Below the pieces are notes generated by a model. It was not told the origin of the DNA. It made no database searches and saw only the letters and a program-made list of their open reading frames with translations. This document shows positions 1 to 64,000 of a DNA stretch of 64,000 nucleotides, piece by piece; position 1 is the first letter of the stretch, and each line of letters starts with the position of its first letter. Source of the DNA: Syntrophales bacterium. Its GTDB lineage: Bacteria > Desulfobacterota > Syntrophia > Syntrophales > UBA6807. The translations under genes and the position numbers were made by a program. Location: positions 52,764 to 116,763 of the forward strand of contig JAXGPA010000007.1 in assembly GCA_040767195.1 (NCBI GenBank), read 5' to 3'.

Positions 1-472
1 CCCGTTCCCGGACCTGGCGTGTCAAGGGGCCCTGGCTGCCCTCGGCGATGATGAGGTATTTCCCGTCCCGGACGCCCCGGCTCGTGAAAAGACGGATTCC
101 GTCGGGCCGCTCTTCGTATCGCAGGGCCCGCTCACCCTCGTGGAGAGCGATTCCCGCATCCACGGCCCGGCGGACCAGGTAATGGTCGAAAGCCGCCCGG
201 GAGATCATCGTGGCGATCCGCGTCCCCGCCTGGCCTTCCAGGCAGTAGTCTCCAAAACGGAACCGGATGCCTGAAACTTCCTTCTTTTTCAACCCGTCCG
301 GCAGCGGCTCTTCAATGTATCGGAGGGCTTTTTCCGAGAGGCCGCCGCCGCAGGGCTTGGGGCGGGGAAACGTCTCTTTATCGATGAGGAGAACGGACAG
401 GCCCTTTTTGCCGCCCTCCCGGGCCGCCGTGCTTCCCGCCGGCCCCGCTCCCGCGATGAGAATGTCGTGCAC
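1..472 (-). CDS. Geranylgeranyl reductase-family FAD-dependent oxidoreductase (5' part, runs off window)
   Basis: Manual translation from GTG at 472 (GGAG RBS upstream): MHDILIAGAGPAGSTAAREGGKKGLSVLLIDKETFPRPKPCGGGLS...SRAAFDHYL. Has the GxGxxG, PRxKPCGG and RxxFD motifs. Absent from the ORF track because it is truncated. Confidence 0.85.
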   Translation of the reverse strand, partial: MHDILIAGAGPAGSTAAREGGKKGLSVLLIDKETFPRPKPCGGGLSEKALRYIEEPLPDGLKKKEVSGIRFRFGDYCLEGQAGTRIATMISRAAFDHYLVRRAVDAGIALHEGERALRYEERPDGIRLFTSRGVRDGKYLIIAEGSQGPLTRQVRER

Positions 473-783
473 CTTTTTCGGTCTCCTTTTCGCCCCGAAG
501 GAACCGGTCCGCCGGCTCTTTTCCGTTCCTTTATTTTCCCGCGGCCATTGCCATGGGCCTACGAGATGACTATATTGTCCCCGTGCCCGGCATGCCGGAA
601 GGCAAAAACCGGGCGATTCACTGTCACGGACCGGGGCATACACACCCATAATACAGGAAGGCCCGTCTTTCAATCCCCTCCTGTAAAAATGATGCGGCGC
701 CGGGTCGGAAAAGGAAGACTTCCCCTTTTGAAAGAGAACGGAAACTCTCGAAAAATAAAGCCCCGCCGCCGGGACGTGTCGCA

Positions 784-1521
784 ATGATTCTCCTTTACGT
801 GTGCATCGTGGCGTTTCTCGCCGGTTTTATCCAGGGGTTTTCCGGGTTCGGGTCGGTCCTCCTGTCTCTTCCCCTTCTGGCTCTTTTTCTCGACATGCGG
901 GAAGTGGTTCCCCTGGTCTCCCTTTATGCCCTTTTCCTCACGGCGGTCCTCTTCATCCAGCTTCGATCCTTCATTCACTGGAGAACGGTGGGCGTTCTCG
1001 TGGCGGGCGCCCTGCCCGGCGTCCCCGCGGGGGTCTATCTTCTTAAATACGTCCCTTCCTTTGTTATCGAAACCCTGGCGGGGGTCACCCTGGTTCTTTT
1101 CTCCCTGGCCCAACTTTTTCTGAAGATTGCGAAAGCCCCTGACGGCCTTCCCTGGACGCTGGTCTTCGGGTTTCTCGGGGGGTGTTTCGGCGGGGCCATC
1201 GGCGCGTCCGGGCCCCCGGTGATTCTTTACACGGCCCTTCAGCCCTGGGACAAGAACACCATCAAGGCCACCCTGCAGGGATTTTTTCTTTTTGCGGGTC
1301 TCCTGGTCGTTATCGCGCAGGCGTATTCGGGCTTCATGACCTGGCCGGTCCTCCGTTTTTTCGGACTCGGGTTTCCCTTTCTCATGGCGGGCACTTTCGC
1401 CGGCTCTTTTTTCTACGGATCGCTTCGTACGGAGGGTTACCAGAGAGTGCTTTTCGTTCTTCTCTGCCTTCTCGGGGTTTTCATGGTTTTAAAAGGCGTG
1501 TTCATCGATGTGGCCCCCTGA
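784..1521 (+). CDS. TSUP/TauE/SafE family (sulfite exporter-like) membrane protein
   Basis: About 8 TM helices; GFIQGFSGFG and GGAIGASGPP repeated motifs. Confidence 0.85.
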   Translation: MILLYVCIVAFLAGFIQGFSGFGSVLLSLPLLALFLDMREVVPLVSLYALFLTAVLFIQLRSFIHWRTVGVLVAGALPGVPAGVYLLKYVPSFVIETLAGVTLVLFSLAQLFLKIAKAPDGLPWTLVFGFLGGCFGGAIGASGPPVILYTALQPWDKNTIKATLQGFFLFAGLLVVIAQAYSGFMTWPVLRFFGLGFPFLMAGTFAGSFFYGSLRTEGYQRVLFVLLCLLGVFMVLKGVFIDVAP

Positions 1522-1758
1522 GGTGAGGATTTTCTCGCAAGGAAGCGGCATTCCGCTTCGCGTCCACCACCATGTCCGCGGCGGAGCGCCGGGAACGCTT
1601 CCTTCGGCCTGTTTCGGGCGTCATGGCCCGGGACCCTTCGAGGGCGGCCGCCGAGAGAACTTTTTTCGGGGACTTCGGGAGTCGATGGTGTTTCTTATTA
1701 CTTTGAACGTGCTTTTATCCGGAAATCGCCGTGATTTCCTTTTTCGGGAAGGGTTGCC

Positions 1759-2706
1759 GTGACCGGGGAAAACAGCCGGGGTCTTCTTCAATCGGGTATC
1801 CGCCAGGGCCTTTACAAGGGGTGGTTGAGCTTTCTCTGGATCGCGAAGATCATACTGCCCATTTCCTTTTTTACGGCGGTCCTGTCGTGGAGCGGTTTTA
1901 TCGATGCCGTGGGGTTTCTCGTCCATCCCGTCATGACGTTTTTCGGACTTCCGGCGGTGGCCGCGGTTCCCCTCGTCATCGGCATGCTGACGGGCATTTA
2001 CGGCGGCATCGCCGCCATGGCCGTCCTGCCCATGACGGTGAACCAGATGACCCTGGTGGCCCTTTTCCTTCTCATCGCCCACAACCTCGTTCAGGAGTGC
2101 GCCATCCAGGGAAGTTCCGGCGTCCACCCCCTGAAAGCCGCCATTTTCCGGATCGTGACGGCCCTCGTGACGGTTTTCACCGTTTCCTTTTTTCTCGACC
2201 TTTCCGGCGGGATTCACGATGGCGCTGGCGGAGCCTCCGCTGTTCCGGCCCCGGTCTTCACCGCCATGGTGAGAGACTGGGCCATGGCCTCTCTCCTCCT
2301 CATGGCCCGGATATTCGTCATTGTCATGATCGTCCTTGGCTTTCTCGAGATCGCCAAGGTTTTCGGGTGGATCCGGTATATCGCCCGGTTTCTGAACCCC
2401 TTCCTGCGGGTCATGGGCCTGAGCGACCGGGTGGGCCTTCTGTGGCTCACCGCCGTCGTTTTCGGGCTTGCCTACGGCGGGGCGGTGATCGTGGAGGAGG
2501 CGAAAAGCGGAAACCTTTCCGACGTGGAACTGGAGGAACTCCATCTATCCATCGGCATTAACCATGCCATGATAGAAGACCCCGCCCTTTTCCTTCCCCT
2601 GGGCATCCACCCCTTCTGGCTCTGGGTGCCCCGCTTCGTCGTTGCCGTCCTGGCCGTCCGGCTTCTCACGTTCTGGTATGCCTTCCGGGGCCGCGAGAAG
2701 GGTTGA
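1759..2706 (+). CDS. Nucleoside-recognition (Gate) domain membrane protein
   Basis: Two hydrophobic repeats with 'HPVMTFFGLP' / 'NPFLRVMGLS' Gate-like segments, plus HNLVQE and HAMIED motifs. Confidence 0.7.
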   Translation: MTGENSRGLLQSGIRQGLYKGWLSFLWIAKIILPISFFTAVLSWSGFIDAVGFLVHPVMTFFGLPAVAAVPLVIGMLTGIYGGIAAMAVLPMTVNQMTLVALFLLIAHNLVQECAIQGSSGVHPLKAAIFRIVTALVTVFTVSFFLDLSGGIHDGAGGASAVPAPVFTAMVRDWAMASLLLMARIFVIVMIVLGFLEIAKVFGWIRYIARFLNPFLRVMGLSDRVGLLWLTAVVFGLAYGGAVIVEEAKSGNLSDVELEELHLSIGINHAMIEDPALFLPLGIHPFWLWVPRFVVAVLAVRLLTFWYAFRGREKG

Positions 2707-2874
2707 AAACATTTTTTTGTTGCCCGCTCCCCCTGTTTTCGATATATTTTCAGTGCCCGTATGTTGACAAATCATTGTGAAATATATTAAGGAAGGTCCG
2801 GTTCGAGGAGCCGGGAAAAGCCGGGGCGGGACCATCTCTCCAAGACCATTGAATAACTCGAGCGAGGAGGCACA

Positions 2875-3582
2875 ATGGCGATAGAAAAGCAGATAGAGGA
2901 ACAGGTGCTGAAATGGCAGAAATCGACGGACCGGAGAAAGAAGAAGAACGAACCGCCCGGACCGGTGATCACCATTTCGAGGGAACCGGGCAGCGGCGGC
3001 GAAGCGCTCGCTAAAATGATCGCCGAAGAGCTGAAAATCGATTATTTTGACCGGAAAATCGTTCAGGAGGTGGCCAGAAGCGCCCGGATGAGCGAAAAGG
3101 TGGTGGCCTCCCTCGACGAGAAGGAGCGGGGCCTTCTGGACAACTGGATCCAGTTTCTCAGAACCAGCCGTTATTTCTGGCCCGACGAATTCGTCCATCA
3201 CCTGACCAAGGTGCTGAACACGGTGTGCCAGCACGGGAACGCCCTGATCGTTGGGCGAGCCGCCAACATGGTCCTGCCGCCGGAAGAAACCCTGAGAATC
3301 CGGTTCGTGGCCCCCCTGGAATACCGGGTGGAGTCGTACGCCAAGGAAAGCGGCCTGTCCAAGGAGGAGGCGCAAAAGAAAATCGCCCAGGAGGAGTCGG
3401 ACCGGAAGTCCTTCGTCCAGAAATATTTCCACGTGGATATCGACGACACCAGCTATTACGATCTCGTTATCAACACCCGTTACTACAAGCCCGAACAGAT
3501 TCTCGAGGCCGTGAAAGCCCTTCTGAAATTCAAGAAGATGCCGGCACGGCGCCGCTTCGATCCGAAACCGGAAGAAGCTTGA
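2875..3582 (+). CDS. Cytidylate kinase-like family protein
   Basis: VITISREPGSGG P-loop variant, IVGR and YDLVINT motifs; GAGGAGG RBS. Confidence 0.85.
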   Translation: MAIEKQIEEQVLKWQKSTDRRKKKNEPPGPVITISREPGSGGEALAKMIAEELKIDYFDRKIVQEVARSARMSEKVVASLDEKERGLLDNWIQFLRTSRYFWPDEFVHHLTKVLNTVCQHGNALIVGRAANMVLPPEETLRIRFVAPLEYRVESYAKESGLSKEEAQKKIAQEESDRKSFVQKYFHVDIDDTSYYDLVINTRYYKPEQILEAVKALLKFKKMPARRRFDPKPEEA

Positions 3583-3620
3583 GGGAAGCCCCTCGACCCT
3601 TGACGGAATAGACGTTCAGA

Positions 3621-3652
3621 AATAAGCGGGTTCAGCCCGCTTATTTTTTTTC
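3621..3652 (+). terminator. Intrinsic terminator after the cytidylate kinase-like gene
   Basis: AATAAGCGGG-TTCAG-CCCGCTTATT followed by a T-run. Confidence 0.8.
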
Positions 3653-3719
3653 ACCCGCCGGTTCCCTGCCGGAAGCTCGGGAGCCCACGGAGACTGCTGT
3701 AAAAGAAAGGTGAAAGACC

Positions 3720-5825
3720 ATGGAAGAGAAGGAGAAGAAGGACGAAATCACGTGGGTGCGGACCCACTGCGCGCGAATGGACCACGGCGGCTGCGCCCTC
3801 CTGGTGGGTGTGGACCGAAAGGAAAACCGGATCGTCCAGGTGAAGGGCGATCCCGAAGGGTTTCTGAACAAGGGATACGTGTGCCCCAAGGGGATTATCT
3901 CCCCGGACAGGCTGAACCACCCGGACCGCCTCAAAACCCCCCTGAAGCGGGTCGGGGAAAGAGGCGGCGGGAAGTGGACCCCCCTTTCCTGGGATGACGC
4001 TCTGGCGGAAACAGCCGATGCCTTCAACAGGATCCGGGATGCCCACGGCGCCCGGGCCGTCGCCTTCGGCGTGGGCATGCCCAAGGGGCTCGAGCACTTC
4101 GTCCTCATCCGGCTGGCCAACCTCTTCGGGTCCCCCAACGTGGTGGCTTCCCAGGATGTCTGTCACGCCCCCCGGGAAATCACGGGAATCCACACCTGCG
4201 GCTTTTATCCCGTGGCCGATTTCCATCACCCGAGCCGACTCGCCGTCCTGTGGGGAAGCAACATCACGTCCACCAACGAGGAGGGAGAGATCTGCAGCCT
4301 ATTCCTGAAACAGCTGAAAGAAGGCATGGATCTCATCGTCGTGGACCCCCGGGAGACGGACCTGGCGAAAAAAGCGACACACTGGCTTCCCCTGAGGCCG
4401 GGAACGGACCACGCCCTGGCCCTCGCCTTTTTGAACGTGATCATCGAGGAAGGTCTCTACGACCGGGACTTCGTGGAAAAGTGGACCCACGGGTTCGAAG
4501 ACCTGGCGGCCCATGTCCGGCAGTACACGCCGGAGAAGATGGCCGGTGTCACCTGGGTTCCCGCGGAACGGATCCGGGAGGCCGCCCGCCTTTACGGCCG
4601 GACCAGGCCGGCGGTCATCCAGTGGGGGAATCCCATAGAGCACAACATCCACACCTTCGACATCACCCGGGCCCTCATCTGCCTCATGGCGATCACCGGG
4701 AACCTGGCCGTGCCGGGAGGGAACGTGGAGGCCGTGGATCCCAGGATCATGGGTCTCGGGGAGTTCGTCCGGGCCGATCTCATTCCCGAGAAGAGGAAGG
4801 AGATGCTGAGCGCCCACCACAGGGTCATTCCCCGGCTCATGACCATCGCCCCCGCTTTTTTCCGGAAGGCCGTGCTGGAGGATGTTCCCTACCCGGTCCG
4901 GGGGTTCTACGCCATGTGCTCCAACGCCCTCATGTCCTACGCCGACAGCCCCATGACCTATGAGGCCTTCAAAAAGCTGGACTTCATGGCCGTGGCGGAC
5001 CTGTTCATGACCCCAACGGCGGCCATGGCGGACATCGTTTTTCCCGTGGCGAGCCAGTTCGAGTTCGACGACATCGGCCATTACGGCATCGGTCACGGGT
5101 ATGTCCTGGCCCGGCCCAAGGTGGTCGATCCGCCCGAGGGGTGCTGGCCGGACATGAAAATCATGAACGAACTGGGGAAACGGATGTCCCCCCCGGAACT
5201 CTGGCACGACGATTACCGGGAGTTTCTCTCCGACCTTCTGAAGCCGAGCGGCCTCACCTACGCCGAGTTCGCGGAAAAGGGCTACCTGAAAGGGCCGGAA
5301 CGGTTTCGGGCTTACGAGGCGAAGGGTTTCCGGACGCCCACGGGAAAGGTGGAGCTCCGTCTTTCCGTGGCGGAGAAATTCCGGCTCAAGCCCCTGCCCG
5401 AGTTCTCCGGCCTTCCGGAGAAAGAGGACCCCGAGTACCCCCTTGTCCTCACGAGCTGCAAGAGCCGGTACTATCTCCACTCTTCCTACCGCTGGCTCGA
5501 CAGGCTTCGGAAACTCCGACCCCAGCCGAAGGTGGAGATCCACCCTGAAACGGCGGCGGCCCACGGGATCGCTGACGGGGACGGGGTGGTCATCGAAACG
5601 CGGCAAGGTTCGGTGATCCAGTACGCCGAGCTCACCGACGCCCTGGACAGGCGGACCGTCAATGCCTCCCATGGCTGGTGGTTTCCCGAAGATTCCCCGG
5701 AATCCCAGTACGGGTGGCGTAAATCGAACTTCAACATGCTCACGTCCGTGTCTCCCCTGGGGAGGGAATACGGGACGCCGAACATGAAGGCCCTGGGGTG
5801 CCGGATCCGGAAGGCGCTTCCGTAG
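3720..5825 (+). CDS. Cytoplasmic molybdopterin (DMSO reductase family) oxidoreductase, acetylene hydratase-like clade
   Basis: N-terminal Fe-S region ending CPKG, DRLKTPLKR, PLRPGTDHALAL, DLFMTPTAAMADIVFP, TPTGKVEL and C-terminal EIHPETA domain. No Tat signal. Confidence 0.85.
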   Translation: MEEKEKKDEITWVRTHCARMDHGGCALLVGVDRKENRIVQVKGDPEGFLNKGYVCPKGIISPDRLNHPDRLKTPLKRVGERGGGKWTPLSWDDALAETADAFNRIRDAHGARAVAFGVGMPKGLEHFVLIRLANLFGSPNVVASQDVCHAPREITGIHTCGFYPVADFHHPSRLAVLWGSNITSTNEEGEICSLFLKQLKEGMDLIVVDPRETDLAKKATHWLPLRPGTDHALALAFLNVIIEEGLYDRDFVEKWTHGFEDLAAHVRQYTPEKMAGVTWVPAERIREAARLYGRTRPAVIQWGNPIEHNIHTFDITRALICLMAITGNLAVPGGNVEAVDPRIMGLGEFVRADLIPEKRKEMLSAHHRVIPRLMTIAPAFFRKAVLEDVPYPVRGFYAMCSNALMSYADSPMTYEAFKKLDFMAVADLFMTPTAAMADIVFPVASQFEFDDIGHYGIGHGYVLARPKVVDPPEGCWPDMKIMNELGKRMSPPELWHDDYREFLSDLLKPSGLTYAEFAEKGYLKGPERFRAYEAKGFRTPTGKVELRLSVAEKFRLKPLPEFSGLPEKEDPEYPLVLTSCKSRYYLHSSYRWLDRLRKLRPQPKVEIHPETAAAHGIADGDGVVIETRQGSVIQYAELTDALDRRTVNASHGWWFPEDSPESQYGWRKSNFNMLTSVSPLGREYGTPNMKALGCRIRKALP

Positions 5826-5839
5826 GGAAAAGAGAACGA

Positions 5840-6610
5840 TCAGAAAAGGCGAACCGGCCTGTTCTTTAGGGCCGCCAGGAGGTCGTGGCGGGTCATGTCC
5901 GGCTCGATGGGGGTGATGGAAACGTATCCCTTTTTCAGGACCGAGAGATCCGTGTCTTCTTCTTCGTCTTCCGGCTGGAGCGTTTCCCCCACGAGCCAGT
6001 AGTAGACGTTGTTCCGGGGGTCCAGCCGCCTCTCGTAGGTTTCCACGAGGCGGGCCTGTCCCTGGCGGGTGAACCGGGCCCCTCTTATTTTCTCCGAAGG
6101 CAGGTCCGGGACGTTGACGTTCAGGGCGATGCCGGTGAGAAGGGAACGGTTCTCCAGGATGTAGTCGGCCACTGCGGCGGCCGTTCGGGCCGCCGCGGCA
6201 TAGTCGGCCTCATGGCTTCGCGAGTCCAGGGACACGGCCATGGCGGGCACACCGAGGATGGATCCCTCGGTGGCGGCGGAGACGGTCCCCGAATAGAGAA
6301 CGTTGATTCCCACGTTGGCCCCCAGGTTGATGCCCGACACGACGAGATCGACAGGGCCGCCGGCGATTTCCCTGAGCCCGATCTTGACGCTGTCCGCCGG
6401 GGTCCCGGCCACGGCATATCCGTAAAAAACCCCGTTTTTTCGGGCCTCCCGTATCATGAGGGGCCGGGAAAGGGTGATGGCGTGCCCGGCGGCGCTCCGC
6501 TCCATTTCGGGCGCCACGATGAGGCACTCCCCTTTTTCGGAGAAAGCCTCCTGAAGGGTGAAGAGTCCCCGGGCATGAATGCCGTCGTCGTTGGTGAGAA
6601 GGAAACGCAC
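5840..6610 (-). CDS. surE: 5'/3'-nucleotidase SurE
   Basis: LLTNDDG, GTPADSV, SGINLGAN and YSGTVSAA signature motifs. Confidence 0.95.
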   Translation of the reverse strand: MRFLLTNDDGIHARGLFTLQEAFSEKGECLIVAPEMERSAAGHAITLSRPLMIREARKNGVFYGYAVAGTPADSVKIGLREIAGGPVDLVVSGINLGANVGINVLYSGTVSAATEGSILGVPAMAVSLDSRSHEADYAAAARTAAAVADYILENRSLLTGIALNVNVPDLPSEKIRGARFTRQGQARLVETYERRLDPRNNVYYWLVGETLQPEDEEEDTDLSVLKKGYVSITPIEPDMTRHDLLAALKNRPVRLF

Positions 6611-6611
6611 G

Positions 6612-8525
6612 TCAGTCCACCTCGATGATCCTGTCGCCCCGGATCGACAGGACGAAGAGCTTTTTCAAGGCCTCTCCCCCTTCATCGAAGCCGGTCGGGC
6701 CCGTGACGCCGGGGTAGTTTTTCAGCTGCAGAAGGGCGTCCCGCAGGTCTTCCCGGATTCGGATTCTATCGTCTTCCAGGAGCGTGAGCAGGATTTTCAT
6801 GGTGTCAAAGGCGAGGGCCTCGATTTCCGCGGGGTTTCTTCCATAGGCGAAGTAAAAGCGGTCCACGAAATCCCGAACGGCGCGGGAAAGGCTGTCCAGG
6901 AAAAAAACGTCGACGAAGACCGCTTCCTGGAGATACGTCGTTTCGCCCTGGAGGAGGTCCGGGGTGTTCCAGAGATTCGAACCCAGGAGCTGGACCGTCG
7001 TGATGTCGTGGAAAGCGAGCTGGGGCGCGATGAGCCGGGCTTTCAGGGCCGTGTCGGGAATGAAGAGGGCGTCGAAATCGACGACAGGAGAGGGCTTTTC
7101 TTCTTCCGGCCCGTCTTTCTTTTCGGGGAGTCCGGCGAGGGCCCGGATCTCCCGGCTGAAGTCGGTCGCGTTCGGCTCGTAGGACTCAACGCCCCGGACC
7201 TCACCGCCGTACCATTCCACCTCGTTCCAGAAGGCCTCCATCATCTCGGTCCCGTAGGGGTCATCGGGGTAGAGAATGGCGAAACGCTTCATGCCCATGT
7301 TCATGAAGGCGAAGTGAACCAGGGTTTTCATGATCATGGGAGGGGTCAGAAAGTTCCGGAAGACGAAATCGCCCGTTTCCGTAATCGCCTCTTTCTGGGT
7401 CAGCGTGACGAGCGGAACCTGAAGCGCCTGGGCCGTCCGGGCCGCCTCTTCCGCCGCGTCGCCGGCCATGGTCCCGATGATTCCCATGACCCGGTCTTCC
7501 ATGACAAGCTTCTCCACGGCCTTTTTTCCACCCGAAGGCTCACCGGCCGAGTCTTCGATGAAGAGTTCCATGGGCGGGACCGCCGCGTCCGAGGCCTGGT
7601 TTTCCAGGTCCAGCGCGAGCAGGGCCGCGTCCAGCGCCTTTTGTCCGAAAGCGGCGAACTTGCCGGAGAGCGGGAGGATCAGGCCGACGGCCCGCCGATT
7701 CACCTGGGCCATCTTCTCGAGGCGGTTCAGTATGTCCTGTCCCTCACCGGCCAGGGGATGCCCAGGGTGGCCGTCCAGGAAGCGCCCCACATAGGACCGG
7801 GCGGCGTCGGCGTCTCCCCTGTCATAGGACAGCCGGGCCAGGGCCACGAGGACATACCCGGAGGGATAGCGTCTTTTTTGCTTTTCAAGGAGCGCCTTCA
7901 GTTCGTTCTCATCAAGGCCGTGGCGCACGATCCCCTCTGTTTTCCCCCGCAGGGCGCTTTCCACGGCCTCGCCCGGTCTCTCTTCCAGGGCGAGGAGATA
8001 ATACGTCACGGCCCCGGAGGCGTTTCCGGCGGCAAGCAGGTTGTCTCCCATGAGGGCAAGGGTTTTTGCTTTCAGGGCCGGAGAGAGCGGCTCCCGCAGA
8101 AGCTCCCGGGACAGAAGCTCGGACCTCGACGGGTCGCCTTCCCGTAAGGCGAGGAGAGCGAGGAGATACCGTGTCTCGTGGTAAAGCGGGTCTCCCTGGT
8201 ACGGCGGGCCGAGGGCCTCCAGTTCCCGGCGGGCCCCGGCAAGATCCCCTTTCTCCAGGAGAATTTCACCCAGGCGAAGCCGGGCCAGGGCACCGGGCGT
8301 TCCCCCGGGGTGGCTTTTCACAAGCGTTTCGTAAAGGGGAAGGGCGGCTTCCAGATCCCCCGAGCGATAGGCTGTTTCGGCCTCGTGGAAGAGGGGCTGC
8401 AACGCCAGGGGAATCCGGTCAAGGGAGGGGATCGGTTCCTCCACCCGGGGGGCTGTTTTCACCGCGCAGGCGCAAAGGGAAAGGCCGAGAAAAAACAGGA
8501 AAAAAAGCCGGAACACGTTTTTCAT
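6612..8525 (-). CDS. LpoA-like lipoprotein (TPR repeats + periplasmic-binding-protein type 1 domain; penicillin-binding protein activator)
   Basis: Lipoprotein signal from ATG 8525 (LSLCAC), TPR-like helices, VGLILPLSGKFA, DALFIPD, LLGSNLWN and YPGVTG motifs. Confidence 0.8.
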   Translation of the reverse strand: MKNVFRLFFLFFLGLSLCACAVKTAPRVEEPIPSLDRIPLALQPLFHEAETAYRSGDLEAALPLYETLVKSHPGGTPGALARLRLGEILLEKGDLAGARRELEALGPPYQGDPLYHETRYLLALLALREGDPSRSELLSRELLREPLSPALKAKTLALMGDNLLAAGNASGAVTYYLLALEERPGEAVESALRGKTEGIVRHGLDENELKALLEKQKRRYPSGYVLVALARLSYDRGDADAARSYVGRFLDGHPGHPLAGEGQDILNRLEKMAQVNRRAVGLILPLSGKFAAFGQKALDAALLALDLENQASDAAVPPMELFIEDSAGEPSGGKKAVEKLVMEDRVMGIIGTMAGDAAEEAARTAQALQVPLVTLTQKEAITETGDFVFRNFLTPPMIMKTLVHFAFMNMGMKRFAILYPDDPYGTEMMEAFWNEVEWYGGEVRGVESYEPNATDFSREIRALAGLPEKKDGPEEEKPSPVVDFDALFIPDTALKARLIAPQLAFHDITTVQLLGSNLWNTPDLLQGETTYLQEAVFVDVFFLDSLSRAVRDFVDRFYFAYGRNPAEIEALAFDTMKILLTLLEDDRIRIREDLRDALLQLKNYPGVTGPTGFDEGGEALKKLFVLSIRGDRIIEVD

Positions 8526-8544
8526 GAATTTACCCGCGGGACGC

Positions 8545-9144
8545 TTATCGTTCAATGGACTCGATGTACCGGGTCAGTTCCTCCGCCAGGGCGGGGGAAT
8601 CGACGGCGATGGACATTTCACGGTTGTATTTCAGGGCCGACTGGGTGAAGTTGTGGCTTCCCACGAATACGCGGCGTCTGTCGATGACGGCGACTTTCGT
8701 GTGGGTCGTCCGGCCCGGTGAATCAAAAACGGTGGCGATTCCGGCCTTTCGCAGGCGCTTTGCCGTTTTCTCGTTCGATCGGTTCACCGAGGACCGGGGA
8801 TTGTCGTCCCTTTCGAGAAGGACCGTGACCCGGACCCCCCGCCGGGACGCCCTTTCAAGACGGTCCAGGATCCCGTCGGGGCGGTTTCCCTTGTGCCCGT
8901 TGGTCTTGAAAAGGAAAACGGCGATGAGGATCTCTTTTTGGGCCCCGTCGATGGCGTCCGAAAGGGCGGTGAAAAACGCGCCGTCCTGGAGAAGCCGGAC
9001 GGAAGCCGCCGGCTCTTCCGCTCCCATTGCCGGGTAACAGGTGCCAAGGACAGTGATGGCGAAGAAAAGGGGCAAAATGAAACGGGAGAGTCCTGGAAAA
9101 AATGGTCGTGCCGTGTCTTTTTCCTCCTTTTGCAAGCCCGTCAC
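8545..9144 (-). CDS. Phospholipase D-like (single HKD, Nuc-type) exported protein
   Basis: HTKVAVID...GSHNFT...NRE motif; hydrophobic signal segment. Confidence 0.85.
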   Translation of the reverse strand: MTGLQKEEKDTARPFFPGLSRFILPLFFAITVLGTCYPAMGAEEPAASVRLLQDGAFFTALSDAIDGAQKEILIAVFLFKTNGHKGNRPDGILDRLERASRRGVRVTVLLERDDNPRSSVNRSNEKTAKRLRKAGIATVFDSPGRTTHTKVAVIDRRRVFVGSHNFTQSALKYNREMSIAVDSPALAEELTRYIESIER

Positions 9145-9264
9145 TCCAATTCGTTCCGGGTCACCGGAAAGCGGGCAGGGGGGTCGGGACCCTTCCGATT
9201 GAACCCGTCAAGGTCGAACCCTGACACATTTATAAAACATTTGTATTTCCAAGTCGACATGAAA

Positions 9265-9294
9265 ATGCCCGGGACGGCCACCCGCCCCGGGCAT
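9265..9294 (-). terminator. Hairpin terminator downstream of dnaK
   Basis: ATGCCCGGG...CCCGGGCAT inverted repeat with a short T-run on the minus strand. Confidence 0.6.
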
Positions 9295-9318
9295 GATCGA
9301 ACCCCGTGATAAAAGACT

Positions 9319-11241
9319 TTACTTCACTTCCTCGAAATCGGCGTCCACCACGTCGTCGTCCCCTTTGCCCGCCGCCCCGGGCTGCGGGCCTTCAGGCCCC
9401 GCTCCCGGACCGGCCCCGGGACCGCCCTGCTGGGCCGACGCCTTGGCGTACATGGCCTCGGCAAGCTTGTGGGTCGCCTGGGTCAGTTCTTCCTGGGCCT
9501 TGCGGATGGCTTCCGCGTCGTCTCCGTTCAATGTTTCCTTGACCTTCTTCACGGCGTCCTCGATCCGGGAACGTTCCCCGGCGTCGATCTTGTCGCCGAA
9601 TTCCTTCAGGTTCTTCTCAACGGTGTAAACGAGGGCGTCCGCCTGGTTTCTCGCCTCGATGAGATCTTTTTTCTTCGTGTCCTCGTCGGCATGGGCCTCG
9701 GCGTCCTTCACGAGACGCTGGATTTCCTCATCCGTCAGGCCGCTCGACGACGTGATCCGGATGCTCTGCTCCTTCCCCGTGCCCAGGTCCTTGGCGGAAA
9801 CGTGGACGATACCGTTGGCGTCGATGTCGAAAGTCACCTCGACCTGGGGAACGCCCCGGGGGGCCGGCGGAATGCCGACGAGCTCGAAGCGGCCGAGGGT
9901 CTTGTTGTCCGGCGCCATGGGACGCTCTCCCTGGAGAACGTGGATGCTCACCGCCGGCTGGTTGTCCGCGGCGGTGGAGAAGATCTGGCTTTTGCGCGTG
10001 GGGATGGTCGTGTTCTTCTCGATGAGTTTCGTCATGACGCCGCCCAGGGTCTCGATGCCCAGGGACAGGGGGGTCACGTCGAGAAGGAGGACGTCCTTCA
10101 CGTCGCCCGTCAGGACGCCGCCCTGGATCGCGGCGCCCACGGCCACCACCTCATCGGGATTGACCCCCTTGTGGGGGTCCTTGCCGAAGATTTCCTTGAC
10201 CTTCTGCTGAACCTTGGGCATCCGGGTCATGCCGCCTACCAGGATCACCTCGTCGATGTCCCGGGCCGAGAGGCCCGCGTCTTTCAGGGCCGTCCGGCAG
10301 GGTCCTTCCACCTTGGCGATGAGGTCCTCCACGAGCATCTCGAGCTTGGCCCGGGAAAGCCTCATGGTGAGGTGCTTGGGACCGGAGGCGTCGGCGGTGA
10401 TGAAGGGCAGGTTGATGTCCGTCTCCATGGACGTGGACAGTTCCATCTTGGCTTTTTCCGCCGCTTCCTTGATGCGCTGCAGGGCCATGCGGTCTTTTCG
10501 AAGATCGATGCCCTGGTCCTTCCGGAATTCGTCGGCGACGTAGTCCATGAGCTTCTGGTCGAAGTCCTCACCACCCAGGTGGGTGTCCCCGTTGGTCGAT
10601 TTGACCTCGAAAACGCCGTCTCCCAGTTCGAGGATGGAGATGTCGAAGGTTCCGCCGCCCAGGTCGAAGACGGCTATTTTCTCGTCTTTTTTCTTGTCGA
10701 GACCGTAGGCCAGCGCCGCCGCCGTCGGTTCGTTGATGATCCGCTTGACGTTGAGTCCCGCGATTTTTCCGGCGTCCTTCGTGGCCTGGCGCTGGGAGTC
10801 GTTGAAGTAGGCCGGCACGGTGATGACGGCGTCGTCGATTTTCTCTCCCAGGTAATCTTCGGCGGTCTGTTTCATCTTCGTCAGGACCATGGCCGAGATC
10901 TCCGTGGGACTGTAATTCTTCCCGCGGATGCTCACCTGAGCGTCGCCGTTCGAGGCTTCGGTGATCTTGTAGGGGGCGATCCCCTTGTCGTACTGGGCTT
11001 CCCTGGAGCTGAACTTGCGGCCGATGAGCCTCTTGATGGCGTAGACGGTGTTTTCCGCGTTGGTCACCGCCTGTCTTTTGGCCGCCTGGCCGACAATGCG
11101 GTCGCCGCTCTCGGGGAAGGCCACCATGGACGGCGTGGTCCGGCTTCCTTCCTGGTTCGTTATGACGACGGGGTCCCCCCCCTCCATGACGGCAACGCAG
11201 GAGTTGGTCGTTCCCAGGTCGATTCCGATAATTTTACCCAT
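9319..11241 (-). CDS. dnaK: Chaperone DnaK (Hsp70)
   Basis: [25 protein letters not shown] motifs; C-terminal DADFEEVK. Confidence 0.99.
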
Positions 11242-11294
11242 GGAATAAATCCTCCTTTATCTTGACTATTTCAATTAATTCTTTAAAGCGTCGT

Positions 11295-11912
11295 TCACGG
11301 GGCGCCCTTCGAGACGGACACCTTGGAAGGCCTCAAAAGGCGTCCGTTGAGGAGATACCCTTTTTCCAGTTCATCGACGACCCGTCCGCCTTCTCCTTCC
11401 GGCGTTTTCACCTCGTAGAGGGCTTCGTGAAAATTGGGGTCGAACGGTTCACCCTTCGCCTCGATGGGCTTCACCCCGTGATTTTCCAGGGCCTGAAGAA
11501 ACTGTTTCTCCACGAGGCGGATGCCCTCGATGAAAGAGGGGAGATCTTCCGATGTCCCGGCATGCTCCAGGGCCCTTCCGATGCTATCCAGAACGGGAAG
11601 AAGGGCCTTGATGAGATTTTCGTTTCCGTACTGGAGAAGATCGGTCTTCTCCCGGGCCATTCTTTTCCTGTAATTTTCAAACTCCGCATAGGTGCGAAGG
11701 TATTTGTCGTAATGTTCCGCCGCTTCCTGTCTCAATTTTTCCACGTCATCCGGGGATGGTTCCACCGAGGCCTCGTGGACGGGTTCCTCCATGTCCGACT
11801 CTTCCGCGGTGTTCGGTTCCTTTTCCCGCAGTTCTTCCTGCTCCTCCCGATGCTTCATCCTTTCGGCTGTTCCTTTCCTTTGTTTCCGGTCCTGCCGCTT
11901 TTTCCGTTTCAT
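11295..11912 (-). CDS. grpE: Nucleotide exchange factor GrpE (start may be the downstream ATG, MKHREEQ)
   Basis: AEFENYRKR, FDPNFHEA and GYLLNGRLLRPSKVSV motifs; immediately upstream of dnaK. Confidence 0.95.
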   Translation of the reverse strand: MKRKKRQDRKQRKGTAERMKHREEQEELREKEPNTAEESDMEEPVHEASVEPSPDDVEKLRQEAAEHYDKYLRTYAEFENYRKRMAREKTDLLQYGNENLIKALLPVLDSIGRALEHAGTSEDLPSFIEGIRLVEKQFLQALENHGVKPIEAKGEPFDPNFHEALYEVKTPEGEGGRVVDELEKGYLLNGRLLRPSKVSVSKGAP

Positions 11913-12493
11913 CCCAACTCAGGTTTCTGAAAAAGCCGGTAGTCCACCAGCTGGCAGATGACGTGGCCCGTGGTGATGTGCACTTCCTGGATCCTGGGAA
12001 CGCTTTTCGATGGAACGGACAGGACATGATCGGCCACCTTTCCAGCCTCTCCCCCGTCCTTGCCCGTGAAAGCGACGGTGACCAGGTTCATCTTTCGGGC
12101 CGTTTCGAGACCCCTGACGACATTGGGGGAGGACCCGCTCGTCGTGAGTCCCCAGGCGATGTCGTGCTCCCGTCCCAGGGCCCGGATCTGTTTCGCGAAA
12201 ATGTCCGCGAAATCGTAGTCGTTTCCGATGCTCGTCAGAACGGAGCTGTCCGCGGCCAGGGAAAGGGCGGGAAGCGGGGGGCGTTCGATCATGAAACGGT
12301 TGACAAACTCCGCCGCGATGTGCTGGGCGTCGGCCGCGCTGCCGCCGTTTCCGAACAGGAGAATCTTGCGCCCTTCCTTGAGGGCCCTGATGACCGCCTC
12401 GGCGACGCGGACGATTTTCCCGCAGTTCTCCGAAACGAACAGCTCCTTGACGTGCGTGCTTTCGCGGAAAGCGCCGAGAACGATCTCTTCCAT
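11909..12493 (-). CDS. gmhA: Phosphoheptose isomerase
   Basis: GNGGSAADAQHIAAEF, GNDY, TTSGSS and RIQEVH motifs. Confidence 0.93.
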   Translation of the reverse strand: MEEIVLGAFRESTHVKELFVSENCGKIVRVAEAVIRALKEGRKILLFGNGGSAADAQHIAAEFVNRFMIERPPLPALSLAADSSVLTSIGNDYDFADIFAKQIRALGREHDIAWGLTTSGSSPNVVRGLETARKMNLVTVAFTGKDGGEAGKVADHVLSVPSKSVPRIQEVHITTGHVICQLVDYRLFQKPELG

Positions 12494-12561
12494 CTCCGCC
12501 TGAAAAATTCCTCCTCCTGTAAAGGGTCAGGGAAAACAAACGATTCTTTAATGTTGACCAT

Positions 12562-12590
12562 AATATAAGAATCGCCTTGGGCGGTGTCAA
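12562..12590 (-). promoter_or_regulatory. Sigma70-type promoter for gmhA-grpE-dnaK
   Basis: Minus strand TTGACA-17 nt-TATATT. Confidence 0.65.
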
Positions 12591-12602
12591 GGAAGGGGGG
12601 GT

Positions 12603-12659
12603 AAAAAAATAGCGTCTGCAAAGGGGCGGGCGAACGATGCACGGCCCTTTGCAGGCGCC
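12603..12659 (-). terminator. Intrinsic terminator after the CheR-like gene
   Basis: 16-bp arms GCGTCTGCAAAGGGGC / GCCCCTTTGCAGGCGC (one mismatch), followed on the minus strand by TATTTTTTT. Confidence 0.7.
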
Positions 12660-12690
12660 CCGCCGGTGCCGCTTTCAGGGGAACGGTCCG

Positions 12691-13533
12691 TTACCGGCCT
12701 GCCCCGGTCCCGGGAAGCGTCCTTTCTGGAAGAAACGCCGTTTTACTGAAAAGAAAAGGGACTCTTTCGTGGATTTCCAGGCCCTCCAGGAACGGTCCCG
12801 GCGATTCCTTCCTGCCGATGACGAGATACCCCCCGGGGCGAATGGTCTGCAGGACCGTCCGAACGGCGGCCCCGATTTTTTCGGTTCGTCCGTAAGTGAG
12901 AAGACTGTTTCTCAGGAAGACGAGATGGTGCGGACCCGCCGGCGGGGGGTCACGGAGAAGGTCGTGGACCCGCCACGCGATACCCCCTTTCAGGCTTTCG
13001 TCGACGGTGGTCGTCATTCCGTCCCCAGTCGGATGAAAGAAGGAACGGCGCCATCGTTCGGGGATCGTCCGGATAACCCGTTCCGGAAAGCGTCCCTGGA
13101 CAGCCTTTTCGAGGAGGGAGGGGTCGACATCTGTGGCAAGAATCGCCACGGCCGGGAAATCCCCGAATCGTCTTTTCAGGATCGTTCCGATGATGGCGAT
13201 ACTGTAAGCCTCCTGCCCCATGGCGCATCCAGCGGACCAGACCCGGAGGGGTTCCCCGGAGCCCCTGAATTTTGGGAGGACCTCGTCTTCCAGGGTTTCC
13301 CAGAGATCCCAATCCCGGAAAAACCGGCTGACGGAAACGGAAAGAAGCCTCTCAGCCTCCCTGGCCCGGCAGGGGTCTCCCGCCAGAAGATGGAGATACC
13401 CGCCCACGGAGGAACAGCCCAGGTCGGACATGTGCCGGGCGACCCGCCGCTTCACCCCTTTGCGCACCCGGCGGTACCCCCGCCAGGAGAGATGAAAGAA
13501 GTCGAGAACGGCCTTGAAATCCTCGTCCCGCAT
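12691..13533 (-). CDS. CheR-family SAM-dependent methyltransferase (orphan)
   Basis: SRFFRD, RVWSAGCAMGQEAYS, ATDVD, FLRNSLLTY and PGGYLVIG motifs. Confidence 0.85.
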   Translation of the reverse strand: MRDEDFKAVLDFFHLSWRGYRRVRKGVKRRVARHMSDLGCSSVGGYLHLLAGDPCRAREAERLLSVSVSRFFRDWDLWETLEDEVLPKFRGSGEPLRVWSAGCAMGQEAYSIAIIGTILKRRFGDFPAVAILATDVDPSLLEKAVQGRFPERVIRTIPERWRRSFFHPTGDGMTTTVDESLKGGIAWRVHDLLRDPPPAGPHHLVFLRNSLLTYGRTEKIGAAVRTVLQTIRPGGYLVIGRKESPGPFLEGLEIHERVPFLFSKTAFLPERTLPGTGAGR

Positions 13534-13653
13534 TTGTCATGACCCCGATATGCCCGGTTCTTTCAGCGGCCCGCCACGCCCCGGGGACGGGGGTGCCTGC
13601 AGGGGGTTCAGCCTGCTCTCAAGGCCCTGTTCCGCCGGGAATATCTTTACGGT

Positions 13654-14175
13654 TCAGGATACCCACCGGCTTCCGGAGAAGAAGAACTGGGCGATGAGGC
13701 CGGCGAGAGGGGGAAAGAAAAAGGTGCAGGCCAGCCGGACGAGGGTGAACTTCCATCCCAGGATGCCCACCTCCATGGGCAGCCGGGCGACGGCCCAGAG
13801 GGACCAGGCCGTGAGAAAGGCGACCATGGTGCCCACGCCGGCGCCCGCCTTGAGAAGCCCTGCCGCGATGGGGAGGTTGATGTAGGGTCCTCCCGGTGAA
13901 AGTCCACCGGCGACGGCACCGATGAGAATGCCCCGGACACCCGACTCGGCGCCCACCCACCGGGCAAGCTGTTCTCCCGGCATGAGGGTCTGGACCATCC
14001 CCGCGACGATGAAGGCGAAAACGAGCAGGGGGAGGATCTCCAGGGTCAGCTTCAGGGAGAATCGAAGCCCCGCCAGGTGTTCACCCGCGCCGCGGGTGTA
14101 TCCGATCCACAGAAGGACGAGGGCGAGAACCCCCATGACGATGGTGGGCCCGAGCATCTGACTGTTCCTCCTCAT
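13654..14175 (-). CDS. Short permease (DUF318/ArsP-like half)
   Basis: Hydrophobic; GGLSPGGPY, GAGVGTMVAFL and PMEVGILG motifs. Confidence 0.75.
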   Translation of the reverse strand: MRRNSQMLGPTIVMGVLALVLLWIGYTRGAGEHLAGLRFSLKLTLEILPLLVFAFIVAGMVQTLMPGEQLARWVGAESGVRGILIGAVAGGLSPGGPYINLPIAAGLLKAGAGVGTMVAFLTAWSLWAVARLPMEVGILGWKFTLVRLACTFFFPPLAGLIAQFFFSGSRWVS

Positions 14176-14193
14176 GATTTTTCACTCCAGGAG

Positions 14194-14359
14194 TGATGAA
14201 CTCGTAAAAACTCGAAAAATGTTCCGTTACAGACGGCTTTGTAAAAAGATCCAGAGGCAAGGCGCCCAAGTCCCGAGGAATGAGACGTACTTATTGGTAC
14301 GTCGCAATGACGAGGGATGAAGGGCAACGCAGCATATGGATCTTTTTACGAAGTCGTCA
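14194..14359. mobile_element. MITE-like palindromic repeat element
   Basis: 22-bp inverted repeats GACGGCTTTGTAAAAAGATCCA (14232-14253) / TGGATCTTTTTACGAAGTCGTC (14337-14358); internal hairpin GACGTAC-TTATTG-GTACGTC; extra left-end copy TGATGAACTCGTAAAAA at 14194. Lower GC than the flanks, non-coding. Confidence 0.75.
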
Positions 14360-15161
14360 GGAGCGACTTCCAGACCGTCCCTTCGAGAAAGCTCCCCGGG
14401 ACGTGCTCTTCCATTTCCAGGAACATCCGGTAAGGGACGGTGAACGTCAGCTTGTCCTTTCCCAGGAGCCTCCCCGTGTATTTCCTGGCGGAAATGTCCG
14501 TCATTCCCACCACGGCCCGGGGATTCGGGGAGCGGGCTTCGCGGTAGGGAATGATCCCCATGGTCTGGCATCCCGCGGCATAGGGAATGATGACGTTGTC
14601 CATGTCTTCCCGGCCGTAGTTGGCCAGGATGGTCAGGGCGGAAAGCTGGTCCGGGTTGACGAAAAAAACGATGACGACGGGCTCTTCCCCCGGGTCCGTT
14701 TCCGCGATCGGTTTCAGGACGACAAAGGAGGCGGGGATGTCCGTCATGGGAAGTTTCTCGATGAAGGACCGGACCAGCTCCGGTGACCGGATGTACCGTT
14801 CCCCGTGAAGAAAGTCATCGATGAATTCTTTCCGGGTATAGGGACCGAGGGCTTCGGCTATTTTTTCACCTTCCCCGCAGCCCGCGTTCCCCGTGGAAAG
14901 GAAACGGCAGAAACCCTCGAGCCCTCCTGGGAAATCGAGATACCGGTTCCCGAACCCCAGCCCGACCCCGCCGCCGAAGCAGCCGAAGGTTTCCCGGGAG
15001 AAACAGGCGGTCCGGCCTTTTGCCGCCGCCGCCGCCATGGCCATGACGCATCCCCATTTCCCCGGTGCGAACTGAAGGGCGTTTTCCGGCCTCTCGTCCT
15101 TCCACAGGAGGGCAAGAGGCGAAAAATCCAGGCGAAGACGTCCGGCGATCCTGCTTTCCAT
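14346..15161 (-). CDS. DUF169 family protein
   Basis: From ATG 15161 (MESRIAG): WGCVM, FGCFGGGVGLGFG, NPDQLSAL, AAGCQ and GMTDISAR motifs. Confidence 0.8.
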   Translation of the reverse strand: MESRIAGRLRLDFSPLALLWKDERPENALQFAPGKWGCVMAMAAAAAKGRTACFSRETFGCFGGGVGLGFGNRYLDFPGGLEGFCRFLSTGNAGCGEGEKIAEALGPYTRKEFIDDFLHGERYIRSPELVRSFIEKLPMTDIPASFVVLKPIAETDPGEEPVVIVFFVNPDQLSALTILANYGREDMDNVIIPYAAGCQTMGIIPYREARSPNPRAVVGMTDISARKYTGRLLGKDKLTFTVPYRMFLEMEEHVPGSFLEGTVWKSLLTTS

Positions 15162-15324
15162 GGTTGACCCCCTGCGATGCGTTTTCCCGATTCTACCCCG
15201 ATGTCTCCCCCCGTTCAAGGGGTCGTTGAGAAGGGTCCGTTTTTCGGGCCGCCGGTTTTCTTCTTGACGGGAAAACAAAAGGGGTTTAGTTCATGGCCGT
15301 GAAAGAAAGAACCCGAGGAAGAAA

Positions 15325-17484
15325 ATGACTTCGTCCAACCCGCTCAAAACCATCATGAGTCCCCGATCCATTGCCATTCTCGGGGCAAGCGGCAATATCG
15401 CCAACATGGGATCCATCCAGTGCGTCAATCTCATCGGGGGCGGCTATCCCGGGGAAATTCTACCCGTCCACCCCCGGGAAAAAACGGTCCTGGGCCGGAA
15501 GGCCTGGCCCTCCATCTCCGATCTGCCTTACCCGCCCGACCTGGCCGTTCTCGTCGTCCCGCCCCGGCTCGTCCCGGAGATGCTAACCGACTTCGGCCGC
15601 CTGGGAACCCGCCATGCCGTCATCATCAGCGGCGGGTTCAGGGAAACGGGAGAAGGGGGAAAAGACCTGGAGAAACGGATCACGGACATTGCCGGGGAAT
15701 ACGGCATGCGGTTCGTCGGCCCTAACTGCGTCGGGATTCTCAACACGGAGCTGCCTCTCAACCTCACCGTTTTTCCCGCGCACGACCTGGACGGCAAGCT
15801 CGGCATGATTTCCCAGAGCGGAACCTACGTCACCCAGAACCTGGCCTGGCTCCACCGCCGGGGCATCGCCCTGAGCAAGGCGGTGAGCGTGGGGAACGAG
15901 GCGAACATCGACATCGTGGACTGCCTCGAGTTTCTCGGGGCCGACGAAAAGACGAGGGCCATCGGTCTTTACATCGAGGGAATCCGCCGGGCCTCCCGTT
16001 TTCTCGAGGTGGCCCGGGAGATCACGAAAACGAAGCCCGTCGTGGCCCAGTACGTGGGAGGGACGGAGGCGGGGGCCCGGTCGGGGTCGAGCCACACCGG
16101 GGCCATCGCCGGGCCGGACTTCGTTTACCAGGGTCTTTTCGACCAGGCGGGAATCATCGCCGTCGACTCGATCGAGGACGTTTTCCGGACGGGGTGGGCC
16201 CTGGCGTCCCAGCCCCCCCTGAAAGGGAAACGAATCGCCGTCCTGACCAATTCCGGCGGCCCCGGCACGGCGGCGTCGAACACCCTGAACAAGCTTGGTC
16301 TCGATGTTCCCGAGTTTTCCGAAAAAACGCAAAAAGCCATCGCGCCCTACATTCCCGGTCAGGCCAGCGCCCGGAACCCCGTCGATCTGACCTTTCACCT
16401 GGACATGTCCACCCTGGCCGAGACACTGCCCGGAATTGTTTTCGAGGAAGAGGACATCGACGGGGTCATCATCCACGGGATCATGGACTCCGGTTTCCTC
16501 GACGAGCTGTTCCCGGTGATCCGCAAGGTTCTCGCCCTGGGGGAGAACGACGTCCTGCCCATGCCGGAAACAGACCTGGAGCCCCTGGCGGCCATGCCCG
16601 GCCGTTACGGCAAACCCCTTCTCGTCAACTCCTTTTTCGGTAAAGAGGACCGGTGTGTCCGGATCTTTCACGAAAAGGGCATTCCCGTCTTCGACGCCCC
16701 GGAAAAAGCCGCCCGGGCCATGGGGGCTTTCCATCGCCATTACCGGATCCGGAACCGGAACCTGGGCCTGCCTGTCCGTGGTGACGCTCCTCCCCCTCGG
16801 GAAGCCCGGGACATCCTGGGCGCCGCGGCCCCGGGTCCCCTGGACGAGTACCGGGCCAAGCGGGTCCTGGCGGCTTATGGCATCCCCGTCGTCGCCGAGT
16901 TCCTGGCGGAAACCCTGCCGGAGGCCCTGGAGGCCGCGGGAAGGATCGGGTATCCTGTCGTCCTGAAGGGGTGTTCGTCCCATGTCCTCCACAAGACGGA
17001 AAAAGGCCTGGTGCGACTGAACATTCGAACGGACGACGAACTTGCCCGGGCGTTCGATGGCATCCGGGAAAGGGAACCGGGCATTGCCCTTCTCGTGTCG
17101 GAAATGATCCGGGGAGACCGGGAATTCCTGGCCGGCGTGACCGGCGCTCCCGGGTTTCCGCCGTGCGTTCTTTTCGGTCTCGGGGGCGTTTACGCGGAGG
17201 CCCTGAAGGACCACCAGGTCCGATTGGCCCCGCTTTGCCCGGGGGACGCTTTCGAGATGATGGCGTCCCTTCGCTCCCGTGATCTCCTCGGGGCCTGCCG
17301 GGGCATGGACCCCGTCGACCGGGAGTCCCTGGCGTCCATCCTGGTGTCCCTGGGGCGACTGGCCCTGGACTTTCCCATCATCTCCGAAATGGACCTGAAC
17401 CCGATCATCATCGCCGAGGGAAAACCCCGGGTGGCGGATGCCCTTTTCATACTGGGACAGGCGGGCCCTTCGCGGTGGGCTTGA
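15325..17484 (+). CDS. Acetate--CoA ligase (ADP-forming) family, fused alpha/beta
   Basis: SPRSIAILGAS, GPNCVG, SQSG, SHTGAIAG (phospho-His), NPVDL, HKTEKG and DLNP ATP-grasp motifs. Confidence 0.92.
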   Translation: MTSSNPLKTIMSPRSIAILGASGNIANMGSIQCVNLIGGGYPGEILPVHPREKTVLGRKAWPSISDLPYPPDLAVLVVPPRLVPEMLTDFGRLGTRHAVIISGGFRETGEGGKDLEKRITDIAGEYGMRFVGPNCVGILNTELPLNLTVFPAHDLDGKLGMISQSGTYVTQNLAWLHRRGIALSKAVSVGNEANIDIVDCLEFLGADEKTRAIGLYIEGIRRASRFLEVAREITKTKPVVAQYVGGTEAGARSGSSHTGAIAGPDFVYQGLFDQAGIIAVDSIEDVFRTGWALASQPPLKGKRIAVLTNSGGPGTAASNTLNKLGLDVPEFSEKTQKAIAPYIPGQASARNPVDLTFHLDMSTLAETLPGIVFEEEDIDGVIIHGIMDSGFLDELFPVIRKVLALGENDVLPMPETDLEPLAAMPGRYGKPLLVNSFFGKEDRCVRIFHEKGIPVFDAPEKAARAMGAFHRHYRIRNRNLGLPVRGDAPPPREARDILGAAAPGPLDEYRAKRVLAAYGIPVVAEFLAETLPEALEAAGRIGYPVVLKGCSSHVLHKTEKGLVRLNIRTDDELARAFDGIREREPGIALLVSEMIRGDREFLAGVTGAPGFPPCVLFGLGGVYAEALKDHQVRLAPLCPGDAFEMMASLRSRDLLGACRGMDPVDRESLASILVSLGRLALDFPIISEMDLNPIIIAEGKPRVADALFILGQAGPSRWA

Positions 17485-17657
17485 AAAGGGCGAAAAGGAA
17501 GACCCCTCCGGCGGTGGGCCCGAAGCCCCGCGAAACCCGGTGGTGCGAGAGGCACGGCTACGTCATCGACATCGACGCCTGCCGGTCGAGGGCTCGAAAG
17601 AACCCGCGCTGCCGCCGCTGTTACAGCCGGTGGCGGCAGATCCCGCTACCCCTTTAG
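17481..17657 (+). CDS. Small basic Cys-rich hypothetical protein (possible Zn finger)
   Basis: TTG start overlaps the upstream TGA (TTGA); CxxH-x8-C-x9-CxxC pattern; fills the gap before a convergent gene. Confidence 0.5.
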   Translation: MKRAKRKTPPAVGPKPRETRWCERHGYVIDIDACRSRARKNPRCRRCYSRWRQIPLPL

Positions 17658-17679
17658 GGAAGGTCTCCTGTCGGAATTT

Positions 17680-19356
17680 TCATGGTTTCGTCATTCGGGA
17701 CCCGATCCAGGAAACGGCCGCCACGAGGGTCGTGGAAATGAGGATCATGATGATTCCCAGGGCGGAAAGCCTTCCCCACAGGCCGTCTTCGGCGAACCGG
17801 AGGATCTGTACGGCGAGAACCTCCGTCCCCGGCCGGGAGAGAACGACGGACAGGCTCAGTTCCCGGACGAACATGGTGGCCATGAGGATCCAGCCCGAAA
17901 CGATGCCGGGGATCAGAAGGGGGATGACAATCCGGCGCAGGGTGTAAAAGGTTCCGCCGCCGCACACCCGGGAAGACTCCTCCAGGTGGCTGTGGATCTG
18001 GATGAAGGCACTGGTCATCGGCCGGATGCCATAGGGGAGGTACGTGGCGATGTACCCGATGAGAAGGGCCCAGATCGTTGCGTAAAGGGGTGTCTGGACG
18101 AAAAACCACATGAACCCCACGCCGATGACGATCCCGGGAAAGGAGAAGGAGAGGAAGCTCAAGGTTTCGAGGATACCCGAGGCGGCCGTCCGGACCTTGA
18201 CGATGGTGTAGGAAACGAAGACGGACAGGATCACCCCCAGGGTCGCGCCGGCGACGCCGAGAAAAAGGCTGTTTTTCAGCGAGAGAAGGGAAAGGGGGTC
18301 TTTCAGGACGGCTGTCCAGTGTCTCAGGCTCATCATGGCGAAGGCCTTCGCCCCGGGAACCATCACGTAGGGGACGAGGGAGGTGTAGAGAAGAACGAGG
18401 ACGGGCAGAATGATGAGCAGAAAGGAGAGAGAGGCGACGAAGCCGAAGAGGGGGTAACGGGCTTTTTTCAGGTTGATGACGGCGGGACGGAACCCCCGGC
18501 TTGAAATGGTGACGAATTTCTCACCCTCGGCGGTGAAGTGCCGGTAAACGTAGACGAGGACGATGGAGGTGGCGAGGGCGCTCATGCCCACCGCCGCCGC
18601 GAGGCCGTAGTCGGCGGCAAACCCCGTGGCGATGATGCGGTAGATGTGGGTGGCCAGGACATAGATCCGACCGGGCATGCCGATGATCGAGGGGACGGCG
18701 AAAGAGGCGAGGCTCCGGACGATGACCAGGGTCAGGGCCGCCAGGATGGCGGGGCGGAGAATCGGAAGGGTGACCCGGGCCAGGGTCCTGACATTCGAGG
18801 CCCCGCAGACGCGGGAGGACTCCTCCAGGGAGACGTCGAAGGCCGCCATGGCGGGAGCGATGACCAGGTAGGCGATGGGCAGGTCGAGAAGCCCTTCCAC
18901 CAGGATCATGCCCGACAGGGTGTAGATGTTCAGAAGAGATTTTTCCAGACCGAAAATCCCGTTCAGAAACAGGTTGATCAGGCCGTTTGTCGGGTTCAGG
19001 AGCAGAACCCAGCTCACGGCGAAGAGGATGTGGGGGATCATCATGGGGGTGATGGAGATGATCCGGAAAAGGAATTTGAAGGGGATGTCGGTCCGCGTGT
19101 TCAGATAGGACAGAAGAAGGGCGAGGACGGTGGCGACGACGGCGGAGCCCAGGGTGAAAAGGGCCGTGTTGACCAGGATGTCGGCGAAAGCGGGGTCCGT
19201 GTAGGCCTGGACGTACTTTTCCGCGGTGAAGACGCCGAAGGCCCCGAGCCCCCTGGAAAAGCTCCCGAAGAGTAGCATGACGACGGGACAGACGGTGAGA
19301 AACCCGACGACAGTGATGAGGAAGGGTGTCATTGCCGCTTTCCTCGGTCCCACCAC
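17680..19356 (-). CDS. ABC transporter permease (FbpB/iron-type, two fused domains)
   Basis: Two EAA-like loops (LEESSRVCGA / LEESSRVCGG); about 12 TMs. Confidence 0.92.
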   Translation of the reverse strand: MVGPRKAAMTPFLITVVGFLTVCPVVMLLFGSFSRGLGAFGVFTAEKYVQAYTDPAFADILVNTALFTLGSAVVATVLALLLSYLNTRTDIPFKFLFRIISITPMMIPHILFAVSWVLLLNPTNGLINLFLNGIFGLEKSLLNIYTLSGMILVEGLLDLPIAYLVIAPAMAAFDVSLEESSRVCGASNVRTLARVTLPILRPAILAALTLVIVRSLASFAVPSIIGMPGRIYVLATHIYRIIATGFAADYGLAAAVGMSALATSIVLVYVYRHFTAEGEKFVTISSRGFRPAVINLKKARYPLFGFVASLSFLLIILPVLVLLYTSLVPYVMVPGAKAFAMMSLRHWTAVLKDPLSLLSLKNSLFLGVAGATLGVILSVFVSYTIVKVRTAASGILETLSFLSFSFPGIVIGVGFMWFFVQTPLYATIWALLIGYIATYLPYGIRPMTSAFIQIHSHLEESSRVCGGGTFYTLRRIVIPLLIPGIVSGWILMATMFVRELSLSVVLSRPGTEVLAVQILRFAEDGLWGRLSALGIIMILISTTLVAAVSWIGSRMTKP

Positions 19357-19373
19357 GTTTCCTTCCTTTTCGA

Positions 19374-20462
19374 CTATGCGGACAGTACCGAACAGTGGCC
19401 CGGTTCGAATTGTATCGTCACGGGGTCGCCCTCCCGGAGGCCCGCGGTGGGGTCGAGGCGGGCGACGAAAAGAACGTTCCCGACCCGGATTTCCCCTTCA
19501 CAGGCCTCTCCGATGAAAAGAAGGGATTCCAGCCGTCCCCTGTAGAGGTTAACGCCATCGGGGGTCTCCGGCGCCTTCAAATCGATGAATTCAGGCCGGA
19601 TGCAGACGGACACGGGGTTTCCCGCCCTGATGCCCTCTCTGGTCCGGCAGACGACGGTTCCGATGGCCGTGTCGACAAGGGTCCGGGGTCCTTCAAGGGC
19701 GGCGACGGTGCCCTCGATCAGGTTGGCCCGGCCGATGAAGTCGGCGACGAACCGCCGGCCGGATTTGAAATAAATATCCCTGGGTGTCCCGATTTCAATG
19801 ATCCGGCCCTCTTTCATGACGGCGACCTGGTCGGACAGGGACAGGGCCTCGATCCGGTCGTGGGTCACATAAATGGCGGTGATCTTCAATTCCGTGAGAA
19901 AGCTCCGGAGTTCCTTCCGGGTTTCCTCCCGCAGCTTGGCGTCGAGGTTGCTCAAGGGTTCGTCGAAGAGGATGACGGCGGGTTCGGCGATGAGGGCCCG
20001 GGCCAGGGCCACCCGCTGCTGCTGCCCGCCGCTCAGTTTCGTCGCCGGCCGGGTTTCAAAGCCCCCCAGCTGGACGAACCGGAGAACTTTTTCCACCCGG
20101 GCCCGGATTTCATCCCGGGGCACCTTCCGGGTTTCCAGGGGGTAGGCCACATTGTCGAAGACGGTCATGTGGGGCCAGATGGCGTAAGTCTGGAACACCA
20201 TCCCCAAACCCCGCTTTTCCGTCGGTACGAAGATGTTTTTCTCCCGGGACCAGACGATCTCGTCACCGATGGATATCTCCCCCCGGTCGGGCGTTTCGAG
20301 GCCCACGATGCACCGGAGAAGGGTCGTCTTGCCACAGCCGCTCGGCCCGAGAAGGGTGAAGATCCGGTTTGCCGGGATGTTGAGGTTCACATCCGCCAGG
20401 GCCGTGATCGTCCGGCCCTCGGTGTGAAAATCCTTGCTGACACCCCGGACTCGGATTTCCAC
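19374..20462 (-). CDS. ABC transporter ATP-binding protein (PotA/FbpC type with TOBE domain)
   Basis: GPSGCGKTT, LSGGQQQR and FDEPLSNLD motifs; likely GTG start at 20462. Confidence 0.93.
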   Translation of the reverse strand: MEIRVRGVSKDFHTEGRTITALADVNLNIPANRIFTLLGPSGCGKTTLLRCIVGLETPDRGEISIGDEIVWSREKNIFVPTEKRGLGMVFQTYAIWPHMTVFDNVAYPLETRKVPRDEIRARVEKVLRFVQLGGFETRPATKLSGGQQQRVALARALIAEPAVILFDEPLSNLDAKLREETRKELRSFLTELKITAIYVTHDRIEALSLSDQVAVMKEGRIIEIGTPRDIYFKSGRRFVADFIGRANLIEGTVAALEGPRTLVDTAIGTVVCRTREGIRAGNPVSVCIRPEFIDLKAPETPDGVNLYRGRLESLLFIGEACEGEIRVGNVLFVARLDPTAGLREGDPVTIQFEPGHCSVLSA

Positions 20463-20463
20463 C

Positions 20464-21489
20464 TTACGGTCCCTGGAAAATTTTCCTGAACGTATCTCCC
20501 CACTGGCGGGTTTCGTCATCGGAAAGATCCCGGATGGGCAGGACTTTCGCCTGGTCGATGCCGTCAATGGGCGGGAAGACGCCGGGGGCAAGGACATATT
20601 CCCCCACCTGGTCCGCCAGAAGCTTCATGGCCTCGCCGGAGAGCCAGTAGTCCATGAAGAGACGGGCGGCGGCGGGATGGGGGGCGGACGCGGCCACGGC
20701 GATGCCCCGGGGCGTGCCCAGGAGCGGCTGTTCCACCCGGGCCCAGTCCAGGGGGGCGGGGGCCTTCGTGATGATGTACTTGGGCATGGAGACGGCGATC
20801 AGTTTTTCCCCGCTTTCCACGGGAGCCGGCGTGGGTCCGAATGAAGCGACGAACATGGGCCTGTTCGCGGCCAGCCCCCGGAGGAACCTCATCCATGAGG
20901 CCTCGGAGGCGAAGACGTGTTCCTTCAGGCCGATGAGCCAGGAGATGGTTGTTGCGTGGGTGGATGGATCGGCCATGACGATTTTTCCCCGCCACTTCGG
21001 GTTCGCCAGGTCCTCGTACCGTTTCGGAACATCGGCCGGCTTGACCAGTTCCCGATTGTAGATCAGGGCCACGTATTCGATACCGAAGGCCTGAATCCGG
21101 CTGTCCTGCCGGGTCCATTCGGGGTATCCGGCGGCGGCGGGGGAGGCGTAGGGCGCCAGGACACCCTTGTCCTTCAGGAATTCCAGGATGGGCATGGGCG
21201 CCTGAAGAACGTCCGCCATGAGTTTCCCCGCCTGGTGTTCCGTGAGGACCGTGGCGAGGAATTTGGAAGTGGAAATTCTCGTGTATTCACCCTTGACGCC
21301 GTATTTCCCCGTGAACGCCTCCATGATGGGCTCCACGGCGGTGATATTGGCATAAAAGGTGGCTTTCCCCTCTTTTTTCGCCTGCTCGAGGGAATTCCCT
21401 GCCGCCGGGGAGATGCCGAAGACCGGCGTAAGGGCCGGCAGGACGATCAAGAGGGTGAGACAAAAGGTCAGTGACACCCGCTTTTTCAT
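20464..21489 (-). CDS. ABC transporter extracellular solute-binding protein
   Basis: Signal peptide from ATG 21489 (MKKRVSL); LIYNRELV..P..YEDL..PKWRGK and APHPAAARLFMDY motifs. Confidence 0.9.
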   Translation of the reverse strand: MKKRVSLTFCLTLLIVLPALTPVFGISPAAGNSLEQAKKEGKATFYANITAVEPIMEAFTGKYGVKGEYTRISTSKFLATVLTEHQAGKLMADVLQAPMPILEFLKDKGVLAPYASPAAAGYPEWTRQDSRIQAFGIEYVALIYNRELVKPADVPKRYEDLANPKWRGKIVMADPSTHATTISWLIGLKEHVFASEASWMRFLRGLAANRPMFVASFGPTPAPVESGEKLIAVSMPKYIITKAPAPLDWARVEQPLLGTPRGIAVAASAPHPAAARLFMDYWLSGEAMKLLADQVGEYVLAPGVFPPIDGIDQAKVLPIRDLSDDETRQWGDTFRKIFQGP

Positions 21490-21695
21490 GATGCGCCCTC
21501 CTTTCAGTAAGGTACTGAATGAAAAGTAACAGCTTGATATCTCTCTGTCAAAAGAAATCGGAGAAAGGGTTTGCTTGACTTTATCCATCCGTTTCCATCA
21601 TATTGCTCCATTATGCAGCGTGTCACGGACGAGAGGGCGATACCTGGAAGGGCGGGCCCTCATTTTCGTTTCAGCCGTGACGACGTCGTGAACCG

Positions 21696-22226
21696 ATGGA
21701 CGACCTTCTCCTTCTGAAAGCCCTGGCCTTTGCCGCGGAAAAACACCGGGGCCACCGGCGAAAGGATGCCGAAGCCACCCCATACATCAACCACCTGGTG
21801 ACGGTAGCCCTCCTTGTCGCCGAGGCCTGTCGAAAGGTGGACCGGGAGGTCGTCGCTGCCGCCCTGCTCCACGACACCCTGGAAGACACGGACACGTCCC
21901 CGGACGAACTGGAGGTGGTCTTCGGGCCCCGTGTGCGGGGCCTCGTCGAGGAAGTGACGGACGACAAGTCTCTCCCCAAGGACAGGCGCAAGAGGCTCCA
22001 GGTGACCCATGCCCCCTTGCTGTCGCGGGAGGCGTCGATGGTGAAAATCGCCGACAAGATCTCGAACGTCCGGGATATCCTGGAACGGCCGCCGGCCCGG
22101 TGGCCCGAATCCCGGAGGCAGGCGTACCTCGCCTGGGCGGCGGAAGTCGTGGCCCGCTGCCCGAAAACGGGAACGGACCTGGAAAAACTTTTTTTTGAAA
22201 CCCTGAAGAATAGATCCTTCCCGTGA
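21696..22226 (+). CDS. HD-domain small alarmone hydrolase (Mesh1/SAH-like)
   Basis: HRGHRRKD..PYINH, LLHDTLED, VTDDK and KIADKISN motifs; hydrolase domain only. Confidence 0.88.
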   Translation: MDDLLLLKALAFAAEKHRGHRRKDAEATPYINHLVTVALLVAEACRKVDREVVAAALLHDTLEDTDTSPDELEVVFGPRVRGLVEEVTDDKSLPKDRRKRLQVTHAPLLSREASMVKIADKISNVRDILERPPARWPESRRQAYLAWAAEVVARCPKTGTDLEKLFFETLKNRSFP

Positions 22227-22453
22227 TCAGGAATGGTCACGCACGGTCATTTTTAACCAGAAGCGCAAACATAAAATAAGGGGACAGCTTTACGTTCTTT
22301 TATCAAAAATGTTTGATTCCCTTCAGCGGATGCGATAGAAAGACGGCGCTTACGGGAATGGAAGAGCTTGCTTTCCCGCCGCCCGTGGATGTAGCCGGCT
22401 GGAACGGAAATTGCTCAAGACGGTGTAACAATGAATCATGGATGGAGGTTTCA

Positions 22454-23164
22454 ATGCGAAAAAAAGTAATGTTGCTGTGGATACTGGCGTTCATGATCCC
22501 GGTCTTCGCGTCGGCGGCGTTCGCTGAATGCGTGGATGGGGACTGTGTCAACGGCAGGGGAAAATACGTGTACCCCGACGGGCGCGAGTACGAAGGAAGT
22601 TTCAAGGACGGCGTGCCCCACGGACGGGGCGCTTTCACCTATCCCGACAAAAAAGAGAAACGGGGGGATAGGGTTCTCACCTATCTCACCGGCGGCCGTT
22701 ACGAGGGGGAAATCAAAGACGGAAAGAAAGAAGGCCGGGGACGATTTTATTATACGAACGGCAGCGAATACAAAGGCCTCTTCAGAGAGGATAAGAGGGA
22801 GGGGGAAGGTACCCTGACGTTCAAGGACGGCTCGAAATACGATGGGGAATTCAAAAACAACAAGATGGACGGAAAGGGTGTCATGACAAACGCCGACGGG
22901 AGCCGGTACGAAGGGGAATTCAAGGAAGGGAACCCCCACGGGAAAGGCATCTTCACCTTTGCTGACGGCCGGAGATACGAAGGGGACTTGAGGGAGAACC
23001 GGATTACGGGAAAGGGAACCCTGCTCTTTCCCGATGGACGGAAATATGTCGGTGAGTTCAAGGAAGAAACCATGAACGGGGAAGGAACCCTGTTCTATCC
23101 GGACGGACGTAAGCAGACCGGCCGTTTCGAGAACGGCGAATTCGTGTCGGAGAAGACGGAATAG
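22454..23164 (+). CDS. Exported MORN-repeat protein
   Basis: Signal peptide from ATG 22454 (GGAGG RBS); ECVDGDCVNG cap; about 8 YEGEFKxGxxxGxG repeats. Confidence 0.9.
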   Translation: MRKKVMLLWILAFMIPVFASAAFAECVDGDCVNGRGKYVYPDGREYEGSFKDGVPHGRGAFTYPDKKEKRGDRVLTYLTGGRYEGEIKDGKKEGRGRFYYTNGSEYKGLFREDKREGEGTLTFKDGSKYDGEFKNNKMDGKGVMTNADGSRYEGEFKEGNPHGKGIFTFADGRRYEGDLRENRITGKGTLLFPDGRKYVGEFKEETMNGEGTLFYPDGRKQTGRFENGEFVSEKTE

Positions 23165-23222
23165 GACGCGCCATGAAGGCACCGGCTGCGGCCGACGTTC
23201 TCTTCTGAACGGACAGGATAGA

Positions 23223-24359
23223 ATGTATAAACACAGACATATAGCGGTGATTCTTTCCCTGCTGATTACCGGCCTTCTTCTATTCCCGGCCGCCGGGGAG
23301 GGAAAGGCGGAGGGAGAGTTCAGTCTTCGCGTCTTTCACACGGGCAACGTGGCGGGCAAGGTGTCGCCCTGTTCCACCTGAGGCGGCTCCACGTTGGGCG
23401 GTCTGGCCCGGCGCGTTTCCTATATTCTCGGAGAAAGATCCCGGGATGGGGCCATTCTCGTCGTCGATTCGGGCAATCTTTTCCCGAAACGGAAAACGGA
23501 ACGGGCCGGCGGCACCGAAACCGGGACCGCCGGTCTCCTGGCCAGGGCTTATGGCCGTATGGCCGTTGACGCCGTAAACGTGGGCCCGGCGGAAGCCGCC
23601 ATGGGACGGGAGTTATTCAGCCGGCCGGAGATCAGTCGGCTGCCCTGGATTTCTTCAAACATCGTCAACGAACGGGGCGACCCCCTGTTTGATCCTTATA
23701 TCATAAAGAATGTCGGTAACGTGCGTGTCGGTATCCTGGGGTTCACCAGCCTGGCGGACGATCCCGCGATCAAGAAGGGATTCGGGAGCGGCCATGCCGT
23801 TGCCGATCCCGTTACCGCCACCCGGAAGATCATCGGGGAGATTTCCGGAAAAACGGATGTGATTCTGGTCTTGTCCTGCCTGGCTCCCGAAGAGATTCGC
23901 CGGCTTGCGGCGGAAAATCGCGGGACCTGTTTCATCCTGGGCGGCGGGGAGGGGAGGACAACCGTCCACCCGCACCGGGAGTCGGAGACCCTGGTGCTCC
24001 GGTCCGGCAAAGACGGGATGTACGTGGGCCGCCTCAACCTGTCCTGCACGGGTTCCATGACGGGGTTTCTGGATGCCGAAGAAGAAAGCCGTCTCCACCT
24101 GGAACTGCAGAACCTGGAACAGCGGATAGCCGCCCTCGTGAAAGCCCGGCAAAACAAGGACACCCCCGCCCTGGAGAAAATGATCGGCGACCTGTTATCG
24201 AGAAAATCAGCCCTGGAAGAAAAATTGACGGCCATCTGCGCCTGCGGGACGGAGACGGGAAAATTCACATGGGATCTTGTTCCCATGGAAAGCGACATCC
24301 CCGGGGATGAGACCGTTCTCGACTGGATCCGGGAGGCGGGCCTGGAGGGATCGTCGTGA
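23223..24359 (+). CDS. UshA-like (5'-nucleotidase fold) selenoprotein, 378 aa with UGA=Sec at codon 53
   Basis: ATG 23223 with AGGA RBS, signal peptide, then FHTGNVAGKVSPCST-UGA(23379-23381)-GGSTLGGLARR, in frame with the 23394..24359 ORF; SECIS-like hairpin follows. Confidence 0.85.
23392..23413 (+). promoter_or_regulatory. Candidate bacterial SECIS element
   Basis: Stem CGTTGGGC/GCCCGGCG (two G-U pairs) with loop GGTCTG starting 18 nt after the UGA. Confidence 0.7.
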
Positions 24360-24380
24360 CCGGAAGGATCCCCAGCTGAC

Positions 24381-24878
24381 ATGGGGAAGACGAAAAAAAA
24401 CGCGTTTCAGGCGGCCCTGCTCATCCTCGGGAGCATCCTCGCGGCGACGGCCTTCAACGCCGTGAGCCCGTCAGGCCTTCCATGGCTGGGCGACTGGTCA
24501 CCCGGGGCGGTCGCCGGGCTCTACCTGGAAGACCTGGACGAGATCACCGCTGACAGGGTTCTTGTGCTGGAGCGGGAGGGTCTCCTTGTCTTTCTCGACC
24601 CCCAAGACCCCGTGTTTTACAGCGAGGATCCTCCGCCCGGTTCCATCAATGTCACGCCCCGGAACGTCCCGGCCATGATCGATGAAATCAGGGTTCTCGC
24701 CGGTGCGGGATTGAAGCTCGTCATCCTCTGCGACGGCGGCCGCTGTACCCGGGGAATGGAACTGGCCCGGGTTCTCGAGAGCCGTGGATTTCGTGATTTC
24801 AAAATTTTCAGGAACGGGGAGTCGAGAAGCTCGGAGAAGACGGACGGCGCGTCGGTCCCGGGAAAGGAGAACTCGTGA
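24381..24878 (+). CDS. Membrane-anchored rhodanese-like domain protein
   Basis: N-terminal TM ending NAVSPSGLPW; PGSINV, LVILCDGGRC and LESRGF motifs. Confidence 0.75.
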   Translation: MGKTKKNAFQAALLILGSILAATAFNAVSPSGLPWLGDWSPGAVAGLYLEDLDEITADRVLVLEREGLLVFLDPQDPVFYSEDPPPGSINVTPRNVPAMIDEIRVLAGAGLKLVILCDGGRCTRGMELARVLESRGFRDFKIFRNGESRSSEKTDGASVPGKENS

Positions 24879-25339
24879 ACCGGGCGCGCCGGGTGAGAGA
24901 AAAATGGTTTGCGGCGGTTCTGCTTGTTTCACGGCTTTTTCTCGGAGGGGTCTTCCTCTTCTCCGGCGTGACGAAAATCCTCGAGCCCGGGGGGTTCGCC
25001 CTTTCCATCTATCATTATCAGCTCCTGCCCGATCTCCTCGTCAACCCGGCGGCCATCATACTGCCCTGGGTCGAGGTAATCTGCGGTATGGCCCTGATCC
25101 TGCGCTGGTGGGTCGGCGGCGCCTCTCTTGTCGTCACGGGGCTTCTGCTCGTCTTTCTGATGGCCCTCGCCATCACCCTCGTCAGGGGCCTCGACATCTC
25201 CTGCGGCTGTTTTTCCTCGACAGGGGAAGGAAAAATATCCTGGTGGTATCTCCTCCGGGACTTCTCCCTTTTCGCCATGGGAATCCTCATTCTTCTTTTT
25301 CACGACAGGGAAACCGGCGGGCCGCCGGCTGAAGCCTGA
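24875..25339 (+). CDS. MauE/DoxX family redox-associated membrane protein
   Basis: RLFLGGVFLFSGVTK, LPWVE, RGLDISCGCF and LLRD motifs; GTGA overlap with the upstream gene. Confidence 0.9.
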   Translation: MNRARRVREKWFAAVLLVSRLFLGGVFLFSGVTKILEPGGFALSIYHYQLLPDLLVNPAAIILPWVEVICGMALILRWWVGGASLVVTGLLLVFLMALAITLVRGLDISCGCFSSTGEGKISWWYLLRDFSLFAMGILILLFHDRETGGPPAEA

Positions 25340-25432
25340 ATTCTTTCCTTTTTAAAAAGCCTTTGAATCCTGACTGTTAACATCTTTGGGCGGATGCCAT
25401 GTCAGCGCCGGGAATTTTTTTTTTCAAACCGG

Positions 25433-25460
25433 TTGCGTTTCAATTCCTTTTATGTATACT
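25433..25460 (+). promoter_or_regulatory. Putative sigma70 promoter of the ATPase operon
   Basis: TTGCGT-16 nt-TATACT, about 360 nt upstream of subunit I. Confidence 0.45.
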
Positions 25461-25822
25461 GTAACTGCCCCTTTTAGCATTCAGGATCTGAAGAGAGGGG
25501 CGCGCACCCAATCAGACAGAGGCCGCGTACAGGTTGTTTCTCATGCACACGGGGCGGGACGTCATTACCGGAAGCCCGTTTTAGGCAGCAAGCAAGCGAA
25601 ACCCGCCCGGAAAGCCGTTTCAGGAAAGGCCATCTCGGAAAGGATGCGTTTCTTCCACGGGACCTGGAATTCGACCCTTGAAGTCGTCAGACCCACCGGG
25701 GGGAAAGGGTTCGGCGGTGCCTGTTTCTTTTTTGCGTCGACACGAAAATCCAAAAGAACAACGGATTCGGGGTTGTCTTCCCCGACAGTGCAGGACCGAT
25801 TTCACGGAAAGGCCCGAATGAA

Positions 25823-27820
25823 ATGATGCCCATTTTTGTCAGTCTTCCCGAGGCCATGGTCAAGCTGAAAGTGGTGACGATCAAGGGGTCCTTTGAAAAG
25901 GCCCTTTCCACGCTCCAGGGCCTGGGTGTTCTTCACATCGAGGAAGCCAAGGAACTGACCCCCGTCGAGAAGGAAGCCATCGAAGACCGGCGGGCCCAGG
26001 TCAGGAAGGCCCTGGCCTCTGTTCAGGACATCCTGTCCTTTCTGCCGGGGGAAAGAGAGGTCTTCATCGGGGATGTCCCTCCTACCGTCGATGAAGCGCT
26101 GCGAGGGGTGGAAAAACTTCAAAACGAGATTTCAAGGCGCCTGTCGGACATTCAGAAGACGGAGCAGGAAATTTCCAGGTCCGGAGACCTGGAACGCTAC
26201 CTGGCCGTTCTCCCCGGCAGCGGGGGTATGTCCCTGCGGGACTTTCACTACGACGGGCCCTATCTTTTCACCGCCGTTTATGTCTTCACGGAAGAAGCCT
26301 CTCGGACCTTCCGGGAGAAGTCTTCCGCTTATATCATCGATCTCGTGAGCGCTTCCGCGGGCAACGAGGCCGTCGTCTTTGTGGTGGCCAGGAAGGATGA
26401 CAGAAAGGTCCTGGAAGACACCGCGTCGGCCCTGGGGGCCGCCGCGATCGCCGTGCCGGAAGGGGACCGGGCGCTTGCCGACTTTCTCGGAGAGGAAAGA
26501 AAGCGGCAGGAAGACAGGGAAGGCCGCCTGGCCCGCCTGCGAGCGGACCTCCAGGCGTGCATCCTGGAGAATCTGCCCGACCTGGCCCAGCACCGGGAAA
26601 TTCTGGCGGCGGAATATGAGCGCCTTTCAGCCCTGGACTGGGCCAGCGGAACCTCTTACGTGACCCTCATGGAGGGCTGGATTCCTAAAGGAGACGTGGA
26701 AAACGCGACAAGCCGCCTCCGGGAAGCCGTGCCTTACAGTTTCGTCGATACGAGACCCCCGGAAAGGGGTGAAGAGCCGCCCACGCGGCTCCGGAACCCG
26801 AAGGGGGTCCGGCCTTTCGAAGTGGTCGTCAAGCTCTTCAGCATTCCCCGCTATGGCGAGTGGGACCCCACGCCGGTGGTGGCCTATTTCTTCGCGTTTT
26901 TCTTCGGTATCATGCTGAACGACATGGTCTACGCCGTGGGACTTCTTCTCCTGGCCCGTTTTTTCCTGGACAAGCTCGTCGACGACCCGACAAGCGAGGG
27001 AACCCGGCTTTTCCGCAATGTCCTGTACATCGGCGGGCTCGTTTCCCTGGTTTTCGGGATTCTATCGGGAACCTACCTGGGCGATTTTCTGAACCGCTAC
27101 TTCGGCATCGAGCTGGACACCCTGGCCCTGTCCCGGGCTGTCCAGGCAAAGCTTTCCGACCCCATCTCGTTCATCGTCCTGGCACTCATCATCGGCCTGA
27201 TCCACCTCAACCTGGCTCACATGTTCGGGTTCATCAAGGGAATCCGGGAAAAAAGCTGGGGCATCGTCCTCAACAAAATCGGCCTTTTCCTTCTCCAGAT
27301 CTTCGGCATTCCCTACCTGTTCCACGGGATGCTTCAGATCGACCTGATCCCCGTGAGCCCGGCCCTTTACGGGAGCTTCGCCTATCCCATGTACGGCGGC
27401 CTCATCCTGGTCATCGTCGGCAGCGTGGTCCAGATGGGCGCCCTGGGGGGTGTGTTCTGGCTCTTCGACGTGACGGGCATCCTGGGGGACGTCATGTCAT
27501 ACTCCCGTCTTGCCGGCGTGGGGTTGGCCACCTTCTATCTCGCATCATCCTTCAACCTTCTCGCCGAGTGGGTTTCCCGGGGCGTGTCCTCGGCCGTCCC
27601 GGGGATTATCGGCGTCGCCATAGGATTCATCCTGGGGGTCGCTCTTCTTCTCATCTTTCACGTCTTCAATCTCCTTCTCAGCGTTCTGGCGGCGTTCATC
27701 CACTCCCTCAGGCTCTGTTTCGTCGAGTTTCTTCTTAAATTTTTCGAGGGAGGGGGCCGGGAATACGATCCCCTGCAACTGAAACATCGCAAGAGAGTCA
27801 TCTTGGGTAAAAAATCTTAA
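25823..27820 (+). CDS. atpI: A/V-type ATPase subunit I (a)
   Basis: EGWIP, EEPPTRLRNP, PRYGEWDPT, SYSRL (essential Arg) and HSLRLCFVEF..KFFEGGG motifs. Confidence 0.95.
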   Translation: MMPIFVSLPEAMVKLKVVTIKGSFEKALSTLQGLGVLHIEEAKELTPVEKEAIEDRRAQVRKALASVQDILSFLPGEREVFIGDVPPTVDEALRGVEKLQNEISRRLSDIQKTEQEISRSGDLERYLAVLPGSGGMSLRDFHYDGPYLFTAVYVFTEEASRTFREKSSAYIIDLVSASAGNEAVVFVVARKDDRKVLEDTASALGAAAIAVPEGDRALADFLGEERKRQEDREGRLARLRADLQACILENLPDLAQHREILAAEYERLSALDWASGTSYVTLMEGWIPKGDVENATSRLREAVPYSFVDTRPPERGEEPPTRLRNPKGVRPFEVVVKLFSIPRYGEWDPTPVVAYFFAFFFGIMLNDMVYAVGLLLLARFFLDKLVDDPTSEGTRLFRNVLYIGGLVSLVFGILSGTYLGDFLNRYFGIELDTLALSRAVQAKLSDPISFIVLALIIGLIHLNLAHMFGFIKGIREKSWGIVLNKIGLFLLQIFGIPYLFHGMLQIDLIPVSPALYGSFAYPMYGGLILVIVGSVVQMGALGGVFWLFDVTGILGDVMSYSRLAGVGLATFYLASSFNLLAEWVSRGVSSAVPGIIGVAIGFILGVALLLIFHVFNLLLSVLAAFIHSLRLCFVEFLLKFFEGGGREYDPLQLKHRKRVILGKKS

Positions 27821-27833
27821 GGAGAGGTGAGAT

Positions 27834-28301
27834 ATGACGACCATTCAAGCCCTGGCGACGTTTGGCGGTGCGCTGGCACTGGCGGGAGGACTGGCGGGTT
27901 CCGCCATGGGAATCGCGAATGCCGGTTCGGCGGGCACGGCGACGCTTTCCGAGGACGCGGGACAGCTCCGGAACGTGATCGTCCTGGCGTCCCTGCCCAT
28001 GACGCAGACCTTTTACGGCCTCATCATCCTGATCATCATCCTGACCGTTTCCATGCCCAAGCTGCCGGAAGCGGGAGGGACAGGGATCGCCATGGTCGGA
28101 ATCGGTCTCATGGCCGGGTTCGCCGAGTTTTTCTCTGCCATTTTCCAGGGGGCCGTCTGCGCTTCCGGTATCGCCCTCCTTCCGAAAACAAAGGGCAGGA
28201 TCCTGACGGCATCGATGATGCTGGCCGTTTTCGTCGAGTTGATCGGCGTTCTCGGTCTCGTTTTCACGATCATGGCCCTCAGCATCCTCAGGCTCATGTG
28301 A
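27834..28301 (+). CDS. atpK: A/V-type ATPase proteolipid subunit K (c), two hairpins
   Basis: 4 TMs; LPMTQTFYG, SAIFQG and FVELIG motifs. Confidence 0.93.
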   Translation: MTTIQALATFGGALALAGGLAGSAMGIANAGSAGTATLSEDAGQLRNVIVLASLPMTQTFYGLIILIIILTVSMPKLPEAGGTGIAMVGIGLMAGFAEFFSAIFQGAVCASGIALLPKTKGRILTASMMLAVFVELIGVLGLVFTIMALSILRLM

Positions 28302-28314
28302 AAAGGGGAAGACC

Positions 28315-28911
28315 ATGGACACGAGCAAACTGAGAGAGGCCATTCTCGACAAGGCGCGGGAGGAAGCGGACCGGATTCTCGCCGATGCCGAGACGAAATC
28401 CCGCGAAATTGTGAAAAAGGCGGAGGACCAGTTCCGGGAAAGGGTCGAATCGGAAAAGAAAAAAATCCTGTCGGAAGCCCGGCGGGAATCGGCGAAAAGG
28501 GTGGCCCAGGCATCCCTGGAGGGGCGCCAGTCGATTCTCCGGGAAAAGGACAGGATTATCGGGGATATCCTCGACAAAGTCCGGGCGAGCCTCAAGGAGA
28601 CATCCCTGGAAGAGGGAAACCTCCGCAAGCTGGTGCGGGAAACCATCGAGGCCTTTGAATCGGATGTGCCGGTCCGGCTTTACGGGGCCCCCCGGGACCT
28701 GCCGGCCCTCCAGGCCCTTGTCGCGGAGGACGGCGACCTGGGGAAACGGGTCATCGACGTCCGCGAAAAGGAGGGGCTCGGCGGAATCCTGGCCGAGACG
28801 GAAGACGGCATGGTGAGTATCGACAACACCTTCGAAACCCGGCTTTCCATGCTTCTGCCCGATATCATGCCCGAGATGGCAAAAAGACTTTTTGGAGAAG
28901 GGGACCATTGA
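28315..28911 (+). CDS. atpE: A/V-type ATPase subunit E
   Basis: N-terminal coiled coil; GGILAE..G...IDNTFETRL motif. Confidence 0.9.
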   Translation: MDTSKLREAILDKAREEADRILADAETKSREIVKKAEDQFRERVESEKKKILSEARRESAKRVAQASLEGRQSILREKDRIIGDILDKVRASLKETSLEEGNLRKLVRETIEAFESDVPVRLYGAPRDLPALQALVAEDGDLGKRVIDVREKEGLGGILAETEDGMVSIDNTFETRLSMLLPDIMPEMAKRLFGEGDH

Positions 28912-29951
28912 ACCTGACCAGCACCCGCTACGCCTTTCTGTCAGCCTATGTGAAGGGGGAGGAGGCCCGGGGTGTCCAGGGAGAACACGTTTCGACGATC
29001 CTCCAGAGGGCCCGGACCGTCCAGGAAGCCCTGGAAATCATCCGGGACACCGATGTGGGAGAGGCGCTCCGGGAAGAAACCTGGAAAACCTACCCCGAAT
29101 TCGAAAGCCGCCTCTGGAATGCCCTGTCGGAAAACCTGGCCCGGGTCCGCCGCTTCGCCCTTCCCGAGGGCATGGGAACCATGATACGGGTTTTTCTCAA
29201 CCGGTTCGATCTTTTGAACATCAAGCTCGCCCTTCGGGCCGTTCAGGAGGAAAAGTCCTTCGTTCCCGTGCCGCTTGGCTCACTCCACGACGAGGGACTT
29301 CTCGACGACCTGTCCCGGGTGAAAACCCTTCCCGATCTCGCCTCTTATCTGCCGGCGGCGGGCCTGGGTGAATACGGCGATATCCTGTGGGACGTCAAGG
29401 AACTGGATGAAAAAATTATCCTCGACCTGGAGCGGGTTCTCGACGGTTTTTACAACGAACGGTGGGTAAAAACCCTGGGGAGCCTGGACGAAGGGTCCCT
29501 TTTGGTCCGGGTACAGGGGATTTTTATCGATTATGCCAACCTCCGCGCGGTGTTCCGGCTCGTTACCGGGGGCCGGGGAGCCGTGTCGGAGAACATATTT
29601 CTCGAGGGCGGCCACCTTCTGGACATGGCCACTCTCAGGGAATTTCTCACCCTCAGTCCTGGCGAGATCGTCACGCGGCTTGGCAACACCGAATACGAGT
29701 ATGCCGTGTCCGACCTGGCCCGGGGCCTGGAGAAGGGAAAGTCCGTCGGAACCATCGACCAGATCCTGGACCGCCACCTGTACCGGACCGTCCGGTACCT
29801 GCTGGCACCCCGGGCCCTGTCTCCCTGTACCCTTTTATGGTATCTCCTCGTCAAGGAACTGGAAGCGAGGAACCTGAGAATGATTTTCAAGGTTCTTCAT
29901 GATGGCGTCCCTGTCGGGGAAATTCGGGATTTCATGGTGATGGCCACATGA
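28908..29951 (+). CDS. atpC: A/V-type ATPase subunit C (d)
   Basis: RYAFLSAYV, DLLNIK, IDYANLR and KELEARNLRMI motifs; operon position. Confidence 0.88.
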   Translation: MNLTSTRYAFLSAYVKGEEARGVQGEHVSTILQRARTVQEALEIIRDTDVGEALREETWKTYPEFESRLWNALSENLARVRRFALPEGMGTMIRVFLNRFDLLNIKLALRAVQEEKSFVPVPLGSLHDEGLLDDLSRVKTLPDLASYLPAAGLGEYGDILWDVKELDEKIILDLERVLDGFYNERWVKTLGSLDEGSLLVRVQGIFIDYANLRAVFRLVTGGRGAVSENIFLEGGHLLDMATLREFLTLSPGEIVTRLGNTEYEYAVSDLARGLEKGKSVGTIDQILDRHLYRTVRYLLAPRALSPCTLLWYLLVKELEARNLRMIFKVLHDGVPVGEIRDFMVMAT

Positions 29952-30304
29952 GAGGAATGGACGATTTTCAGATTGCCGTGATCGGAAACCGGGACGAGAC
30001 CAACCTGTTGCGGCTCACCGGCGTCCGGAAATACGTGCTTTTCGATGAAGAGGACCGGGGCCTTCCGGAAAAGCTCCGGACAGCTCTCGACGATCTGGCC
30101 AAGGACCCTTCCGTGGGGCTTGTCCTGGTTCCCGATGCGTGGGTGGAACATGTTCGGGACAAGATGAAAAAGATCCGGTCGGAGAAACGGGCGAAGACGG
30201 TCATCATCGAATACCCCGCCCGATACCGGGAGGAAGAGCGGGATATCCGTCAATACTACAAGGCCCTGACGAGAAGCCTCATAGGCTTCAACGTGGAGAT
30301 CTGA
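29948..30304 (+). CDS. atpF: A/V-type ATPase subunit F
   Basis: IAVIGNRD...RLTGV, IIEYP and IGFNV motifs. Confidence 0.88.
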   Translation: MRGMDDFQIAVIGNRDETNLLRLTGVRKYVLFDEEDRGLPEKLRTALDDLAKDPSVGLVLVPDAWVEHVRDKMKKIRSEKRAKTVIIEYPARYREEERDIRQYYKALTRSLIGFNVEI

Positions 30305-30309
30305 CCCGG

Positions 30310-30362
30310 TGACGGGGGGAGTAAGGGCAGCGCAGCCTGCGGGTTTTTTCACGAAGTCGTCA
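30310..30362. repeat. Right-half remnant of the MITE-like repeat at 14194-14359
   Basis: TGACGGGGGGAGTAAGGGCAGCGCAGCCTGCGGGTTTTTTCACGAAGTCGTCA aligns with TGACGAGGGATGAAGGGCAACGCAGCATATGGATCTTTTTACGAAGTCGTCA (14308-14359). Confidence 0.75.
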
Positions 30363-30388
30363 AAATAACGGGAAGAGAGGCGCTTGCT

Positions 30389-32143
30389 ATGGGAAGGATT
30401 TGGAGAGTTTCAGGTCCCGTCGTTATTGCCGAGGATATGCGGGGTTCCCAGGTCTACGAGGTGGTGGACGTGGGAGACGAGAGACTCACCGGGGAAATCA
30501 TCGGCCTCGAGCAGGATAAGGCGGTCATCCAGGTATACGAAGACACGGTGGGCCTCCGGGTAGGGGAACCGGTGGTGGGGACCGGCGAGATCCTCATGTG
30601 CGAACTGGGTCCCGGCATGGTGGGAAACATCTATGACGGCGTACAGCGGTCCCTGGTCACCATGATCGAGGACATCGGGGATTTCCTGCACCGGGGAGTC
30701 CGCACGGACGCCCTGGACCGGAACAGGAAATGGGAATTCGTACCCACCGTGAAGGCCGGAGACACCGTTCAGGAAGGGGACGTCATCGGGACCGTTCAGG
30801 AAACCGGTCTCATCGAGCACCGGATCATGGTACCCATAGGGCTGGGCGGCAAGATTCTCGAGATCAGCGAGGGGAAATTCACCATCCTCGACACCGTCGC
30901 CGTCCTGGAAGAGAACGGCACGAAAACCCCCCTCACCCTTATGCAGCGCTGGCCCGTTCGGAAACCCCGGCTGTACAAGCGCCGCCTCGACCCGGTCAAC
31001 CTCCTCGTCACGGGGACGCGGATCATCGACTATCTCTTTCCACTGGCCCTGGGCGGCAAGGCGGCCATCCCCGGCGGATTCGGTACCGGCAAAACGGTGA
31101 ATCTCCAGCAGATGGCCCGCTGGTCCCAGACCCAGCTCAACATCTACGTGGGCTGCGGCGAGCGGGGAAACGAGATGGCCGACGTCCTCCACAGCTTCAA
31201 GAAACTCCGGGACCCGAACACGGACCGGCTTCTCCAGGAAAAAGAGATCTTCATCGCCAACACCTCCAACATGCCCGTGGTGGCCCGGGAGATCAGCATC
31301 TTCATCGGCATCACCATGGCGGAGTACTTCCGCGACATGGGCTATGACATCCTTCTCGTGGCCGACTCCACGTCCCGCTGGGCCGAAGCCATGCGGGAGA
31401 TCGGGGCCCGGCTCGAGGAAACGCCGGGCGAGGAAGGATTCCCCACGTACCTGGGTTCCCGGCTCGCCACCTTCTACGAACGGTCGGGGAGGGTGGAGTG
31501 CCTCGGCCGGCCGGAACGGACCGGGTCGGCCACCGTCATCGGCTCCGTGAGCCCGCCGGGGGCCGACTTCAGCGAACCGGTCACCCAGTCCACCCTGCGG
31601 ATCGTCGACGCGCTCTATTCCCTTGACGTGGCCCTGGCCAACCGGCGCCACTTTCCTACCATCAACTGGCTTCAGAGCTACAGCCTTTACTCCGATTCGG
31701 TGGGCCTGTGGTGGAAGAAGGAAGTGGATCCCGAGTATCACACCGTCCGGGACCGGGCCCTGGTGACGCTCCAGCGGGAGGCGGAACTGGAGGAAATCGT
31801 CCGCCTTGTCGGTCCCGAGGCCCTTCCCGAGGAAGACCGGCTTCTCCTTCTCGTGGCCCGCATGATCCGGGAGGATTTTCTCATGCAGAGCGCTTACCAT
31901 CCCGTAGACACATACACCCCCCCGGAGAGGTCCCACAAGATGCTCGCCACCATTATCCGGTTTGCCGACACGGCCCGGGAACTCTCCGAGCAGGGCATGA
32001 TGGTCAATGAAATCCAGGGGCTCAAAATCGTCCCCCGGATTTCGAGAATGAAGGACGTTCCCCTGGAGGAACTGGACACCTACATCAAAGATCTCTGGTC
32101 GGACATGGAAAAGCTCGTGACGACCCGTGAAGGAGGGATGTGA
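30389..32143 (+). CDS. atpA: A/V-type ATPase catalytic subunit A
   Basis: GGFGTGKT, GCGERGNEM, ANTSNMPVVARE and DSTSRWAEA motifs; no intein. Confidence 0.97.
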   Translation: MGRIWRVSGPVVIAEDMRGSQVYEVVDVGDERLTGEIIGLEQDKAVIQVYEDTVGLRVGEPVVGTGEILMCELGPGMVGNIYDGVQRSLVTMIEDIGDFLHRGVRTDALDRNRKWEFVPTVKAGDTVQEGDVIGTVQETGLIEHRIMVPIGLGGKILEISEGKFTILDTVAVLEENGTKTPLTLMQRWPVRKPRLYKRRLDPVNLLVTGTRIIDYLFPLALGGKAAIPGGFGTGKTVNLQQMARWSQTQLNIYVGCGERGNEMADVLHSFKKLRDPNTDRLLQEKEIFIANTSNMPVVAREISIFIGITMAEYFRDMGYDILLVADSTSRWAEAMREIGARLEETPGEEGFPTYLGSRLATFYERSGRVECLGRPERTGSATVIGSVSPPGADFSEPVTQSTLRIVDALYSLDVALANRRHFPTINWLQSYSLYSDSVGLWWKKEVDPEYHTVRDRALVTLQREAELEEIVRLVGPEALPEEDRLLLLVARMIREDFLMQSAYHPVDTYTPPERSHKMLATIIRFADTARELSEQGMMVNEIQGLKIVPRISRMKDVPLEELDTYIKDLWSDMEKLVTTREGGM

Positions 32144-33546
32144 TGGAAGCACGGCAACTCTTCACCCGGGAGACAAAAGCCATCAGCACGGCCCGGCGCT
32201 CCCTTCTGGTCATCGAAAGCATTCCCGGTATCCGGTACAACGAGATCGTGGAAGTACAGCTGGGAACCGGTGAAACCCGGGTCGGCCAGGTCATCGAGGT
32301 GGGGAAGATCACCACCGTCGTCCAGGTCTTCGGCGGGGTGAGCGAGGTGGACCTCCTGAACAGCCGGGTCGAGTACAAGGGGCAGACCCAGAGGCTCCCT
32401 GTTTCCCCGGACATCCTGGGCCGGATTTTCGACGGCAGCGGAAACCCCATAGACGGCGGCCCCCCTATCGTGGCGGACGCCTACCACGACATCAACGGCG
32501 TTCCGGCCAACCCGGCGTCCCGGTTGCCGCCGGCGGAATTCATCGAAACGGGAATCTCCGTCATGGACGGCCTGAACGTCCTCGTCCGGGGCCAGAAGCT
32601 CCCCCTTTTCAGCGGGTCCGGGCTTCCCCACAACCGGATCGCCGCGCAGATCGTCCGCCAGGCGGCCCTGAAGAGAAAAGCGGAGGAATTCGCCATCGTC
32701 TTCGCCGCCATCGGCGTGAGCTTCGACGACGCGGCCTACTTCATCGCCAACCTGGAAGAAACGGGGGCCCTGAACCGGGCCATCGGGTTCATCAACACCG
32801 CCTCCTCCCCGGTCATCGAGCGCCTCTCCACGCCCCGGCTCGCGCTGACGGCGGCGGAATATCTCGCCTGGGAAAGGGACATGCACGTCCTCGTCGTTCT
32901 CACCGACATCACGAACTACTGCGATGCCCTTCGGGAGCTGGCGGCCATGCGGGGAGAGATCCCCAGCCGCCGGGGCTACCCCGGGTACATGTACACCGAC
33001 CTCGCCACCATGTACGAGCGGGCGGGGCGGATCTCGGGCAAGGAGGGGTCGGTGACGATCCTTCCCATCCTCACCATGCCCGACGACGACATCACCCACC
33101 CGATCCCGGACCTGACGGGGTACATCACCGAGGGGCAGATCGTCCTCTCCCGGCCCCTCGAAAGGAAGCGGATCTACCCGCCCATCGACGTGTTCCTCTC
33201 ACTGTCGAGGATGATGAAAGAGGGTATCGGCGAGGGGAACACCCGGGAAGACCACAACAACGTTTTCATGCAGTCCTATGCCATGTACGCCGAGGGCAAT
33301 TACCTTCGGGAGATTTCCACGGTCATCGGGTCCGACGCCCTGAGCGACCGGGACCGGATTTATCTTTCCGCGTCGGACCGCTTCGAGCGGGAATTCATTT
33401 CCCAGGGTGAATTTGAGCGCCGGTCCGTCGAGGAAACCCTGGAAATCGCCTGGAATATCTTTTCAATGGTACCCCAGGAAGATCTCAAGCTGATCCAGGA
33501 GAAGTTCATCCAGAAGTATCTGCCGAAGAAAGGAAAGACGTCGTAA
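32140..33546 (+). CDS. atpB: A/V-type ATPase subunit B
   Basis: RGQKLPLFSGSGLPHN, RRGYPGYMYTDL and THPIPDLTGYITEGQI motifs. Confidence 0.97.
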   Translation: MMEARQLFTRETKAISTARRSLLVIESIPGIRYNEIVEVQLGTGETRVGQVIEVGKITTVVQVFGGVSEVDLLNSRVEYKGQTQRLPVSPDILGRIFDGSGNPIDGGPPIVADAYHDINGVPANPASRLPPAEFIETGISVMDGLNVLVRGQKLPLFSGSGLPHNRIAAQIVRQAALKRKAEEFAIVFAAIGVSFDDAAYFIANLEETGALNRAIGFINTASSPVIERLSTPRLALTAAEYLAWERDMHVLVVLTDITNYCDALRELAAMRGEIPSRRGYPGYMYTDLATMYERAGRISGKEGSVTILPILTMPDDDITHPIPDLTGYITEGQIVLSRPLERKRIYPPIDVFLSLSRMMKEGIGEGNTREDHNNVFMQSYAMYAEGNYLREISTVIGSDALSDRDRIYLSASDRFEREFISQGEFERRSVEETLEIAWNIFSMVPQEDLKLIQEKFIQKYLPKKGKTS

Positions 33547-33547
33547 G

Positions 33548-34198
33548 ATGGCAGCGAAGATCCAGGTCACGCGGCCCACCAAGATCGAGCTGGCCCGCCT
33601 CAAGCGGCGGTACCGGCTTGCGACGCGAATCCAGAAGATCGTCAAGGACCGGCTTTCCATTCTTGTCATGGAGTTTCTCGAAACGGTCAAGGAATGCGCC
33701 ATCGTGAAGGAGCGTCAGGCGTCGGAATTCAACGAGGCCTACCGGGCCCTTTCCATGACCAGCGGGTATCTCGGGTCGGAGGAACTGGAAAAGGACCTTT
33801 TCGCCGTGGAGATGCCCCTGAAAATGGTGGGAAAGACCCGGAACGTGGCGGGAGTTCGCATTCCTCTCTTCGAGGTGGAGCGGGATGAAACCGTGGCCCT
33901 GAAAACCGCCGTCCGCCCCGGAATGACCGCCGTCGAGGAGGACACCATCACCGCGGCAAGGCGCTGCCTTGAATCGATCATCGAACTCGCGGAACTGGAG
34001 AATTCTCTCGAGCTGCTCGGGTCGGAAATCAACAAGGTGAAGCGGATCAACAACGCCCTGGAATACATCGTCATCCCGGGGCTGAATGCCACCATCCGCT
34101 ACCTCAACATGAAATTCGAGGAGCGGGACCGGGAGGAAAACGCCCGGCTGAAGTACGTCAAGCTCCTCATCGAGAAGCGGGAAGCCTATGCCTATTGA
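33548..34198 (+). CDS. atpD: A/V-type ATPase subunit D
   Basis: PTKIEL, NVAGVRIP and KRINNALEYIVIP motifs. Confidence 0.93.
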   Translation: MAAKIQVTRPTKIELARLKRRYRLATRIQKIVKDRLSILVMEFLETVKECAIVKERQASEFNEAYRALSMTSGYLGSEELEKDLFAVEMPLKMVGKTRNVAGVRIPLFEVERDETVALKTAVRPGMTAVEEDTITAARRCLESIIELAELENSLELLGSEINKVKRINNALEYIVIPGLNATIRYLNMKFEERDREENARLKYVKLLIEKREAYAY

Positions 34199-34622
34199 TG
34201 ACGACCCGTCCACCCGGGACAGCGGGCTCGAGGGGGCCGTGGCGGAGGATTTCCGGATTCTCAACACCCAGGCCCCCCGGCGGAAGAAGTCCCTGGCGGC
34301 GCTGCTTCGGGAACCCCACCCGTCGGTGCCCTGCCATGACGGGAACGACCATCACTTCCGGAAAGGCGAGCTCGAAAGGCTGGCCGCGATTCTCGGGGAG
34401 GAGGAGAGGGAGGAACTTCTTCTTCCCCTGCTCATCGAAATATCCGGGGAGGCCCGGGAACTGAAAGTTCGGACGAAAACGGGCGTGGAGGCCAAGGTTC
34501 TCGAATCCCTTCTCCGGATGCCCGTGGACCGCCGGAAAGGCGAGATATTCCTTTCCCGGAAGCAGCTCCCGGTGATACGGCGGCTTTTGAAGACATCGAC
34601 GCAGTATATTTTTCTCGTATAA
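34188..34622 (+). CDS. DUF61 (UPF0216)-like protein
   Basis: LNTQAPRRKKSLAALLREPHP...DGNDHHF..GEL and LLLPLLIE resemble the archaeal DUF61 pattern as I recall it. Confidence 0.65.
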   Translation: MPIDDDPSTRDSGLEGAVAEDFRILNTQAPRRKKSLAALLREPHPSVPCHDGNDHHFRKGELERLAAILGEEEREELLLPLLIEISGEARELKVRTKTGVEAKVLESLLRMPVDRRKGEIFLSRKQLPVIRRLLKTSTQYIFLV

Positions 34623-34646
34623 CCGATCCCGCAGGAGGTAGGATCC

Positions 34647-34967
34647 ATGGCGGAACCCATCCAGACGACCATAGGAAACATGGAAAAGGAAGCAGAAAAG
34701 ATCCTCGGGGAGGCGAAGGAAAATGCCCGGAAACTCCTGGAGGAGGGGAGAGTCAAATCAAAGGACATCCTCTCGCAATCCGTTCCCATGGACGACATTG
34801 AAAAGGAAAAGAAGAGGATCCTGCAGGAGGCCGACGAAGAGGCGAAGATACGCCGGGACACCTCGGAGAAGCGGGTCGCCCAGGTCCGGGCCACGGCCCC
34901 GGACAAGCGGGAAGCGGAAGTCCGGAACCTCCTGGACGCCCTCCAGCCTTCCAAGGCCGCCCGTTAA
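34647..34967 (+). CDS. Probable A/V-type ATPase peripheral stalk subunit H/G
   Basis: 106-aa charged coiled coil (EKEAEKILGEAKENARKLL); strong AGGAGG RBS; last gene of the operon. Confidence 0.65.
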   Translation: MAEPIQTTIGNMEKEAEKILGEAKENARKLLEEGRVKSKDILSQSVPMDDIEKEKKRILQEADEEAKIRRDTSEKRVAQVRATAPDKREAEVRNLLDALQPSKAAR

Positions 34968-35311
34968 AAAAAGAACGGAGTCAGGTTCCGGATGCCGGCG
35001 GCCCGTCGAAAAATCCGGATTCGGGGCCTGACTTTCCGCTGTTCCTGTCCGTTCCCTCACCCCTCACCCGCCCGACATCGGGCCCGTGTTCAAAATCCAT
35101 AACATGTAATCCCGATGGTTCGACCTGAATGGGGTTGCCCGGGTCTGTTTCCAAGAGGTAAAAAACGTCTCGTTGACATTGTCCAGGAAATACTATATTA
35201 CCTTTTGGCGATATCAACAGGCCGCTCTCCGCCTTTGCCCCGGTTTGCATGGATTCAGGGCACCTTTCGAGACGGCGAGACGGATCATTTTATTGAAAGG
35301 GAGACGGTTCC

Positions 35312-35773
35312 ATGGGTATAATGGGATTTAAGAGGATCGCCACGATTTTTTTCGTTTCGGTCTGTTTATGGGCGGGAAACAGCCTCATCGCCGGGCAGGC
35401 CGGGGGAGCGGTGGAAGAGGGGGGTCCGGGTCACTACGTCCAAGTTTACTATTTCCACGGCAAGGTGCGTTGTCACTCTTGCAACATGATCGAAAAACTG
35501 ACTCTCGAAACGGTCCGGGCCTTCTTTCCTGAGGAGCTTGAGAAAGGTCGCCTGAAACTGTCCGTTGTCAATGTCAGTGACGGGGAAAACGAGCACTTTG
35601 TTCAAGATTACAGGCTTTACTCACAGTCTGTCATCTTGTCGGAAATGAAGGACGGAAAGCAGGTGAGTTGGAAGAACCTGATCCGGGTCTGGGAACTTCT
35701 TAACGATGAAAGTCAGTTCAAAGACTACGTCCGGGGAGAAGTAAGCACTTTCCTGGAGAAGACAAATGAATGA
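35312..35773 (+). CDS. ArsF-like exported thioredoxin-fold protein
   Basis: Signal peptide; VYYFHGKVRCHSC, NEHF and WKNL..VW motifs. Confidence 0.75.
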   Translation: MGIMGFKRIATIFFVSVCLWAGNSLIAGQAGGAVEEGGPGHYVQVYYFHGKVRCHSCNMIEKLTLETVRAFFPEELEKGRLKLSVVNVSDGENEHFVQDYRLYSQSVILSEMKDGKQVSWKNLIRVWELLNDESQFKDYVRGEVSTFLEKTNE

Positions 35774-36461
35774 ATTTGTCATCGGTTTAGGTATGGCGGC
35801 CTGGTTCGGGATCCTGACCTCCATAAGCCCCTGTCCCCTGGCCTCGAATATCGCCGCCGTTTCCTATATCGGCGGGCAGCAACAAGGGCCCCGGCGGGTT
35901 CTTCTCGCCGGGGCGCTCTACACGGCGGGAAGGGCCCTGACGTACACCCTCCTGGGGGCGGTTCTGGTCTCCAGCACAGGGTATATTTCCCCGGTGGCTA
36001 ATTTCCTGCAGACGTGGATGAATATCCTCCTCGGACCAATCCTTGTCATGGTGGGGCTTGTTCTTCTCGATGTCATTCATTTCGGGAGTTTCGGACTCCA
36101 GGGACGGTTCGGCGATAGAATCCACACCCGTATCGGTGAGACCGGCATCTGGGGTGCCGGCATCCTTGGAATCGTCTTTGCCCTTTCCTTCTGTCCCGTG
36201 TCGGCGGCTCTTTTCTTCGGGAGCCTTTTTTCGGTCGCCTTCCAGTATCAGTCTCCCATCGCCATGCCGGCCCTGTTCGGTATCGGAACGGCTTTGCCCG
36301 TGGTCGTTTTTGCCCTGGTGATCGGGTTCGCTTCCGGGGCCGTGAATCGCATCTTTCAGGGAGTCACCCGTTTCGAATGGTGGGCCCGGAAGATAACTGC
36401 CGTCGTTTTCATCGGGGCCGGCGGATACTACATGAGCCGCTACATTTTCGCGTGGATATAA
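35766..36461 (+). CDS. ArsG/CcdA-like membrane protein
   Basis: GILTSISPCPLASN and ALSFCPVS motifs (DsbD/CcdA-type Cys pair); about 6 TMs. Confidence 0.8.
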   Translation: MNEFVIGLGMAAWFGILTSISPCPLASNIAAVSYIGGQQQGPRRVLLAGALYTAGRALTYTLLGAVLVSSTGYISPVANFLQTWMNILLGPILVMVGLVLLDVIHFGSFGLQGRFGDRIHTRIGETGIWGAGILGIVFALSFCPVSAALFFGSLFSVAFQYQSPIAMPALFGIGTALPVVVFALVIGFASGAVNRIFQGVTRFEWWARKITAVVFIGAGGYYMSRYIFAWI

Positions 36462-36520
36462 TGAACGGAAACACTTTCGATGACAATCCTCCATAAATGG
36501 CCGGCGCAACCAGTCATATC

Positions 36521-36565
36521 TTGACAGGATGGCTCGGCGTTTATATATTCATAAATATGAATATA
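36521..36565 (+). promoter_or_regulatory. Sigma70 promoter with overlapping ArsR/SmtB-type operator
   Basis: TTGACA(36521)-17 nt-TATATT(36544); perfect 10-2-10 palindrome TATATTCATA-AA-TATGAATATA at 36544-36565. Confidence 0.75.
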
Positions 36566-36689
36566 CTTAGCTCCTGCTCCCTTCGGTTTTTTTCCGGTCA
36601 ACTTTCTACCGCGACAGACCGCTGATGAGGCTCCGGGGTATTTCGAAAAACCGGGACGCTTTTGGAAAGAGAAAAGGAGAAACGATCCC

Positions 36690-37751
36690 ATGATCGAAAA
36701 ATTAATTGTTGCCGGTTTTCTTGCTTTGCAGGATTACATCGCCACCCATGTCCTCACGTGCCTGGTGCCGGCGTTCTTTCTTGCAGGGGCCATCGTCACG
36801 TTCGTCCGGAAAGAGGCGATCATCCGATATCTCGGGGAGGGGGCCAGCAAGATAAAATCCTTTTCCCTGGCCAGCGTTTCGAGCTTCATGATCGCAGCCT
36901 GCTCATGCACCGTGATTCCCGTGGCCAGCGGCCTCTTTTACGGCGGCGCCGGTGTCGGCGTGGCGTTCATCATCCTCTGGGTGGCCCCGGCCTCGAATAT
37001 CCTGGCCCTCACCTACACGGGGACGATCCTGGGAAGCTCCATGGTCATCTCCAGGATCGTGGCGGCCCTTCTCATGGCCTTTATCATCGGGTTCGTCATG
37101 ACGGCTTTTTTCGGAAAACGGGACGACAGCGACGAAGGCGTCCCTAAAGTTTTTCCAGGAGAAGAAGAGGAAAAAATAAGGCTCATCGGCCGCAACGAAG
37201 TCATCCTTCTCGTGCTGATCGTTCTGTCTCTTCTGAGCCCCAATTATTTTGTCCAGAAAGGGCCCTATCTTCAAAAAGTTCTCGTCTGGGGGGGCTTCAC
37301 CCTTGCCACTGCCGTTTTTGCCATAAAGGTACTCACCCGGGAGCAGATTGTCGCCTGGCTCAGGGAAACGTGGTGGTTCGTCCGGATTATCCTGCCACTC
37401 CTTCTCGTGGGGGTTTTTATCGTCGGTATCATAGGCGTGCTGATTCCGGAAGAATGGATCCGGACCTGGCTCGGGGGAAATTCCCTGTCCGCCTCCTTCC
37501 TGGCTACCATGCTCGGGGCCGTGAGCTACTTTGCCACCATGACCGAGGCGCCTTTCGTGGATACCCTCATGAATTTGGGCATGGGAAAAGGGCCGGCCCT
37601 GACGCTTCTTCTCACCGGGCCGGGCTGCAGCCTTCCCAACTGGATCGCCACCGCCCGGGTTTTCGGGCTGAAAAGAGCCGTCGTTTATGTCATCACCATC
37701 ATCATCCTGGGAACCCTCATGGGGTGGTTTTTCGGAAATTTCATTCTTTAG
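36690..37751 (+). CDS. ArsP/DUF318 family permease
   Basis: HVLTCLVPAFF, ACSCTVIP, YFATMTE, GMGKGPAL and GPGCSLP motifs. Confidence 0.88.
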   Translation: MIEKLIVAGFLALQDYIATHVLTCLVPAFFLAGAIVTFVRKEAIIRYLGEGASKIKSFSLASVSSFMIAACSCTVIPVASGLFYGGAGVGVAFIILWVAPASNILALTYTGTILGSSMVISRIVAALLMAFIIGFVMTAFFGKRDDSDEGVPKVFPGEEEEKIRLIGRNEVILLVLIVLSLLSPNYFVQKGPYLQKVLVWGGFTLATAVFAIKVLTREQIVAWLRETWWFVRIILPLLLVGVFIVGIIGVLIPEEWIRTWLGGNSLSASFLATMLGAVSYFATMTEAPFVDTLMNLGMGKGPALTLLLTGPGCSLPNWIATARVFGLKRAVVYVITIIILGTLMGWFFGNFIL

Positions 37752-37760
37752 GAGGTATTC

Positions 37761-38006
37761 ATGAAAATCCAGGTCGCCGGACCGGGCTGTGCCCGATGCA
37801 CAACAGTGGAGAAAAACGTTATCGAAGCCGTTGCCGAACTGGGGATCGACGCTGACGTCTCCAAGATCAAGGATGTGAGGGACTACGCCAAGCTGGGCGT
37901 TCTTTTCACACCCGCCGTGGTCATCGACGGCAAGGTCGCCGTGGCGGGCAAGGTGCCCACCGTGGAAGAGCTGAAGAAAATAATATCTTCCGCAAGTAAT
38001 CAATAA
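37761..38006 (+). CDS. Small redox-active disulfide protein (MTH895/ArsE-like thioredoxin family)
   Basis: MKIQVAGPGCARC...TPAVVIDG..GKVP. Confidence 0.9.
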   Translation: MKIQVAGPGCARCTTVEKNVIEAVAELGIDADVSKIKDVRDYAKLGVLFTPAVVIDGKVAVAGKVPTVEELKKIISSASNQ

Positions 38007-38019
38007 CACGACGCTTATT

Positions 38020-38472
38020 GTGATAGGGGGTTCTGTGGTGGACAAATCAGAGACTCGGGAAAAAAAGAAGATTATCTTCTCCTGTTCGGGAGCGGCCAAC
38101 GTGGGGTTTCTGGCCCACCGGGCCGCTGTAGAGCTTGTCGAAGAAGGTTTCGCCCGGCCTTCTTGCCTTGCCGGTATCGGGGCCCACCTGAAAGGGTTCC
38201 TGAAGGCGGCGGCCGATTCGTCCAATATCGTCATCGACGGATGTGCCGTGGCTTGCGGTAAGACGATCCTGGAACACGCGTCCATCCCAGTGGCTTTGCA
38301 TCTCGTCATCACCGATCTTGGAATCGAAAAGAAGATGACCTCGGACATTCCGGGGGAGGATGTGGACAGGGTGAAGGAACTCCTCCAGTCACGGTGGGCG
38401 GCCGCGGAGTCCGGGAAGCCGGGGCGGGACCCATTCGATTCGGGAGAACCTCCCTGCGGGTGCTCGACATGA
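38020..38472 (+). CDS. DGC-domain putative zinc-binding protein (start may be about 38035)
   Basis: SCSGAANVG, CLAG and IDGCAVAC motifs; C-terminal CGC. Confidence 0.85.
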   Translation: MIGGSVVDKSETREKKKIIFSCSGAANVGFLAHRAAVELVEEGFARPSCLAGIGAHLKGFLKAAADSSNIVIDGCAVACGKTILEHASIPVALHLVITDLGIEKKMTSDIPGEDVDRVKELLQSRWAAAESGKPGRDPFDSGEPPCGCST

Positions 38473-38502
38473 ATGATGCCGGTCAGGATGAACGGGTGAA
38501 TC

Positions 38503-39018
38503 ATGGGTGAAAAAGACATCCTTCGGATCACCGTGGGCAACAACATGATCGGGATCGTCGGGCTCACGGGCGCCATGGATGAAATCGCCGCCGGCTATGC
38601 CTCTCGGTCCGACGAGGATGTCCGGGCGGCGCTGACGGCGCGATTGAGAAAGACGAACTACATACCCGGGCACATGGAGGAGGCTTACGGGAAGGCCTTC
38701 GTGCGGGAATTCAGGAAATATCTCGGGCAACCCTTTGAGAAGGAGCCCGACGGAGCGTTTTTGGAAGTGAAGATCCTCGGTCAGGGCTGCGCACGGTGCG
38801 ACGGGCTTCGGCAGGCGGTCATCGACGCCGCTTCCCGGCTGAATCTCCCCGTGGACGTGGAACATGTCACGGATTCCCGGGAATGCCAGCGGTATGGTGT
38901 TTTCGGATTTCCAGCCCTGGTTGTCAACGGGACCGTCCGGAGCGTGGATGCCATACCATCGACGAAGGCGATTGAAAGATGGCTTTCCGATGACCCGGTG
39001 TCCCTTAAAGAGACATGA
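38503..39018 (+). CDS. Thioredoxin-family protein with N-terminal helical extension
   Basis: N-terminal IGIVGL...NYIP...Y domain followed by VKILGQGCARC...PALVVNG. Confidence 0.8.
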   Translation: MGEKDILRITVGNNMIGIVGLTGAMDEIAAGYASRSDEDVRAALTARLRKTNYIPGHMEEAYGKAFVREFRKYLGQPFEKEPDGAFLEVKILGQGCARCDGLRQAVIDAASRLNLPVDVEHVTDSRECQRYGVFGFPALVVNGTVRSVDAIPSTKAIERWLSDDPVSLKET

Positions 39019-39054
39019 AAGCCTGACGGGCCGCAGGGATGGAACATCCCTGGC

Positions 39055-39408
39055 CTACCCCCCCTTTTTTTTCTTTATTTCCGTGCGGCAGACCCGGCAG
39101 GCGGCGCCGGTGGCGGCCTGAATCTCCGGTTCATCAGCCATCCAGTGACGAAGACAGCCCAGGAGGGTGGCCGCATAAGGGTTCTTCCCGCCGTTTGAAA
39201 GGGTGTAGTTCACCCAGAGCCCGTCCTTCCGGCTTTCCACGAGGCCGGCCTTTTCGAGGATCTTCAGGTGCTTTGAAACGGTCGGCTGGGCGATGGGGAG
39301 TACGGCCTGGATCTCGCAGACGCAAAGGGGCTTCGCCTGAAGCATCTTCAGGAGCTTGACCCGGTTCGGGTCGGAGAGGGCCTTCATGACCCGGATAAAG
39401 TCTTCCAT
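39055..39408 (-). CDS. arsR: ArsR/SmtB metalloregulator
   Basis: KALSDPNR, LCVCE (As-binding-type motif), QPTVSKHLKIL and RKDGLWVNY motifs. Confidence 0.9.
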   Translation of the reverse strand: MEDFIRVMKALSDPNRVKLLKMLQAKPLCVCEIQAVLPIAQPTVSKHLKILEKAGLVESRKDGLWVNYTLSNGGKNPYAATLLGCLRHWMADEPEIQAATGAACRVCRTEIKKKKGG

Positions 39409-39435
39409 CCTTCGCCCTTCTTCAGATTACGCCTG

Positions 39436-39464
39436 ATATTAGGGTCCGCCGCCGGATTTGTCAA
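39436..39464 (-). promoter_or_regulatory. Sigma70 promoter of arsR
   Basis: Minus strand TTGACA-17 nt-TAATAT. Confidence 0.65.
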
Positions 39465-39492
39465 GACGGCGCCGGTCCAAAGAACCCCTTGA

Positions 39493-40899
<1,407 letters not shown>

Positions 40900-40900
40900 T

Positions 40901-41782
40901 TCAGGCCCGCTCCCCCGCCTTTCGGAGCAGGAGCTGCCAGTCCTCGTTCACCATGTCCTGGATGTGGTCCAGGTCCTCTTCCGTGAGGTGCTGGAACCGG
41001 CCCTGGAGGTGGAAGTATTCCTTCACGGGGAACTCCTTGGGCCGGTAGTTCAGGGTGTACCGGACGCCATCCTCCACCTCGTACAGGGGAAAGATGTTCG
41101 TCTGGACGGCCATCCGGGCGATCTTCACGGACATCTCCGAGGGAATCCGCCACCCCGTGGGACAGGTGGCGTAGATGTGGAGGAAGCGGGATCCCTTGAT
41201 GTCCCTGGCCTTCTTCACCTTGCGGACCAGATCCTCGGGAAAGGCGATGTTCGCCGTGGCGGCGTAGGGGATTCGGTGCGCCACCAGCGCCTCGACGATG
41301 TTCTTCTTCCGCATTTTCTTCCATTCCCGTCCCGGTGTCGTGGTCGTCCACGCGCCGTAAGGGGTCGAGGAACTCCGCTGGACCCCCGTGTTCATGTAGG
41401 CCTCGTTGTCGTAGCAGACGTAGATGAAGTCTTCGTTCCGCTCCACGGCGCCGGAGAGGGCCTGGAAGCCGATGTCGAAGGTCCCGCCGTCCCCCGCCCA
41501 GGTGACCACCGTGGTTTCCGTGTCGCCCTTGAGGTCCAGGGCCGCCCGGACGCCCGTCGCCACGGCGCCGCCCGTCTCGAAGGCGCTGTGGATCACCGGG
41601 ATCTTCAGGGTGGACTGGGGGTAGGGCCCGGCGATGACGGACCAGCAGCAGGCGGGAAGGACCATGATCACCCGGTCGCCCAGGGCCTTCAGGAGAAACC
41701 GCATGGCCACGGCGGCGCCGCACCCCGGGCAGGCCACGTGACCCGAATACATGAATTCCTGATCAAGAACATCAAGTTCCAT
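40901..41782 (-). CDS. porB: 2-oxoacid:acceptor oxidoreductase beta subunit (TPP-binding)
   Basis: ACPGCG, GDGGTFDIG, DNEAYMNTG and CPTGW motifs. Confidence 0.92.
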   Translation of the reverse strand: MELDVLDQEFMYSGHVACPGCGAAVAMRFLLKALGDRVIMVLPACCWSVIAGPYPQSTLKIPVIHSAFETGGAVATGVRAALDLKGDTETTVVTWAGDGGTFDIGFQALSGAVERNEDFIYVCYDNEAYMNTGVQRSSSTPYGAWTTTTPGREWKKMRKKNIVEALVAHRIPYAATANIAFPEDLVRKVKKARDIKGSRFLHIYATCPTGWRIPSEMSVKIARMAVQTNIFPLYEVEDGVRYTLNYRPKEFPVKEYFHLQGRFQHLTEEDLDHIQDMVNEDWQLLLRKAGERA

Positions 41783-42941
41783 GGGAGACCTCCTGGAGCC
41801 CCACCCAGAGGCTGTCCGCCTCGGGGAATTCCCGCTCTTTCGTTTTTTCGTATATCTCTTTCAGGGTGTCCGTCGTCACGTCCCGCCCGCCGATCCCGGC
41901 GATGAAGCCGAAAACGACGGGGCGGTTCCCTTCGTTGCACAGGGCCGCCCGGATCTCCTGGGCGAAGATGCCGCCCGCCCCGAAGGAGAAATTCCGGTCG
42001 ATGACGGCGATCTTTTTCGCCCCCTTCAGGCGGCGGCGGATCTCCTCCGCCGGGAAGGGGCGGAAAAGCCGCAGCTTCAGAAGGCCCGCCTTCTCCCCTT
42101 CCTTCCTCAAGTCTTCCACGACCTGGCGGCAGGTGCTTGTCACCGTTCCCGTCGTCACGAAGACGATGTCGCTGTCCTCGCAGTGGAAAGCCTCCATCGT
42201 CCCGTACCGCCTTCCGAAGAGGCTTTCGTACGCGCCTTCGATTTCCGGGTAAAGGCGGAGGGCTTCCTCCATGGCCTGGGCTATGTTGTGGCGCATTTCC
42301 ATGTACACGGCGGGCGTGACCAGGGGACCGAAAGCGCAGGGGTTTTCCGGGTCCGCCTGGAACCTGGGCGCGAAGGGGGGCAGAAACCGGTCGACCTCTT
42401 CCTGCTCCGGAACGTCCACCGGCTCGTAGGTGTGGGAGAGGAAGAAGGCGTCCAGGACGACCATGACGGGCAGGTTCACCGCCTCCCCGAGGCGGTAAGC
42501 CTGGATGACCGTGTCCAGGACTTCCTGGCCGCTTTCGCAGTAGAACTGGATCCATCCCGTGTCCCGCTGGGCGAGGCTGTCCGTCTGGTCGATCCAGATG
42601 TTCCATCCCGGGGCGAGGGCCCGGTTCACCTCGGCCATGACGATGGGAAGCCTCGCCCCCGACGTCCAGTGGAGAACCTCGTGCATCAGGGCGAGCCCCT
42701 GGCCGGAGGTGGCCGTGAAGACCCGGGCGCCGGCGGTGGCCGACCCGATGAGGGAGGCCAGGGCGGAATGCTCGCTTTCAACCCGGAGAAACCGGGCGTT
42801 CATCCGGCCCTGGGCGCAGAGTTCGGACAGGGTCTCGACGATGTGGGTCTGGGGGGTGATGGGGTAGGCGGAAATGACGCCGACCCGGGCCAACCGGACC
42901 GCTTCCGCCACGGCCTGGCTTCCTTCGAGGACGCGCTTCAT
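41772..42941 (-). CDS. porA: 2-oxoacid:acceptor oxidoreductase alpha subunit
   Basis: From ATG 42941: AYPITPQT, ESEHSA, TATSGQGL, NRALAP and RPFP motifs. Confidence 0.92.
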   Translation of the reverse strand: MKRVLEGSQAVAEAVRLARVGVISAYPITPQTHIVETLSELCAQGRMNARFLRVESEHSALASLIGSATAGARVFTATSGQGLALMHEVLHWTSGARLPIVMAEVNRALAPGWNIWIDQTDSLAQRDTGWIQFYCESGQEVLDTVIQAYRLGEAVNLPVMVVLDAFFLSHTYEPVDVPEQEEVDRFLPPFAPRFQADPENPCAFGPLVTPAVYMEMRHNIAQAMEEALRLYPEIEGAYESLFGRRYGTMEAFHCEDSDIVFVTTGTVTSTCRQVVEDLRKEGEKAGLLKLRLFRPFPAEEIRRRLKGAKKIAVIDRNFSFGAGGIFAQEIRAALCNEGNRPVVFGFIAGIGGRDVTTDTLKEIYEKTKEREFPEADSLWVGLQEVSHGT

Positions 42942-44695
42942 GGTTTTTCCTCCTCCAGTGTCATGGCGTTCCGGGGACACTCGACGACGCAGAGCCCGCA
43001 TCCCTTGCAGTAATCGTAATTGATGCGCCGGCCTTCCGCTCCGTCGCCGCGGATGACCGACATGTCGGGACAGAAGAAAAAGCAGTTGTCGCAATTGTTG
43101 CACAGCCCGCAGTTGAAACACCGATCCGCCTCCCGGATGGCCATGTTGGCCGAGATCTTCAGATCGATTTCCTCAAATCCGCGGATCCTTTCGTCGGCGA
43201 GAAGGCGGGGCTGGGAGATTCTCGGGGCGAGCTGGAAATAGTCGGCGTTGATTTCCCCGTAGCGGACCACGTGTCCGCTTCTCTTGGACCGGGCGCCGCC
43301 CTGGTAGATCTCCATGGACAGGGAAGGCCCGTCCCCCACCCGGAATTTTTCGAGGCGGCCGGGGAGATTTTCCGGTCCCCCCCGGAGGAGCAGGTCCAGG
43401 GCCATGGCGCCTTCCTTGGCTGAGGCCACGGCGTGGACCACCGATTTCACCGAGACCGCCAGGTCACCGCCGTAAATCAGAACAGGTGAGCCGTCCCCCA
43501 CGATGATGGTGCTGTTTGAAAGGGCGAGGACGGGTCCGCCCTTTCCCGGCGGCCGGTGCCAGTCTTCGGCGGCTTCCTCCCCGATGGCCTTGAACACCCG
43601 AGCGAATTCAAGGGTTTCCTCGGCGCCGTCGGGGACGACACGGGACCGCCCGTTGGAATCCGTTCCGTCGACCCGCATGGGCTGGACCGTCAGGGCCAGG
43701 CGGCCGCCTGTCCTTTCCAGCCTCACCGGGGCGAGGAGTTCCCGGATTTTGACCCCTTCCTCCAGGGCCATGAGAACTTCCGTTTCGAAGGCGGGCATGT
43801 CCCGCCGCCGCCGCCGGTAGACGATCCAGGGTTCGCCCCCGAGGCGGGCCACGGACCGGGCCACGTCCACGGCCGTGTTGCCGCCGCCGATGATGGCCAC
43901 GGGACCGTCCATTTTCGGGGTTTTCCCCCGCCGGATTCCCTGGAGAAAGGGCAGCCCTTCCGCCACGCCTTCCAGGTCCTCCCCGGGAATCCCCAGGGAC
44001 CGGGAACGGCCGTGGCCGCACCCGAGGAAGAGGGCGGCGTAGCGTCCCCGGGCCTCATCCACGAAGGCGGGTCCCAGGGGCCGTCCCGTGTGGATGGTGA
44101 CGCCCAGGCTCTCGATGAGGGCGATCTCGCTTCGAAGAACGTCGGGGGGGAGCCGGTAGGCGGGAATCCCCCAGCGGAGAATGCCGCCCGGTTCCTCCCG
44201 GGCCTCGAAGATTTCACACCGGTAACCGAGGCGGGTGAGAAACCAGGCCGCCGCCAGGCCGCTGGGTCCCGACCCGGCGATGGCGATTTTTTCCTCCCGT
44301 CTTTCCTCCCCGGTCATGACGGCGGGCTGAATCTCGTTTTTTCGGGCCGTATCGGCGAGAAACCGCTCGATCTGGTGAATGGCGATGGCTTCATCGAATT
44401 CCCCCCGGTTGCACTGGCTCTCGCAGGGGTGAAAACAGACCCGGCCGCACACGGCGGGGAAGGGGTTTTCCCGGAGGATCGTTTCCCAGGCTTCCTTGAA
44501 AAGGCCGTCACGGGTGAGGAGCTCTATTTTCCCGATGTCCTCGCCGGCGGGACAGGCGGCGCTGCAGGGGGCCGTCTTTTCCTCGTACCGTGGCTTCAGG
44601 TATCGCCAGGAACCCGTCTTGTTGGCTTCCGTGGACGTGCAGGTCTGGGGGATGAAAAGGGGAATCGGATCTGCAGAGGCTTTCTTCGTTTCCAT
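42938..44695 (-). CDS. PorD (delta)-GltD-like FAD/NAD(P) oxidoreductase fusion
   Basis: NKTGSWR, PCSAACP, CGRVCFHPCESQC, GSGPSG, GGGNTAVD motifs; C-terminal CxxCxxCxxCxxCxxxCP and CKGCGLCVVECP ferredoxin motifs; ATG 44695 with GAAAGGA RBS. Confidence 0.88.
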   Translation of the reverse strand: METKKASADPIPLFIPQTCTSTEANKTGSWRYLKPRYEEKTAPCSAACPAGEDIGKIELLTRDGLFKEAWETILRENPFPAVCGRVCFHPCESQCNRGEFDEAIAIHQIERFLADTARKNEIQPAVMTGEERREEKIAIAGSGPSGLAAAWFLTRLGYRCEIFEAREEPGGILRWGIPAYRLPPDVLRSEIALIESLGVTIHTGRPLGPAFVDEARGRYAALFLGCGHGRSRSLGIPGEDLEGVAEGLPFLQGIRRGKTPKMDGPVAIIGGGNTAVDVARSVARLGGEPWIVYRRRRRDMPAFETEVLMALEEGVKIRELLAPVRLERTGGRLALTVQPMRVDGTDSNGRSRVVPDGAEETLEFARVFKAIGEEAAEDWHRPPGKGGPVLALSNSTIIVGDGSPVLIYGGDLAVSVKSVVHAVASAKEGAMALDLLLRGGPENLPGRLEKFRVGDGPSLSMEIYQGGARSKRSGHVVRYGEINADYFQLAPRISQPRLLADERIRGFEEIDLKISANMAIREADRCFNCGLCNNCDNCFFFCPDMSVIRGDGAEGRRINYDYCKGCGLCVVECPRNAMTLEEEKP

Positions 44696-44754
44696 GATTC
44701 GTCCTTTCTCGAACCGGTCTCGAGGGGGCATGGTGCCGCCGGCGGAACCGCGGA

Positions 44755-45333
44755 TCACCCTGCCTCGGCCCGGGGAATCAATCCGATCATCCGGACCTCC
44801 CTGAAGGCGTCCCGGGCGGCACTGACGTTGTCTTCCGGCTTGATGAAGACTTCTTCCCTGATGGCTTCCTCGATGGCCTCCAGGGGAGGGATTCCGAGGA
44901 GCCGGGCAAAAGCGCCGATCATGGTTGTGTTCACGATGGGGTGGGTCCGGGTTCCCAGGCCGTGACGGGCGGCGATCCGGCTCGCGTCGATCCAGGCGAC
45001 ACGGAAGCCGGCGTAGCGGCCCGTTTCCTTCGGTGCGGCGGCGCTGTTCAGGAGAATCCAGCCGTTTTCCTTGAGACCCCGGGTGACGTCGATGCTGTTG
45101 AGAAGGGTGCTGTCCTGAACCAGGACGTGATCGGGCGCGTAAACGTTCGTTCGGAGCCGGACCGGTTTTTCGTCCAGCCGGAGGTAGGCCTCCACGGGGG
45201 CCCCCCGCCGCTCGACACCGAAGAAGGGAAAACTCTGGACCTGGAAGCCGGCCCGGAAAAAGGCCTTGGCCATGAGAATGGAGGCGACCACGGTGCCCTG
45301 GCCGCCCCGGCCGTGAAAGCGGATTTCAATCAT
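44755..45333 (-). CDS. porC: 2-oxoacid:acceptor oxidoreductase gamma subunit
   Basis: EIRFHGRGGQG, FGVERRGAPV and PIVNT motifs. Confidence 0.92.
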   Translation of the reverse strand: MIEIRFHGRGGQGTVVASILMAKAFFRAGFQVQSFPFFGVERRGAPVEAYLRLDEKPVRLRTNVYAPDHVLVQDSTLLNSIDVTRGLKENGWILLNSAAAPKETGRYAGFRVAWIDASRIAARHGLGTRTHPIVNTTMIGAFARLLGIPPLEAIEEAIREEVFIKPEDNVSAARDAFREVRMIGLIPRAEAG

Positions 45334-45418
45334 CCTTCCTCTCCTCAGGGTTTGCTCTGCCTGTAAAAGCAGGACGCCGGGGGAGCGGCCCGAAAAGGCC
45401 GTCCTCGTGCGCGGGTCA

Positions 45419-46021
45419 TCATGTGGACACGACGACGATGGCCTTCGCCGGGCCGTCCTCCAGGGAACGGAAACTGTGGTTGATGTCCGACTCGAAGTAG
45501 AGGCTGTCTCCCGGTTGAAGCACTTCGACCCGGTCGTCGGTCCTGAATTCGAGCGTCCCCTCCAGGAGGTAGAGGAACTCCTCGCCGGCGTGGTTCATGA
45601 AAACCATCCGGGAGACGTCCATGGGAAGGAATTCCACGAAAAGCGGCTCCATGCGCTTGTCCGCCTTTTTCATTTCCAGGGACTCGTAAATGTAGTCCAC
45701 TTCGCCTTCGTGATGGTGGGGGCGCTTCTGGAGCCGGATGCGATCGGCCTTCCGGTTCACGGCGATCTTGTCCGTCACGATCTCCTCTTCGAAAAAATAG
45801 GCCATGCCGACGTCGAGGGCCTTGGCCAGCTTGAGGAGCGTCGCCACGGGAGGGACGACGTCGCCCGCCTCGATTTCCTCGAGAAGGGATTTCTGGAGCC
45901 CCGTTTTCGTGACCATGTCGAGAAGGGTGTACCTCTTCTCCTTTCTCAACGCGCGAACCTTGCGGCCGACGTTGAATTCGGCCGATGCCGGCGGATCGGG
46001 AGAGCCTTTTTTTCGCGTCAT
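45419..46021 (-). CDS. XRE-family HTH regulator with cupin sensor domain
   Basis: N-terminal HTH (PPVATLLKLAKALDV); cupin HAGEEFLYLLEG...PGDSLYFESDINH. Confidence 0.92.
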   Translation of the reverse strand: MTRKKGSPDPPASAEFNVGRKVRALRKEKRYTLLDMVTKTGLQKSLLEEIEAGDVVPPVATLLKLAKALDVGMAYFFEEEIVTDKIAVNRKADRIRLQKRPHHHEGEVDYIYESLEMKKADKRMEPLFVEFLPMDVSRMVFMNHAGEEFLYLLEGTLEFRTDDRVEVLQPGDSLYFESDINHSFRSLEDGPAKAIVVVST

Positions 46022-46163
46022 GGGATCACCTCGAGTCGGGTTATTTGCTGCGGTCTCGATGACGGTGCGCGGTTACCGGCCTTGAGGGGGGGCGTGACGG
46101 GAGTCGGCGGGAACCTCCCGGGGAGAAAGGGGAACCAGGCCCGGTAACGAACGCCGTCCTTTT

Positions 46164-46211
46164 TAAAGAGACTCTTTATCGTTATCTAAACCCATTCCCG
46201 GTGGTTGTCAA
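46164..46211 (-). promoter_or_regulatory. Promoter of the XRE-por transcript with a 7-1-7 palindromic operator
   Basis: Minus strand TTGACA-17 nt-TAGATA (46211..46183); TAAAGAG-A-CTCTTTA at 46164-46178 over the predicted +1. Confidence 0.55.
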
Positions 46212-46293
46212 GGGATAGGGCGCGCCGCTGTTTCGACATCCCTCCCGGGCCGGAGGTTCATGGCCCCTGCCAGGGGCGGCGGGGAAAAATTAT

Positions 46294-46322
46294 TTGACTT
46301 TACGGCCCTTAGAGAGTACTTT
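46294..46322 (+). promoter_or_regulatory. Putative sigma70 promoter of the cstA operon
   Basis: TTGACT-17 nt-TACTTT. Confidence 0.5.
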
Positions 46323-46601
46323 TTTTTAAAAGTGAATCATTGCAGCGTTTCCAGGAGCTGTGATCCTGTACGGGAAACTTCAGCACGTAGTCGGTTGATC
46401 TATATGGTAACGCGCCCAGACGAATCTTTCTTTTCATATGGGGTCTTTTCACATGGGGCCCGGATGTTCCGCCCCGCATTCATGCTTCATCAAAACGACG
46501 GAGAATGGTTTTCGAGGGGGTTCCCCCCTTGCAAAAGACCTTTGGGTAGGGTCTTTCTTTGCCTTGCCGGAAACGAACGGTTTTAGAAAGGAGGTAAGAG
46601 C

Positions 46602-48344
46602 GTGACTACCCTTATTATCCTCATCGGTCTTGCGGTTTATGTCGTTCTGTATTTTACTTATGGGAAGAAACTGGAACGGGATGTGGTGGTGGCCACGGAC
46701 ACTAACGAAACGCCGTCGTCGCGGCTTTACGACGGCGTGGACTATATCCCCGCGAGAAAAGAAGTGCTTTTCGGGCATCATTTTTCCTCCATCGCGGGCG
46801 CGGCCCCCATCATCGGGCCGGCCCTGGCCATGGCCTGGGGATGGCTCCCCGGGCTCCTGTGGGTCTGGTTCGGAAACGTCTTCATCGGGGCCGTCCATGA
46901 CTACCTGGCCCTGGTCGCCTCGGTCCGCTACGACGGCCGGTCCATCCAGTTCGTGGCGTCCGACCTCATGGGAAAGCGGACGGGCACGGCCTTTTACTGG
47001 CTCGTCTTCTTCCTTCTCGTCCTTGTCGTGGCGGCCTTCGGCGCCGTTCTGGGGGGCATGTTCGTCAAGACCCCGGCCATCGCCTCGGCCTACATCTGGT
47101 CCATCGGCGCCGCCCTCATCCTGGGCGTCCTCATGTACCGGGTGAAGATGAACTTCACCGCGGCGACCCTCATCGGGATCGTCATGCTCGTCGCCTCCAT
47201 CATCCTGGGGGTCGAGTTCCCCATCGCGGCGACCTACGAGACGTGGATGTACGTCATGTTCTTCTACATCATCATCGCCGCGTCCATTCCCGTCAACGTC
47301 CTCCTTCAGCCCCGGGACTACCTGAACTCCTTCCTGCTCTACGCCGGTCTCATCCTCGGCCTTGCCGCGGCCGTTTTCGCCTTCCGGGGATTCGAAGTCC
47401 CCGCCTTCTCGGCTTTCGCCCCCGTCGTGGCGGGCGGGAAGGCCACGCCCTTCTGGCCGGCCATTCCGCTCATCATCGCCTGCGGGTCCCTGTCGGGGTT
47501 CCACTCCCTGGTGGCCTCGGGGACCACGTCGAAGCAGCTGGCCAAGGAAAGTGACGCCCTCTTCATCGGATACGGCTCCATGTTCACCGAGGGGTTCCTC
47601 TCCACGATCGTCGTCGTGGCCTGCGCGGGGTTCGGCTACACGGCCCTGCAGAACGCCGCAGCGGCCAAGGGGGTGGAGTTCACCCTCACCGCCGCCAACT
47701 GGGCCACCGACTTCACCCCCGTTTCCGGGAAACTGGGCCTTTCGGCGGTGAATCTCTTTGTCCAGTCCTACGCCGACATGGTGAACGCCACGTGGCTTGC
47801 CGTCATTCCCACGATCTACGTGAAGGTCGTCGCCGGGATGTGGGTCGCCGCCTTCGCCATGACGACCCTGGACACGACGAACCGCCTCGCCCGGTACTGC
47901 ATCTCCGAGATGGCCCTTCCCTTGAAGGGCACCTCCGAGGGCCTGTACAATTTCCTGACGAACCGGTGGGTGGCCTCCGTCATTCCGGCCTTCATCGGGA
48001 TCTACCTGGCCTACAGCAAGAACTTCACCATCCTGTGGCCCTCCTTCGGCGCGGCGAACCAGCTCATCGCCTCCATCGCCCTCATGACCGGGGCGTGCTA
48101 CGTCCACTCGAAGCTGAAATCCCGGTTCTGCAACATCGCCGTCATTCCCGCCTGGCTTCTCTGGGTGACGGTGACCGCCGCCCTGGTGTGGTTCATGGCC
48201 GTGGTTCTGCCCGGGAACATCGCCAAGGCGCCCGCCCAGGGATGGACCGTCATGGCCATCTCGGTGATCATGCTCATCATGAACTTCATTTTCATCACGG
48301 ACTTCGTCAGGAAGTACCGCCAGGAAATGGGGTCGTCCGAGTAA
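46602..48344 (+). CDS. cstA: Carbon starvation CstA-family transporter
   Basis: DGVDYIP, FGHHFSSIAGAAPIIGP, GAVHDY, LLQPRDY, IACGSLSGFHSL, TTLDT and WPSFGAANQL motifs; GTG start with AAGGAGG RBS. Confidence 0.95.
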   Translation: MTTLIILIGLAVYVVLYFTYGKKLERDVVVATDTNETPSSRLYDGVDYIPARKEVLFGHHFSSIAGAAPIIGPALAMAWGWLPGLLWVWFGNVFIGAVHDYLALVASVRYDGRSIQFVASDLMGKRTGTAFYWLVFFLLVLVVAAFGAVLGGMFVKTPAIASAYIWSIGAALILGVLMYRVKMNFTAATLIGIVMLVASIILGVEFPIAATYETWMYVMFFYIIIAASIPVNVLLQPRDYLNSFLLYAGLILGLAAAVFAFRGFEVPAFSAFAPVVAGGKATPFWPAIPLIIACGSLSGFHSLVASGTTSKQLAKESDALFIGYGSMFTEGFLSTIVVVACAGFGYTALQNAAAAKGVEFTLTAANWATDFTPVSGKLGLSAVNLFVQSYADMVNATWLAVIPTIYVKVVAGMWVAAFAMTTLDTTNRLARYCISEMALPLKGTSEGLYNFLTNRWVASVIPAFIGIYLAYSKNFTILWPSFGAANQLIASIALMTGACYVHSKLKSRFCNIAVIPAWLLWVTVTAALVWFMAVVLPGNIAKAPAQGWTVMAISVIMLIMNFIFITDFVRKYRQEMGSSE

Positions 48345-48352
48345 ACGTATGA

Positions 48353-48389
48353 CAGGGCGCGGGGGGTCGAACTCCCGCGCCCTGCTTTT
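48353..48389 (+). terminator. Intra-operon hairpin after cstA (partial terminator or mRNA stabiliser)
   Basis: CAGGGCGCGGG-10 nt-CCCGCGCCCTG followed by CTTTT. Confidence 0.6.
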
Positions 48390-48408
48390 CCGACCAACCG
48401 CTGCCCGC

Positions 48409-48690
48409 ATGAAATCGCCCGTATTCCGATTTCTCCGAGAATTACTGTCCCGTCTCCATGACAGCCACCGCGAGGACGCCGTGGCCCTGACCCACGTGGA
48501 GATGCAGGAGCTGGAAAACATTTTCGCTCTTCTCGTTCTCGGCTCTTTCGTCGGGCTCCCGGCCCCCCCGAGCTTTCTGGCCGTGGAGCTTCTCCCTTTC
48601 ATGGAAAGGGAACTCAAAATCATGAGCCGCCGGGCGGAAGACGCCGGGGACATGCTCGCCGAGATGTGCGGAACCCTGGGGATCGACTGA
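48409..48690 (+). CDS. Small CstA-associated membrane protein (cory-CC-star-like family, lacking the terminal CC)
   Basis: ELENIFALLVLGSFVGLPAPP...ELLPFM core; its TGA overlaps the next ATG (TGATG). Confidence 0.7.
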   Translation: MKSPVFRFLRELLSRLHDSHREDAVALTHVEMQELENIFALLVLGSFVGLPAPPSFLAVELLPFMERELKIMSRRAEDAGDMLAEMCGTLGID

Positions 48691-49625
48691 TGAAGATTCT
48701 TTTTTTCACCGGAAAGGGGGGCGTTGGAAAATCCACCATCGCCGCCGCGTCGGCCCGCCAGATTTCCCGCCGGGCCCGGGTGCTCGTCCAGTCCCTGGAC
48801 CCGGCCCACAACCTGGGGGACATTTTCGGGGTCCGCCTGGGAGACGGGAAGAAAAAGATCTCCGAGACCCTTTCCCTCCAGGAAGTGGATCTCCAGAAAC
48901 TGGCCCGGGAATACCTGGAACGGGAAACCCGGGTCCTCGGGGAGACATACCGGTATCTCCAGGTTCTCAACCTGGACAGTTACTTCTCCATCCTCAAGTA
49001 TTCCCCGGGCATCGAGGAGTACGCCCTTCTCACGAGCATCGAAAGGACGGTCAACGAGGAAACCGATTTCGACTATGTCATCTTCGACACGCCGCCCACG
49101 GGACTCACCCTGCGGTTTCTCGCCCTTCCCAGCGTGACCATCACGTGGGTCGACCGGCTCATCCTCATTCGGGAAAAAATTCTGGAAAAGCGGCACACCA
49201 TCCAGAAGATCCGCAGGCCCCTGAAGGAAGGGGAGATCCCCCGGGAGGAACGTTTGAAATACGATGCCGAAGACGACGCGATCCTGAAAAGGCTTCGCGA
49301 CTTCCGGGTGAATTACGAGCGCCTGAACGGCCTCCTCCAGGGCGCGACGTGCACCGTGGTTCTCGTTTTCAACCCCGACATGCTGTCCCTGCGGGAGTCC
49401 CAGAGGCTCGTGGAAGGTCTCCGGGAACTCCGGCTGCCCCTGCGCCTTCTCGTGAACAACAAGATCACCGACCGGAACCGGGACATGGCGGAGAAGGTCG
49501 AGGCCGCGATGAGAAACACGGCCCCGGGCGTCCCCGTGGAACAGGTTCCCCTGTCGGAAAGCCTTTACGAGGGAAATGAAACGGTCCTCTACCGGATCGC
49601 GAAAGACCTGGGAGACTGGTTCTGA
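48690..49625 (+). CDS. Single-domain ArsA/Get3 (TRC40)-family ATPase
   Basis: GKGGVGKST, SLDPAHNLGD, PGIEE, FDTPPTG and LLVNN motifs. Confidence 0.9.
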   Translation: MKILFFTGKGGVGKSTIAAASARQISRRARVLVQSLDPAHNLGDIFGVRLGDGKKKISETLSLQEVDLQKLAREYLERETRVLGETYRYLQVLNLDSYFSILKYSPGIEEYALLTSIERTVNEETDFDYVIFDTPPTGLTLRFLALPSVTITWVDRLILIREKILEKRHTIQKIRRPLKEGEIPREERLKYDAEDDAILKRLRDFRVNYERLNGLLQGATCTVVLVFNPDMLSLRESQRLVEGLRELRLPLRLLVNNKITDRNRDMAEKVEAAMRNTAPGVPVEQVPLSESLYEGNETVLYRIAKDLGDWF

Positions 49626-49627
49626 TC

Positions 49628-50311
49628 ATGTTTGACAACGAAGCCCTTCTGACCCAGCCCGTTTTTTATCTCTTCGTCGCTTTCAGCGCCCTCATCACCC
49701 TCGGTTTTTTCTGGGGGCGGAAAATGAACCGGCGGATTTTCAACGACGCCTTTCAGGATCTCGTGGACACGGTGAAGCCGGACGACCAGACCTTCACGGC
49801 TATCGGCGGGGTCGTGGGGTATCACGCCAACCTGCTCGTCGGCGGGAAAGGCCCCGTGTCCCGGGTGGACGGGACGATCACCCTCCTGCCCCGGCAGTCG
49901 TGGCTTTACATGCCCATTTCCAAGATCATCATGCGCCACGACCGCCTCTTCATCACCGTTTACCTGAGATCGGACATCCCCGGGGAGGGGCACCTCATCG
50001 AGAAGAGATACGCCGCTTTCCGGGGACCGAAGATCACCAACGCGGCAAAACTGGAAAAAGAAGCCCTGCGCTGGGGAAAACTGGATTTTTATCTCTACTA
50101 TGATAATCTGAAGATACGGGAAAGGTTTCTCGGCCATGTTTCGGACCACCCGGACCCCGGAACGGTCCGCCACATCGCCCTTATCCCGGGGGAGCGGAAG
50201 GGGTTTGTCTTCATGATTCCCAAAAGAGGCCGGGTAGGAGCGATGTTCCGTCCCGTTTACGAAATGATGGCGTCTTTGGCGGCCAGCCAGAAGAAAGGGA
50301 AACGTTCATGA
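49628..50311 (+). CDS. Single-TM membrane-anchored hypothetical protein (possible CCDC47/DUF1682-like fold)
   Basis: N-terminal TM followed by GRKMNRRI; ITLLPRQSWL...DRLFITV core; starts 2 nt after the ATPase stop and overlaps the next gene (ATGA). The fold call is tentative. Confidence 0.7.
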   Translation: MFDNEALLTQPVFYLFVAFSALITLGFFWGRKMNRRIFNDAFQDLVDTVKPDDQTFTAIGGVVGYHANLLVGGKGPVSRVDGTITLLPRQSWLYMPISKIIMRHDRLFITVYLRSDIPGEGHLIEKRYAAFRGPKITNAAKLEKEALRWGKLDFYLYYDNLKIRERFLGHVSDHPDPGTVRHIALIPGERKGFVFMIPKRGRVGAMFRPVYEMMASLAASQKKGKRS

Positions 50312-51225
50312 ATATCGCGATCTTTGGAATCGGCGGCGTGGGGGGGTATTACGGGGGTCTCCTGGCCCGCCGCTACGAAGGCGGGGAAACGCACCGGGTT
50401 TCCTTCGTGGCCCGGGGGGAACACCTTCGGATGATTCGGGAAAAGGGCCTGAAGGTGATCACCCAGGAAGGCGAATTCGTCGCCAGGCCGGTTGTGGCGA
50501 CGGACAGGCCGGAAAAGATCGGCCCTCTCGACCTCGTTCTCGTCACCGTCAAGGGATACGATCTCGACAGCGCCGCCCGGGCCCTCGCGGGCGTAACGGG
50601 AAAAGACACCGTCGTCATTCCCCTTCAGAACGGCGTGGATAACGCGGAACGCTTGAGGACCAGCGTGCCCGGGGGCCGGGTTATGAACGGGACGGTTTAC
50701 ATCTCGAGCCGCATCGTCGAGCCGGGGGTGGTCCAGCAACTCGGCGGGGCCTGCAGCCTTTTTTTCGGACCCGAGGAAGGAGACGTGGCGCCTTACCGGG
50801 AAATCGAGAGCCTCCTCCGGGACGCCGGGATCAAGGCCACTCTCTCCGGGGAAATCAGCAAGGAAGTGTGGAAAAAATTTCTCTTCATTTCGCCCGTGGC
50901 GGGCGCGACGGCCCTTTTCGACAAGCCCCTGGGGGGCGTGCTGGAAGACGGGGAGGCGTCCCGCCTTCTCGAGGGCATGATGACCGAGGTGGACCGGGTG
51001 GCCCGCGCAAAAGGGATCGACCTGCCCGGGGACGCCGTTTTGCAGGCCATGGAGACGGTGGCCCGGTTCCCCTACGAAACCAAAACGTCCTTCCAGGTGG
51101 ACGTGGAAAAGGGCAGGCGAACGGAAATCGAGACACTCATCGGGTACGTCATCCGAGCCGGCGAGTCCCTGGGGATCGACACACCCTTCAATCTCCGGGT
51201 GTACCAGGCTCTTTTGAAAAAATAG
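50308..51225 (+). CDS. Ketopantoate reductase (PanE/ApbA) family protein
   Basis: GIGGVGGYYG, VKGYD, PLQNG, WKKF and SFQVD..GRRTE motifs. Confidence 0.9.
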   Translation: MNIAIFGIGGVGGYYGGLLARRYEGGETHRVSFVARGEHLRMIREKGLKVITQEGEFVARPVVATDRPEKIGPLDLVLVTVKGYDLDSAARALAGVTGKDTVVIPLQNGVDNAERLRTSVPGGRVMNGTVYISSRIVEPGVVQQLGGACSLFFGPEEGDVAPYREIESLLRDAGIKATLSGEISKEVWKKFLFISPVAGATALFDKPLGGVLEDGEASRLLEGMMTEVDRVARAKGIDLPGDAVLQAMETVARFPYETKTSFQVDVEKGRRTEIETLIGYVIRAGESLGIDTPFNLRVYQALLKK

Positions 51226-51234
51226 AGGTGCCTC

Positions 51235-52227
51235 ATGGGGAAAGCGAAGGTTTTCGTGACACGGGTCATTCCCGAGGCCGGTCTCGGGAAAATCAGGGAA
51301 GCCTGCGATGCCCGGATCTGGGAGGGGCGCTTCCCCCCTCCCAGGGAGGTGCTTCTGGAGCAGGTTCGGGGAATGGACGGGATCCTGTCTCTCCTCAACG
51401 ACCGGATGGACGGCGCCGTCATGGACGCGGCAGGGGAACGCCTCAAAATCATAAGCAACTACGCCGTGGGATTCGACAACATCGATGTTCCCGCCGCGAC
51501 ATCCCGGGGGATCCTCGTGGGAAACACCCCGGGGGCCGTGACGGAGACCACGGCGGACCTGGCTTTCGCCCTCATCATGGCGGCGGCCCGGCGTCTCATG
51601 GAAGGCGTGGATTTCATCCGCGCAGGCCGATGGGAAACCTTTGAACCCCTTGTCCTTCTTGGGAGGGATGTCCACGGGGCCACCCTGGGGATCATCGGCA
51701 TGGGCAGGATCGGCCAGGCCGTCGCCCGAAGGGCCCGGGGCTTCGACATGGACATTATCTATTACCATCCCCGGGGCGAAACGGAAGCGGGCAGGGAAGC
51801 CGGCGCGACATGGTGCGGGTCGCTGGACGAGCTCCTCCAGCGGTCCGATTTCGTCAGCCTCCACGTGCCTCTCAACGATGAGACGAGGCACCTCATAGAC
51901 GAAGGGGCCCTTAAAAAAATGAAGCCGTCGGCTATCCTGGTCAACACGGCCCGAGGCGCCGTTGTGGACCCCGACGCTCTTTACCAGGCCCTCCGGGAGG
52001 GTGTCATCGCTTACGCCGCCCTGGACGTGACCGATCCTGAGCCCCTGCCGAAAGATCACAAGCTCATGGGGCTTCCCAACTGCCTCGTGGTGCCCCACGT
52101 GGGTAGCGCCTCCGTGGCGACCCGGGAGAGAATGGCCGTCATGGCGGCGGAAAACCTGATCGCCGCCGTTTACGGGGACATTCCCAGGTATGTCGTCAAT
52201 TCCGAGGTTTTGTCCCGCCGGCGGTAA
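51235..52227 (+). CDS. D-2-hydroxyacid dehydrogenase (glyoxylate/hydroxypyruvate reductase, GyaR-like)
   Basis: AVGFDNID, GMGRIG, NTARG, DVTDPEP and PHVGSA motifs. Confidence 0.92.
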   Translation: MGKAKVFVTRVIPEAGLGKIREACDARIWEGRFPPPREVLLEQVRGMDGILSLLNDRMDGAVMDAAGERLKIISNYAVGFDNIDVPAATSRGILVGNTPGAVTETTADLAFALIMAAARRLMEGVDFIRAGRWETFEPLVLLGRDVHGATLGIIGMGRIGQAVARRARGFDMDIIYYHPRGETEAGREAGATWCGSLDELLQRSDFVSLHVPLNDETRHLIDEGALKKMKPSAILVNTARGAVVDPDALYQALREGVIAYAALDVTDPEPLPKDHKLMGLPNCLVVPHVGSASVATRERMAVMAAENLIAAVYGDIPRYVVNSEVLSRRR

Positions 52228-52266
52228 CGGGAGCGTTAAAATCGTTTTTTACGAAAGGAGTCGGCT

Positions 52267-53379
52267 ATGGTGAAGCCGTATGAAGACCTGAATCCCCCCA
52301 GAAGGATCCTCATGGGGCCGGGACCGAGCGATGTGCCCGAAAGGGTCACGGCGGCCCTGGCGAGTCCCGTAGTGGGTCATCTCGACCCCGTCTTTCTTGC
52401 CATCATGGAAGAGGTTCAGGAGATGCTCCGGGCCGTCATGAGAACGAAAAACCGGTTCACCCTTCCCGTGTCCGGAACGGGAAGCGCCGGGATGGAAGCG
52501 GCCCTGGTGAACCTCCTGGAGCGGGGTGACAGGATCCTCGTGTGCGTGAACGGGGTTTTCGGGGAACGGATGTGCGACATCGCCGGGCGGTGCGGCGCGG
52601 AACTGAAACGGGTCGATGCCCCGTGGGGCACCCCCATAGACCCGGAGGCCGTTCGTCAGGCTCTCGCCGATTTCCCGGCGAAGCTCGTGGCCGTCGTCCA
52701 TGCGGAAACGTCAACGGGGGTTCTCCAGCCCCTGGAGGAACTGGCGAAGATATCCCGTGAAAAGGACGCCCTTTTTCTCGTGGATGCCGTGACGTCCCTC
52801 GCCGGCGCCCCCCTGGAAATCGATGCCTGGGGTATCGACGTCTGTTACTCGGGAACGCAGAAGTGCTTGAGCTGCCCGCCCGGCCTCGCTCCCATCACCT
52901 TCGGGCCGAGGGCCATGGAGGTCCTTGAAAAAAGAAAAACGAAGGTCCCCTCATGGTATCTTGACATGACCATGATCCTCAAATACTGGGGCCCGGACCG
53001 GGTGTACCACCACACGGCGCCCATCAGCATGACCTACGCCCTCCGGGAGGCCCTCCGCCTCGTTCTCGAGGAGGGGCTTGAGAGGCGCTGGGAAAGGCAC
53101 CAGGCCGTGCACCGCGTCCTTGTGGGCGGGCTTGAAAAGGCAGGGTTGAAAATGCTCGTGGCGGCACCGTACAGGGCGCCCATGATCAACACCGTGGTCC
53201 TTCCCGGGGGCGTGGATGACGCCGCCGTCCGCCGGAAACTCCTGGACGGGTACGGCATTGAAATCGGCGGCGGCCTGGGAGCCCTGAAAGGAAAGGTGTG
53301 GCGGATCGGCATCATGGGAGCGTCCTGCAGGGAAGATCATGTTGACACGCTTCTCTCCGCCTTGTCGGAACTTCTGTGA
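52267..53379 (+). CDS. Alanine-glyoxylate/serine-pyruvate aminotransferase (class V PLP)
   Basis: LMGPGPS, GTGSAGME, HAETSTG, SGTQKCLSCPPG and YHHTAP motifs. Confidence 0.93.
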   Translation: MVKPYEDLNPPRRILMGPGPSDVPERVTAALASPVVGHLDPVFLAIMEEVQEMLRAVMRTKNRFTLPVSGTGSAGMEAALVNLLERGDRILVCVNGVFGERMCDIAGRCGAELKRVDAPWGTPIDPEAVRQALADFPAKLVAVVHAETSTGVLQPLEELAKISREKDALFLVDAVTSLAGAPLEIDAWGIDVCYSGTQKCLSCPPGLAPITFGPRAMEVLEKRKTKVPSWYLDMTMILKYWGPDRVYHHTAPISMTYALREALRLVLEEGLERRWERHQAVHRVLVGGLEKAGLKMLVAAPYRAPMINTVVLPGGVDDAAVRRKLLDGYGIEIGGGLGALKGKVWRIGIMGASCREDHVDTLLSALSELL

Positions 53380-53431
53380 TGACCTTCTTAAAGTCGACAC
53401 GAGCGGAATTTCATGAAAGGAGGAAGCCGTA

Positions 53432-54529
53432 ATGAATCTGCTTTCCCTTGATGAAATCAAGGCATTGTCGGAAATTGAGGGCGGACTGTCCGTTTCCTTT
53501 TTCATGCCCACCCATCGCATGGGATCGGAAACGCAGCAGAACCAGATCCGGTTCAAGAACCTTTTGAAAAAGGCGGAGGAGGAACTGGTCCGCAACGGAA
53601 TGCGAAGTGCCGACACGAGGGACTTTCTAAAACCGGCACAGGATCTTCTCAACGATCTCCCCTTCTGGCGGAACCAAAGAGACGGGCTTTCGGCGTTTCT
53701 TTCCCCGGGATACTGGGGGTACTTCAGGCTCCCCGTAGACTTCAGCGAACTTCTCGTCGTTTCCGACCGTTTCCACCTGAAGCCCCTGGTGCCCATGCTG
53801 AGCGGGAACGTGCGTTTCTATATTCTGGCGCTCAGCCTGAATCATATACGGGTCATCGCCTGCACCCGTTTCAGCGCGTCATCCGTGGAGATTGCAGACC
53901 TTCCCGAGAACATGCAGGCGGCTCTCAACCTCGACGATTTCCAGAAACGCCTCCAGCGCCACGTGGGGACGGAAGACATGAAAAGCAAGATACTGCTCTA
54001 TTTTCAGGAGGTGGACCGGGCGCTCCGCCCCTTTTTCCGGGACAGGAAGGAACCCCTGCTTTTCGCGGGGGTGGACTATCTCTTCCCCCTCTACCGGGAA
54101 GCCAACACGTATGCCCACCTGTATCCCCAGGCCCTCACGGGAAACCCCGAGGAATTGAGCGAGGAGGAACTGCTCGAAGATGCCTGGCCCGTCGTGGAGC
54201 CCTTTTTTGAGAAAGAGCGGGTCAAGGTCCTGGAACAGTTTTACGATTTTTACGGAACGGGCCGGGCATCCTCCGACCTGGAGGACGTGGTCAAGGCAGC
54301 CGCCCATGCCCGGGTCGCCGCCCTGTTCGTCGCCCTGGGCGTTCAGAAGTGGGGCTATTACGATTCCGAAAAGGACCGGGTGGTCATGAGCCGCGAAGCG
54401 CGGTCGGGAACCCGCGATCTCCTTGACTTCGCCACGATTGAAACGCTGGCGAACGGTGGGGTCGTTTACGCCGTCTCCCCGCCGGAGGTGCCGGAAAAGG
54501 CTCCCCTGGCGGCTGTTTTTCGTTATTGA
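53432..54529 (+). CDS. Bacterial archaeo-eukaryotic release factor (baeRF3/7)-like protein
   Basis: VSFFMPTHR, IRFKNLL, RFHLKPL, FYILALS, PLLFAG, GNPE motifs; C-terminal AAVFRY. Confidence 0.8.
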   Translation: MNLLSLDEIKALSEIEGGLSVSFFMPTHRMGSETQQNQIRFKNLLKKAEEELVRNGMRSADTRDFLKPAQDLLNDLPFWRNQRDGLSAFLSPGYWGYFRLPVDFSELLVVSDRFHLKPLVPMLSGNVRFYILALSLNHIRVIACTRFSASSVEIADLPENMQAALNLDDFQKRLQRHVGTEDMKSKILLYFQEVDRALRPFFRDRKEPLLFAGVDYLFPLYREANTYAHLYPQALTGNPEELSEEELLEDAWPVVEPFFEKERVKVLEQFYDFYGTGRASSDLEDVVKAAAHARVAALFVALGVQKWGYYDSEKDRVVMSREARSGTRDLLDFATIETLANGGVVYAVSPPEVPEKAPLAAVFRY

Positions 54530-54620
54530 GGGAAAAAGATCAAAGACAGCGACGAGATTTGAAACAGGGGTGCGGGAGAAACGGGACCCGTTTTGACGGC
54601 CCCCTGTTCGGAGGAGATGC

Positions 54621-55832
54621 ATGGCCATAAAGGAGAACCTTTTCAGCAAATCGAACGAAGCCCTGCTCCGGCGTCTTATCCCCGATTATGAAAGAACGGA
54701 CGATCATCATATCCGTATTCGTTACGGGGTTGTCGCCGGCTGGATATCCATTTTCTTTACCCTGGCGCTTTTTTTAGTCAAGGCCGTCCTGGCCTGGCTT
54801 GCCGGTTCCATCTCCATCCTGGCCGACGCCTTTCACCTTCTTTCCCACCTGGCCAACTCGGTCGTCCTCGTTTTCAGTTTCTGGATGGCCTCCCGGCCCG
54901 CCACGGCGGAGACCCCTTTCGGCCATGGCCGTATGGAGCACGTGGCGCCTCTCATCATGTCCATTTTTCTCTTCGTTTCGGGGATCCAGATCGCTGAAAA
55001 ATCATTCCACCAGGCCCTTCATCCCGGTGCCGTTCACTACTGGCCGCTTCTTCCCTGGATCCTCTTTCTCACCATCCTGGTCAAACAGTGGCTCGCCCAG
55101 TTCGTCCGGTACCTGGGCGGCCGGGTCCACTCCCACGCCATCCTGACGAACGCCTTTCATCACCGGATCGAAGCCGTCGTGACGGTCACGGTCATCGTGG
55201 GTCTCGTGGCGGGTCATCACTTCGAAAGACCCGAGTTTGACGGGTACATCGGCGTCCTGGCGGCCCTCTGGATCCTCTATCTCGGCTATCAGCACGGCCG
55301 GGAGGCCATCGTGCCCATCCTGGGCAAGGCGCCGACACGGGAACTCATCGAGTCCATCCGGGAGACGGCCCGCTCGGTGGATCATGTCGAGGATGTCCAC
55401 GAGATCATCGTCCACGATTACGGCAACATGTACATCATGACCCTCCACGTGGAGGTTCCGGAGAAGCTGGGCTGCGACAGCATGCACGGAATCGCTGAAA
55501 AGTGCGAGGCCCGGTTGAGAAAGCGGTTCGGCGGGGAAGTGGTCTGCCACACCGACCCGCTCATGGAACTGACCCCGGAACTGCGGGTCCTGGAGCACCG
55601 GTTCCGGGAGGTGGTGGACAAGATGCCGGAAGTCTTTTCTTATCACGACTTCCGCCTGATCGCCTCGTCTCCGGGCCGCTACATCATTGTCGCCGACATC
55701 GACGCTGCCGAGGAGGTCCCCGAAAGGCGATTCACCGAAATAACCGGGGAACTGGAGAGGCGGGTCCTCGCAGCTCTGCCCGAGGTGGATTACTGCAGTT
55801 TTTACGTGACGCCGAAGTTCGCCTATTCGTAA
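54621..55832 (+). CDS. Cation diffusion facilitator transporter with duplicated C-terminal domain
   Basis: SISILADAFH, PFGHGRME and VHEIIVHDYG motifs, plus a second YHDFRL domain. Confidence 0.9.
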   Translation: MAIKENLFSKSNEALLRRLIPDYERTDDHHIRIRYGVVAGWISIFFTLALFLVKAVLAWLAGSISILADAFHLLSHLANSVVLVFSFWMASRPATAETPFGHGRMEHVAPLIMSIFLFVSGIQIAEKSFHQALHPGAVHYWPLLPWILFLTILVKQWLAQFVRYLGGRVHSHAILTNAFHHRIEAVVTVTVIVGLVAGHHFERPEFDGYIGVLAALWILYLGYQHGREAIVPILGKAPTRELIESIRETARSVDHVEDVHEIIVHDYGNMYIMTLHVEVPEKLGCDSMHGIAEKCEARLRKRFGGEVVCHTDPLMELTPELRVLEHRFREVVDKMPEVFSYHDFRLIASSPGRYIIVADIDAAEEVPERRFTEITGELERRVLAALPEVDYCSFYVTPKFAYS

Positions 55833-56042
55833 AAGAGGGGAACTTTCCCCGGCTTTTTTTCACGGAATCGCCATCTCGAACCCTCTGAAGCGGGGCGGTC
55901 CTCTTTCAGTGAGACTCCGGGGACCATCCCGTTCATTCTGTCTGCGTCGCCGTTTTCGTGGAGAAAATAAAAATGATTGATTAAAAGACCCGTTTCCGGT
56001 AGAGGGAAACCCGTCTTCAGGAAAAAAACAGGAGTGTTTTCC

Positions 56043-57011
56043 ATGTCCGACATCCAGGAAATTTCCCTTGAATCTCTGAACCCGGAAGAATTCATCGCTG
56101 AAAAACTTCAAGACATCGCCCGGGCGGTTGGTACCGGAACGGCCATCAACGCCCTGTCCGGCGGCGTCGATTCGTCCGTCGTCACCCTCCTGGGCCACCG
56201 GGCGCTCGGTGACCGGCTCCTGTCCTGCTTCATCGACACGGGCCTCATGCGCCAGGACGAACCCGAGACGATCCGTGACTGGTTTGGGGATCTCGGGGTC
56301 CCCGTAACGATTGTCGACGCAAAGGATGCCTTTTTCAGCGCCCTCAAGGGGCTCACCGACCCGGAGGAGAAGAGGGAGGCCATCACCGATACGTTCTACA
56401 AGAAGGTCTTTGGAGAGCTTGTCCGGAAAAGCGGTGCCCGGTTTCTTCTCCAGGGGACCAATTACACCGACGTGGAAGAAACGGTCGCCGGGATCAAGCG
56501 GCAGCACAACATCCTGGAACAGCTCGGCATCGACACGGAGGCCCGGTATGGCTACCGGGTGCTTGAACCGGTGATCGAACTCCGGAAGAGGGGTATCCGC
56601 CGTGTCGGCGAAGCCCTGGGTCTTCCCAGGGAAATGTACGACCGTCCGCCCTTTCCCGGTCCCGCCCTGGCGGCCCGGGTCATCGGGGAAGTCACCCCGA
56701 AGCGGGTCGCCGTGGTCCGGAAAGCCACGGCGATCGTGGAGGAGATGCTGAAAGACACCGGCGCTTTCCAGTACCTGGCCATCCTTCACGAAGACCGGGT
56801 CACGGGCATGCGCGCGGGCCGGCGGGATTTCGGGCTCCAGGTGGAAGTGCGTTGCTGGGACAGCACCGATGCCATCACGGGCGTGCCGACGCGGCTTTCA
56901 TTCGAAACCCTCGAAGGCCTGGCCGACCGGATCACAACGGAAGTGGAGGGCGTCGTGAGCGTCACGTACAACATCACCAGGAAACCACCGTCCACGATCG
57001 AGGCCATATGA
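56043..57011 (+). CDS. GMP synthase ATP-pyrophosphatase subunit only (archaeal GuaA-B-like)
   Basis: From ATG 56043 (AGGAG RBS): ALSGGVDSSV, DTGLMR, DPEEKR, QGT..D, PFPGPAL and KPPSTIE motifs; no glutamine amidotransferase domain. Confidence 0.85.
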   Translation: MSDIQEISLESLNPEEFIAEKLQDIARAVGTGTAINALSGGVDSSVVTLLGHRALGDRLLSCFIDTGLMRQDEPETIRDWFGDLGVPVTIVDAKDAFFSALKGLTDPEEKREAITDTFYKKVFGELVRKSGARFLLQGTNYTDVEETVAGIKRQHNILEQLGIDTEARYGYRVLEPVIELRKRGIRRVGEALGLPREMYDRPPFPGPALAARVIGEVTPKRVAVVRKATAIVEEMLKDTGAFQYLAILHEDRVTGMRAGRRDFGLQVEVRCWDSTDAITGVPTRLSFETLEGLADRITTEVEGVVSVTYNITRKPPSTIEAI

Positions 57012-57246
57012 AAAAGCGGAGGGGGACAAAAGCGGGTCCCCCCCGTCAGCCGTTTAGCATGGGGTAAAAGGCATGTTTTGGAGAGGAGGGAACAACCGGT
57101 TGGCCTGACACGGAAGAGCCGCGGCCCGGGGTGGGCTCGGCGGCCGTTCAGGAAAACCCGTCGGCGAAGGCCCCGGGGTTCTGCGCAACCCGCCTTACGT
57201 CATTTTTTGAGTTTCTTCCCAACAAAACAACGGAGGTAGACGCACC

Positions 57247-57831
57247 ATGGAAAACGGAACAGTCAGAATTCAGGACACCACGTCAAATCCCGCGCCGCTC
57301 GGGCTCATGGGATTCGGCATGACGACGGTGCTCCTGAACATTCACAACGCGGGATTCTTTCCCCTCGATTCCATGATTCTCGCCATGGGAATCTTTTACG
57401 GCGGCGTGGCCCAGGTCATCGCCGGCATCATGGAGTGGAAGAAGAACAACACCTTCGGGACCACGGCCTTCACGTCCTACGGCCTTTTCTGGCTCACCCT
57501 CGTCGGCCTTCTCCTCATGGCCAAGGGAGGGTGGTGGCAGGGACCGACGGCCGGTGCCATGTCCGCATATCTTTTCATGTGGGGTCTTTTCACTTTCTTC
57601 ATGTTCATCGGGACCCTTCGCCTCAACCGGGCTCTCCAGTTCGTCTTCGCGACGCTGACTATCCTGTTCTGGCTTCTCGCCTGGGGCGACTACACGGGCA
57701 GCGCAGCGATCAAGCACTTCGCGGGATACGAAGGGATCGTCTGCGGCTTTTCGGCCATTTACACGGCCATGGCCCAGGTCCTGAACGAAGTTTACGGCAA
57801 GACGGTTCTGCCCATCGGCCCGGTGTCTTAA
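57247..57831 (+). CDS. satP: Acetate uptake transporter SatP (GPR1/FUN34/YaaH family)
   Basis: [14 protein letters not shown] signature; [15 protein letters not shown]. Confidence 0.93.
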
Positions 57832-57971
57832 GGACCCTCTTATTTACTTTCTTATCTGAATCGCGTTGCGCAGAACCCTGACGGGATGAACCAGGATGAG
57901 AAAAAGCGGCGGGGTTGTTTTTAACAGACCCCGCCGGGAAACGATAAAACCGGTAGAGGAGGGGCCTGATC

Positions 57972-58475
57972 ATGGATGTCATGGAAGCCATTTTCAACCG
58001 GCGGAGCATTCGTAAATTCATTCCCGAAACCGTGTCCGAGGAAACCGTCGAAACCCTGCTTCGAGCGGCCATGGCCGCACCGTCGGCGGGAAATGAGCAG
58101 CCCTGGCGTTTCGTCGTTATCCGGGATCGCCAGATTTTGAGCAAGGTGCCGTCGTTTCACCCCTATTCACGGATGATCGAAGAGGTTTCCGTGGCCATTC
58201 TCATCTGCGGTGACCTGGAAAAAGAGGTATTCGAGGGGTGCTGGATGCTCGACTGCGCCGCCGCCACGGAAAACCTCCTTCTTGCCGCCTGCGCCAGGGG
58301 GTTGGGAGCGGTCTGGCTTGCCCTTTATCCCTTTGAGGATCGTGTCCGGGGTATGCGAAATCTCCTGGGCCTGCCGGAGCACCTGGTTCCCTTCAACGTG
58401 ATTCCCCTGGGACGCCCGGCGGAGGACAAGGGCCCCGTCGACCGGTATGACCCTTCACGGGTCAGCCACCGATAG
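57972..58475 (+). CDS. Nitroreductase family protein
   Basis: RRSIRKF, APSAGNEQPW and GLGAVW motifs. Confidence 0.92.
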   Translation: MDVMEAIFNRRSIRKFIPETVSEETVETLLRAAMAAPSAGNEQPWRFVVIRDRQILSKVPSFHPYSRMIEEVSVAILICGDLEKEVFEGCWMLDCAAATENLLLAACARGLGAVWLALYPFEDRVRGMRNLLGLPEHLVPFNVIPLGRPAEDKGPVDRYDPSRVSHR

Positions 58476-58480
58476 GCCTT

Positions 58481-58906
58481 ATGAGTCCCGGGAAAAAGCA
58501 AACCGTCACGGAGGTGACGGCGGCGGTGGTCATACGGGACGGCCGGGTTCTCATCGCCAGGCGGCGAAAGGGGGACCGCCAGGGGGGTAAATGGGAGTTT
58601 CCCGGGGGAAAGCGGCTTCCCGGTGAATCGCCGGAAGAGGGACTCCGCCGGGAACTTTACGAAGAGCTGGGCATCCGGTGCCTTGTCGGGCGCCCCTTCG
58701 GGACATGGGAGCACACCTACGATTACGGCGCCATACGGCTTCTCTTTTATCTTGTGTCCGACCTGAAAGGGGATATCCGGCTCAACACCCACGATGAAGC
58801 CCGCTGGGTGTTACCGGGCGAACTTGTCTCTTACGATTTTTCCGAGGCCGACCGGCCGGCGGCCCTGAAAATCGCGAAAGAGATGAGCAAGCCTGTCAGT
58901 GGCTGA
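58481..58906 (+). CDS. MutT/NudG-like Nudix hydrolase
   Basis: WEFPGGK..PGESPEEGLRRELYEELG Nudix box. Confidence 0.9.
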   Translation: MSPGKKQTVTEVTAAVVIRDGRVLIARRRKGDRQGGKWEFPGGKRLPGESPEEGLRRELYEELGIRCLVGRPFGTWEHTYDYGAIRLLFYLVSDLKGDIRLNTHDEARWVLPGELVSYDFSEADRPAALKIAKEMSKPVSG

Positions 58907-58924
58907 TCCCCCCACTGAAAAGAG

Positions 58925-58958
58925 GAAACACCGGGAAACGGAAGCGTCCCGGTGTTTC
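58925..58958. terminator. Bidirectional hairpin between the convergent Nudix and csp genes
   Basis: GAAACACCGGGA-10 nt-TCCCGGTGTTTC. Confidence 0.7.
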
Positions 58959-58964
58959 TCCCAA

Positions 58965-59171
58965 TTATTCCTCGATGATCTGGACGTTCGTCGCCGCCGG
59001 GCCTTTTCGGCCCTCGCCCACATCGAAGCGAACCTTCTGTCCCTCCTTCAGGGTCTTGAAACCCTGGGACTGGATGGCGCTGAAGTGAACAAAAATGTCT
59101 CCACCGTCATCTTTAACGATGAAACCAAACCCCTTCTCCTCGTTGAACCACTTTACTTTTCCCTCTGCCAT
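58965..59171 (-). CDS. Cold-shock protein
   Basis: [18 protein letters not shown]...DIFVHFSAI (RNP1/RNP2); AAGGAG RBS. Confidence 0.95.
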
Positions 59172-59353
59172 CGATTTCAACGCTCCTTCTTTGCACTTGT
59201 AAAAGTCCGATCCCCGCTCGGGCAGAAAGAAAAAAACCACCATTTCCCGGTAAGAGCGAAAGGTGGCTTTCTTTGCAGCATAAACGGCATAACCTGACTT
59301 TTATTGCTCTCTGCGGACCCTCACGGTATCTTTGCAGAGCCTGGCATGAAGGA

Positions 59354-59382
59354 AGTATAGGCGAGGCCGTCCGGGTAGTCAA
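59354..59382 (-). promoter_or_regulatory. Sigma70 promoter of csp giving a 5'UTR of about 175 nt
   Basis: Minus strand TTGACT-17 nt-TATACT. Confidence 0.65.
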
Positions 59383-59398
59383 GTTTTTTTAAGGTTTT

Positions 59399-61462
59399 TT
59401 AAACGCAATTTTTCGGGTTCACCTCGATTTTCGCGTCCACGATGACCGCTCCCGCGCCTTCAGTCCCCACGATGAGAGGATTGATGTCCAGGTTCGAGAT
59501 TTCCGGGTTGTCCATGAGAAAACGGGAAACGGCCGTCAGTACACGGATGAGGGCTTTCCGATCCGGGGGGGGCTGTCCGCGGAATCCCCGGAGAAGCGGG
59601 GCTCCCCGGATGCCGTCGAGCATCCGCCCAGCTTCCTCTTCGTCAAGCGGGGCCACCCAGAGGGCGACATCCTTCAGGGCCTCGACTAAGATTCCCCCGA
59701 GCCCGAAGAGGAGAATGGGTCCGAATTCGGGGTCTCTCTTGCCCCCGATAATGATTTCGAGCCCCGGCGGGACCATTTTCTGAACGAGAAACGCGTCCCC
59801 CTGCATGGCGTCGAAGGCCCGGGAGAGGTCGTCGCCGTTTTGAAGGTTCAGCTGTACCCCGCCTTTTTCCGTCTTGTGAAGAATGACGGGGGAGGACAGC
59901 TTGATCGCCACCGGGTAGCCGACGGCCTCGGCGATGGCCAGGGCCTCTTCTTTCGACCGGGCCGTTCCGAAGGGGGCCACGGGAAGCCCCTGCTTTTCGA
60001 GGAGGGCGAAAGCATCCCCGGGAGAAAGAAGACGGGCGGCCGAATGGCCGGCGCTGGTTGCCGCCTCGGGAAGTCGAAAGGAGAATGTCCGTCTTTTTTC
60101 TCTCAGCCCGGCGTTCTCGTGATGATTCAGGGCGTGCCGAAGGGCCCGAAGGGCGTCATCGGCCTCGGCAAAGAGGGGGAAATCTTCCGCCTCCTTCAAC
60201 GGGAACCAGTCCTTCTTGTCCGTGAGCATGATGAGTATGACCGGTTTGTCATATCGCCGGCTCAACTCCCGGGCGGCCCGGATCATTCTTTTCGTGGCCG
60301 GTATCTCCCGCTCGACCACGTAGGCGTGGCAGAGGACGACGGCGTCCACACCCGTTTCTTCCAGGGCTTTTTCCAGGATGGTGATGTGATGGTCGAGATT
60401 GAACACGTCTCCCAGGTCCAGGGGGTTGGTCATCCGTATGACACCTGCCCGGCTTCCCGCCTGAACGGCCTGGTAGAATTCCTCTGAAAAAGAGGACAGG
60501 GTAAAGCCGTGGCGGTGGGCGGCGTCGGCAAGCATGACCCCCTGTCCGCCGGACCGGGCGATGAGGCCGAGGCGTTTTCCCCGGACGGGCGGGAGCGAAA
60601 AAACCTTGAAACAGTCAATGAGCTGTCTCATGTTGTCGACCCGGTGTATCCCCGACTGCCGGAAGGCGGCGTCGGCCACGGCATCGTCGCCCGCCAGGGC
60701 CGCCGTGTGGAACCGCGCGATGCCATGGCTTTCCGGGTTGGTGTTGGACTTGAGGACGACGATGGGCTTTTCGCTTCGCGAGGCCAGGTTCATGAGCTTC
60801 CGTCCCGAGGAGATGTTTTCCAGGTAGAGGCCGATGATTTCCGTCCCGCTGTCGGTGACGAGATATTCCAGGAAATCCGTTTCGTTCAGGTCCAGCTTGT
60901 TCCCCATGCTGATGAGCTTGTTGAACCCTAAATTTTCCAGGGCGAAGAGCCTGAGGCAGTCCACCACGACGCCCCCGCTCTGGGCGGCCATGGAAATCGT
61001 CCCCTTCCGGGTCATGGCCGGGTCGAAGGGGACGAAGGGGAGGCTGAGACCGTTGTCCAGGTTAACGATGCTGATACAGTTGGGGCCCACAAAACGGATT
61101 CCCCACCGGCGGGCCGTGTCGAGAAGTTTCCGGCCGAGAGCGTCGCCTTCTCCCCCGAATTCGTTGAACCCGCCCGATTCGATGACGGCGTATCGCGTGC
61201 CCTTTTTACCGAGAGCGTCCAGGGCTTCCGGGACATACCGGGCTGGAATGAGAAATACCCCAAGCTCCGGCGCCTCAGGCAATTCCTCGACGCTCCGGTG
61301 GATGATCCTGCCGTTCAGGGTCCCGCCATCGCGGCCGACAAGATAAACCGCTTTTGCGAATCCGAACCGGTCCAGGTTTTCCGCAATGGCCCGGCCCATG
61401 TTCGCGGATTCGGGAGAAACGCCGAAAACGGCGACACTTTTGGGATAGAAAAGGGTTTTCAT
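59399..61462 (-). CDS. Second acetate--CoA ligase (ADP-forming) family protein
   Basis: PKSVAVFGVS, GPNC, AQSGG, FHTAALAG, NPLDLGD, HKTEKGGV and LDINP motifs. Confidence 0.9.
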   Translation of the reverse strand: MKTLFYPKSVAVFGVSPESANMGRAIAENLDRFGFAKAVYLVGRDGGTLNGRIIHRSVEELPEAPELGVFLIPARYVPEALDALGKKGTRYAVIESGGFNEFGGEGDALGRKLLDTARRWGIRFVGPNCISIVNLDNGLSLPFVPFDPAMTRKGTISMAAQSGGVVVDCLRLFALENLGFNKLISMGNKLDLNETDFLEYLVTDSGTEIIGLYLENISSGRKLMNLASRSEKPIVVLKSNTNPESHGIARFHTAALAGDDAVADAAFRQSGIHRVDNMRQLIDCFKVFSLPPVRGKRLGLIARSGGQGVMLADAAHRHGFTLSSFSEEFYQAVQAGSRAGVIRMTNPLDLGDVFNLDHHITILEKALEETGVDAVVLCHAYVVEREIPATKRMIRAARELSRRYDKPVILIMLTDKKDWFPLKEAEDFPLFAEADDALRALRHALNHHENAGLREKRRTFSFRLPEAATSAGHSAARLLSPGDAFALLEKQGLPVAPFGTARSKEEALAIAEAVGYPVAIKLSSPVILHKTEKGGVQLNLQNGDDLSRAFDAMQGDAFLVQKMVPPGLEIIIGGKRDPEFGPILLFGLGGILVEALKDVALWVAPLDEEEAGRMLDGIRGAPLLRGFRGQPPPDRKALIRVLTAVSRFLMDNPEISNLDINPLIVGTEGAGAVIVDAKIEVNPKNCV

Positions 61463-61683
61463 GACAATGGGTCACCTCGGTGCGAGATTGCGTTCTTCGG
61501 GACACGAAGAACCGGGTCTGTGCCGCTGCGGCGCCGATGAGCCCCGGGGGGGCGGGCGGCGCGGGCGAGGCCGCTGAATTTACATAGGCCAATTGGAACC
61601 ATAATTCAACAGGGAATTGTCTCTTGTTGTGCTGACCCCCCTCTTTTGATACAGTCTGTCTGAAAAATCAAGGGAGCCGTCCC

Positions 61684-62430
61684 ATGAAAAAAAAGCCCCT
61701 ATCCTTTTCATGCGGGAGAACCCGGAAGGCGTGCCTTCGCCTTTGCCTGGCTTTCTCCATGCTCCTGCTGTCAGGGACACCGGCCTCTCCTGTTCAGGCC
61801 CGTTGCCCCGACGGTCTTTACACCGTCCTCAAGGTCCGCGATGGACGCTCCTTTGAGGTGGCCGGCGGCCTTTCCATCCGTCTCATCGGCGTGGGTCTTC
61901 CCGAAGGGGAAAAGGCCGGAACCGAGGCGCGGGACGCCCTGTGCCGCCTTCTGAAAGACGGGGTGGTGACGCTGGAGGGGGATCTCCGCGATCAGGACGA
62001 CGAGGGTTTTTATCTGCGCTACGTTCACGGGGAGGGTCTTTTCGTAAACAGGGAAATGATTCGCCTGGGGGTTGCCTTTTTTCGTTCCGTGGAACCCAAT
62101 GTAAAGCATGACAGGGAACTTGCGGCCGCGGCAGCGGCGGAACCGGAGAAGGGCCGAAGCAACCAGTGGGGTTCCGATTGCCCGAGCGGCTGTTATGTTT
62201 ATGTGGGATCGGAGGGGATGACCTTCCATGTCTTCGGATGTCCCTTCCTGGAGGGAAGCGCAAGCCGTGTCTGCCGGGACGAGGCCATCCAGAGGGGTTA
62301 CACCGCCTGCGGCCACTGCGGGGGAGGGTGCGATGACCACGGCGGTGACTGGTATGTTCACGGTTCCTGCTTCGTAGATACCCTTTCAGGAGACCCACAG
62401 CGGCGGGTTCTCGAAAGGGCTGGACCCTGA
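61684..62430 (+). CDS. Exported thermonuclease-fold protein with Ada-like Cys/His domain and CFI-box-like tail
   Basis: Signal peptide; IRLIGV..PE, FVNREMIRLG, PNVKH; YVGS...FH..GC...EAIQRGYTACGHC; C-terminal GSCFVDTL. Confidence 0.75.
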   Translation: MKKKPLSFSCGRTRKACLRLCLAFSMLLLSGTPASPVQARCPDGLYTVLKVRDGRSFEVAGGLSIRLIGVGLPEGEKAGTEARDALCRLLKDGVVTLEGDLRDQDDEGFYLRYVHGEGLFVNREMIRLGVAFFRSVEPNVKHDRELAAAAAAEPEKGRSNQWGSDCPSGCYVYVGSEGMTFHVFGCPFLEGSASRVCRDEAIQRGYTACGHCGGGCDDHGGDWYVHGSCFVDTLSGDPQRRVLERAGP

Positions 62431-62479
62431 TCTTTATTGAGGTTCATCAAGTGTTGTTATGAATAAAGGATGAAAAAAC

Positions 62480-62536
62480 GCCCAACAGGGCAACCCAGCG
62501 GACGTCTCGCAACCGCCGCTGATTTAAGCTTTATGT
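62480..62536 (+). mobile_element. Degenerate integron attC site 1
   Basis: R'' GCCCAAC, 5-nt spacer, L'' AACCCAGCGG ... L' CCGCTGATT, 5-nt spacer, R' TTTATGT (consensus GTTRRRY); 57 bp. Confidence 0.65.
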
Positions 62537-62544
62537 GAGAAGCC

Positions 62545-62997
62545 ATGAGACGTAGCGATAGAGCAGTAGTTGCCGGGGAGGCAAGACGTTTACTCGAAAC
62601 AGCTGAATACGGCGTATTGTCCATGGCATCTTCCGATGGCGTGCCCTATGGCATCCCTCTGAATTTCGCATTTATGAGGGACTGTATCTACTTCCACTGC
62701 GCTCCGGAAGGTAAGAAGATCGACCTGCTCTTCGCCAACCGGAAAGTCTCGTTTTGCGTAGTTGGCAGGACAGAGGTGCTGCCCGAGAAGTTCGGTACGA
62801 ATTACGAAAGCGTTGTTGCTGCTGGCATCGTGGAAGAGCTCTTCGAAAAAGACAAAAGGGAGGGATTGGTCTTGCTGCTCAGGAAGTATTCGCCCGATTA
62901 CATCACGGAAGGGTTAAAATACATCGACAGACTCTTCGACAAGACCAGGGTTTTCAGAATCTGCCTGGAGTCGATAACGGGCAAGGCCCGGAGATGA
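62545..62997 (+). CDS. Pyridoxamine 5'-phosphate oxidase-like / NimA-family flavin-binding protein (cassette-like)
   Basis: YGVLS...DGVPYGIPLNF, IYFHCAPEGKK, VSFCVV and YESV motifs; visibly more AT-rich than the flanks. Confidence 0.88.
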   Translation: MRRSDRAVVAGEARRLLETAEYGVLSMASSDGVPYGIPLNFAFMRDCIYFHCAPEGKKIDLLFANRKVSFCVVGRTEVLPEKFGTNYESVVAAGIVEELFEKDKREGLVLLLRKYSPDYITEGLKYIDRLFDKTRVFRICLESITGKARR

Positions 62998-63003
62998 TGG
63001 GAC

Positions 63004-63063
63004 ACCTGATCCGCCGGTCAAGCGAAGAGCCGTAGCGGGATGCCGCTTACCTCGTTGTCAGGC
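63004..63063 (+). mobile_element. Degenerate integron attC site 2
   Basis: R'' ACCTGAT, CCGCC, L'' GGTCAAGCG ... L' CGCTTACC (one unpaired C), TCGTT, R' GTCAGGC; 60 bp; begins 6 nt after the upstream stop. Confidence 0.65.
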
Positions 63064-63103
63064 CGTGACCAAATCTATTCACACCTGTAAGGAGATTTTC
63101 TGC

Positions 63104-63850
63104 ATGGACATTCCACGGATCTTCACCATCACCGAAAGTGCGCACCGCATCCATAACCCGTTCACACCGGAAAAGCTCGCCACTCTCGGCGCGGCGCTGC
63201 GTCTGGAAACGGGAAGCCGAGTGCTCGACCTCGGCAGCGGTTCGGGGGAGATGCTGTGCACCTGGGCACGCGATTACGGCGTCATCGGCACCGGCATCGA
63301 CATGAGCCGGTTGTTCACCGAGCAAGCGAAACTCCGCGCTGAAGAACTCGGCGTCGCCGATCAAGTCACGTTTATCCATGGCGATGCTGCCGGCTACATC
63401 TCTGGCGAGAAGGCCGATGTGGCAGCCTGTCTCGGTGCCACGTGGATCGGTGGGGGAGTCATCGGCACTATCGAGCTCCTGGCGCAGAGCCTGCGCACCG
63501 GGGGGATCATCCTCATCGGCGAGCCCTACTGGCGGCAGTTACCGCCGACGGAAGACGTTGCCAGGGGGTGTCTTGCCGGCTCAATCTCCGACTTTCTCCT
63601 TCTTCCAGAACTTCTCGCGTCTTTTAGCCGCCTCGGCTACGACGTCGTGGAAATGGTTCTGGCAGACCAGGACGGCTGGGACAGATACGAGGCGGCCAAG
63701 TGGCTCACCATGCGCCGATGGCTTGAAGCCAATCCCGACGACGCGTTCGCGAAAGATGTTCGAGCCAAACTGACCTCGGAACCCAAGCGCTACGCCGCCT
63801 ACACGCGTGAATACCTGGGCTGGGGCGTATTCGCGCTGATGAAGCGGTGA
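63104..63850 (+). CDS. Class I SAM-dependent methyltransferase (YjhP-like, cassette-like)
   Basis: ATG 63104 with AAGGAG RBS; MDIPRIF..ESAHRIHNP, VLDLGSGSGE, GEPYW and REYLGWGVF motifs. Confidence 0.9.
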   Translation: MDIPRIFTITESAHRIHNPFTPEKLATLGAALRLETGSRVLDLGSGSGEMLCTWARDYGVIGTGIDMSRLFTEQAKLRAEELGVADQVTFIHGDAAGYISGEKADVAACLGATWIGGGVIGTIELLAQSLRTGGIILIGEPYWRQLPPTEDVARGCLAGSISDFLLLPELLASFSRLGYDVVEMVLADQDGWDRYEAAKWLTMRRWLEANPDDAFAKDVRAKLTSEPKRYAAYTREYLGWGVFALMKR

Positions 63851-64000
63851 TGAGGGGATTGACCGCCGCCGCTCATCCTCGGCGTTCCTTTCAACCTGTA
63901 ATCCTCGGTGTTGCTGAATGAAGCCTGCTGAGTAGTTGTATGTGACTTCAACAGATCCGATGAATGGACGTTCTCGGACGAAGAAGCAGAGGGGATCTCT

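Follow-up and report, generated by a model that had tools for sequence, protein, structure and literature searches.

The cstA-cstX-ATPase-cstY genes of a Syntrophales bacterium, studied in a window of 64,000 nucleotides of contig JAXGPA010000007.1, probably encode more than a transporter: the reading we favor, with a probability of roughly 0.4, is that CstA and three co-inherited helpers may make up a system private to this transporter, which would assemble or activate it after translation and in which CstY would serve as the dock. The operon itself is already known, and the added part is the predicted CCDC47 fold of CstY.

All four genes lie on the forward strand. cstA (46602..48344) has a GTG start and encodes a 580-aa multipass transporter of the CstA family (PF02554, E 3e-127); cstX (48409..48690) encodes a 93-aa protein of DUF7990 (PF25952); the third gene (48690..49625) encodes a single-domain SIMIBI ATPase of the Get3/ArsA fold (311 aa); and cstY (49628..50311) encodes a 227-aa protein with an N-terminal hydrophobic helix and a predicted CCDC47 core. 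The cstX stop codon (48688-48690) shares one base with the ATPase ATG at 48690 in a TGATG at 48688-48692, and only 2 nt (49626-49627) separate the ATPase gene from cstY. Sequence and translations bear out the original prediction on the four genes and their coordinates, on their couplings, and on the motifs and single Cys of the ATPase. The coupled run has the overlap and gap that had been claimed but extends beyond 50311, a ketopantoate-reductase gene outside the conserved module following cstY directly with a 4-nt overlap. RNA-library contigs from two studies together cover the four genes, the flanks being covered too, and in three runs of one study such contigs, which carry no strand or level information, bridge cstA-cstX-ATPase. 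A plasmid search gave no match. A regulatory element in the cstA leader, whether riboswitch or attenuator, was rejected: the leader has no Rfam match of note, a folding z of -1.0 and a terminator count at chance, and no conservation was found across the 10 leaders compared.

The module has been described before: Castillo & Saier 2010 (PMC2963123) described cstA-cstX-arsA-cstY operons, with ArsA homologs of cluster 14, from gene order, and the available text of that paper places cstY in five archaea only and assigns it no family. Beside CstA, cluster 14 has a ~90-aa one-segment CstX, a single-domain, Cys-less ArsA homolog of ~330 aa and a ~210-aa one-segment CstY, all comparable in size to the proteins found here. 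The fourth gene is equated with that CstY on the grounds of its size and topology, its genomic setting and the presence of archaeal proteins in its family. In contrast with the 2010 description, cstY is here bacterial, common in one order (66/151 genomes) and endowed with a predicted CCDC47 fold. No other literature on cstX or cstY was found, nor any paper tying CstY or TtfA to CCDC47 in searches combining CCDC47 with bacteria/prokaryote, archaea or TtfA. CCDC47 is absent from the main texts of 10.64898/2026.10.28.762692 and 10.1101/2020.10.19.343400, whose supplements may bear on novelty; file 2 of PMC12962969 and one PAT structure paper may also bear on the novelty of the CCDC47 link.

The AF2 model of CstY (pLDDT 96.3) ranks CCDC47 first among structural matches: of its 227 residues, 209 align to 7tut_4 (Z 16.7, rmsd 3.2) and 209 to 9i78_4 (Z 15.2, rmsd 3.4), a stretch that takes in the transmembrane helix. 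TtfA 6t84 comes next (Z 10.2, rmsd 4.4, 156 aligned) and then an unrelated entry at Z 6.5; in Foldseek the E values are 4e-8 and 1e-7. The matched chains were taken to be CCDC47 from residue ranges in the accessible parts of PMC12572126 and PMC7505659. The Pfam CCDC47 profile PF07946 is also the top match in sequence, over the N-terminal half of CstY, at a sub-threshold 18.4 bits (E 0.0013; gathering score 27.7 bits). The best score in the family reaches E 2.9e-5, and matches occur in 102/115 close homologs (E up to 0.1) and 29/127 diverse ones (E up to 0.01). Two control species, B. subtilis and C. glutamicum, also gave faint PF07946 signals (E up to 1), which are uninformative. Sequence searches of the PDB returned no CCDC47 chain, so that sequence support for the link comes from the Pfam profile only, and when 127 CstY members were compared with NCBIfam, the matches were no more than isolated and scattered.

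The suspected resemblance of the fourth protein to CCDC47 is thus supported at the level of a transmembrane-plus-globular fold, by structure and by the sub-threshold PF07946 match; a translocon-type function is not, since CstY is devoid of the latch helices that carry the known translocon function of CCDC47. The alignment spans ctCCDC47 76-370 and stops at mammalian 397, i.e., where the ribosome/Sec61 latch helices start (ctCCDC47 371-447), and CstY therefore corresponds to a latch-less core. A weak search for longer or fused forms found none, the family measuring ~200-235 aa. CstY and CCDC47 (PF07946; PDB 7TUT/7TM3, 9I78, 6W6L) both have one N-proximal transmembrane helix leading into a cytosolic globular domain, whereas CstY has neither luminal domain nor C-terminal latch, shares 8-13% identity, is tied to one transporter, and has no Asterix identified beside it by the CstX profile against the PDB. 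TtfA (PDB 6T84) likewise combines an N-terminal anchor with a cytoplasmic domain of similar predicted fold; its partner is the multipass transporter MmpL3, which it binds and which cannot transport without it (PMC6593404, available text). In contrast with CstY, which is encoded beside cstA and belongs to Syntrophales-like bacteria and archaea, TtfA is essential, partners an RND lipid transporter (same source) and follows the distribution of mycolate producers, and NCBIfam and PDB searches found no sequence match between the two. Asgard CCDC47-like eukaryotic signature proteins (groups cog.009255, cog.009962 and cog.005419), which appear only as Asgard archaeal table rows in supplementary file 3 of PMC12962969 (2026) with a structural CCDC47 match over ~230-245 residues, may be comparable to CstY. 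The fold shared by CstY with CCDC47 and TtfA shows no shared function.

The four genes travel together, as had been proposed, in GTDB and metagenome neighborhoods, and cstY and cstX co-occur across the order (151 genomes). All three partners, cstA, cstX and the ATPase gene, are present in 69/70 close GTDB loci having at least 1,800 nt upstream (a manual count on the best 80 of 241 matches, 10 being too short). More distant loci, archaeal ones included, come from a partly redundant metagenome set of 75; where at least 2,300 nt of upstream sequence are available, cstX and the ATPase gene are found in 48/48 and cstA in 47/48; cstA is on the opposite strand yet adjacent in 5 metagenome loci. Within the order cstX, like cstY, occurs in 66 genomes, 65 being common to both (65/67 positive genomes). 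The presence of cstY in only 14/301 genomes of the phylum suggests a dedicated rather than a housekeeping gene. The family reaches the Archaea, where two loci (L114 and L129) hold cstA-cstX-ATPase-cstY, with S26e/S25e as neighbors. The linkage is not universal: at locus L106 cstY comes directly after cstA, neither cstX nor an ATPase gene occurs within 10.5 kb and the genome has no cstX match, and Hyperthermus keeps cstA, cstX and cstY without arsA (PMC2963123, accessible text). cstY also occurs apart from cstA (L033/L257, L255, L258 and L099), L130 has cstX-ATPase-cstY with no cstA in 1.5 kb upstream, and CstX-like genes lie apart from cstA in 10/40 fetched regions. No cstY match was found for 3/3 fetched single-ATPase loci lacking it and 26/26 two-ATPase loci among L215-L254, where profile sensitivity may be limiting. 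A quick CstY tree has weak deep support, and no direction of transfer is drawn from it.

The ATPase is Get3-like and not ArsA-like, in agreement with the original prediction. It belongs to PF02374 (E 3e-51) and scores 171 bits against TIGR00345 TRC40/GET3/ArsA (cut-off 135), as opposed to 92 bits against the arsenical-pump model TIGR04291 (cut-off 650). The top Foldseek matches of its AF2 model (pLDDT 87.8) are the archaeal TRC40/Get3 structures 3zq6 and 3ug7 (E 5e-20), the first ArsA entry appearing at rank 36. Like Get3/TRC40, the model has extended helices 7 (at 137-170) and 9, a linker of TRC40-insert length, in a region that aligns throughout to 3ug6 and 3zq6, and a predicted hydrophobic groove; the zinc-binding CxxC dimer motif of Get3/TRC40 is missing. 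CxxC is also missing in several prokaryotic Get3-like groups (PMC6593721, Table 1), and Groups 9 and 10 of Farkas et al. 2019 (same paper, available text) are single-domain and grooved without CxxC; the operon ATPase resembles them in its single domain, long helix 7, linker length and lack of CxxC. Neither model nor conservation table shows an alpha-crystallin domain. Across 75 homologs the P-loop (KGGVGKST), switch I (DPAHN) and DTPPTG are invariant or nearly so, and on the groove-lining helices Y87, N94, L95, W153, L157 and R161 are invariant and R168 is 96% conserved. The predicted groove region shows amphipathic conservation in the monomer model, and compared with prokaryotic Get3-like ATPases it is unusually invariant, Met-poor (0-1 Met in 41/75) and basic-rimmed. 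Such conservation suits one fixed client.

The hypothesis of Castillo & Saier (2010), namely that the ATPase drives CstA transport with ATP in the manner of ArsA-ArsB, with CstX as linker and CstY optional, appears unlikely. The near-invariant catalytic motifs and the tight gene linkage are consistent with it, as are the trees of CstA, CstX and the ArsA homologs, which co-evolve according to the available text of PMC2963123, and primary active uptake would fit energy-starved anaerobes. However, the ATPase is structurally nearer Get3/TRC40 than ArsA and keeps the long groove helix, and it is missing from the related operons of L106 and Hyperthermus. Furthermore, the reference member of the E. 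coli CstA equivalog NF011590 is named a pyruvate/proton symporter, and E. coli CstA depends on the small neighbor YbdD (PMC5847655, accessible text). The present CstA is not that equivalog (224 bits, cut-off 1188), and its sequence profile found no solved relative.

CstX consists of an amphipathic N-terminus, an acidic patch, a hydrophobic segment and a C-terminal helix, with E31, E34, F39, G49, E68 and D81 invariant in 75 sequences; its family corresponds to PF25952 in ESM Atlas clusters (score 0.98), a match to NF041419 cory-CC-star is weak and below cut-off (E 6.8e-6), and a PDB search with the profile of CstX turned up nothing significant. The single hydrophobic segment noted before is present at ~residues 38-62 but is interrupted by conserved Gly/Pro; since ~30 residues also follow it, CstX is not a plain tail anchor, and the stretch may form a hairpin. 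The invariant acidic residues of CstX, which lie beside this stretch, possibly match the ATPase groove in charge. The small size of CstX, its amphipathic N-terminus and conserved acidic patch, the fixed, conserved client surface of the ATPase and the optional occurrence of the accessory genes across genomes would also suit an energy-state gate, in which the ATPase, as a nucleotide sensor, docks or sequesters CstX and so switches finished CstA without any role in assembly. This is improbable, as it leaves no role for a CCDC47-fold CstY that co-occurs with cstX so consistently.

A co-translational variant of the PAT complex, in which CstY would act on the ribosome and SecY as CCDC47 does, with CstX in the place of Asterix and the helices of CstA as clients, is still harder to sustain. 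It is favored by the structural match of CstY, over its whole length, to both the transmembrane and the globular domain of CCDC47, by the PF07946 matches among its homologs, and by the ribosome contact that the globular domain of CCDC47 itself makes (PMC7505659, available text), but CstY stops where the latch starts, CstX matches no solved chain and the distribution of cstY is patchy. Handling of arsenite/antimonite or another metal, with the ATPase as metalloid-activated pump driver or metal chaperone, is highly improbable despite its membership of PF02374 and the presence of feoB next to 2 and nikR next to 2 of the 10 orphan CstX-like genes, as the ArsA arsenical pump has two tandem domains, metalloid cysteines and an ars operon, whereas the operon ATPase has a single domain, few Cys (0 or 1 in 45/75 homologs; CxxC in 1/75), a score far under the TIGR04291 cut-off, no ars genes among the ORFs at 40000-56000 of the window and, in the available text of PMC2963123, no arsR in operons of this type.

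In the private assembly or activation system that we favor, CstX would sit with its hydrophobic segment in the groove of a dimer of the Get3-like ATPase, which, through its ATP cycle, would load CstX on CstA or unload it, the direction of the cycle being conjectural; CstY, with its predicted latch-less CCDC47/TtfA fold, would be the membrane-anchored dock on CstA, and transport by CstA would itself remain ion-driven. The tight linkage of cstY with cstA, cstX and the ATPase gene argues for such a system, L106 and Hyperthermus point to a link between CstY and CstA in particular, and TtfA-MmpL3 and YbdD-CstA may serve as precedents by analogy. Against it stand the dispensability of CstY in many CstA-CstX-ATPase systems, the cstY and CstX-like genes found apart from cstA, and a Met-poor, basic-rimmed groove unlike that of a typical tail-anchor carrier. 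A bolder extension, which we consider doubtful, is that CstY is a living minimal CCDC47 of ancestral type, forming with CstX and the Get3-like ATPase a private GET/PAT-like membrane chaperone, present in both bacteria and archaea, for one multipass client; CCDC47, CstY and TtfA would then be one superfamily of transporter-side chaperones, which eukaryotes generalized via the ribosome latch.

A 2022 Nature paper (PMC9630114, accessible text) regards PAT components as lacking in prokaryotes. A bacterial and archaeal family with a predicted CCDC47 core, and its structural tie to TtfA, bears on the origin of the multipass translocon and on the role of the CCDC47 globular domain apart from the latch. 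The energizer hypothesis of 2010 is now directly testable by heterologous expression, and in this four-gene, single-client system a prokaryotic Get3-like ATPase would gain a candidate client, CstX.

The predicted structure of CstY, the 227-residue product of the last gene of the module (49628-50311, forward strand), closely resembles the core of eukaryotic CCDC47. A template-free model built on 127 prokaryotic family sequences has a pLDDT of 96.3, and its top three Foldseek matches are multipass-translocon chains (E 4e-8, 1e-7 and 8e-4). A non-Foldseek search of 48,161 chains, reproduced on repeat, likewise gave 7tut_4 (Z 16.7, rmsd 3.2, 209 aligned) and 9i78_4 (Z 15.2, rmsd 3.4, 209 aligned), then TtfA, the mycobacterial MmpL3 accessory factor (Z 10.2, rmsd 4.4, 156 aligned), with the remaining chains at Z 6.5 or lower. 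The structure search returns no chain names; the matched chains were identified as CCDC47 from residue ranges, since the aligned range of 9i78 (76-370) coincides exactly with the rigid body of CCDC47 given in the available text of PMC12572126, and that of 6w6l is without the membrane part, agreeing with a statement in the accessible portion of PMC7505659. For the window protein alone, the match to Pfam CCDC47 has E 0.0013 and pairs residues 15-115 with profile positions 7-123, under the gathering score, while the profile is matched by 102/115 close CstY homologues (cut-off E 0.1) and by 29/127 diverse ones (cut-off E 0.01), sequences that are kin and hence not independent; a fungal CCDC47 cluster in the ESM Atlas scored 0.80, as a lead only. 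Because structure, topology and this weak sequence signal concur, the resemblance put forward in the original prediction is borne out, and common ancestry of CstY and CCDC47 is very likely. The match ends at the start of the latch helices (371-447 in the fungal protein), which according to the consulted part of PMC12572126 brace Sec61 and enter the ribosome exit, making CstY, as modelled, a latch-less CCDC47 core.

With a cut-off of E 0.001, a CstY profile search retrieved 240 cluster representatives; among the 150 listed, full-length representatives are mostly 200-235 aa, and Crenarchaeota, Acidilobaceae, TA06, WOR-3, Bacteroidota and Spirochaetales are among the named family members. Close homologues are found in records from Syntrophales and other deltaproteobacteria. 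The linkage of cstY to its partners held up in the gene-neighbourhood survey, in which loci were partly redundant and counted without dereplication: cstA, cstX and the ATPase gene are present in 69/70 GTDB loci (best 80 of 241 matches, 10 with less than 1,800 nt upstream set aside; L033 is the exception), and among 75 metagenome loci (25-59% identity to an archaeal-type query), the 48 with at least 2,300 nt upstream have cstX and the ATPase gene in 48 and cstA in 47, on the opposite strand in five. Three of the 27 shorter loci (L170, L173, L174) show no ATPase in their 700-1,150 nt upstream. Across 151 genomes of the order, cstY occurs in 66, cstX in 66, both in 65 and neither in 84, while of 301 genomes of the phylum, 14 have cstY and 52 have cstX-like genes. 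Full gene order is found in nine of 12 regions around the phylum cstY matches; in L106, cstY directly follows cstA, and the cstY-like gene of L098 and L099, which is divergent (hhalign 67%, E 5e-5; three database relatives), lies downstream of an MFS gene, either alongside a second cstX and convergent with a cstA-cstX-ATPase-ATPase cluster (L098:3382-10292) or standing alone (L099:4555-6608). Of 40 regions around other cstX matches, 26 have cstA-cstX-two ATPases and three have the same order with a single ATPase; cstY gave no match in any of these 29. One further region has all four genes, and in 10 a cstX-like gene lies apart from cstA. From these counts, CstY nearly always accompanies the module, and the module often occurs without detectable CstY.

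The cstA-cstX(-cstX)-ATPase-ATPase form (26 loci within L218-L250) outnumbers single-ATPase loci across the phylum; it is similar to cluster 15 in the available text of PMC2963123 and suggests an ATPase heterodimer. Relatives also carry extra or orphan cstY copies, including tandem duplicates (L133:6010-7342, L139, L072; genomes G302, G303, G338, G431) and, between amtB-glnK and baeRF, a copy with an apparently frameshifted C-terminus that is likely the relic of a deleted operon (L258:2459-6263); cstA is itself in tandem in L012. CstX-like genes that resemble DUF7990 also stand apart from cstA (L235:4240-6655, L254:548-2785, L244:6154-6942, L251:5852-6587), in two loci right behind feoA-feoB and in two near nikR and metal-transport genes.

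The window has all four open reading frames as predicted, with the TGATG overlap and 2-nt gap between genes and, in the ATPase, the motifs and the single cysteine. CstA (46602-48344) belongs to PF02554, far under the E. coli CstA equivalog cut-off, and the small protein CstX (48409-48690) to DUF7990 by ESM Atlas clusters. Across the helix 7-insert-helix 9 region, the ATPase (48690-49625) aligns with archaeal Get3. A 34-residue helix spans 137-170 in its model, for which archaeal TRC40/Get3 structures are the best matches, ArsA first appearing at rank 36. A set of 75 operon-linked sequences (the window and 74 loci, with starts chosen by script) has a single CxxC; 45 of them contain 0-1 Cys, and the groove region holds 0-1 Met in 41. 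Residues Y87, N94, L95, W153, L157 and R161 do not vary, and R168 is conserved at 96%. By the criteria for Get3-like proteins in the accessible part of PMC6593721, the ATPase is Get3-like rather than ArsA, as originally proposed, and is groove-bearing and CxxC-less. At the sequence level, groove conservation suggests one fixed client, for which CstX, with invariant glutamates either side of a Gly/Pro-broken hydrophobic segment, is the obvious candidate.

We tentatively favour, at a probability of about 40%, a post-translational system private to CstA that serves its assembly or activation. In this scheme the ATPase dimer would be the carrier of CstX, cycling it on or off CstA. CstA would also be the docking site of CstY, in the manner of TtfA on MmpL3 (PMC6593404, as far as its text was available), and CstY perhaps works like a transporter-side chaperone. 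The requirement of E. coli CstA for YbdD, reported in the consulted portion of PMC5847655, is a loose precedent for a helper. Both the energiser model of 2010 (Castillo & Saier), in which CstA is energised by ArsA via CstX according to the available text of PMC2963123, and, equally, a nucleotide-sensing gate are unlikely. A co-translational mini-PAT is less probable still; compared with PAT's CCDC47, CstY has no latch helices and lies under the Pfam threshold, and the CCDC47-like reading stands for the predicted core fold and not for PAT membership. Metalloid handling is very improbable; the window ATPase scores above the TIGR00345 cut-off and below that of the arsenical-pump model.

On the same strand after cstY (50308-54529) lie genes for a ketopantoate reductase, overlapping cstY by 4 nt, a 2-hydroxyacid dehydrogenase, a class V aminotransferase and a baeRF family 3 protein. 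Some of this gene order is seen again in L130 and L258 but not in archaeal loci, and the genes might point to a substrate of the 2-oxo-acid or glyoxylate/serine kind. Upstream of cstA (39610-46021) are genes for enolase and for the four subunits of a 2-oxoacid:ferredoxin oxidoreductase, together with a divergent XRE-cupin regulator on the minus strand (45419-46021); regulator and oxidoreductase may share a 2-oxo-acid theme. A hairpin with a U-rich tail (46534-46566), about 45 nt upstream of the cstA start, was rejected as a leader element, being unconserved and no better than chance.

The module is already described in the literature, its function still hypothetical: the available text of PMC2963123 describes operons of cstA, a ~90-aa CstX and a single-domain Cys-less ArsA homologue, with a ~210-aa single-TM CstY additionally in five archaea, and archaeal loci of the window's cstY family have exactly this content (L129, and L114, flanked by ribosomal proteins S26e and S25e). 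It was the sole relevant paper found on cstX/cstY, and none was found linking CstY or TtfA to CCDC47. PAT components are stated to be absent from prokaryotes in the part of PMC9630114 consulted, and the accessible portions of PMC11186639, PMC13261788 and PMC7616256 do not mention prokaryotic CCDC47. The fold is nevertheless not wholly new in prokaryotes, since the available supplement of PMC12962969 classes three groups from Asgard archaea as CCDC47-like and attributes them to Liu et al. 2021. The window operon is a bacterial member of a real, widely conserved and previously described module, to which the present analysis adds a structural identification of CstY, predicted to have the CCDC47/TtfA fold without the latch, together with its range in bacteria.
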